Of a DNA stretch of 64,000 nt, positions 1-64,000 are shown piece after piece. Positions within the stretch are counted from its first letter, which is position 1. Every line of letters begins with the position of its first letter. The notes under the pieces were generated by a model, which saw only the letters and a program-made list of their open reading frames with translations, ran no database searches and had not been told where the DNA came from. This DNA is from Mizuhopecten yessoensis (lineage: Eukaryota). The translations under genes were made by a program, and so were the position numbers. The DNA lies in NCBI RefSeq assembly GCF_002113885.1, contig NW_018403589.1, forward strand, positions 1,494,813 through 1,558,812, read 5' to 3'.

Positions 1-449
1 TGTTCATAAAATGTGTACCTTTAGATTTTATAATATTTAACTCGCAAAAATGTAGAATATTCACTATTAATATATGACTTCCCCGCCAAAACACGCAGAC
101 GACTAATAAAATGTGTACTTTACGTAACAACTCGGTATAGCTTAGTGCATCATTGTACATGCACTTTTAAATTGACTGGAAATGAATCAGTTAAACAATA
201 TTTGAGATAATCACATGGGTTTACTGATATAAATTTAAACAACAACATTTCAGAAGACATTACAATTATAGAAAAGACATCAACAGGAAGTGAGGAAGCA
301 CCAAAACAAATTAAAAGACTAAAACGGCAATTCGGGAGACATTAAATTTATAGAAAGACAGCAAGAACAGACAAAGCATCAAAACTAAAGGAAAGACAAC
401 AACAGCAACTCGGGAAACAACAAAATTATAGAAAAGACATCAACAGCGG

Positions 450-2400
450 AGACACCTAAATAATAGGAAAGACAATGGAATAAACGAAACGCCATACAAA
501 AAACAACCAGAATACTCAATGTGACACCTAAATAATAGGAAAGACAATGAAATAAACGAGACGCCATACAAAAAACAACCAGAAGACCCAATGTGACACC
601 AAAATAATAGGAAAGACAATGGAATAGACGAAACGCCATACAAAAAACAACCAGAATACCCAATGGGACACCTAAATAATAGGAAAGACAATGGAATAAA
701 CGAGCCGCCATACAAAAAACAACCAGAATACCCAATGTGACCCCTAAATAATAGGAAAGACAATGGAATAAACGAGACTCCATAAAAAAAAAACCCAGAA
801 TACCCAATGTGACACCTAAATAATAGGAAAGACAATGAAATAAACGAGACGCCATACAAAAAACAACCAGAATACCCAATGGGACACCTAAATAATAGGA
901 AAGACAATGGAATAAACAAGACGCCCAACAAAAAACAACCAGAATACCCAATGTGACACCCAAATAATAGGAAAGACAATGGAATAAACGAAACGACATA
1001 CAAAAAACAACCAGAATACCCAATGTGACACCTAAATAATAGGAAAGACAATGGAATAAACAAGACGCCCAACAAAAAACAACCAGAATACCCAATGTGA
1101 CACCCAAATAATAGGAAAGACAATGGAATAAACGAAACGACATACAAAAAACAACCAGAATACCCAATGTGACACAAAAATAATAGGAAAGCCAATGCAA
1201 TAAACGAAACGCCATACAAAAAACAACCAGAAGACCCAATGTGACACCAAAATAATAGGAAAGACAATGGAATAGACGAAACGCCATACAAAAAACAACC
1301 AGAATACCCAATATGACACCTAAATAATAGGAAAGACAATGGAATAAACGAGACGCCATAAAAAAAAAACCCAGAATACCCAATGTGACACCAAAATAAT
1401 AGGAAAGACAATGGAATAACGGAGACGCCATACAAAAAACAACCAGAATACCCAATGACACACCAAAATAATAGGAAAGACAATGGAATAACGGAGACGC
1501 CATACAAAAAACAACCAGAATACCCAATGGGACACCATGATAATAGGAAAGACAATGGAATAAACGAGACGCCATAAAAAAAAAAACCCAGAATACCCAA
1601 TGTGACACCTAAATAATAGGAAAGACAATGGAATAAACGAAACGCCATAAAAAAAAAACCCAGAATACCCAATGTGACACCTAAATAATAGGAAAGACAA
1701 TGGAATAAACGAAACGCCATACAACAACAACCAGAATACCTAATGTGACACCTAAATAATAGAAAAGACAATGGAATAAACGAAACGCCATACAAAAAAC
1801 AACCAGAATACCAATGAGACACCAAAATAATAGGAAAGACAATGGAATAAAGGAGACGCCATACAAAAAACAACCAGAATACCCAATGTGACACCTAAAT
1901 AATAGGATGACAATGGAATAAAGGAGACGCCATACAAAAAACAACCAGAATACCCAATGAGACACCAAAATAATGGGAAAGACAATGGAATAAACGAAAC
2001 GCCATACAAAAAACAACCAGAACACCCAATGAGACACCTCAATAATAGGAAAGACAATGGAATAAACGAAACGACATACAAAAAACAACCAGAATACCCA
2101 ATGTGAAACCTAAATAATAGGAAAGACAATGGAATAAACGAAACGACATACAAAAAACAACCAGAATACCCAATGTGAAACCTAAATAATAGGAAAGACA
2201 ATGGAATAAACAAAACGCCATACAAAAAACAACCAGAATACCCAATGTGACACCTAAATAATAGGAAAGACAATGGAAGAAACGAAACGCCATACAAAAA
2301 ACAACCACAATACCCAATGTGACACCAAAATAATAGGAAAGACAATGGAATAAACGAAACGCCATACAAAAAACAACCAGAATACCCAATGTGACACCAA
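450..2400. repeat. 72-bp tandem satellite, ~27 copies
   Basis: Unit GACACCTAAATAATAGGAAAGACAATGGAATAAACGAAACGCCATACAAAAAACAACCAGAATACCCAATGT recurs every 72 bp; degenerate precursor-like units at ~240-450. Explains the long minus-strand ORFs. Confidence 0.97.
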
Positions 2401-2555
2401 AATCAATGGGAAGACACCTTGAACCCCCAAGAAAGGATTATACTAAAATCAAATTTTCGGAAACCTGGGCATAAAAGAAGTTTAATTGAATTTAATGTCT
2501 ATTTATGAATACAGATATTTTTCAATTGTAATTTTCTGGCAATTTTAATGGACGT

Positions 2556-3313
2556 CAGGCATGGGGCAATTACATTGGCAATGTCATTAATTAAATTACA
2601 CATTACATGGGAAAAGTAGCATCACCATTACCATAACATGGTTTTCTTAATGTAATTAATTACCATTGCACATTACTTTTATTTAATATTCTGGGTAAAT
2701 ATGAGGTGACTTTCAAACTTCCAGAGATGGTGGTAAAACAATGGCAGCATTTTGCCTTGAAATTCCCCTTTGTGTGTTTGGGAATTTCAAAATGGCTCAA
2801 AACGCTCGAGTCCATCCTGTACAGTGAGCTGGACCTTCAGAAATGTGGTTAAGTTTTCAAGTGAAGATGTATTCACTATAAAATCACCCTTACAAAGATA
2901 GAATGTTCTGAATGGTCTACCCTGTTATGATACTTGTACTCACTGTGTGGCAATCTTTTGTTATCAAAATCACAAGTTACCTGGTCAATAGCTAAGCTAG
3001 GAATAGGGGATTATAGTGTCGATACAGGTGTAACCTCTTATTACCTGTGACCTTACATAATAAAGATTTACTTAGAAAACTTTCTATTTGATTAAATTGT
3101 ATAAAGGATACATGAAACATCAACATTCAAAATTAAAGAAATTAAAAGTAATTAGAAGTAATTGGGCATTACATGCATTTTTCAATGTAATTAATCAAAT
3201 TACCATTACATGTAATTGAAAAAAGCCTCAATTACACATTACATCCAATTAGTTAACAAAATGTAATTAATTGCAATTAATTACTATTACACATTACCAT
3301 TACCCCATGCCTA
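2556..3313. mobile_element. Non-autonomous hAT-like DNA transposon (MITE), 758 bp
   Basis: TIRs CAGGCATGGGGCAAT (2556) / ATTACCCCATGCCTA (ends 3313), 13/15 match; perfect 8-bp TSD ATGGACGT at 2548-2555 and 3314-3321; many subterminal ATTAC/GTAAT motifs. 8-bp TSD with CAG/TAG termini is the hAT signature. Confidence 0.9.
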
Positions 3314-5999
3314 ATGGACGTTATTTCCACTGCGGAGGAGGACTCAAAATATATCGATAAACCAAACAAAAACAGAAATACTAGGTACTGCTGTTTAGTC
3401 GCTACGGAAAAATGGTTTTAGTAGTTCCTAGGGGATAAAATAGTATAAAAGAATTATGAATAGGGAAATCGTTAAAATCCTGTTCAAACTTATGAAATCC
3501 CGGTAATACAACTGTATACGCCTCGTACAGTAGGTATTTGACGGAAACTGATATCGTGTAGAATTTGAGTGCGTACAACTTCTGTGTCGAACCTGACTCA
3601 TACGGTGTAAAGTAACTACACTATTAACACAGACCTGTGTTTAACCTTGATTTTAGATTTTAGAAACACATTTGGTATAATTTGGTAAAGAACAGTCCAC
3701 TTTTGTGCTGTCGTGTAAACTTGTTAACTATTTATAGACAGAGAAATGAGCAATGCATATGTATTGTGTCCAATCAATACGGTTCAAGCTAGAGCAAGGT
3801 TTATACCCGGAAGTAAACATCTCCTGGAACACAGAATATAAACTAAAATGGTTGATACTTTAAAGTTATTCTTGTTTGAAAGATTTCCGTTTGTATATAT
3901 GCATAAGTATGTATACCATGTATATCACACGATAAACTCCAATTTCAATAAATTTATTGTCAAATGACAAATGGATTGGGCAGCAGGCATAGCCACGATA
4001 AACTTAAGAGTAAGGGTGAGGGGGTTCCACTTCACCGTCCTTGATTAAATTTGTTTAAATATACAGCAATTTATTATGTGGTGCGTTATTTAAACTGTCA
4101 TTTTAATGGGTACTAGTGGACGGTACACTATCAATGTAAACTAGTTATATAAACAGAAACTATTGACTTTGTTTACAACAGCAAGACTTTATTTCAAATA
4201 AGTGATGCAGTTGATAAGGTTATGACTACTGTTGGTACAATGTACCTAATTAATTCGATGTCAAACTATCCAATCACTGACCAGAATATTGTCTGGTATA
4301 AGTTAAACATCACTTTTTATAGTTAACCCTGATTAACAAATATCAACTTAATCGCACAAAGTCACAATTACAGTCAGAATTTACGTTAGGTTCAAACGTT
4401 TGTTTACCATGTGTTAGAGTATTATATTAGTGATATCGCTGCCTTTCCTCCATTTTTGACAAGTTTTAGATTCGTGTAGTTGGTTCTGTGTGTCGTCTAG
4501 TAAAATATTTTGTATGCTTTGAACTGGAAAATTAAACAAGATAAAATTTAAAGTTCCAAAGAATTGAAAAAGTAAATATGATATAAGGTAATGAAGTTTA
4601 GTCAGGACTCAACTATATACCGAATGTGTAATGTTTAATAGCTTGAAGCCATGCGGCTCAAATGCATAACAATTAAACATCAAATTTGATTTGGAGAGTT
4701 TTGATATCTGATACAAAATAGAAACAAAATACTGTATTTTGTAATCCGAAGTTGTCGCCATCAGATTTGGCACACGTGCAAATATTTCCAAATTGAAATT
4801 TTAGAAGTGTAACGAAACGTGTAATTAAACTGACATCCAGAAACGTGCTTTTTGTAAAACTAGTGAAATACATAGATGGTAGATTACTTATAATTGACAT
4901 TGCTCCCTCAATCAGTGGTGAGACTTAAGGTAGTTAGTTTAATACTTAACCATTACACGTGCGCTGATTAACGAAAACACTCCAGGCCACGATTTTACGT
5001 CTACATTACAGCGAATCAACAGACATTTAGTGTTGAACCCTTGATTAGTTAATTACCTTATTTGCTGCTTTAGCTGACTCAATGGAGGTATACATATAAC
5101 TTTCATTCTGAACTATGCTTCATTTTAAAATATATGGATTTCAATCAAATATAGTTATTGGAAATAAAGTTATTTTGTATTTTGCAAAGTATACGGTTGT
5201 TGTTGGCTTTCATATTCGATATTATTTACTTGATTTTATTCAATAAAAATATATATCTCAACTAAAACTAAGACACGTATTTTCTTTTCAGTATCAGCTA
5301 TTAATGTTTAACGGTTTGATCGATTCAGAACTAATTTTATCTCGATTTCCGTTGGCGGTCAACTTACTTTTCCTGTGCTTCGATTTTACGAGAAAATCAA
5401 AGAAACATCAATACCCTCATTATGTTCGCTGGCGGTTTTCCCGCGATATAACAGTATACGTAGTTATAAACACCAATAACGAATCGGAACAGACGCTTTA
5501 CACGATAAAAAATAGGTTTTATATTAAGCCAACAATTTACCAGGAAAAACGAACATAATTGCTAGAACAGCAGGACTTTTCCCCTCATCTCAATCTAGGA
5601 ATGAAGGAAATAGGAAGTACGTAATTATTTAGCGACAATAGGTGAATATTATTTTAGTTTAAAAAAAAAAAAATTAACACAGCATTCTAGGTGAAGGCTG
5701 GGTGTTGTTGGGGGTTCAATGTAGCGATAGGGATGTCGTGATGAGATAGAAATGGGGTAGGGGTTGGGTTGGAGTTTGGGATCTGACCGACAAAAGTGTA
5801 AATAGAAGACAACATGTTTCATACTTGGTGTTTTTATCAGTTTTAAATGTATAACTGTGTGATATTGTAATATTTTTGTCTGAGTTAAACATCCTCACAA
5901 CAGTTAAGGTCATAAGCCTGATGCTTTTAATTTAAACATGTGTTATTGCCACAAGTATACAAACAGCAAAGGGATTGGGCACAAGTTACACGAACATTA

Positions 6000-6514
6000 A
6001 CTGGACCTGCTGCCCCCATTGCATGATCGTAAGATGCGACTAAATTTGGGATCTTATCTTTTCTCTTCTGTTTAAACAACTTTCTTCTTCCAAATGTCCC
6101 CATTGACAATGCCTCACTTTTGTCCTTTAGTTGAGCGTTCGCCCCTGTGAGGAAGGCTTTGGGTTCTGTCTCCTGGCCGAGACATACCAAAGTCTGTAAA
6201 AATGGTAGTTTCTACTCCTGCTTAACGCTCAGCAATTTAGGAGTGGGGCAATTGGTTCGCCCGTTATCAGTATAATGTGACCGGATGGGGTATCCTGCTG
6301 GGTGTCTTCGGCAGTATGTTTCAGTGAGGTAGCACTATGAAGTAGGCATCAGTTCCGTGCCATCACAAGGAGACAAACACGAACATATCGCAGCCTCCCA
6401 AAAAAACCACACACACATACACTACACGCATGCATCTTGTACACAGGGGAAGACGTCCTTAAATTGACCATAGCTGTTGACAGGACGTTAAACAACACTA
6501 ACCAAACCAAACCA
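6000..6514 (+). mobile_element. tRNA-headed SINE (Meta-SINE-like) with 5' leader
   Basis: 12-bp TSD ACACGAACATTA at 5988-5999 and 6515-6526; degenerate A/B boxes (TAGTTGAGC ~6128, GGGTTCTGTCTCC ~6161); central TCAGTATAATGTGACC...CAGTGAGGTAGCACTAT resembling the Meta domain as recalled; 3' end GGACGTTAAAC plus (AACCA)n tail. Confidence 0.8.
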
Positions 6515-6742
6515 ACACGAACATTATCGACGTCATTTCCCTATGTAAACCAATATTAGATATATACAATATAGACCGGTGCTTTTAAAGACATCACCAA
6601 AAATGTTTAGGTAGGAGAGAGGAGAGTAAAGAAAAGATAAAGCTCACAAGTGTTGTAATGGGGACAACAGACTGGTTTCATTTCTTTAATGTCCCTTGAA
6701 TGGAAAACACAGAAGAAAACCATGTATTCTGCTATTCTGCAA

Positions 6743-7250
6743 TGTGGTAGTGGTGTGGGGGTGCGGGGTGCGGGGTGCAGGTGGGGTGCGGGGTGCGGGT
6801 GGGGAGTAGGGAGTTGGGGTGTGTATTGTTGTAGTGGTGTCGGGGTGCGGCTGGGGATTAGGTGTCTGTATTGTGGTAGTGGTGTGGGGGTGCGGGTGGG
6901 GAGTAGGGGTGTGTATTGTGGTAGTGGTGTGGGGTGCGGGCTAGGAGTAGGGGTGTGTATTGTGGTAGTGGTGTGGGGTGCGGGTAGGTAGTAGGGGTCT
7001 GTATTGTTGTAGTGGTGTGGGGTGCGGGTGGGTAGTAGGGGTCTGTATTGTTGTAGTGGTGTGGGGTGCGGGGTGCGGGCATGTAGTAGGGGTCTGTATT
7101 GTTGTAGTGGTGTGGGGTGCGGGGTGTGGGTGGGTAGAAGGGGTCTGTATTGTTGTAGTGGTGTGGAGGTGAGGTGTGCGGGTGGGGAGTAGGGGTCTGT
7201 ATTGTTGAAGTGGTGTGGAGGTGAGGTGTGCGGGTGGGGAGTAGGGGTCT
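6743..7250. repeat. G/T-rich minisatellite, ~43-50-bp unit
   Basis: Repeated GTAGGGGTCTGTATTGTTGTAGTGGTGTGGGGTGCGGGTGGG variants; strongly strand-asymmetric. Confidence 0.92.
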
Positions 7251-10200
7251 ACAATTTGCGGGATATTGCAGGAGATGAAAGTCAATTGAGACACCGTGGG
7301 GAATGGATGCATACATGTGTTGAATGTGGTCAATGGGAAAGTAGATATATGTGCTCAGTGTAGGTAACAGATATGTGTCAGTAGGGACAACCCATCAGTG
7401 TAAAAGTGAGGCCACCACAGATTTTTGTTTAGTTGCTGTAGCAAATAAACGCTCAGTGTGAGCCGCAGATCTTTGGTCAATGGTCAAAAATTGCAAGTTC
7501 AGCAACTCAAAGTCCGTTAAGCTGTTGACATAGAAAAACATACCATTATACAGAGGTTTCGTATTAATCAATGACTTGTGTTGTAAGACCGTAGTGTGTA
7601 AACCTATACAATACAGACATATGTACGTCTATATATACGGGGTACAGCAACTGATACAGTATCCGGATTACAAACCAATCTATATGTACATGTCAATCCT
7701 ACTTCGTATTATCGCAAAAATAAATGTTACCGCCAACTACACATAGAAGTTATCTAATATTAAGAAAATAAAACCCCACAAGATAGAACAAGGGATACAA
7801 AGGTACACTGCAGGTCCATCATTTACGCCATTCCCGAACCCTGACCAGTTCAGTTTGTACCAGACACCCAGCAGACTTTCAGTTGACAAATGTAATGAAT
7901 AGGATGGAAATAACTAAATAAGGCTTCCGAATTTCTTCCATATCAATGCTGCGCAAGTTTGTTCAGTTTATATAGGAGTATATACAATCAAATAAAAACG
8001 TCTTCATAAAATCTGATTATATTTGACAGATTGCATGTATGAGAGGGATACACTGAGCTGGACCTGTTTATTACAATACATACATTGGCTTCATCAAACT
8101 TCATTTGCCAAAATGCCTGGTATTGAACGTAATCGCAAGAAAACATTACACACATATATATTGGACAATAAAGGTTAAAATAACTAGATGAAAACTCATA
8201 TAGATCCACTTACGGTTAGCAGTTATCCCGTTTAAGTCCGCTAAGTGTCTCCAAGTTCTACACCGAATCACAGCAGCGGTCGTACACCGCGACCTCAAGT
8301 AACCTATACGGGACCAAGAGGTGCGCACGCACCATGTAGGAGATAAACATGTCTGCAGACTCGGACAATGCGCATGCCTAAATAATGGTAATCTGCTTCG
8401 ATAAGCCCTCTATATAAGCCAAACATTAACCAAACGTACATGTACGTAGTGAGCATATAATCTGCAAGCATCATATTTCGCGTTTGAACGGATCTATAAA
8501 AGCTATGATTTGTGACAGGGTTGCCTCCCGCCATAAACGGAGATTGTTAAAGAGGAGACGCTAGCAGCACGTGATGTCTGATATGCGTTTAATTTTCCGA
8601 GTTCTGATTCATTGGTGATTTTAATTTCGATTCGTCACACTGGTATTAACTTTAACTAGTTTGGGAAACCTGAGTCTGACATCTAAGATGTTCGCTTGGT
8701 TGCTCAAATGTTTTCCATACTGTAACTATATGCGCGTTAATCTGATATTTCTAACACCTTGAATTAACTTCCAAAATGCTCGATGTACACACAATTTATC
8801 GTAGATTTTGGATTTGAATCCAAGACATTAGAAATACAAGATACAACCGCCTGTGCTGTAACATACAACGGACCACACCGGTATGGGCTTGCTTTTTAGT
8901 TTGACGTTACAGACAGCAGAAACAGGAAAACATAACTTGTGGCAACATATCTATTTTTCTCTTAAATAATTCTTAAGTTCTGCCGTTAATGGCACCTTGC
9001 AATCATGCAGTAGGCTATATGAGGCCTACACAACTGTGCGTGTTAGGAACAGATGGGGCTGTTAAATATATCAATCTATGTCTCACCAGCCCCGAACACA
9101 TTACTTACCATCGGTATTCTCGCACACGAGGGGCTTTAAGAATAAGAATGACGTTTTGTACGATATTTTTGGGTGCTGATAAAATAGCCTGCGATAAACC
9201 CGCGTTTGAACCCTATAAAAGTATCCCTCCTTATCTATCACACGATACACTTAGAAATTGTTCAATTCATCTTTATCACAACTTCAACGATAATGGTCCT
9301 TAGCTTTTCGTATCATTTATATCCCTCTACGTAAGCCTAACCTAACGTGCCCCGCATTAACCTGTCCAACATCCGGGCATTTCCTATTGAAGCTGATGAT
9401 TGCGCCTATAAAGTTATTATCGAGTGCCGGTATAAGTATGTACACGTTTAAAAGATAAATATTTACCGGTAAGTTATACGTCTGGAGCCAGACATTAAAT
9501 CGGGCCTGCTACATTGGATCTTTAATCGCTTGGATTGATAACAGTCTTTAAAAATCGTAATAAAAAAATAAAAGTTGCGAAAAAATGATTAAAATATTTA
9601 TATTGGTTTCCATTTTGATAAAGCGATAATTGATCAAGTTGACAGGACCAGGTACAGGTATCTCGTAACAGGTGTGTGTACACCTGTATCTTACCTGTGT
9701 GGGGTGTTTCAGACGATGTTCAGTCAATATAGTGATGACCAACGTTTAATTATTGATGTTTCGGTTCCTTCCGCCTTATATATCATAATACATTCAAAAA
9801 TGATGTATCGCTAGCCCTTTAATTCTGTACAAATTGCTTCAAGTGGTAATGAATTTAAAAACTGAAATTTGATTCCATTCTTCAATCGATATTCAAAGGT
9901 GTGTGTAAATGTAAAACATTTTTCATCTCCGCAACACTAAGCCTAGGTTTACAGCCTGGAATGGCTCAATATCAAAGCATGTGGGAGTGAATTAGCCATG
10001 TTTTAAGCATGAAGCATACAAGAAAAATATTATAAAACATCATTAAAATCTCTGGTGAAATTTCTATATGAAAACGTAATTATTCGTCTGATCAAGAAAA
10101 CATTTATCTAGTCTGCTTGCAACATGCTTACATGTCAAATACTGTTTATACAAAAATGCACATACAGTTGCAATAGGTTTGTGTTGTATTTATTTACAGT

Positions 10201-10779
10201 TGGATTCATATCAGTTGATCTAGTTTGGAGGCAAAATGCAATAATATTGAATAAATTGCAATATATATAAGGTGTAGGATTTCAAATATATGAAAACAGA
10301 GATGATTTAATTTAATTTCAAACTTACTTCCTATTATATTTGTTTTCGATAATGATTTGAGAAATGTTATTTGTTAAGATGTTGTTAATATGTCACCACG
10401 GTTTCCGTCGCTACAGCTTCACAAACATCAACATTTAACACAGTGTGTCCTTGTATATGTCATTGGAGGAAAGTGTGCTCCCGAAGGCAAGTTTTTGTTG
10501 TCGTCGCAATCACAGACGATGGATCCACTTAAAGGGCCGTTTTATAGTGTCATCTCAAAGAAATGTCGTAACCTGGGCACGTTAGGTCATATTATACTGA
10601 CAACGAACTAATCAGGGGTGTCTTTGGAAACCCTGCCAAACAGAAATGTTGATGTTTTGTAAGGAAGGCGAGAAAAGAAAAGACAGATGTTTAATTGTTT
10701 CAATCGACAGACAAGTCTCAGTTTGTACAATGTATCAGAACAGAAACTACAGAAAGAAAACCCCTCATTCCACCGGGCC

Positions 10780-11350
10780 CCACATTAGTCACCTCAAAAA
10801 AAACTACACATTAGTCGCCTCAGCAATAACTACACATTAGTCACCTCAAAAATAACAACACATCAGTCGCCTCAACAATAACTACACATCAGTCACCTCA
10901 ACAATAACTACACATTAGTCACCTCAACAATAACTTCACATTAATCGCCTCAACAATAACTACACATTAGTCGCCTTATAAATGATATGCACATTGGTGG
11001 CCCCGACAATAACTACACATTAGTCACCTCAACAATAACTACACATTAGTCGCCTTATAAATGGTATGCACATTGGTGGCCTCGACATTAACTACACATT
11101 AGTCACCTCAACAATAACTACACATTAGTCGCCTTAAAAAATAACTACACATTAGTCGCCTTATAAATGATATGCACATTGGTGGCCTCAAGAATAATTA
11201 AACACTAGTCACCTCAACAATAACTACACATTAGTCACCTCAACAATAACTACACATCAGTCACCTCAACAATAACTACACATTAGTCGCCTCAACAATA
11301 ACTACACATTAGTCGCCTTATAAATAATATGCACGTTGGTGGCCTCGACA
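10780..11350. repeat. 26-bp tandem repeat with recurring variant dimer
   Basis: Unit CACATTAGTCACCTCAACAATAACTA; variant block CGCCTTATAAAT..TATGCACATTGGTGGCC recurs four times. Confidence 0.93.
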
Positions 11351-12094
11351 GTAACATTCAATTGAATACAGCAAGGCTATACCTGCCAGAGCACGCGGAG
11401 GTAAATGTGGGGCGGAGGGTCTTTATAATAATTTATCTTGATGAATATATTTAGCGTCATACGAAACACATTTACGTTGCAGTATCGGTGTACTGCTAAA
11501 GATGATAGGTAGGGTCCTATAATCTGTCTAAATCATGACACCTCTTCAATTCTACCAAACAAGATTCAAGAACGCATACCTCAAGACGTTTTGTGCTCTA
11601 TATAATAATAACATGATCGGGAATATGTTGATTTATCAAAAAACAAATTTTAAGGTCTATTGACAAAATTAATATTTGCTATTTTTAAATACTCACAAAT
11701 ATTATCACAATGTAATGTGTTAATTTCCGGTCAGGGTTTTAATGTTGACAACCAATAAAACCCTACTCCACGTACCGTACACATATTGTGTATTGTACGT
11801 GCACTGAACAGGTAATATTAAAATACAATATCAGCGCTTACCAGGATTCAAGATTAATGTCAACATGTAATGCATGACCGTGCATTTGGAAGTTTGTCAT
11901 TGCCTGGGTGGGTCAGGATGACGAGTAGAAGCCCCACCTGTTTATTGGATAGCGACGAGTAAACACCTGGTATAGTATATGCTGTAATAGTCAGTAACGT
12001 ACACTGTAGTAATATATGACCGAAAACCAGACGTTCTAAGGTGAAAAACACACGATATTGTGTATAAAATGCTCATTTTAAGTAACTGAAGTTA

Positions 12095-13085
12095 GACATA
12101 TTCTGTATGACATCCAATAATATAACGATATGGTTTGAAACATCCAATATTGTATCGATATGGTGTGACATATCCAATATAGTGCCGATACGGCGTGATA
12201 AATCCAATATTGTATTGATACGGTATGATATATGCAATATTTTATTGATACGATGTGAAACATGACACATTGTATCGATACGGTGATATATATAAGCAAT
12301 ATTGTATTGATATGGTGTGATATATTCAATATTGTATTGATACGGTATGATATAACCAATATTGTATTGATACGGTGTGACATATCCAATATAATACCGA
12401 TACGGTGTGATATATCGAATATAGTACCGATACGGTTTGACATATCCAATATTGTATTGATACGGTGTGATTTATTGAATAAGGTATCGATACGGTGTGA
12501 TGTATACACTATAGTATTGAAACGGTGTGATATATCCAATATAGTACCGATACGTTGTGAAACATTACTATTGTATCGATACGGTGTGATTTATCCAATA
12601 TTGTATACATACGGTGTGATTTATCCAATATTGTTTCGATACGGTGTGAAACATTACATATTGTATCGATACGGTGTGACATATCCAATATAATACCGAT
12701 ACGGTGTGATATATCGAAAATAGTACCGATACGGTTTGACATATCCAATATTGTATTGATACGGTATGATATATTGAATAAGGTATCGATACGGTGTGAT
12801 GTATCCACTATAGTATTGAAACGGGGTGATATATCCAATATAGTACCGATACGGTGTGAAACATTACTATTGTATCGATACGGTGTGATTTATCCAATAT
12901 TGTATACATACGGTGTGATTTATCCAATATTGTTTCGATACGGTGTGAAACATTACATATTGTATCGATACGGTGTGATATATCCAGCATTGTATCGATA
13001 CGGTGTGATATATCCAATAAAGTACCGATACGGTGTGATATATCCAATATTGTATCGATACGATGTGATATATTGTATCGATATA
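12095..13085. repeat. 30-bp tandem repeat with 299-bp higher-order duplication
   Basis: Unit TACGGTGTGATATATCCAATATTGTATCGA; the same succession of variants starts at 12391 and again at 12690. Confidence 0.95.
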
Positions 13086-15999
13086 TCTTGATTTGATATA
13101 AAATGTGATTCATCTAACCTTGATTTGAAAAATGGCATGCAATCATAAATCGATATGCTTAATATGATTTATTCAATCTTGCAACGATATATTTTTTTGT
13201 GTCAGTGTGTCATAACTTGTAGGAATCATTGCCTAAAATATGTAACACTGAGATAAGACACATTTATCGAAAGTTAAAATAAAATGTTAATAGTATGTAT
13301 ACTACCCCATACTACGACACTCATAGTTACTGATCATGTGCTTACATTCGATATAAAATTGTATTTAATTCTGCATAAATTGCATCAAAATAAAATCATG
13401 CATGTTCATGTTTTTATACATATAGGGACAATACAGTCTATGTGCTGTGTACCTGTTTAACAAGTACCAAACAACAGTGTTCTAGATGATGAAAAATGCA
13501 AAGTATCAAAGCTTAATATCTTCATGTATACTTTTACATACCTTTGATGTACACCAAGTCCATATCGTGTAACTATTACAGTAACTCCAGTATTGTGAGA
13601 TATATTTTGTAAGTCCAGTGTCATGCCACTATTTCTGTTACTCCAGAACCGTGTGACTATTTCTGTCCTTAACGCTGACACACTGATGTAAAGTGTGTAC
13701 CTGCTACAGAATCCCGTCCATACCTGCATAAGTCACCTGTACGTATATACCTGGTGTATACCTATAGACACCGCGGTATGTACCGGAACACGATGTTTTA
13801 AACATTCTAAGGCTGTGTATTCGCGTATTATAATATCAACACTTTCACTGCTTCAGACAACCCTAGTCCGGACACAGGTAGTTAAGTGTCGTCAGCTCAC
13901 CCGCTGGAAGATTTAATCAATAACTGTCGCAAGTTCAATTAAACCAGCGTTAAGATCAATGAAACAGTTCAAAGTTAAAAACATAATTTATAACATATGT
14001 TTGGCAGATATTTGATTTCAAATATTTATAACTTTGTTAGAATAATGAAGCTTTAAGCTGACAATACGTCTGGTTGATAGTAGAGAAGTTCAATTCAACA
14101 CAGCTTATTCTTATCGCATGCAGCTTTGAATAAACACAGAAGGTAAGAAAGCAATCCGGGACTGATATTTAAATACGTCACTATTTACTAGCCTGGACGT
14201 ACGTGCATGCGGTAGCTCTACACGGATCAGCCTATAGCTAGCTCGTATACGATCCACATGTCATGAAGGTTTCGTTTGAGTGAATTATAGAAACTAATCA
14301 TATTTCTTTTGTAGCGGTAGTTAAATGTCCCATGGTTTAATCCGATAATGGAGGGATTGTGTATTCATGAGGGTATATTGGTTTTACTGTTACCCGAAAT
14401 CTTGCTTTATTGAGATGTCCGGTACGTTGTACTGCGGCTAAACACGCCAACTCGCACTATACAGGTGACCAAACTGAATCAAGTACAAAGAGGAATTTAT
14501 AATGTAGTGTGGGGCAGCGTCGTACATGTATATAAACCCCTACATATAGCTATAGTGTGGAGAGGCTAAGCGAGCCAGATATAGTGTTGACTTATACTAA
14601 ATACTTTGTAATCTTAGCAATACAAACGACCCAGTTCGGAATGTAACGAGTCAGCAATGACCACAATAAACTATGACCTTGACCTTAGGTTCACGGTTAT
14701 CGATATCATAATGTAAACTAACTTATACATTTTTATAGGATAATTGAATATGTTCAATTGTTCAGTACAGAAGTATTCTAATCCACGCCTTATATCTTTC
14801 GTATTATCCAATTAAGTACGATGTAACACATCGTTTGACCTTTTTAAGATTTTGGTCTTTATTGGGACGTCAACCATCTATCGTATACAAAGTCATACAG
14901 ATAAACACCAGAGAACTTTAACAGATGATTTCCAGAGGGGTTGAGGATGAAGAACTGGACATAAGTAAACTGACGGCTCACATCCTGTGGTGTATTCCGA
15001 ATTATTCTGACGTTTATCGAGTAACCCCGGAAATTCACACTTAACACCGATGTGCAGTTTTTATTTGGATATTTCCATTAGAAATGTTTTATTTTTGTTT
15101 TGACACGTCGTTGTTGTTAATGAACCTGATATGATAGTAAAATTACGTTTTTGTTATAGTTGTATGAAGCGGTATTTCTGGAACACATTTTGTTACATAA
15201 AATGATTAACTTCTATCCCTGATCATTATCCGTGTACATTGCCGCTAAATCGCCCGATACAAGTTACAAAGGAGTACAAACAAGTATCGAATATAGACTA
15301 CATAGAATGGAAATGCAGAAAACACTTATTTTTTCAGTAGGTATGAACTCTACCGGAAGCTATTGTAAGAGCTAATACCCGTCCTTATGTTGAGTTTAAT
15401 CAATTCGTCCACTGTTGTTTAGCATGCTGAGCTGCTGTGTAGACCTCGGTAGGTATTATTGACGTCGCCAGCACACCATTTCTAATCACCCCGTCGCTAC
15501 GTATTGTACGGTTGTATCGCTACTAGGTATATTTCTTTTCCCCCACTATACAATTATCGCAAATATCTATTCTCTATTTTACTCAGTGAATGGATGTAAT
15601 CGTTTTATCAATGGGCCTTTGTTAACCCTTAATGCTGTCGGATCTATAATATTCAGTCTTACAGAAGCCTGTTTAAAATTGTCTATCGTTTATAAGAATT
15701 TATAATAAATCGGTATAGCAGACATTGTGCATTCTATAACGATGTCTGAAAAGTGCTAATTTTTCTTCCATTTTTAATTTAAATGAAGGGTGAAAAAGCG
15801 CGTTTCTATTCAGTCCATAAGGATCCCAGTACCACAACCAAGAACCGTTAACTAAACATTGCAAACTGTTTTTCCGGCAGGACTATTACTTGCTAAAACC
15901 AATCCCTTCTGGGACATTTATGAACAATATTAAAAAGAAAATAAACCAAAATGTAGTCAACGATAGTCTTCTGAGTGTAAACAAATTTATGGGACTAAA

Positions 16000-16065
16000 C
16001 CCGAGATTGGAACCGTCGACTTCAAACACTTGTACCATCGCTTACACCGACTAAGCTACGCGGTC
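16000..16065 (-). mobile_element. tRNA-like SINE head / tRNA-derived remnant
   Basis: Reverse complement reads GACCGCGTAGCTTAGTCGGTGTAAGCG...GACGGTTCCAATCTCGG: A-box-like TAGCTTAGTCGG and B-box-like GGTTCCAATCTC at tRNA spacing; no intact cloverleaf. Confidence 0.5.
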
Positions 16066-16084
16066 AATGGGATTGGCCATGTCC

Positions 16085-17416
16085 AAATGTGCTACAATAA
16101 CATACAAATGTGCTACAATAACATACAAATGAGCTACAATAACATACGAAGGTGCTACAATAACATCCAAATGTGCTACAATTACATACGAATGTGCTTC
16201 AATAACATAAAAATGTGCTACAATAAGATAAAAATGTGCTACAAGAACATACGAATGTGCGACAATAACATACGAATAAGCTACAATAACATACCAATGT
16301 GCTACAATAAGATAAAAATGTGCTACAATAAGATAAAAATGTGCTACAAGAACATACACATGTACTATATTAAGATACAAAACAGAATTAGGGGGATTTT
16401 ACTGACCAAATGTGCTACAATTACATACGAATGTGCTTCAATAACATACGAATATCCTACAATAACATACACATGTACTATATTAACATACAAAACAGAA
16501 TGAGGGGGATTTTACTGGCCAAATGTGCTACAATTACATACGAATGTGCTAGAATAACATACGAATGCGCTTCTATAACATACACATGTACTATATTAAC
16601 ATACAAAACAGAATTAGGGGGATTTTACTGGCCAAATGTGCTACAATAATATACAAATGTGCTACAATAATATACAAATGTGCTACAGTTACAAACGAGT
16701 GTGCTTCAATAACATACGAATAAGCTACAATAACATCCAAATGTGCTACAATTACAAACGAGTTTGCTACAATAACATATGAATGTACTACAATAACATA
16801 CAAAAGGGCTACAATTACAAACGAGTGAGCTACAATAACATACAAGTGTGCTACAATAACATCCGAATGTGCTACAATCCCATACAAATACGCTACAATA
16901 ACATACCAATGTGCTACAATAAGATAAAAATGTGCTACAATAAGATAAAAATGTGCTACAAGAACATACGAATGTGCTTCAATAACATAAAAATGTGCTA
17001 CAAGAACATACGAATGTGCGACAATAACATACGAATAAGCTACAATAACATACGAAGGTGCTACAATAACATGCAAATGTGCTACAATTACATACGAATG
17101 TGCTATAATAACATACGAATGTACTACAATAACATACAGATGTGCTAGAATGACAAACGAGTGTGCTTCAATAACATACGAATATCCTACAATAACATAC
17201 ACATGTGCTACAATAACCTACGAATGTGCTACATTAACATACAAATGTGCGACAATAACATACGAAGGTGCTACAATAACATCCGAATGTGCTACAATCC
17301 CATACAAATACGCTACAATAACATACAAATGTGCTACAATAACATACGAATGTGCTACAATAACATACACATGTACTATATTAACATACAAAACAGAATT
17401 AGGGGGATTTTACTGA
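16085..17416. repeat. 21-bp tandem repeat punctuated by four copies of a non-satellite spacer
   Basis: Unit ATGTGCTACAATAACATACAA/GA; spacer AACAGAATTAGGGGGATTTTACTG near 16381, 16494, 16607 and 17392. Confidence 0.95.
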
Positions 17417-17678
17417 AGATAGGATACTTAGCTACATCTCCAAAACAACCAAATCACCAGATTTCCCAACTTATCACAGCATGTACCAAATGAGTTGAAT
17501 AAAGCTAATTGCCATGAAACAATGAAGTTTGTCTTTGGCTGAATTCCAACCAAAGAGATTGTTTAAGATCATCACATATTGATCAAGGTACAGCGTCCTA
17601 TAGTCCTGCTGACGTTACAGGTAGTGCGAGAGAAAAACAAATAGAGGGTACAAAACTTGTAAAACATCAATATATTTG

Positions 17679-17973
17679 CAGGGGCGGGTCCAGGTGAGGG
17701 CGTAATGGGCGTACCCCTTTTCAATTTTTTTTTTTTTAAATAATAATATCGTAATCTGCTAATATTGTATTGAATATGGCAAGTTATCATATTCATTAAT
17801 TAAACACATACTCTGATAAAAAATGTCGAACCCTGACACTTTAACTATAAAATATACATGCTCCAAGTCAGGAACCGTTACATTAGTGCATTTCACAATT
17901 ATTTTATGTTTTTTAGCACGGCGAAAGATTTTATTCTACGCCCTCTCTTTCAAATATCCTAGAATCGCCCCTG
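17679..17973. mobile_element. Small hAT-like MITE (degenerate)
   Basis: Ends CAGGGGCGGGTCCAGG / CCTAGAATCGCCCCTG; flanks TATATTTG and TATTTGTG (6/8 match to an 8-bp TSD). Confidence 0.6.
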
Positions 17974-18759
17974 TATTTGTGCAGCTTTTTATCGGTCAAT
18001 TATTGTACTAGCATGTCAGTCATGTGGGGAACACATGTAGTCTGAACTTGGGATCCTGTAACAGTGTGTAAATGAGGTCCAAGCCTTTCAGCTGTTGATC
18101 AAGTAGTCATTTCTCTTTGACATCAGTCAATAAAGCTGAGTTTTTATGTATCACTGACATATCATACATATCCAACAATACACTGGACAGAAGTCTAGAC
18201 TGTCTCCTTAACCTGGAGCTCCAAGACCCAGACATAGCAGTATAGCCATAAGGTACCAGACCTGGGGTTCTGCCGGTATGTCCATGTTTGCTATTTTGAG
18301 TGTATGATGTTGTTTCGGTGTAAATAAGTTTTGGATTAAGTTGCTGTGTCTGTGTTTACATGTTGGTGATTATGCTTCTGTGTCTGTGTTAATAATCTTT
18401 GAACTTACTTACTGTGTCTTTGTATCAAAGCGTGTGTCCTGGTCTGACTGCTATAGTCGAAATGGTAAATCAAGATATTTCATTGATTCTCAGCAAGAGG
18501 CTTTGCTAGAATATGACAACATCATTATTTTCAAGGGTTTGCTAGAGGTAATATTTTTTTGAACAATTTTATTTCGAGTTTCAGACCTTTCGTCTTCACA
18601 AAGTAGAAAAGTTGCTTTGCACCATATATTCTGAACTGTCACTGGATGTGTGCGGTGAAAGGGAGGTAACTCGTAAACATGGCTGATTGTGACTCACCGA
18701 TCCGATCTGATGGATTTTATTATAGATTTACTTACAACTGATGTTACTGAAAATCTTAA

Positions 18760-20540
18760 ACACGAAAAGGAATTCATCAAGAAAGAAATGAAAACCTCGG
18801 CCATAATGGTAACTTCAACTTATATACCAACCATATGATACCACAAAACGAGGATAGCATTTGTCTTTTGCGGAGTACAGGGACTCCCTATATACCTATC
18901 GGGTTTAAACATGTACCTAAGCAAAAGTAAACTCCTTATAAGAAACAGCAGGTGTTTCAGAGGAGCAGTCATTTCTTGAACCGCTTGTGACAACCGGCAC
19001 CATATATGCCTTCAATACAGGAAATAACAGGTATATGTGACTGAAGAAACAGAGAGCTTCTTTTCCTTTGATATATAGCAGACACGTCATTAAGGTTGAA
19101 TCAAATCATATCTCATTTTAACTATGTCAGATAATGAGATGTAATAATATATACGATCCTTTCCATTGGGAACAGCCGCTTTGACTTAAAGACATTGTAA
19201 TGTTTTGAGTCGCCTATCTTCGACCACAAGTTTAGAAGTTTCTTCTGGCCCCAACACAAGACATCTAAGAAGACGACAGAGATGAACACGCTATGTTTTT
19301 TTCTTTCTGATGACGATTAAATATTTCAGTTAAGAAGATGCATTTTTGTCATTAAAGGTTGACGATGAAAAAAAAAGTGGTAGGTGGAAGACGAAATATT
19401 TTAGTTCAGAAGATGCATTTTTGTCTTAAAAGATTGACGATGAAAGGAAAGTGGTAGGTGGAAGACGAAATTTAAAAAAAATTGGATGCAGATACATACG
19501 CCACCGCTAACACACAAAGGTGCATCGGAATTCGGTACATATGGTCAACCAGGAACCAAGAAGATTATCAAAGCAAAAGGAAAGTCATATAGACCCATAG
19601 AAACGCGTAGACCACATCATTACTCAAGAAGGAACATATTTACTGCACCTCACGCAGTATCCGTCATTATGTATTCCGTCAAATCGAGCGAAATGTGAAG
19701 GTCATCAACGGTTTAAGACAAAGTGGACAATTCACTAGTTAGTTTAGGGACTTGTCAGTTCGTTTGAGTATGATCAAACCCCGTAGATTAACTTAACTTT
19801 CTATACTTTTGGTGCAACACGTTCCCTCAAAGATAATCACCCACATTTTCACCCTCCTGATACGTCATATTAAGAAAAAGATAGAATCGGAATTCATATA
19901 TGTAGGTTGGATATATTTAATTTGTCCTTAAGTTATAAAAATGGTACGTGCATAGTGACGTTCACGCAGTCGTATATACACCATTAAGGTTGGTGTCTTC
20001 ACAAGAATAGTTCACCGCCATTATAGCAAAGCATTCTCTTTTGCAGTCCAATTGTTTCTACGAAGTGACATATGAGATAAAGTTTGAAATAAACCTAGGT
20101 AATGCAGAAATTATTAAAACACGAATTCATCACGAAAGAAGAACTTCGGCCTTAATGATAGCTTCGAACACGTATATCAACCATACACTTCAAGGGGATG
20201 GTATATTAGATTAAGCAAAATTGTGTTTTGAGATTTTATACCCGTAATTCCTATTTACTACCCATGTTTATATTCTAAATGAATAGGTACTAAAAGGACA
20301 TCACAACCCCATTAAAACAGAAGGTGTCAGAGAAGGTGTTACAGAAGAGCAGTCGCTCCAGTACCCAAGAACATGTGACAACCCGGCATAACCTATCCGT
20401 TTAGAATTGGAAATAATGCGGATGACTTACGAAATAGTGAGCGTTTCGTTTGTTAGTGCACACCCATCATGAAGGCCGATAGGATAAATTCATAGTTAAT
20501 CTAACATAACAGATATACGAAGTGAAGTAAATCTATAATG
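18760..20540. repeat. Two diverged copies of a ~400-bp dispersed repeat (~18760-19170 and ~20115-20540) plus a ~76-bp tandem duplication at 19316-19470
   Basis: Shared blocks in the same order: GAATTCATCA..AAAGAA..TCGGCC..AATG, AGGTGTT.CAGA.GAGCAGTC, TGTGACAACC.GGCA, GGAAATAA. Family not identified. Confidence 0.55.
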
Positions 20541-23500
20541 TCTATTAAATTGGGACAACCAGTATGTAGTACAGCGAGTCACAAGGTCAAAAAGATATAG
20601 GTGAAAAGGTATTTCTAAGACATATTGGCTAACAATACAATGACCTTGAATACTGAGACCGAAGATGATCGAATTTCATCATTTCAGGATTACAACGAAA
20701 ATAAAGTCCTGGGTAAAGTATCGACATCGCCAATACACGAGGTCAAGTGTACATCCGGTACTAAAGGTCAAACAGGAATGGTGGAGGTACCAAAACAAGA
20801 GGAAAGACAGCCCGAACCCCACAAAAGTGAAACCAATATTCCGGAAGGGAAACACATTTCCTGCACCTCATATTGCACCTGTCATCATAGAATCAGACAA
20901 ACTGTGAGGATAACCAATGACCAATGACACAGGATGCAGATCTCTAGAAAGTTCACCGATTCGCTATAACCTTGGACTAGTTCAGCAACGTCGCGTGTGG
21001 CTGACTGGGTGCACGTCCACACGTGACAAGGCCATGCTACTACTGGGGAAAGGCGCATTCAGGTAGTCAGGTGATATATTTTGTTAGTGACATGAAACAA
21101 TATTGTCATACAGCCATTAATTTCAACTTCTGGAAAATACACGAGATGCCATTAATTCGCGGGAGTCTTGCAAACTGGACAAACTGCTTGCAGTACTTCT
21201 TAATGTGACGTTTTCTGGCAAAAAGTATCTTATTTCTTTCCTGAATCACTGAATCATTGGTTGACATCGAGTGAAGCCAATGACTTCTTGTGATGTATGA
21301 TCAATTGTCGATAAACTTCCGCTGGATACGACTTCCTTCCGGTTGCGCTAGCAGGTTAATTTTCAATACTTATAGTTAGCTATTAACAATATTTATGTAC
21401 ATTAATTAATTTACAGTTACCTCTGATCTGAAATACTCCTTTTGAACAAACTCGGCATCAGAAGTGAATACAAAATACCGATCTACTTCTTGTAGCAGCC
21501 GTTCATGGTATAACGCCAATGTAAGAATTCCAACTGATAGTGGAAACCCAATCATCAGCAGTGGAAATGTTTTAATTTGGATTGTGAGGCGGAACCAATA
21601 TTTGATGCTGCCATCGTTTCAAATGATGTGAACGTTGCATTTGTCTCCTGTTTGCTCAAAGAAAATATATCAAAAGTATCAAATTGATAATATAAAGATT
21701 CGTGTTCTCATTAAACTTATGAAAGCATGCCGGTTATAAATAAGGGCTCGTACAATTTTCCTCCACTTCACCAAAATATAACGGGCGATAACTCTTTGTG
21801 TTTGATTTAATCATTTACTGCTTCAAAATCAATACTGAAAATATGATCCTGAAAATGAAACATGTTATTTCATGTATTAAATCTCTTGTTCGTCAACACT
21901 TTTTCTTGTCACCGAGTCTGATATTGCAGTCTTCTTTTGTTAGCAAAACCATAACTCAGTCACTATAACTAGTCATTAATAGGGATCTGAGGGCGACAAA
22001 TATTATCACACGTTTCACAACCTTTGAAACGTAATGAAGCATTGTATGATTTCATTTAATTTGATGATCATTTATATAAATAATTCTTCAACACAGGTAT
22101 AAATTACATTCGAGTCATATTTAGATATGGTTTTGATTGGTAAATGCTTGTTTTTTAAGAGACATCAATCTATCTCGTATGATCGGTTGTTTGTGGAGTA
22201 CTTACTGATTCTGGTTTCGGGAGACGTGAAGTTGATCTAGATGGTTCCAATTTACGGAGACATAGGGAATCACCGTCAGCGCTCCAGAAGCTTATACCTT
22301 CCATTTCCGTCATTCCCCGGGGACTATGCGCTACTACACACCTGGTTACGGTAATTGATGAAACATGCTTGTGAACTCCACTTTTGTGTTGTTTGCCTTC
22401 AACTGGAAAAAGTAAACAGTCTGGATAAGGTCGATATGTATGCGGTATTAAATAAATTGCGTGAAGGCAGCACACCTTTGTTAGCGTGTAGTCTGGGGAC
22501 ATAGACGGCTTCTTTTTCTGTCCTAACAGTGATCACAACAGAAAGCGTTTATATCTGGTACAATGGTCCATAAAACATATGTGAATCAATCAATTATATA
22601 CCGTTCAATTGTCGATATTTCCGCCATTCATCATATATATACACAGGACAAATTTGGTTATACCATTATAACGAAGTGCAATGTTAAACAAATTTGGCAT
22701 GTGTTGTTGAACATTTCGGCAAAATTATAATAAAGCACCACGTTTCTCACCAACTACCTAAGCCATTCTTCCTTCGACACAGTACCCGATGTGTGTCTAA
22801 GATATAGATATAATAATGCTATATTATTTTTAAAAGAGTCAAATATGAAGATTAATACTCACCATGAATTGTATCGATAGTGTATTAAAATGAAGTTGAA
22901 TATATCCACAACAATGTATATATCCACTCTATATATTTTATGCACTCACTGTATATATCACACTGTAATACACGTGTTTATGCCCATACAGCCACAATAC
23001 TTCGTTAATGTAATGAGCTAATTACTCGGGTGTATCGCCGCTATATATAATTCAGCAGTCACACGCCGTGAGCGATATGTGGTCCTGGGAAACTGTTTTA
23101 TACCTACACCCGTGCGTGTCGACATGCTTGTTGTGTATTTGTATACACTATAGAGAAAGTGTATAGGTTCACTGTCAGTGTGTACATAACTCATCTAAAC
23201 CTACCCTAATGCTGAGGAGATTATAGTACTAGCCGTATAACCTACTTGTATCTCTCCTAATGCAAAGAGGATTATAGTACTATTACCGGGGTGCTTACCT
23301 TTATTCGGGCTGGAGCGACCGTATTATGTACGTTTATAATAAAGGCCATTACAACTATACACTGTTATATGTGTATAGGTTTAATGTTGTTACACCATTA
23401 TGTAGGATATCACCTTGGTGTGAACGACTTCAGAGAAATTACTTACTACGACAGCCACGGCAGACTGTTGATCTAAACAGTATGGTTATTTCAGTAAATC

Positions 23501-24106
23501 AACACAATATCAATACATATTCAATATATATATAAATCAATATCAAACAGAAGGTAAAATATGATTTTCCTTTACAATGAAGTGATTATGATAAATTGAT
23601 TATGTTACATGCCATAAAACAGGAAATACAGACAACAGGACCGACATTTACCTCACGCTTGCCTGAAAACGTATTGTTGAGCCAGTCTGACCTTCGAGAT
23701 AGCAATATGTGAAACAACCCTAACTCCTTGGTATATCACAGACATCATTGGAAGCTTGTTACAGTGCAAGTAGGTCTATGTCCGAGGTATTTTTGAACTT
23801 ACAAGACGAATCAACTAATTTTAACTTCATGACAATAAAGCACTTTAGAAAATATTAGCATAGACAATCAGAAATGATATCCTGGTGTATGAACGCGTGT
23901 CCGTGCCCAGTCGTCTGTTTCGCGGAAGATGTTTATATTCTAAAACAATTTAATGACTTTTGCAAGGAAGAAATGTGTGATATTCCGCTCAAGCAGAAGA
24001 TGCAACTTACCATTTCATCATGTCATACCACCGACATAGAACCACTGGTACTGAAGCAGGCTTTCAATGGTGCTAGACCTGTGATGTACCATGGGTTGGT
24101 ACTCAT

Positions 24107-24380
24107 GTATGGCACGCCAAGTTGTCATTTATTAATGGAGCAATGCTGATCCAGTACTTAACCAAATTATATAAGATATCTTATAAACATATAAGATATC
24201 TTATTTAAAGTTTATGAGATATCTTAAATCTTTTATGAAATATCTTATATAATATATAAGATATCTTATAAAGAAAAGTGTATAAGATATCTCATTTATG
24301 ATATAAGATATCTTATATAATTTGGTTAAGTACTGGATCAACATTGCTCCATGAATAAATGACAACTTGGCTTGCCATAC
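24107..24380. mobile_element. Foldback MITE, 274 bp, 4-bp TSD
   Basis: ~75-bp TIRs GTATGGCACGCCAAGTTGTCATTTATT...AACCAAATTATATAAGATATC; TCAT on both sides (24103-24106, 24381-24384); interior built of ATAAGATATCTTAT palindromes. Confidence 0.9.
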
Positions 24381-24884
24381 TCATGTCCCTCGAACTTTGT
24401 CATAATCCAAATGGTCATTCCACGGAAGATCGTAGTGGAAAACTTTTGATAAAATATTTTGATCGTGTTCGTATGGTTTAAGCTTAACAAATGAAACGTT
24501 TCGAGAAAACAAGGGTAAAGTTATGTCAAAGCAAGATGCTTCCAATATGAAACCAAAAAATACAAACCGATCTAAGAGGCTGTTTGTTTCAATACTTACC
24601 GAGGGTGACAGGAAATTTGTGAAAGACCTCCCAAGATTTTTTAAATCACACATATGAAATCATCTGGCCGATATATTGTTTCCTTTCTAGAAGCACATTC
24701 CTGTCATGTTCTTGGTAAAATATACACTGCATTGTGGGAAAGTTATACTTTGCGTTAGAGGGTAAAGTATAGTTTGCCTTAGGGGGTAAATTCTTACCTT
24801 CATTATGAGATGAAGGTACGTATACACTGTATTATGCGTATATTGTACACGGCATTATGGGTACTTTAAATATACATTAAGGGT

Positions 24885-25650
24885 ATATTGTATATTGTAT
24901 ATTGTTTATTCAACTTGAAGCCTTACGGTTCATAAGCATATATAGCAACGTATAATTGATACAACAGTGATATGAAATACCAAATAATTATAACATCATA
25001 AATGAAGCATAATCTTGTACATCGCATGTGTAAATGGACAGTATAATTCTTTAAATTATTATAAAGTACAAGATAAGTAAATTATCGGAAGATGGACAGC
25101 TCTTATAAAATTACCTCACCGAATTATAAGTGTACTGTGGCTATCGGAAAACAGATGAGGTGACAACATTTTCTTAATAACCGGGGCTCAACAAAGAGTA
25201 TGTTAATTATAAAAAAACAAAAACAGGCATACAATTTGTAAACAGTGATGTAGTGATCAGGGGATGGACAAAACAATATGTGTTAACCTGGAAATAAACA
25301 AGTACTCAAATGTTAGTGTGATAAAAACACAATAACCTAAGGTTGGAATCTAGACCGTTCTAACCAACTTGATTGCAGATATTTTCCTAAATTACATAGC
25401 TCTTTTCTGTTATGTACAGCCAGCAGCTGGACAAGTTTATATGAAGATGGGCTGCTCCAGTAAACTTTTTAAGGAACTTTTACGAATATCAACATAGAGT
25501 GGACAAATCAGAACAAAATGGAACTCGTCCTCTACCAGGTTTTGATTACAATAACGGCATAACCTATTCGCCCTCGGAATATTACGATACCGACCTTCTT
25601 CTACATATAACTGATGCGATGAAAGTCGTAAAGCATACACTGAGTTAGAA
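24885..25650 (-). mobile_element. 5'-truncated non-LTR retrotransposon (LINE) 3' end
   Basis: ORF 25437-25640 LRLSSHQLYVEEGRY...RLCRYCNQNLVEDEFHFVLICPLY is a LINE ORF2 C-terminal CCHC zinc knuckle; minus-strand AATAAA followed by a (CAATATA)n tail at ~24885-24912. Confidence 0.85.
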
Positions 25651-26217
25651 GAAAATTATTATCGGCATTATGGGTAAATTAGTTGCTGCATAAGGGTAAA
25701 GTAAACAATGCCATATTACTTTATGGACGAACATTTTATAATTCATTTGTAGGTATACGTATACAGTTTACTTTTTCATCTTTTGAGTTTGTAATTGATG
25801 TGTAGAGTTGACGTTCAAATATAATTCCGAGATACGAGTAGGATTTGAAGGTCGATCACAGATAAATATAGGCTAATGAGATACGTAATTACTTGTCACA
25901 TCACTTGAGCGAGGATTGACGCATCAAATGATAAGTTGTTCACGACTACAAAACTATCACAATTTTGTCGTTTCACAGGTTTGCTCCAAATTTTCAACAA
26001 ATGTCTGGACGGTATCTTTGTATCCATTCTTCTTTCTCTTTTACATCTAATCCTGAAATGTTTGCGTTACTTTTCCCCACCCTCCTCTGGGTTGCCATGA
26101 CAATGTTATAGGTTGTCACTGCCAATTTGTTTCAGGTAAAGCGTTCAATTTGACGAAATGATAAATTTCCCAAGTAAACTAGGTCACGGTTATGTAGTGA
26201 CATTGTATACATCAAAT

Positions 26218-26387
26218 ATATAAATAACAGGTATAAATAACAGGTATAAATAACAGGTATATATAACAGGTATAAATAACAGGTATAAATAACAGGTATA
26301 AATAACAGGTAAATAACAGGTATAAATAACAGGTATAAATAACAGGTAAATAACAGGTATAAATAACAGGTATAAATAACAGGTATA
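26218..26387. repeat. 13-bp minisatellite, ~13 copies
   Basis: Unit GTATAAATAACAG. Confidence 0.95.
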
Positions 26388-26689
26388 TTTTGAAGAACTG
26401 GTTTTTTTTATGTATAATTATAAATTTTGTCGAAACAGCCTTACCTCAGTACTTCTTTTAGACCATTTGGCGTTTCCATTTTTGTACACTATTATACCTA
26501 ATACCAAACTGAAGAAATGCCCTCGTTTTCTTATCCTTGGGGATTTCTTTTCCAAGAAAGGCAAACGGCTGCGGTTGTTGACTATTTTTGAGTATATTTG
26601 GAGAAAATACAAAAAAAATAAAAAAAAATTAGGATGACATGGTGAGCATGACTGATTTTCTTGCTGATTTTGTTGTTGTTGATTTCGGT

Positions 26690-26990
26690 GGTAAGATGTT
26701 CTAGCAAACTGTAACCATTGTTATAACACAAAATGTGCACCCACTTGTTTGCATAGGCTGGCTCTATCGCATAGTGTTCAAGTTGGGTAATAAAGACCTC
26801 GCTTAGTCCTTCAATTTCACTTTCAGATATATTGATGATATGTTATCTTTAGTTTACAAGCTATTTATTGACCTATCATATAACCTCCAGAACTTGATAT
26901 CAAAGTTAATACCGACTCTTCTTCATCTCCAACAGTGAATTTTCCCTTTTCTGGATAGTAATATCCCTTCCTTCTACACTTGCTGTACCT
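26690..26990 (+). mobile_element. Decayed Penelope-like reverse transcriptase fragment
   Basis: Frameshifted remnants reading CAP-like (~26735), FNFTFRYIDDMLS (YIDD ~26828), PELDIK and VNFP/LDSNIP, in the order recalled for invertebrate Penelope-like RTs. Confidence 0.65.
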
Positions 26991-27044
26991 AACGATTTGC
27001 TGCGAATATTTCGATTTCCATGATAGATGTCAATTGCCTTTTAT

Positions 27045-27790
27045 ATGTAACACAATGGAATTCACTCAACTCCTGTATAAAGTCAACCCAATCTCTTGTT
27101 GCATTTAAAAACTGTTTCAAACATGACGTTGTTCCTATTCCAAAATTTTTAACAGTAGGAGATAGAAAATTTACAATTTTACACACCAGACTTCGGAACA
27201 AATGCAGCAGTTTTCAATATGACATTTATAGAGTTAACCTCAGTGATAACCCTTATTGTTTATGTGGGGAAGTAGAAAATGTACATCACTATTTCTATAC
27301 ATGTCCAAATTACTCAACTGTTAGAAATCACCTGGTAAGAAATCTTAAGAACTTAAATCTTCCAGAGATCCTCCTAACAGACATAAACACACTTCTCTGG
27401 GGTAATCATGATCTCACTTTTGAACAAAACAGTAAAACCTTTACCTATGTATGTAAGTACATTAAGGATACAAACCGCTTCTAGTAAGTAGTCTTAATTA
27501 CAACAATTACATCATGTTCGAGGATTAAATTTTCTTTTTCTGTGTGAAAACCTCGGTTAATTCTCTATGAGTAGGTCGGGGTACAGAGAAACAGTCGTCA
27601 ACAACCTATTTTAATAATTCAACTTAAATTAAAAAAAAATAAAGAATATCAAAAAAATTGAAATGTACATGTTAAGACAGCTATGATGTACGTAAAATGT
27701 ATGTAAGTTCGGAGAGGGCTTAATTAAGTTGTAAGAACTTGTGCCCAATCTTTTTTGTCATTTTCAAGGCAATACAAATATGTTTAAACA
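27045..27790 (+). mobile_element. 5'-truncated CR1-like LINE 3' end
   Basis: ORF 27020-27484: QWNSL...FK...ILHTRLRNKCSS...PYCLCGEVENVHHYFYTCPNY...LLWG...YIKDTNRF (ORF2 C-terminal zinc knuckle), then a 3' UTR ending AATACAAATATGTTTAAAC. Confidence 0.85.
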
Positions 27791-28894
27791 AATTGCTGAG
27801 GAATAAACTTACAAAAGATGCAGGTATATGGAGCCTATAAGCAAGTTGATGGTCGCAAAAAATATCGACATTTTTGTTATGCTCATTAGTGAATCGTCGA
27901 TGGAGCAGAAGACGTATACATTTTTTTCTCCCCCTTTTTTTTTTTGTTTCTTTATTTTGCAAGAATTTTCATGTTTATGTTTCCTTTGATTTTAGCTTTC
28001 ATTTCACCATCGATTTTGAGTAAGAGTGACTGTTTTTTGGCATTCTCTTATTTTGTTTTGTTTGGACTATTTTCCTAGAAGTACACCAGGTTATTATCAA
28101 GATAAACAGCAAAGTGTACATGCAGTTTGAATACGTCTCTCTTGGCCACTATTTCGTAGCAATCCTATGCTGTAATGTGTAGGCTAATGTCTAACGTTAT
28201 CTCGTCTGACTTGCAGTGGAACTGAACCTGGATACAAGTCTGACATATGTGAACTTATCAACCTTATGTATTATCTTCATACTATTACACAAACATAGTC
28301 AAGGAACGAAAGGATTGACAGCTATCAACAACTTCAGCTTTCATTATGTAAGTATAAAGTAATCGTCATAGGTATCTTTAATATCAAAATGAAGATAGCA
28401 AGATAAATTCGACGTCTGTCTTGTTTTCGTCAGTGTGTGTTTAGAGGAGCTCCGTTGACATAGACACTTTCGTTCCTGGCTAACGCGACTTGAGTCGTTG
28501 CTACAATACCTACGAACTCCTGTGAACGAAAACGTATGTCCCCTAAAACATTAAATAGATAGTACCGATGGGATTACTAAGGATCGTCTGTCTACAATTA
28601 ATTTCCTGTCAAAACATTTATAGAATTAAAGGTATTTTGTTAAAGATATGGTTTTATAATAAGAACATAAACAAATGTGGCTTTATAGTAATGACACGTT
28701 ATGTTAACTAGGTTCCAAATGTCAAATAACAAAAATGTAAAACGTGTGAAATGTATTGACAACAGTCGTTGATAAGTCCGTTTCTGTTTGTACAGCAGTG
28801 TCTTATCACAGGTTGCCTTCAGGTAGCATACAGCTTAACTTAACAATATAGCTGACACCGTAAGATAAGGTCCAAGAACGAGCATTCCAATAAA

Positions 28895-29610
28895 CCTCTC
28901 CGAGACCACCAATGGCAAACAGTCTCCGAGATCACCCCTGGCAAACAGTGTCCGAGATCACCCCTGGCAACAGTCTCCGATACCACCCTTGGCAAACAGT
29001 CCCCGAGACCACCCTTGGCGAACAAGTCTCCGAGACCACCCCTGGCAAACAGTCTCCGAGACCACCCTTGGCAAACAGTCCCCGAGACCACCCTTGGCGA
29101 ACAAGACTCCGAGACCACCCCTGGCAAACAGTGTCCGAGACCACCCTTGGCAAACAGTCTATGAGACCACCCTTGGCGAACAAGTCTCCGAGACCACCCC
29201 TGGCAAACAGTCTCCGAGTCCACCCTTGGCAAACAGTCCCCGAGTCCCCCCTTGGCGAACAGTCTCCGAGACCACCCCTGGCAAACAGTCTCCAAGACCA
29301 CCCCTGGCAAACAGTCTCCGAGATCCCCCCTGGCAAACAGTCTCCAAGACCACCCCTGGCAAACAGTCTCCGAGGTCACCCCTGGCAAACAGTCTCCAAG
29401 ACCACCCCTGGCAAACAGTCTCCGAGATCACCCCGGGCAAACAGTCTCCAAGACCACCCTTGGCAAACAGTCTCCGAGACCACCCCTGGCAAACAGTCTC
29501 CAAGACCACCCTTGGCAAACAGTCCCCGAGTCCACCCTTGGCAAACAGTCTCCGAGACCACCCCTGGCAAACAGTCTCCGAGACCACCATTGGCAAACAG
29601 AGAGACCATC
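28895..29610. repeat. 26-bp GC-rich minisatellite, ~27 copies
   Basis: Unit CTCCGAGACCACCCCTGGCAAACAGT; accounts for all overlapping ORFs at 28840-29687. Confidence 0.96.
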
Positions 29611-30099
29611 ACAGCCATATCTGTCAGTTTATGGCAAGAGGGTTAGCCTCTTTTAGCAGAATGGTTAAGGTAAAACAAGCCATTTGAAAGATTGTTTGGT
29701 AAGCCCTATATTCCAACCCCTTCATAAGTCATATTTAAATACCCTGATGAAATATCGATGTTTTTATGTTTTATATCAAATGCATGTAGCAGCACATTTC
29801 CGCGATTTCGCGGGTCCAGTTTTGGATAAAAAACGCGAAAATTGAGGTCCGCGTAAACAACCCGTTATAACGGTATTTAACGTGAAATTTAATAATTAGA
29901 ATAGTACACAGCTAGGATAACTTAAATCAACATTTAGGCATTGCAGCCGCCAACCAATATGATTGAGAAACCACTAAAAATCTCCAGTACAAAATGTATT
30001 ATCTTCAGGCTATGAATTAAAAAAGCAACGGGTAAGTAACATTAAGCATTCCTCCCTCCCCGGGAAATAATTGTTGATGTGGCGTTGTCCTACTGTTGT

Positions 30100-30113
30100 G
30101 TTTCTATGGCAAC
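30100..30113. promoter_or_regulatory. Candidate RFX X-box
   Basis: GTTTCTATGGCAAC matches the X-box consensus GTHNYY-AT-RRNAAC exactly, 62 bp upstream of the first large monooxygenase coding exon; a near-match GTTGCCATGACAAT lies at 26091-26104. Confidence 0.45.
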
Positions 30114-30175
30114 ACTCACCGTTATCTTTGTGACATTGATACTTTTGTAATGAGATGATTATGTCGTCTTTGTAG

Positions 30176-33100
30176 GCTAACTATAACTACCCTTCCTGTG
30201 ATATTTATGCTGGTGTTGTGTTGTCACATTGGTACTGTCGTCTGTGAACAGCCGTTGGAAGAAGACCTAAAACACTTTGACATTCGAATCCCTACGCTAG
30301 ACGTACCGACGAAACGAACGCACTATGTATGTCAGAAGTTTAAGGTAAGTAAAGTGATCAATGGAGTTAGATCCTTATACAGGTGTCTTTTACTTCACTC
30401 GACTGCTGTAAAACAATATAACGTTAGATCAAGGGTTTCTGTTACCTGGTATTTATTTTTCGTACAAGCTCAAGGAAATAATAACGCTGTATTTCGAAAA
30501 ACTACATCGAAATGTCGAGTTCTTATATAGATATTTCGAGATAGTTACATGAAGAAAACGAAACAAACAAGTACTTGGACTTAATGCTCCTCCGTACGAG
30601 AAGAATTTCTCTAACGTTATATTGTGATTTAATTTCCCTCGCGTTGTGTCGTTCATCCAACAATATTTACAGTCCTAACTGACATTCACTCAGTAACCAT
30701 TGTTCTCGTAAACCGTATTTATCATATCACAGCTTAACCATAGAGTGTGACCAGTTTCCATAAGGTCGACAACAATACATACTGGCGAAATACATTATTG
30801 TGTGATGTAATAAAAAGAAAAGTGGTTGGAGTCAACCAATGGTTATGCAAACGTAAGGCTGTTGCATATTTTGAACCGATTACATGTAAATGTTCTAAAA
30901 ATAAAATGTGTATGCAGTCTACGCGTGCTCAACTTGACTTTTCACTTCATAACCTGACCAAGCCAGAACATAATTCCTTCAACATTTCTCGAGATGTCTT
31001 GAGTGGTATTATTTATCTGCTTTGGGATAATTTCCCTTGTTATTAAGGTATCATGTTTTAATGTTATTTCAATAATTTGGTAGGAAATATAAATGATATC
31101 ATTTAACTCAAGCGAGATCATACCCCTAACAAATCTGCTACACTTCTAAGGTGCCTGACACGGACACGTTCCATGCAGTAGCGTTCGAACCCCTCATCTC
31201 TAACCATCACGTGGTGCACCACATGCTGTTGTTCGGATGTGACTTTGATGTCCAGGACACGGTAGGTCTCACCATCACGTGCTGCACCACATGCTGTTGT
31301 TTGGATGTGACTTTGATGTCCAGGACACGGTAGGTCTAACCATCACGTGATGCATCACATGCTGTTGTTTGGGTGCGACTGTGATGTCCAGATTACGGTA
31401 GGTCTAACCATCACGTGATGCGTCACATGCTGTTGTTTGGATGCGACTGTGATGTCCAGGACACGGTAGGTCTAACCATCACGTGATGCACCACATGCTG
31501 TTGTTTGGGTGTGACTTTGATGTCCAGGATAGGTAGGTCTAACCATCACGTGATGCACCACATACTGTTGTTTAGGTGTGATTTTGATGTCCAGGACACG
31601 GTAGGTCTAACCATCACGTGATGCATCACATGCTGTTGTTTTGGTGCGACTGTGATGTCCAGATTACGGTAGGTCTAACCATCACGTGATGCGCCACATG
31701 CTGTTGTTTGGGTGTGACGTTGATGTCCAGGACACGAGAGATCTAACCATCACGTGATGCACCACATGCTGTTGTTCAGATGTGACTTTGAGGTCCAGGA
31801 CACGGTAGGTCTAACCATCACGTGGTGCACCACATGCTGCTATTTGGGTGCGACTGTGATGTCCAGGACACGGTAGGTCTAACCATCACGTGATGCCCCA
31901 CAAGTTTGGTTGTGACTTTTCAGTCCAGGACCCGGTAGGTCTTACCATCACGTGATGCACCACATGTTGTTGTTTGGGTGTGACTTTGATGTCCAGGACA
32001 TGGTAGGTCCGACCGAGCCTCATATCTACTTCTTCCTCCCTTAACTTCCATCACAATATTTTGCCTCTTTAGCCCGTAATAGCTGTATCCCATTTTAATT
32101 AAGGCGATTTTATATTCATTCCCTATCCAAATGTCGCCCTTAACTGACGTTACTATCAATGTACATATTCCCTTTTATATTTTGGTCGCATTTGACGACA
32201 GTAGGTGCATCAAATGATCCTCAGATCTCTCTTAACTGCTTGGATGCTTGCAATTTACCATAATCATTCATGGTAACTGACGGAATCATAAGTCCCAATC
32301 TCACTGCATAGGTAACTTCACGTTAAACTTTTCTTAAGTCACCTTCATCTTTTTATATTGGCTTTTGCCTTCTTCCTTCTTGAGGCGCTTATATTTAAAG
32401 ATACCCCGTCTGTTATCTGGCTATTGTTTGTTTATTGATTTATTTTTAGGCACCCCATGATTGTTCCGCCGCCGATGGTCAATGTCGGTCATGGCTGGCC
32501 CAATGGACGATAGGAGTAGACGGCAAGATATACACGCCCGACAATGCAGGCGTACGGTTCGGTAAACACAGCTACAAGTACATGTCCTTGCAGATCCACT
32601 GGAACAACGAACAGTTTGCTGAGAATCTCACAGGTACCTTAGAATTGTTGTAAAACACTTTAATTTGTTTGAAAATACCGGATATTCAGTAACTGTGGAA
32701 TATTGGACAATTCTTTAATCGCTTATCAACGTTATCATATATAAAAAGTAGACAAGGTAGGGTCAGGCAAAACAAACACCAAATCAGGCTGGTTCTACTG
32801 AAGAATCTTGGAGGGCAAGACATTTGGTATTCCTTTTTTTGTTGGAGCTGCATTAAAAAGTGGGTTGGGAGTGTCATTCAGAACTTTAACCCTCCGGGCT
32901 TCTTGACGTTGACAAAAGAGGAACAAACTATTGTATCACACTCCGAGCGTCCGAAGAAAGGATATCGGCTAAGGCAGGTTTTGACCATTGGCTTGGCCAG
33001 AGACACTTAGCGACATTAATGGTGGAGTTGTCATCCCTTAATTGTTTTCACGCTACGTTTATTGACTGATAAGGGATAGCATTGGAATACATCAAAAATT

Positions 33101-36100
33101 GGTAGATATTATTGGTAAATCCCATATGAGATAGAGGAAAATCTTCAAGACTATTTTTTAAAACTGAAAAACAGGTAAATAGGGAAGCACCTCTGCACGC
33201 GCCATACATTATACGGATACTTTTTTGGGTCCAGTTTACCATTCAGGAACAACAGTGTTTTTTTGCCATTTTCTTGCTTACAGAGGCATTTATCTTTACC
33301 CTTAATGGGTACCTATCCAGTTATATTTTCTAACTTCGCATTAATGCTATTTTCTTTATTATTCGTAAAGTAACAGTTGATTTTTGCCTTTACTGTAAAA
33401 AACATAATATTTCTTACATTGTATTTCAAATTGATTAAAATGAAATGATCAGTTAAATGAAGTGACAACTTTTATTTGTTGACAGATAACAGTGGGATGC
33501 GGATCTACTACACGTCTAAATTACGTCATTATGACGTAGGAAATGTTCAAATTGGACAACAAGATCTTGACATCCCACCGAACACAGTTCACAACGAGTC
33601 TGGAGGCTGTAGCGGTACCTGTACAGGGGCCATGTTACCGTATCCGGTGTACCTCACCAGGACCTATATCCACATGCATCACCTCGGTCTGTATTCCAAC
33701 ATATCCGCCTATGTACACTAAACGGGTGGCTAATAGTATTGTTGTCACCAAGATATTTGTAATTCCTGTTGATCAATACATATGGAAATATGATTTTTAA
33801 ATGGCAATTAATTAAAACAAAATTTCAATTAAGATTTTAGTGGTTTAGGGAAAGTTTGAATGTCTTAGATAATTTCACAGAAATAATGTTAAAAGTGAGT
33901 AAATAGTTTCTAACTGATAAGATGTTTCTTAATGGACTGAATTGCTAGAAAGACTTTTTTTTTAGATATACTACCCTTCATACTCGATATCCAGGGGTTA
34001 CGCTCACTTTCGCTCTTTGCAACCCTGGAATATGTCTTAGCAAAATCGAAGACTTAGCTTGCAGCACCTTGTGGTTTAGACGGTAAGACTAATGAGATTC
34101 AAAAGAATCTCGCGGTTGCGTAATGGTAAATTGACTGGCTTTGTAGTTGGGCGTCGCACCTTTGTGTCGTCAATTTTGCTACGACATATTCCAGGGGTGC
34201 AGAGAGCGAAAGTGAGCGTAACCCCGGAGTATCAAAGATGATTTCCCTTAAATATTGGAACATATTGGAATATGAAAATTGATTTCAATACCCACCCTTA
34301 ATGAACGAGCAATTTTATATGATTTTATGTTATTTTATGCTGCCATTTTAAGTTTGTTTAGATAATACCATCGCTACATGCAATCATCACCTCTTTATGT
34401 AGGTATCAAGGGTCACTTGGAAGTGTATCGGGATGGCAGATTCTCAAAGAAGGTGGCCTATGACATGGACTACGATTATAAACACTCACCAATCCATGAA
34501 CACGACCCACCCATTGAGATAAGGCCAGGTACGGACATATCTGATGTAATTATTGTTACGTATACTCTGTTTGATTTTATAGTGTATATATATTGTCTAA
34601 ACATTTATGAATCAAACTTCAGGCTTCGATTGAGTAGATATTTATCAAATGTACAATATTTTAATTTCTTGGTTTAAATATATGTACTAGTTTTGCTATC
34701 ATTTACATTGAACTGTTTTATTCAAATTCCGTTGAAAACACTCTATATTCAGAGATTTCGAATAAAAAACACCACACGGTGTTTTTCTTGTGACGATATG
34801 GCTTAGTTTGTAAGTATGACGTCTGACACTCCGTTTCAACTAACGGTTCACTGAAGGCTTTTAGATATGGAATATATACCTTTGGAGGAGAATCTGAAGA
34901 TATCAAACACTTCGTAACTCAGAATCCCTCTGGGGGTGGATATTCCCCCATTTCCCCAAAAAGGGGATAAATGATTCCAACAATCATGATGACGTTATTG
35001 CCCTTTTCCAATCACTAACAGTCGGTACACCTAATTGAAACATAGGTTTGTTTACTTACAGGTGACGAGATCCGCCTTACCTGCACATTCGACTCGTTGA
35101 CGGGAGACAGAAAGAGAAACCATTCCCTATACTTCGGGGAAGGGTCTGATGTAAGACGATTGTTGATGTAAATAATGAGTATGTATATGTAGCGTTCTTG
35201 TATCTATGTAGAGAACTTGTTTGTTTACCAAGTACATTGTTCTTAAAAATAAAATCAGGGCTTTTAATCAAAGGAAAGATTAACATGGAAACCCCTATTA
35301 AACCAAACTTAACTTGTATTTGGTTTTCATTTTGGGTTCATAGACCTGATAGATTTGATCCATTCTGAAAGAGAATACAATTCAGCGTGCTCTTTGTTTG
35401 TCTAATTGCTAGCGAAGTCTTCCACGGAATCTATTAGTATATATCTATCTATCTATATGTTATTAAAATGGCTTTAATGCGGAGGGGGTAAGTACGCATG
35501 CGATGCTTAGCTTCGTTTAGTCCCAGTTGGTGAGGCTTAATGCTTAAATGCCTCTATTCCTTGCGCCCCGACTGTGATGTCGTCCAGGTGGTTGATCCAA
35601 TCTGTGGCTGTTCACACAAAGAATGAGTTTCTGTTTTGTTCTGTATTGCTGTTGGGTATTATGACTGCTCTATTATTGTTCCTGATTGAATTTGGAATTG
35701 GTCTTGATGTCTCCCAGTCCTGGAATTTAAGCTGCCGTGTTTTCCTTTTTTCGCGCTGGAAATGAATAAAGCCTTTGCTAGGCATTGACGGAATTTGCTC
35801 CTCCACGATTTTATAATAGAATGTTAGTCTCTGTTGTTTCCGTCTTGATGCTAGTGGTGGAAGTTGTAGCTCTTTGAGGATGTTTGTCATGAATCCCTCT
35901 TCACTTGTTCTGTAGTCCTTCTGGACGAAACACCTCCCTCTTCACTTGTTCTGTAGTCCTTCTGGACGAAACGCCTCCCTCGCCGTTGAATACTTTCCAA
36001 TTTGTTAATGTAAAAATATCTTTGGATTCATATTCCAATTTATACAGTATATTTCGAATATTACAAGTGGGTTCTACTAAAACTGTTCCTAGTGACATTC

Positions 36101-37908
36101 GGACACCAGCGTTTTCTTAAATATGTTGACAATGAAGCACAAATTCAGATGCAATAGTAACCCAATCATTTTTACAGTACAAGCCCATAATGTTTATTCA
36201 ACAAGTCCTCGCCTGAAGGGTCCAAAGTATCTAAAGACTTCTGCTATCAGTTGGAATGGGAATTTCAGGATGTTTATGGATCCTGTGGAAGCCAAAGAGA
36301 AGACGGGAAAATGCTGACTTTTATTCGCTTTCAGAGTTGGTTTTATTTATCAGGTCCATCATTAAAAAGAATATGCAGTTTCAAATCAAAAATAGAAACA
36401 AGTCACATGTCTGCATTTCTCAGAACAGGTACGTTTTATACCTAGATATGTTTGTTATAAGACTGCTGTAAAGTTTGAAGCTTTAGATATTTTCCTGTAT
36501 CACATACAGGCGGAGATGTGTTACGCCTTCGTGACGTACTTTCCTAACGTTCCATACTTTGACCAGTGTATCCAGTTTGACGAATACGACATCAATTGTG
36601 TTGAACCAGGAAGTAAGTAATACAATCTTTCAAACAATCTTCTTCTGTCTATTTTTTTTACATGATTGATATAGTCTGATTTAATGAGCTGGCTAAGGGT
36701 TGACTGTCCTTCAAGTTTTGCTATAGGCCCTTGATTTGTCTGTCTCTTTTAAGCATATCTAGTAAAACGTTTAAAAGGGCAGAAACTTAAAAACAGGTAA
36801 AATAAGAGAAGTCAAAAACTGTTTTATCAGATTTCCTTGTAAGTATAATAAGCCATGTTAATGCATAAGAGTATTTTCAGTTACCAACTCAACCCCGAGT
36901 TTTGTTGGATGAAACTGTTTTAGCTCTCCTTGAACACTAATGAGGGCAAAGATTCACAAAGCTTGGTTGAATATTTTAGACTTTTGATTCTTTGAACAGA
37001 AAAAGATATACATAAAGAAAACACAGGTGTGTCATAGTTGAAAAAAATGTCTGTTTATGACTGATGCACTTAATTTATTTGAAAATAATAGCAGTTCCTA
37101 TATTTGTAGACGCCATATAGCTTCTTAGAGTGCATTTTGATACAGTTAAAACTTTGATCAATAGTACTGGGTTCTTTTTATTATCACGAAGAACCGTTCA
37201 TGGGAGGTTGTAACTTCGGAAAATTCCAACAGGATCTTCAATCACACCTGTTGGAAGACATCACAACGAAATGTCAAAACAAACTGGCTTTATGTAGTCA
37301 GGAATGCAGGACATCAGTGACCCACCTTCTTGATCATCCTTGCCTTCAGGTTTGTTTGCTTTTAATTCAGGTACATTGTATTTATGTTTCATTGTTTATT
37401 TGATGCATAACCAACAAGTTAAAATTCCGTATTTAATACAAAAACTGTTTCATCTCACAGCTTCATTTTGAGGCGTGACATGTACCATTAGTCCTCATGA
37501 TCAGAAAATATCCGAGCTTTTTTCGGCAATCGATGTTTTGGGTCAAACTGCTTACAAATTCCAGTTTATTTCTTTAATTTGATTAAGCAATATATATAAT
37601 GATGGATACAATTGTTAAACAAAAGATTCTTTTTCTGATTCACTCTGGACTTGTTTGTTTTCTGCAGTAGTCTTCAACTGTCAACTTTTAGTAGTAATAA
37701 AAGGTTGATTTTCCAATACAAATATCATGATGGTCTAATATAGTCACACAACAATAGCAGATTCAACCAAGTTCCATGGGGTTTATTTCAGGGTCGTCTG
37801 GGCTCCTACAGCAAGAGAACGATTCTGTCACAGATGCCAGCATGGACCGACACGTCACAGGTTGTGACCCGCTTCACCGAGGCATGTAATGTAACTCAAA
37901 CCAACTAA
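30176..37908 (+). CDS. Secreted copper type II ascorbate-dependent monooxygenase (DBH/TBH/MOXD1-like), no DOMON domain, ~419 aa
   Basis: Exons 30176-30344, 31151-31261, 32450-32633, 33486-33686, 34403-34528, 35062-35150, 36510-36612, 37192-37349, 37792-37908 (TAA), all GT-AG with matching phases. Hydrophobic N-terminus LPVIFMLVLCCHIGTVVC; THYVC; CuH ligands VHHMLLFGC and LQIHWNN; DNSGMRIYYTSKLR; CuM ligands HMH and EMC; IRPGDEIRLTCTFDS; Cys-rich C-terminus. Start either split AT|G (28346-28347 + 30176) or ATG at 30207. AATAAA at 38237. Confidence 0.92.
31199..32009 (+). repeat. 68-bp exon-derived minisatellite, 12 units (first unit is the real exon end plus donor)
   Basis: Unit GTAGGTCTAACCATCACGTGATGCACCACATGCTGTTGTTTGGATGTGACTTTGATGTCCAGGACACG; GTAGGT at 31262, 31330, 31398, 31466 and onward to ~32003. 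Confidence 0.96.
33979..34240. mobile_element. MITE with ~75-bp TIRs (possibly MULE-type) in a monooxygenase intron
   Basis: CATACTCGATATCCAGGGGTTACGCTCACTTTCGCTCT..CCCTGGAATATGTC.TAGCAAAAT and its inverse ending AAAGATG; flanks ACTACCCTT / ATTTCCCTT (7/9 match). Confidence 0.85.
35440..36005 (-). mobile_element. 5'-truncated CR1-like LINE fragment in a monooxygenase intron
   Basis: ORF 35612-35890 MTNILKELQLPPLASRRKQQRLTFYYKIV...NSFFV preceded by IQRR..RFVQKDY-like sequence (ORF2 C-terminus); (ATAG)n tail near 35440-35457; short internal duplication at ~35897-35972. Confidence 0.8.
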
Positions 37909-38467
37909 CGGAAGTGTCTTTTATTTATATTTATTTCCGACAGAACGGTCAGATTTTCGGATTATTGTTCACATTAAAAAATATTGAATCAAGTTTTAAG
38001 TTATATTTTGTCCTTGACATGGTTTTAATTGAACAGACTGTAAAACATTTCTTTGTGTATTTGCGAGTTATTTTGAGGTTAAATATGATAAAGAATAGGT
38101 TGAAATCACAACAACAAAATTGGCACTCAAAAAAAGAAAGAAAATCCAAAGGATCGGAGAAGACACGTGATTCACTGTCGCTGTTCTATGCAGACAATAC
38201 GTAATTGTGGACAATATCAAAACTGTTGTATTGATGAATAAAACCCTAATACATTGTAACAGGTAACACACATTGAATGACACAGGGAAATGTTCGAGAC
38301 AAGACATTCACAAAATCTTTTAACAAATATCACAAACTGAAAAATATAATAGCAACGAAAAGATCAATTCAAATTGAATTTTTATTCATTTTTTTTTAGT
38401 CAATGAGGAATAGTATGAGTATGGCATATATAGTGTCAAACATGTACATGAACTTAATGGTATCGAT

Positions 38468-38615
38468 GTGGACCAGTATCTAAAGTGGACCAGTACCCAA
38501 AGTAGACCAGTACCAAATTGGACCAGTCCCCAAAGAAGACCAGTACCAAATTGGACCAGTCCCCAAAGTAGACCAGAACCAAAGTAGACCAGAACCAAAG
38601 TGGACCAGTACCAAA
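38468..38615. repeat. 16-17-bp minisatellite
   Basis: Repeated (A/T)GACCAGTACCAAA variants. Confidence 0.88.
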
Positions 38616-39115
38616 AGAGGAGCAGCAGCCATAACTGACCTTGTTTCACAGAACTGTTTCTTAATCTTTATCATTGCTACCAACATCCTTGTAGCTCCCT
38701 GCATCAATACAAATCAAACAAGTTCGACTGTTTCTCAAGAAATGTTCAAGGAAAACAAAGCAAGCTGATCAACAGTTAAAACAGCTTGCCTCAATGTTGC
38801 TTGGCAGACCCTGGACATATTGTTTTCCCTATTGTCTTCAATAACACATCTTATAACACAGCTTAACAATTCATCAATATATCATTTCACTGTAAAATAT
38901 TGCATTTTTTACTCAAATTGGACTCGATGAAACAACCAAAACTGTTTATGAATTTGACTAGATCTGCATTGCCTGTGGGTATGAATACACATTTTTAGAA
39001 TTTGCAAGAATTAATCACACACAATCCATTTTTGATTCTTATTCCATAACATTGCTGACAGAGTGAAGTATCAGCTCACACTACATCACTGTATGATAGT
39101 GCTCCAATGACGGAC

Positions 39116-39336
39116 TCCTGTTAAATCAAATATTTTCGTGGGCCCCAAATTTTGCTTCCTGAAAAAATACCATTTTTTTGGTACATGAAATCGTTGATTA
39201 GAGTACCCACACAAATAGAGAATAGCTTTATGTCAAACTTGTAATAATTTCGTAGACTTATGAATTCGTGGAAGAAGATTCCCCAAGAAATCAAGGAAAT
39301 TAAAAAAACCCAACAAAAATGAGTGATCTCACAGTA
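39116..39336. mobile_element. MITE (TACTGT...ACAGTA type), same family as 63632-63853 in opposite orientation
   Basis: CTGTTAAATCAAATATTTTCGTGGGGCCCCAA...GAGTGATCTCACAGTA is the inverse of the 63.6-kb copy. Confidence 0.7.
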
Positions 39337-53228: not shown

Positions 53229-54474
53229 CATCCACGTGCATTTTGAACTTCAGATATAATAATATGTTTTGAGACATCAACTAAACATTATGGCTCTTAA
53301 AGAGGAGGCCTCCACGTGGCAAGAGCTGGTAACGATGTATACAGGTTTTAAAGGAAAAAAAACTGTATGCATCGGCTAACTTCCTCATTAATCATATAAA
53401 AAAATAATTCCAATAATTAAATCTAATTAAATAATGTCAGTGTTTCAGATTACACACAAAATGATAACTATCTTACGCGACGTATATAACAGATTACAAT
53501 AGTACAGGTTACCTCCCCTTGTGGAACTCGCGACTGAGACAAGGAAATGCAGAAAGGAATTTATTAATTTAAAGATATATGTTCAGAGGTGTATATATAA
53601 ATGAAACCCAAATAAAGGGATTATTATAACATTATTACATAGGGCCGATTTTACCTTGGGCCGATTTCACTTGGGTAAATCGAGGCCGTTTTTACCTTGG
53701 GCCGATATAACCATAAATCGCCTTATACAAGTGTCAGCTGTGGGGAATTTGGAGTCTTAATTGACAACGAAGGGGTCGCAGGTTCGAGCCCCTGCGACGG
53801 CACTATCTTTATCACTAATCCTCGTCTAGTACTAATATGAATAACTTGCTTATATATAAATTGTCTCGTCACAATCTACATTATCGCAACTACTCGTCCT
53901 ATTACATAATATTTAAATCTAATTATTTCTGTTCACGGTGGTATTTAAATAAAAATATGCATGTAAGAGGGCACACATCAGTGACATGTCTATGACAGTC
54001 AGCAGTAATTTCAACTTTTTCCTTCCGATATGAGTACGAAATCATGGCTGCATTTATGGGTACGGAAACCGATGACACGAGGATACTTAAATTAATAAAC
54101 ACTCAAATACATGTATTGGTCCCAATATAGACACCAGATTAAACACAAATTTCATTTTTTTCCGGGGATGGGAAGAGGGGTGTGGGTGAGGATAGATGAT
54201 CAAAATTGCATGCACATCGTTAACAATCAAACTAATTAAGCGCCTGGTAAATCTGCTCAAATTATGAGCATGGTGCAATATCACATAGGCCTATACGATA
54301 ACGTGCGTTATTATGATCCCCATCGCTCATGAAGGTTAATATTCACAACGTTTTATGTACAGTAGTAGGCTTGATTTCTATTGATATTCTTTAACAGACT
54401 ACAATATAAAGTTCCTCTTCCTCTACTTTGTCCAACATTATATAGTTTGACACTGAAATATCACATCATCTTAC

Positions 54475-54699
54475 CCTGGTTAGATGGGCTTACTCCACAT
54501 GTACATGACCACAACAAGATTACCGCGCACCTGTTCGAATTGGAAATATAAAGTCTCGAGGTGTTCCGAAAATACTATAACAGTATCCGAATTAATTCTC
54601 GCGAGAACTTGTTGCTACAGGCATGGCGGATTGTATACAAATGGAGTCCTAACGTATTACCATACTCACTACCCGAAAACCATCAAACATTAGTAACAT
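54475..54699. promoter_or_regulatory. Candidate bidirectional promoter shared by TTF1 (-) and CFAP74 (+)
   Basis: Minus-strand donor CAGG|GTAAGA at 54474 and plus-strand donor CAT|GTAAGT at 54700 face outward; between them the palindrome TTCTCGCGAGAA (54596-54607), ATGGCGG (YY1-like) and X-box half sites GTTGCTA / TAGTAAC. Confidence 0.6.
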
Positions 54700-55159
54700 G
54701 TAAGTTTTGTGTATGTAGTTTCGGAAAATGTAGTCAGTTGATGCAGAAACATGAACAAACAAAACCACTATTTCTTGCCTATTTTTAGGCCGGTTACAGT
54801 GACTGGAGAGGACTTCGAAGCAAAATAAGATAATCAGCAGTGATAAATCTTCACACACAAATTTATTCTGACAATATAAGAAAACTATGATGAATTACGA
54901 TCCTTTGATGGTCAGATCGTTACATGATTATAGTTATAGTTCGGAGGCCATTTTTTCATTGATTTTTTTTTTTTTTTACGGTTGATTTTCCAGTTTTCAT
55001 CTAATTGAATTCGTACTCAACTTGTTTAACCATCATTGCTTTTACTACAATCTAGTCCAGAGTCTTATACTTACAGAATTTTTATGAAACAGAATTTAAC
55101 ATGCTGGTACCCATATTTTTTTGACACAACAGCGATAAAGAGCACATAAACTCTTCTAT

Positions 55160-55265
55160 GACCAAGTCTATTTGCAAATGACACCAAATTATCACCAAGA
55201 AATTAAAGGACAAAACAATTTAGAATGCATGGAGGAGTGGAGCAGAAAATGGCTACTACAATTCT
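55160..55265 (+). mobile_element. Tiny decayed CR1-like RT fragment
   Basis: LFANDTKL (FADDTKL-like) followed after a frameshift by NLECMEEWSRKWLLQF. Confidence 0.55.
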
Positions 55266-55930
55266 TCATCTTCACCTTGAAATCTTCCTCCGTCATTGAC
55301 GATTACAAAATGATATGGTCTTATGCACTAGTGTTGTTATGTACAGTGTTTTTCTATTCTATTAAACCCACAAAAATGCAAACACCTGCCAACCTGCCAT
55401 ATATGAGTAATACAACAAAGGAATAATTCCCATCATACTCCATCAATACTAATCTCAAACCTAAACAGAAGGATGTAATTTGTTGGCATCACTTCAGATT
55501 CTAACCTTTCATTTGAAGATCATGTAAGTGCATGTTGGTTATGCTGAGGAGAACATTCAAGTACACGGAATATGTACGCAGATAGTCTGTGTTTCTTATT
55601 CCTAAAAAAAAACCACTGGTCAGGATGTACTCACCTGGTCTTTGCGGGCTCTGTTTGGTACATGTAATTTGAAAATTAAGTGCATAGAAAAGGTGGATAG
55701 TTTTAGAGAAAGTCAGTGAAAAACTTACCTCAGGGGTGAACTTAGGAAGGATTTTACATACAGAGAAAGATATCGGACAAAACTTTACCTCACTGTGAGT
55801 TGTACATATGGAAAACTTACCAGAGAGCATAGTGACATCACCAGATATACAAATGTACACTAAAGAATGAGATATAAACATGTTAAAAAGTACACAGGAT
55901 ATCATTGGGCTTCATGGACTATATATATAA

Positions 55931-56520
55931 TTGGATCAGTACCCAAATCGGATCCTCTTTTGCAAGAATACTTATAAATAAATAAATGTGTCGACAAATC
56001 AGTTATAACAATGATGTAGTCTTAGATTAGATAGCCATGCACTATTTTTTGTCTACAGATGATTAGTTTTTCAGTTCAAATAGCAAAAGAAAACGTAATT
56101 CAAACTCAAATGTCAGTGTTTTGATTATGTTTTTAAAAAATGGGGCGTGCAATGACTCTGCATTCTGGTTTGGACTATAGGAAGCAATTCACACTATAGA
56201 AATACTTATTGTCACATAAATTCTTAAGGTCATCATAAAATGTGGTAATATGCTGACAAAAAAATATTCATTTGAAGCGTAAGATACTGCAAAATTCAAG
56301 CCTTGATCCAATTTGGGTCCTGACATTCGCAAAAACCGGAGACGCTGATTGGTGACTTTGGAGCCTCAAGTGAGCCCCGGGTGTTAATTTTGTTTGTAAG
56401 AACACCCTTCAATATTCTACCTTTAATTTGATACAACCATAAATGAATATAATTCCTCCTCAAATTTTTCAATGATTTGATAAAATGATGGTTTGGTGAT
56501 CCGATTTGGGTACTGTCACC
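55931..56520. mobile_element. MITE, possibly PIF/Harbinger-type
   Basis: Inverted CAGTACCCAAATCGGATC / GATCCGATTTGGGTACTG near both ends; flanks TAA and TTA; internal degenerate copy of the TIR near 56305. Confidence 0.7.
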
Positions 56521-56664
56521 TTATGTATATATCTGAAATTTATCAATAACTAGAGATGTGGTAAAACCTATGAGCATTAAATACTTACTTTATGAATTTT
56601 TTATTTTTTATTTTGAGCTCTTATCTTTCCTTCAGCTGTTCATGTCAGTAGATTGCTTCTCTAG

Positions 56665-56856
56665 GTATTCCGTCTTTTCGTATTGCAGAGTTATCTGCTC
56701 TTGTGAGCAGGTATTGAATGTTACGTCATTAGTTTGTGTGAGAAAATCATGTCGTTTTCTCAAAAATCTATGAGGTTACTCTTACAAACAAATGACGTAA
56801 CAATCAATACCTGCTCACAAGAGCAGATAACTCTGCAAAACGAAAAGACAGAATAC
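56665..56856. mobile_element. Palindromic MITE, 192 bp
   Basis: ~80-bp arms GTATTCCGTCTTTTCGTATTGCAGAGTTATCTGCTCTTGTGAGCAGGTATTGA.TGTTACGTCATT and its near-perfect inverse. Confidence 0.9.
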
Positions 56857-57501
56857 ATAATCGAGATTGAAAAACAGTTAAAGAAAGTTCAAGATGTATG
56901 TTAACATTCTAAATCTATTGTATCCAAGTATTGGTGACCTCTTCTATTGATTTCCATATATAATATTTGCAGTATTGAAGTGTCTGTATCATCAGTATAC
57001 ACCTAAATATTATTATTTGCTTCTTGAAATGACTCGCATAAGGAAGATAGCAGGAGAAGACACTGCAAACAGAATCATTTGCATTTAATGTTCATATCAA
57101 GTTGTAGCACAAACTAATGTAAATATATACATGCATGAAATATGTCTCAAGGGACCTATTCTATGACCTAAATATAAGATTTATTTTATGATAATCTCTT
57201 ATAACATACATGTTTGATATCACAGATATGTAGGACATATTAAATGTAAACTAAAAGTAGGAGCTGAATGAACTCATATTCACCCCTGGAATTTCATGAC
57301 CTTTGAATTGGAAGAGTTAAATTGTGTCTTCAGGGGTGAATATGTTAAATGTATTCTGTAGAACATTTTTTTTTTTTCATTAATACAATTCAGTATGACA
57401 TTTTGTTTACCCATTGATGAGAAGTTAACACATACATTGCTATGACAACAATGTATTTTACTGTTATGTTTCTTCGTCAGCTGAACAACAGAAGTAGTAA
57501 G

Positions 57502-60500
57502 ATGGAGGAGCAGACGTATGGTGAGATGTACGGGGGAGAAGAGTACGTGGGAGTGATGGCAGGGGACGACTTCGACGATAATGGTATAATAGACTGTGAC
57601 GACGGTGACGATGACGATGGTATGCTGGACCTGGGATCAGAGGAAGAGGAATCGGTAATCGAGTAAGTTTTTCAGTAATAAAATTGATACTTTTCAAATG
57701 TAAGAAAGTGTCACAAAAAACGATACTTAAAACAGTCTTCCTTGGTTACCCAAATAAGTTCCACTTTTTCTGGTCTTGGTTGACTTCGAAAAATCTTTAA
57801 ATATATTACCATTTACAGCTAGTGTACTTGCTAAACATATCTATACTAGAGACAATAATTTGTGATAAAATTGTATTTGTATTTTTGAAATTTATAAATA
57901 TTGGTAAAAATTCGAAAACATGGTGTTACATGTAGTATAATAAGACTATATTTGTAATGCAGAGAGCCAACTGTGTCTGTGCCGGAGGTGGACACCATAT
58001 CTAAACAGGAACAGTTACGTATGATCCACCTGAGGAGTCACCTCAACCAGCTCACGGAAACCGTGAAGCACCACCGATATCTTACAGAGAAAACCAGGTA
58101 TTTTATATACTTCGAACGGGAGGTAGATATTTTCTACTGCAATACCAGTTAGACGATTGATATTTTATCCTACAAATAAACAATATTTTATGCTACAAAT
58201 AGACAATTGATATTTTATACTACAAATAGAAGATTGATATTTTATACTACAAATAGACAATTGATATTTTATGCTACAGATAGACGATTGATATTTTATG
58301 CTACAAATAGAAGATTGATATTTTATACTACAAATAGACGATTGATATTTTATGCTACAAATAGACGATTGATATTTTATGCTACAAATAGACGATTGAT
58401 ATTTTATGCTACAAATAGACGATTGATATTTTATGCTACAGATAGACGATTGATATTTTATACTACAAATAGATGCTATATATTTAAATATACAAATAGA
58501 TGTAGATATATTGCATATCACAATTTTTTATTTTTTTATTTTTTTAAACAAATAGAGGATAAAGTAGCAACTACCTATTTAAGTGCCACTTATATTATTT
58601 TTTGCCAAGTTTATCAGTAGGTTGTAAATGTTGAGCACAAAAAATTTCCAATGACAATCTTGGAAGGTTTGTAAGTGAGAGAATGTATGATTTTTTTTAA
58701 AGAAAAATGGTTGACAGATTGGAGAGTGGGAATAAACCAATCCCTCTCTTTTTGACGTTTTTTTCTTCCATTGAATGTAACATTTTTTCATAGGGAGGAG
58801 CAGAAACAGTGTCGTAATAAAATTGAGACACTTGAGGCGGAGAGAGACCAGGTCTTCAATGAGATACAGGGTGCCGAGTCTGACAACAACACGTATGTAT
58901 ATATATACACTCATACTCAGTAACTTTAGCTGTTCATTACTGTTTCTTACTACAGTCAGAATAAAGGCTGTGTATCTGTATGTTACAATAGAAACATGTT
59001 TGTTAACACAATAGGTTGTATATAACAATAGAAACATGTTTGTTAACGCAATAAGTTGTACATAACAATAGAAACATGTTTGTTAACACAATAGGTTGTA
59101 TATAACAATAGAAACATGTTTGTTAACCCAATAAGTTGTATATAACAATAGAAACATGTTCGTTAACACAATAAGTTGTACATAACAATAGAAACATGTT
59201 TGTTACCACAATAAGTTGTACATAACAATAGAAACATGTGTGTTAACACAATAAGTTGTACATAACAATAGAAGCATGTTTGTTAACACAATAAGTTGTA
59301 CATAACAAACATGTTTGTTAACACAATAAGTTGTACATAAAAATAGAAACATGTTTGTTAACACAATAAGTTGTGCATAACAATAGAAACATGTTTGTTA
59401 ACACAATAATTTGTACATAACAATAGAAACATGTTTGTTAACAAAATAAGTTGTACATAACAATAGAAACATGTTTGTTAACAAAATAAGTTGTACATAA
59501 CAATAGAAACATGTTTGTTAACAAAATAAGTTGTACATAACAATAGAAACATGTTTGTTAACACAATAAATTGTATATAACAATAGAAACATGTTCGTTA
59601 ACACAATAAGTTGAATATAACAATAAGTTGTATATAACAATAGAAACATGTTTTTTAACACAATAAGTTGTACATAACAATAGAAGCATGTTTGTTAACA
59701 CAATAAGTTGTACATAAAAATAGAAACATGTTTGTTAACACAATAAGTTGTGCATAACAATAGAAACATGTTTGTTAACACAATAATTTGTACATAACAA
59801 TAGAAACATGTTTGTTAACACAATAGGTTGTATATAACAATAGAAACATGTTTGTTAACCCAATAAGTTGTATATAACAATAGAAACATGTTCGTTAACA
59901 CAATAAGTTGTATATAACAATAGAAACATGTTTGTTAACCCAATAAGTTGTATATAACAATAGAAACATGTTTTTTAACACAATAAGTTGTACATAACAA
60001 TAGAAGCATGTTTGTTAACACAATAAGTTGTACATAACAAACATGTTTGTTAACACAATAAGTTGTACATAACAATAGAAACATGTTCGTTAACACAATA
60101 AGTTGTATATAACAATAGAAACATGTCCGTTAACACAATAAGTTGTATATAACAATAGAAACATGTTTTTTAACACAATAAGTTGTACATAACAATAGAA
60201 ACATGTTCTTTAACACAATAAGTTGTATATATACAATAGAAACATGTTCGTTAACACAATAAGTTGTATATGTTGCAGCTCGGCCCTGTATCGCCTGAGG
60301 TCTCAACATGAGAGGATATGTACTGAGATAGAAAATGAACAGAAGCTGGAGACCCTGATATCAGAGCGTCTGGAGAAAGAGGAGTAAGTTAGAACATGAC
60401 TTTAAGCAGTGTGAATTAAAGTAAATTGTACTGAAGGTTAAGTATCATATGAACATGTAGGTATTCTACACACCGATGCTTTCTTTATATGCTGCAGACC

Positions 60501-61463
60501 TTGTTTTTTTCTGTAATAGAGAACTATGAAAGTTATGTGTTTTTACATTCATCAACAATAAAGGTATCCTCCTTCTGTATTAACAAAGAGAACCATGGTG
60601 TATTAATTTAACAATCAAACTCAAATAAAGTATTTTGTAATTACCAGATATAACATAAACCTGGGTATAAACTTTAGTTTTATGTATGTTATATACTTAA
60701 TAAAGAAAAACACAACACATGAAGGAAAACTATGATTTTTTTTTCTTCTGACCTTAAACTCACGATCTACTAAGAATTGTCAATGTTTTTGTTTAGATAG
60801 ATGTGTTGAATTACAATTGACCAAAAAGGATAAGTTTGAGAAATTTTCAAACATCTTCTAAATAAATTCATTATTTACTCAATACAAGTTATATCTTTTA
60901 ATTGTTGATAAACTTGCTGTTTAGGTATGAGCTAGCTAAGGTTGACGTGGAAAGAGGCAAGTTTTTGCTCCGTGAGGATGAACTCATTAAACGTGAACAA
61001 CAGCTGGCCACAGAGAAGACTGATATGGCGCTGGCTCGTCTTCGCAAGGAAGAAATGAAAGCTAGGAAAGGGGAGGAGATTCTCCGCAAGCGGGAAAGGT
61101 TCGAGATATTATTAATATAGCATTGAGATTGTGGGGAAAAAATTGGAGTTTTAACTTTGTAACTAATTTCAAGGTTAATTCAATGAAAACTGTTAGTTTC
61201 ATTTCTGACATTGAATGAATTTTTTTATCAGCTTTTAGTGCAGACTTTTATTAACTTGACATTTTGTCATTTCTTTATTATTTTGATAATAAATTTAGCA
61301 CTTTGAAGATAATCACCATAATAGTATGATGCTAAAACATTGATTATTTTAGGAACTACGTGGAAGCAGTAACGGCGCAGCAAAAACAACAGCAGCATTG
61401 TCTGGAAAACGCCCAGAAAAGTCATGAAAAACACAGAAAATACCTGAATGATACTGTGGCTAA
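57502..61463 (+). CDS. CFAP74: Cilia- and flagella-associated protein 74, first six coding exons (gene continues beyond the window)
   Basis: Exons 57502-57662, 57963-58097, 58794-58892, 60279-60383, 60925-61098, 61353-61463, all phase-2 GT-AG introns. Acidic N-terminus then coiled coil RMIHLRSHLNQL..LTEKTREEQKQCR..EIQGAESDNNTSALYRL..EIENEQKLE..LENAQKSHEK..YLNDTVAK, colinear with the vertebrate CFAP74 N-terminus as recalled (FHLRQNL..TEKMRGELRACR..AAVGRL..ELENERDL..LEDARKNHK). Confidence 0.85.
58148..58500. repeat. 27-bp minisatellite in CFAP74 intron
   Basis: Unit TAGACGATTGATATTTTATGCTACAAA, ~12 copies. Confidence 0.95.
58982..60270. repeat. 40-bp satellite in CFAP74 intron, ~32 copies
   Basis: Unit TAACAATAGAAACATGTTTGTTAACACAATAAGTTGTACA. 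Confidence 0.97.
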
Positions 61464-61503
61464 GTAAGTTGTTATGCTAGTGGTTAACATCACATGGTGA
61501 ATC

Positions 61504-63441
61504 CTTGGTATAATGTTAGTTTGTCACTATACACGGAGACCTTGGTCTAATATTAGTTTGTCCCTATACACGGAGACCTTGGTATAATGTTAGATTGTCA
61601 CTATACACGGAGACCTTGGTATAATGTTAGATTGTCACTATACACGGAGACCTTGGTATAATGTTAGTTTGTCACTGTACACGGAGACCTTGGTATAATA
61701 TTAGTTTGTCCCTATACATGGAGACCTTGGTATAATGTTAGTTTGTCACTATACACGGAGACCTTGGTATAATGTTAGTTTGTCACTATACACGGAGACC
61801 TTGGTATAATGTTAGTTTGTCACTATACACGGAGACCTTGGTATAATGTTAGTTTGTCACTATACACGGAGACCTTGGTATAATGTTAGTTTGTCACTAT
61901 ACACGGAGACCTTGGTATAATGTTAGTTTGTCACTATACACGGAGACCTTGGTATAATGTTAGTTTGTCACTATACACGGAGACCTTGGTATAATGTTAG
62001 TTTGTCACTATACACGGAGACCTTGGTATAATGTTAGTTTGTCACTATACACGGAGACCTTGGTATAATGTTAGTTTGTCACTATACACGGAGACCTTGG
62101 TATAATGTTAGTTTGTCACTATACACGGAGACCTTGGTATAATGTTAGTTTGTCACTATACACGGAGACCTTGGTATAATGTTAGTTTGTCACTATACAC
62201 GGAGACCTTGGTATAATGTTAGTTTGTCACTATACACGGAGACCTTGGTATAATGTTAGTTTGTCACTATACACGGAGACCTTGGTATAATGTTAGTTTG
62301 TCACTATACACGGAGACCTTGGTATAATGTTAGTTTGTCACTATACACGGAGACCTTGGTATAATGTTAGTTTGTCACTATACACGGAGACCTTGGTATA
62401 ATGTTAGTTTGTCACTATACACGGAGACCTTGGTATAATGTTAGTTTGTCACTATACACGGAGACCTTGGTATAATGTTAGTTTGTCACTATACACGGAG
62501 ACCTTGGTATAATGTTAGTTTGTCACTATACACGGAGACCTTGGTATAATGTTAGTTTGTCACTATACACGGAGACCTTGGTATAATGTTAGTTTGTCAC
62601 TATACACGGAGACCTTGGTATAATGTTAGTTTGTCACTATACACGGAGACCTTGGTATAATGTTAGTTTGTCACTATACACGGAGACCTTGGTATAATGT
62701 TAGTTTGTCCCTATATACGGAGACCTTGGTATAATGTTAGTTTGTCACTATACACAGAGACCTTGGTACAATATTAGTTTGTCACTATACACGGAGACCT
62801 TGATATAATGTTAGTTTGTCACTGTACACGGAGACAATGGAATAATATTAGTTTGTCACTATACACGGAGACCTTGGTACGATGTTAGTTTGTCACTATA
62901 CACGGAGACCTTGGTACAATGATAGTTTGTCACTATACACGGAGACCTTGGTACAATGTTAGTTTGTAACTATACACGGAGACCTTGGTATGATGTTAGT
63001 TTGTCACTATACACGGAGTCCTTGGTACGATGTTAGTTTGTCACTATACACGGAGACCTTTGTATAATGTTAGTTTGTCACTCTACACGGAGACCTTGGT
63101 ATAATGTTATTGTGTCGCTATACGTGGAGACCTTGGTATAATGTTAGTTTTTCACTATACAAGGAGACCTTGGTATAATGTTAGTTTTTCACTATACAAG
63201 GAGACCTTGGTATAATGTTAGTTTGTAACTATACACGGAGACCTTGGTATGATGTTAGTTTGTCACTATACACGGAGACCTTGATACAATTTTAGTTTGT
63301 CACTATACACGGAGTCCTTGGTACGATGTTAGTTTGTCACTATACACGGAGTCCTTGGTATAATGTTAGTTTGTCACACTACACGGAGACCTTGGTATAA
63401 TGTTAGTTTGTCACTATACACGGAGACCTTGGTATAATGTT
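61504..63441. repeat. 37-bp satellite in CFAP74 intron, ~52 copies
   Basis: Unit TTGGTATAATGTTAGTTTGTCACTATACACGGAGACC; identical units in the centre, variants at the edges. Confidence 0.98.
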
Positions 63442-63631
63442 AATGCCCCTCATATCATTCACAATTTACTTATGGTCAATAATGTATATCTTCCAGGCAT
63501 CTTTTTCTTTTGAATTCCTTTATACATTTCCCTCAATATATCAACAAACCTTGTTGTAGCGCCAACTTTTGCAGGACAAATGGTGGAGTATAAAATGATT
63601 CTACTGTATAAACTTTCAAAACTAAAACATT

Positions 63632-63853
63632 TATTGTGAAATCACTGATTTTCGTGGGATTTTTTATTTCATTGATTTCGTGGGTAATCTTCATCCACAA
63701 ATTCATATGTCCACGAAGTAATTACAAGTTTGATAGAAAGTAATTTCTGTTTGAGTGGGTACTTGTTATCCATGAATTTATTTGCCATCGAAATGATGTT
63801 TTGTCGGGAAACCATGAAAGTTGGGCCCCACGAAAATATCTGATTTCACAGTA
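63632..63853. mobile_element. MITE (TACTGT...ACAGTA type)
   Basis: TIRs TATTGTGAAATCACTGATTTTCGTGGG / CCCACGAAAATATCTGATTTCACAGTA; related to 39116-39336. Confidence 0.8.
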
Positions 63854-64000
63854 TTAATAGTCTTTGTGTAGACTAAGGGTTGATTCGCAATAATAAATCT
63901 AATGTCTGATCTGTCCTTAGGACTGTTGAAGTGTTCTGACCGAGTGATGTCATTGTAATAAGAAATCTTAGATGGCCACCAAGGGTTCAAATCTACAATA

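What the first reader, a model, noticed from the sequence alone, without database searches (positions are those of the whole stretch)
31199..32009. Copper-ligand exon end plus its splice donor amplified into a 12-unit intronic minisatellite
Seen: the last ~63 nt of the exon encoding NHHVVHHMLLFGCDFDVQDT (the CuH His-His site) and the donor ACG|GTAGGT form the first unit of a 68-bp array, leaving about ten further donor-like sites downstream. 68 is not a multiple of 3 and read-through hits TAG at 31331-31333, so use of any downstream donor gives a truncated or NMD-type message. Inference: array length could tune the amount of functional enzyme by donor competition, and unequal crossover or gene conversion could write diverged repeat variants into the active-site exon.
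Basis: partly seen in the sequence, partly recalled or inferred. Interest (0 to 1): 0.7.

Follow-up and report, generated by a model that had tools for sequence, protein, structure and literature searches.

The report
Scallop copper-enzyme "mirage" splice-donor minisatellite
The end of one exon of a scallop copper-enzyme gene, with its splice signal, is copied 11 more times into the next intron, but the assembled transcripts use the first signal, so it is likely a tolerated repeat of a kind already known from lancelets and human genes, one that likely swaps a few letters with the working exon.

Summary
Real but of a known kind. Window 31199-32009 is a 12-unit, 68-bp minisatellite. Unit 1 is the last 63 nt of exon 2 (the CuH His-His codons) plus GTAGG, in a 408-aa PHM/DBH-type copper monooxygenase gene (Mizuhopecten yessoensis by the source's name). 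Ten of 11 intronic units keep a donor; each would truncate the main ORF. All 4 RNA-like runs laid (4 studies) join the first donor, 31261, to 32450; no listed joint uses a downstream donor (contigs drop rare forms). A second joint in 2 runs is best read as another allele using its first donor, carrying two silent changes that match the array consensus. The array consensus encodes Met where the exon has Val; three other scallops have Met. All 3 exon-versus-consensus differences recur in intronic units (P about 0.01-0.025), so exon and array likely exchange sequence, direction unknown. This is a "mirage" (lancelet Adh3, globins; human F7 intron 7). The dosage-rheostat idea is unsupported. The scan's earlier notes report the same type twice in this genome and in at least eight windows of other animals.

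The parts
30177..30344 (+). Upstream coding exon (ATG of P0001 at 30207; hydrophobic N-terminus, likely a signal peptide)
   Evidence: RNA-like contigs cover 30176-30340 and join to exon 2 in 4 of 4 runs; CDS equals P0001
31151..31261 (+). Exon 2, 111 nt, encodes the His-His pair; Pfam PF01082
31199..31266 (+). Unit 1: last 63 nt of exon 2 plus GTAGG; holds the authentic donor ACG|GTAGGT at 31261/31262
   Evidence: joint 31260>32449 GT..AG (cut +1) in 4 of 4 runs
31267..32007 (+). Intronic units 2-12; 10 of 11 keep a pseudo-donor; consensus encodes SNHHVMHHMLLFGCDFDVQDT; units 4 and 8 carry His>Arg at the first His of the HH pair
31331..31333 (+). TAG in frame with exon 2, inside donor 2; truncates any message that uses donors 3-12
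31674..31741 (+). Unit 8, donor lost (ACG|AGAGAT); RNA contigs of 3 of 4 runs show G at 31737, an array variant not in the window
32008..32449 (+). Unique remainder of intron 2, ending in a pyrimidine tract and AG; begins TCCGACC, a 5-of-7 match to the unit start TCTAACC
32450..32633 (+). Exon 3 (holds the third N-domain His, LQIHW); a second RNA haplotype differs at 32451 and 32461 (inferred)
33486..37908 (+). Exons 4-9 (33486-33686, 34403-34528, 35062-35150, 36510-36612, 37192-37349, 37792-37908): HMH and EMC motifs, Cys-rich tail, stop
   Evidence: all joints seen in 4 of 4 runs; spliced CDS identical to P0001; PF03712

Best explanation
It is a 'mirage' minisatellite: a 68-bp piece spanning the end of exon 2 and its donor was duplicated head to tail into the intron, likely by slippage and unequal exchange, and it is likely tolerated because assembled transcripts use the first donor. 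Shown: the anatomy; first-donor splicing in 4 of 4 runs; an intact 408-aa ORF; truncation predicted for each downstream donor; array letters that differ between individuals. Inferred: (i) the array was born at a short imperfect direct repeat (TCTAACC before, TCCGACC after) in an intron that already existed; (ii) the first donor wins by position (exon definition or 5'-to-3' scanning as shown for F7), since seven downstream donors are identical and predicted RNA structure does not favour donor 1; (iii) the copies drift roughly neutrally and keep the older exon state (Met); (iv) unit 1 takes part in array turnover, and purifying selection lets only silent or conservative swaps persist in the exon.
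For: Array and donors. Joint 31261>32450 in X11, X12, X14 and X16, four studies, depth 101.2, 133.4, 43.2, 55.5. In the narrow laying only two joints are listed; depth just after 31260 is fully explained by the spliced contig; no contig at the second haplotype's depth (19.7, 23.4) can cross a unit boundary. Donor 1 has the lowest predicted accessibility of 11 (mean unpaired 0.14 versus 0.26-0.53), so structure does not explain its use. Derived alleles in intronic units: 9 silent, 14 replacement, 5.8 silent expected, P = 0.067. Consensus VMHH matches orthologues named Ylistrum, Argopecten and Pecten; the exon has VVHH. 3 of 3 exon-versus-consensus differences are shared with units 10, 9 and 2/4/9. 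15 arrays of period 10 or more and 4 or more copies in 64 kb. Precedents: PMC1557585, PMC3087553, PMC3902484.
Against: All RNA data are assembled contigs, which drop rare forms, and PTC messages would be depleted; 9 joints were left unlisted. Database isoform X2 (P0007) starts with the unit-6 peptide MHHILLFRCDF joined to exon 3, and X3 (P0005, 338 aa) fits donor 2. These are models I could not test; units 2 and 6 share the longest stretch with the exon end (27 and 18 nt), so ambiguous read placement could make them. IFI6 and CBS do use the next one or two donors (PMC1557585 introduction). The second haplotype's letters are inferred from contig ends and depths, not printed. The silent excess in the copies (P = 0.067) is borderline. 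No orthologous intron DNA was available to date the array or the intron.
Confidence: 0.8

Rival explanations
1. Splice-donor rheostat: downstream donors take a length-dependent share of splicing and send it to NMD, so copy number tunes enzyme amount.
For: 10 downstream donors, 7 identical to the used one; each truncates the ORF; database isoforms X2 and X3 fit donors 6 and 2; IFI6 and CBS use nearby pseudo-donors (PMC1557585 introduction); low-depth RNA contigs cover parts of intron 2 while intron 1 bins have none.
Against: No listed joint from a downstream donor in 4 runs. F7 pseudo-donors are functional yet do not compete. Lancelet mirages are reported not to disturb splicing. The X2 and X3 models coincide with the two units most easily confused with the exon end.
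Confidence: 0.1
2. The second joint (32004>32452 in X14 and X16) is real use of the last donor, or a genomic deletion that removes the intron, rather than an allele with point changes.
For: The tool placed its left side on unit 12, at depth 19.7 and 23.4.
Against: Its ends are AG..GC, not GT..AG. It rejoins the main path only at 32462, which needs a difference at 32461. The exon-2 contig breaks at unit position 35, and a connector over positions 6-46 at depth 23.4 reproduces the unexplained depth in X16 (842 predicted, 841 observed). No contig of that depth can cross a unit boundary. DNA runs X2 and X3 show only the window's exon 2 and exon 3 letters, which argues against a fixed paralogue. 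The deletion reading is not excluded without DNA of the same animals.
Confidence: 0.07
3. Intron gain or mutually exclusive exons in progress: units act as cassette exons through the AG in GTAG|GT.
For: Each unit ends in GTAG and holds in-frame ATGs; PMC3087553 proposes intron gain from mirages; isoform X2 begins inside unit 6.
Against: A unit spliced in as a cassette (64 or 68 nt) shifts the frame; units lack the first 48 nt of exon 2; unit-end AGs have weak pyrimidine tracts compared with 32448; the intron keeps a 442-nt unique part that supplies the acceptor; no such joint is listed.
Confidence: 0.03

Closest known systems
Lancelet 'mirage' minisatellites (Adh3, globins BflGb6 and BflGb9, troponin C, PGBD5); PMC3087553 and PMC3902484, passages holding 'mirage' read
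   Same: Tandem copies of an exon/intron boundary, most keeping the splice signal; units 10-160 bp and 81-100% alike; reported not to disturb splicing; length differs between haplotypes. BflGb9 duplicates an exon's 3' boundary, as here.
   Different: Bivalve. The copied stretch is mostly exon (63 of 68 nt) and encodes metal ligands. The terminal, exonic unit shares variants with inner units, whereas BflGb6 boundary units were reported to be excluded from homogenisation.
Human F7 intron 7 37-bp VNTR; PMC1557585, abstract, Introduction and Discussion read
   Same: First unit spans the exon/intron junction; identical downstream donors; only the most upstream one is used.
   Different: The F7 unit holds 4 exonic bases, this one 63. 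F7 was tested by mutagenesis; here only assembled contigs were seen.
Human IFI6 (6-16) intron 2, CBS intron 13, LMNB2 and PDGF intron 4 minisatellites (second-hand, from the Introduction of PMC1557585)
   Same: Donor reiterated 10-25 times; LMNB2 (100 bp) and PDGF (81 bp) use the authentic donor only.
   Different: IFI6 and CBS also use two pseudo-donors; no such joint was listed here.
Copper type II ascorbate-dependent monooxygenases: human DBH (4zel) and PHM (1opm, 1sdw)
   Same: PF01082 plus PF03712; HH, H, HxH and M motifs align.
   Different: No DOMON domain found by Pfam; substrate unknown; intron positions differ from those of the paralogues in this genome.

Membership tests
Mirage / boundary-spanning minisatellite (lancelet; F7 type) | Tandem array whose terminal unit is the authentic exon/intron boundary | tested here: met
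Mirage / boundary-spanning minisatellite (lancelet; F7 type) | Most copies keep the splice signal | tested here: met
   10 of 11 intronic units
Mirage / boundary-spanning minisatellite (lancelet; F7 type) | The authentic site is used mainly or only | tested here: met
   4 of 4 RNA-like runs; contigs only, rare forms unseen
Mirage / boundary-spanning minisatellite (lancelet; F7 type) | Length polymorphism between haplotypes | tested here: inconclusive
   Unit letters and order differ between runs; no contig spans the array, so copy number is not shown
Splicing-regulatory VNTR (IFI6, CBS; ABCA7 seen as search listing only) | Downstream donors are used | tested here: inconclusive
   None listed in 4 runs; untested database isoform models point the other way
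Splicing-regulatory VNTR (IFI6, CBS; ABCA7 seen as search listing only) | Array length predicts isoform ratio or expression | not testable with these tools
   No matched DNA and RNA, no raw or long reads among the 18 runs listed
Intron gain by tandem duplication of an AG|GT site | The intron consists of the duplicated segment and uses its AG as acceptor | tested here: not met
   Acceptor used is 32449/32450, after 442 nt of unique intron
Copper type II ascorbate-dependent monooxygenase | PF01082 plus PF03712 and the copper-ligand motifs HH, H, HxH, M | tested here: met
   ligand roles recalled from PHM/DBH
DBH / MOXD1 proper | N-terminal DOMON domain | tested here: not met
   Pfam scan of P0006 (419 aa) finds only PF01082 and PF03712
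Copper type II ascorbate-dependent monooxygenase | Catalytic activity | not testable with these tools
   needs an assay

The most novel reading that the evidence does not exclude
The intronic copies are a mutation reservoir for a metal-binding exon. Variants that arise freely in the copies are converted into the His-His exon: the Met-to-Val change beside the ligands came from a copy like unit 10, and His>Arg copies (units 4, 8) recurrently throw off null alleles, so the array raises the local mutation rate of an active site.
Probability: 0.2. Interest if true: 0.5.

Novelty: new member of a known kind. Interest (0 to 1): 0.2.

Why it matters
As it stands it adds one more mirage to a class described in lancelets and in five human genes, and shows first-donor choice also holding in a mollusc. 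Two points are useful. Such arrays can mislead annotation and read mapping: two short database isoforms match the two units most alike to the exon end. The copies also keep the older exon state and share variants with the exon, which makes the locus a convenient natural test of conversion between a coding exon and its intronic copies. If conversion into the ligand codons or a length-dependent loss of message were shown, it would be a modest new mechanism of allelic variation.

Tried and rejected
No RNA holder listed as on record; six runs were guessed RNA, 4 of these 6 were laid, and 2 of the 7 DNA-guess runs. DNA run X3 has no cover over 31600-31956; a k-mer mass estimate gives about 3.7-3.9 units fewer than the window. 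This rests on a hole and on contig depth, so it is not counted as evidence of copy number. Hairpin-driven origin: 9 of 12 units hold a perfect 12-bp palindrome, but folding z-scores of 4 single units and 4 two-unit strands run from +0.87 to -1.75; not significant. RNA structure hiding downstream donors: rejected, donor 1 is predicted least open. Dispersed element as source of the unit: a DNA search of the genome returned 6 matches, all in this array (one candidate scored). Paralogues as a date for the intron: 11 paralogous stretches were fetched; in the 9 where the HH motif was matched it has no 68-bp array, and where a clear donor follows (5 loci) it is phase 1, 11 nt earlier, so they do not date intron 2. 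Orthologous scallop intron DNA could not be had. The apparent clustering of differences at the exon 2/3 junction was not used, since assembly removes simple bubbles elsewhere (recalled property of such contigs). Literature: searches for this locus or for molluscan cases and for conversion in mirages listed nothing on it; listings only were seen, most subscription journals are not held, and no supplements were opened. The CBS and F7 expression searches gave no primary paper on length versus expression.

Full report
1. Observation. TRF finds 31199-32009, period 68, 12.0 copies, 86% matches. Ten units are 68 bp, unit 5 is 67, unit 11 is 62; pairwise differences run from 1 to 20. Unit 1 is the last 63 nt of exon 2 (31151-31261) plus GTAGG. 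Eleven of 12 units keep G|GTAGGT; of the 10 downstream donors 7 are identical to the used ACG|GTAGGT; unit 8 has lost its donor. A DNA search of the genome returned 6 matches, all in this array (one candidate scored).

2. The gene. Nine coding exons from ATG 30207 to stop 37908 give a 408-aa protein identical to P0001, which its source names a dopamine beta-hydroxylase of Mizuhopecten yessoensis. It has PF01082 and PF03712 and no DOMON match. It aligns with human DBH (E 3.6e-35) and PHM (E 1.1e-18), with HH, the H of LQIHW, HMH and the M of EMC in register; their roles as CuH and CuM ligands are recalled. Orthologues named Ylistrum, Pecten and Argopecten are 74-79% identical. It is best called a DOMON-less PHM/DBH-like monooxygenase of unknown substrate.

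3. Which donor is used. The run search listed 18 runs, none on record as RNA, six guessed RNA. I laid 4 of these 6, from 4 studies. All show the eight coding junctions with GT..AG ends, so they hold spliced RNA. All 4 join 31261 to 32450 (depth 101.2, 133.4, 43.2, 55.5). Nine joints were left unlisted in that call. The narrow re-laying of X14 and X16 lists only two joints, and the depth right after 31260 is fully explained by the spliced contig. These are assembled contigs: they show presence, not absence, and PTC messages would be depleted. Against this reading, database isoform X2 starts with the unit-6 peptide and X3 fits donor 2. Units 2 and 6 are the two with the longest identity to the exon end (27 and 18 nt), so ambiguous read placement is a plausible source (inference, untested).

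4. The second joint. X14 and X16 show 32004>32452 at depth 19.7 and 23.4, with ends AG..GC. It is not a splice from donor 12: that would read GT..AG and merge with the main path at the junction, whereas the paths merge only at 32462. The exon-2 contig breaks at unit position 35 in both runs. A 45-nt contig of depth 22.5 fits unit 5 positions 17-59 with no other letters. A connector over positions 6-46 at depth 23.4 reproduces the unexplained depth in X16 (842 and 1307-1337 predicted, 841 and 1320 observed); X14 fits with a connector of depth 15-17 plus a small second contig. No contig of allele-level depth can cross a unit boundary. The best reading is a second allele that uses its own first donor, with silent T at 31234 and G at 31237 (both the array consensus), T at 32451 (Ala>Val) and a change at 32461. 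These letters are inferred from contig ends and depths, not printed. DNA runs X2 and X3 show only the window's exon letters.

5. Array variation and history. RNA contigs carry unit letters absent from the window (31498, 31642, 31737; 4-5 other letters in 93-98 nt). X3 holds 31325-31479 as one unbroken contig at 1.8 times flank depth, where the window's own sequence would branch; X2 holds the unit-8 stretch at 0.4 times flank depth. Composition therefore varies; copy number is not shown. The consensus of the copies encodes VMHH, the exon VVHH; the three other scallops have M, so the copies likely keep the older state. The exon differs from the consensus of the intronic units at 3 sites, and each is shared with an inner unit (10; 9; 2, 4 and 9). 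Chance of this is 0.011, or 0.025 allowing for silent sites (unit 11 and the last bases of unit 5 were left out because of their gaps; the test ignores mutational hot spots). Exchange between exon and array is therefore likely; the direction is open. Derived alleles in the copies are 9 silent and 14 replacement against 5.8 silent expected (P = 0.067), close to neutral; they include His>Arg in units 4 and 8.

6. Mechanism. Birth by slippage at an imperfect 7-nt repeat flanking the unit (TCTAACC and TCCGACC) is inferred. The intron keeps a 442-nt unique part with the acceptor, so the array likely grew in an existing intron; paralogues have their intron 11 nt away in another phase and cannot date it. 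Position, not sequence or structure, likely selects donor 1: seven downstream donors are identical, and donor 1 is predicted least accessible. Arrays are common here (26 merged arrays, 13,045 of 64,000 bases; 15 with period 10 or more and 4 or more copies), so roughly 0.7% of positions fall in a seed unit and many donors in the genome would be hit by chance; those that leave the first donor in charge would survive (inference).

7. Comparison. [quoted passage not shown] PMC3087553 and PMC3902484 (passages read) describe lancelet mirages that vary in length and do not disturb splicing. The scan's notes report the same type twice in this genome and in eight windows of other animals; these are unchecked and are not counted as support. 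No paper on this locus appeared.

8. Verdict. Real; a new member of a known kind; interest 0.2. The rheostat reading has about 0.1 probability. The boldest reading left open, that the copies feed variants into the ligand exon, has about 0.2, with interest 0.5 if shown.

Noticed in passing
window 33978-34241 (intron 4 of the gene): Inverted repeat with 76-nt arms, 86% complementary, 112 nt apart; hundreds of RNA contigs from other loci pile on it. Likely an abundant MITE-like element.
   Followed up: partly
window 33686/33687: Intron 4 uses a weak donor, G|GTCTGT, which splits the exon right after the HMHH motif; joint seen in 4 of 4 runs, with low-depth contigs reading into the intron.
   Followed up: partly
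window about 38400-48450, minus strand: Neighbouring gene with Myb domains (Pfam hits in 42500-42937 and 43924-44415) and lysine-rich exons at 45045-45557 and 48039-48449; TTF1/DMTF1-like by recall.
   Followed up: no
window 25437-25655 (-), 26993-27484 (+), 35612-36116 (-): ORF pieces that look like LINE C-terminal ends; only a weak zf-RVT hit (E 0.033) for the first.
   Followed up: partly
window 52281-53015 (+): ORF pieces with an RTNNxxEG motif, recalled as typical of MULE transposases; no Pfam hit.
   Followed up: partly
G000 contigs C5589, C4255, C1728, C4169, C3489, C5580, C4270, C2300, C3864, C2015 and others: An expanded family of paralogous copper monooxygenase genes, several in tandem pairs (60 exon-level matches); their exon structure differs from this gene's.
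   Followed up: partly
L020 1494-2101 and L029 1435-3020: Two near-identical paralogues carry the same 38-bp intronic minisatellite at 16 and 42 copies.
   Followed up: no
window 37854-37936: Four other letters in exon 9 and the 3' end in run X16: further allelic variation in this gene.
   Followed up: no
upstream of window 29700: RNA contigs carry 93-196 nt before 30176 that lie on nothing in 29700-38300, and P0006 starts 11 residues earlier than P0001; an upstream exon was not located.
   Followed up: no
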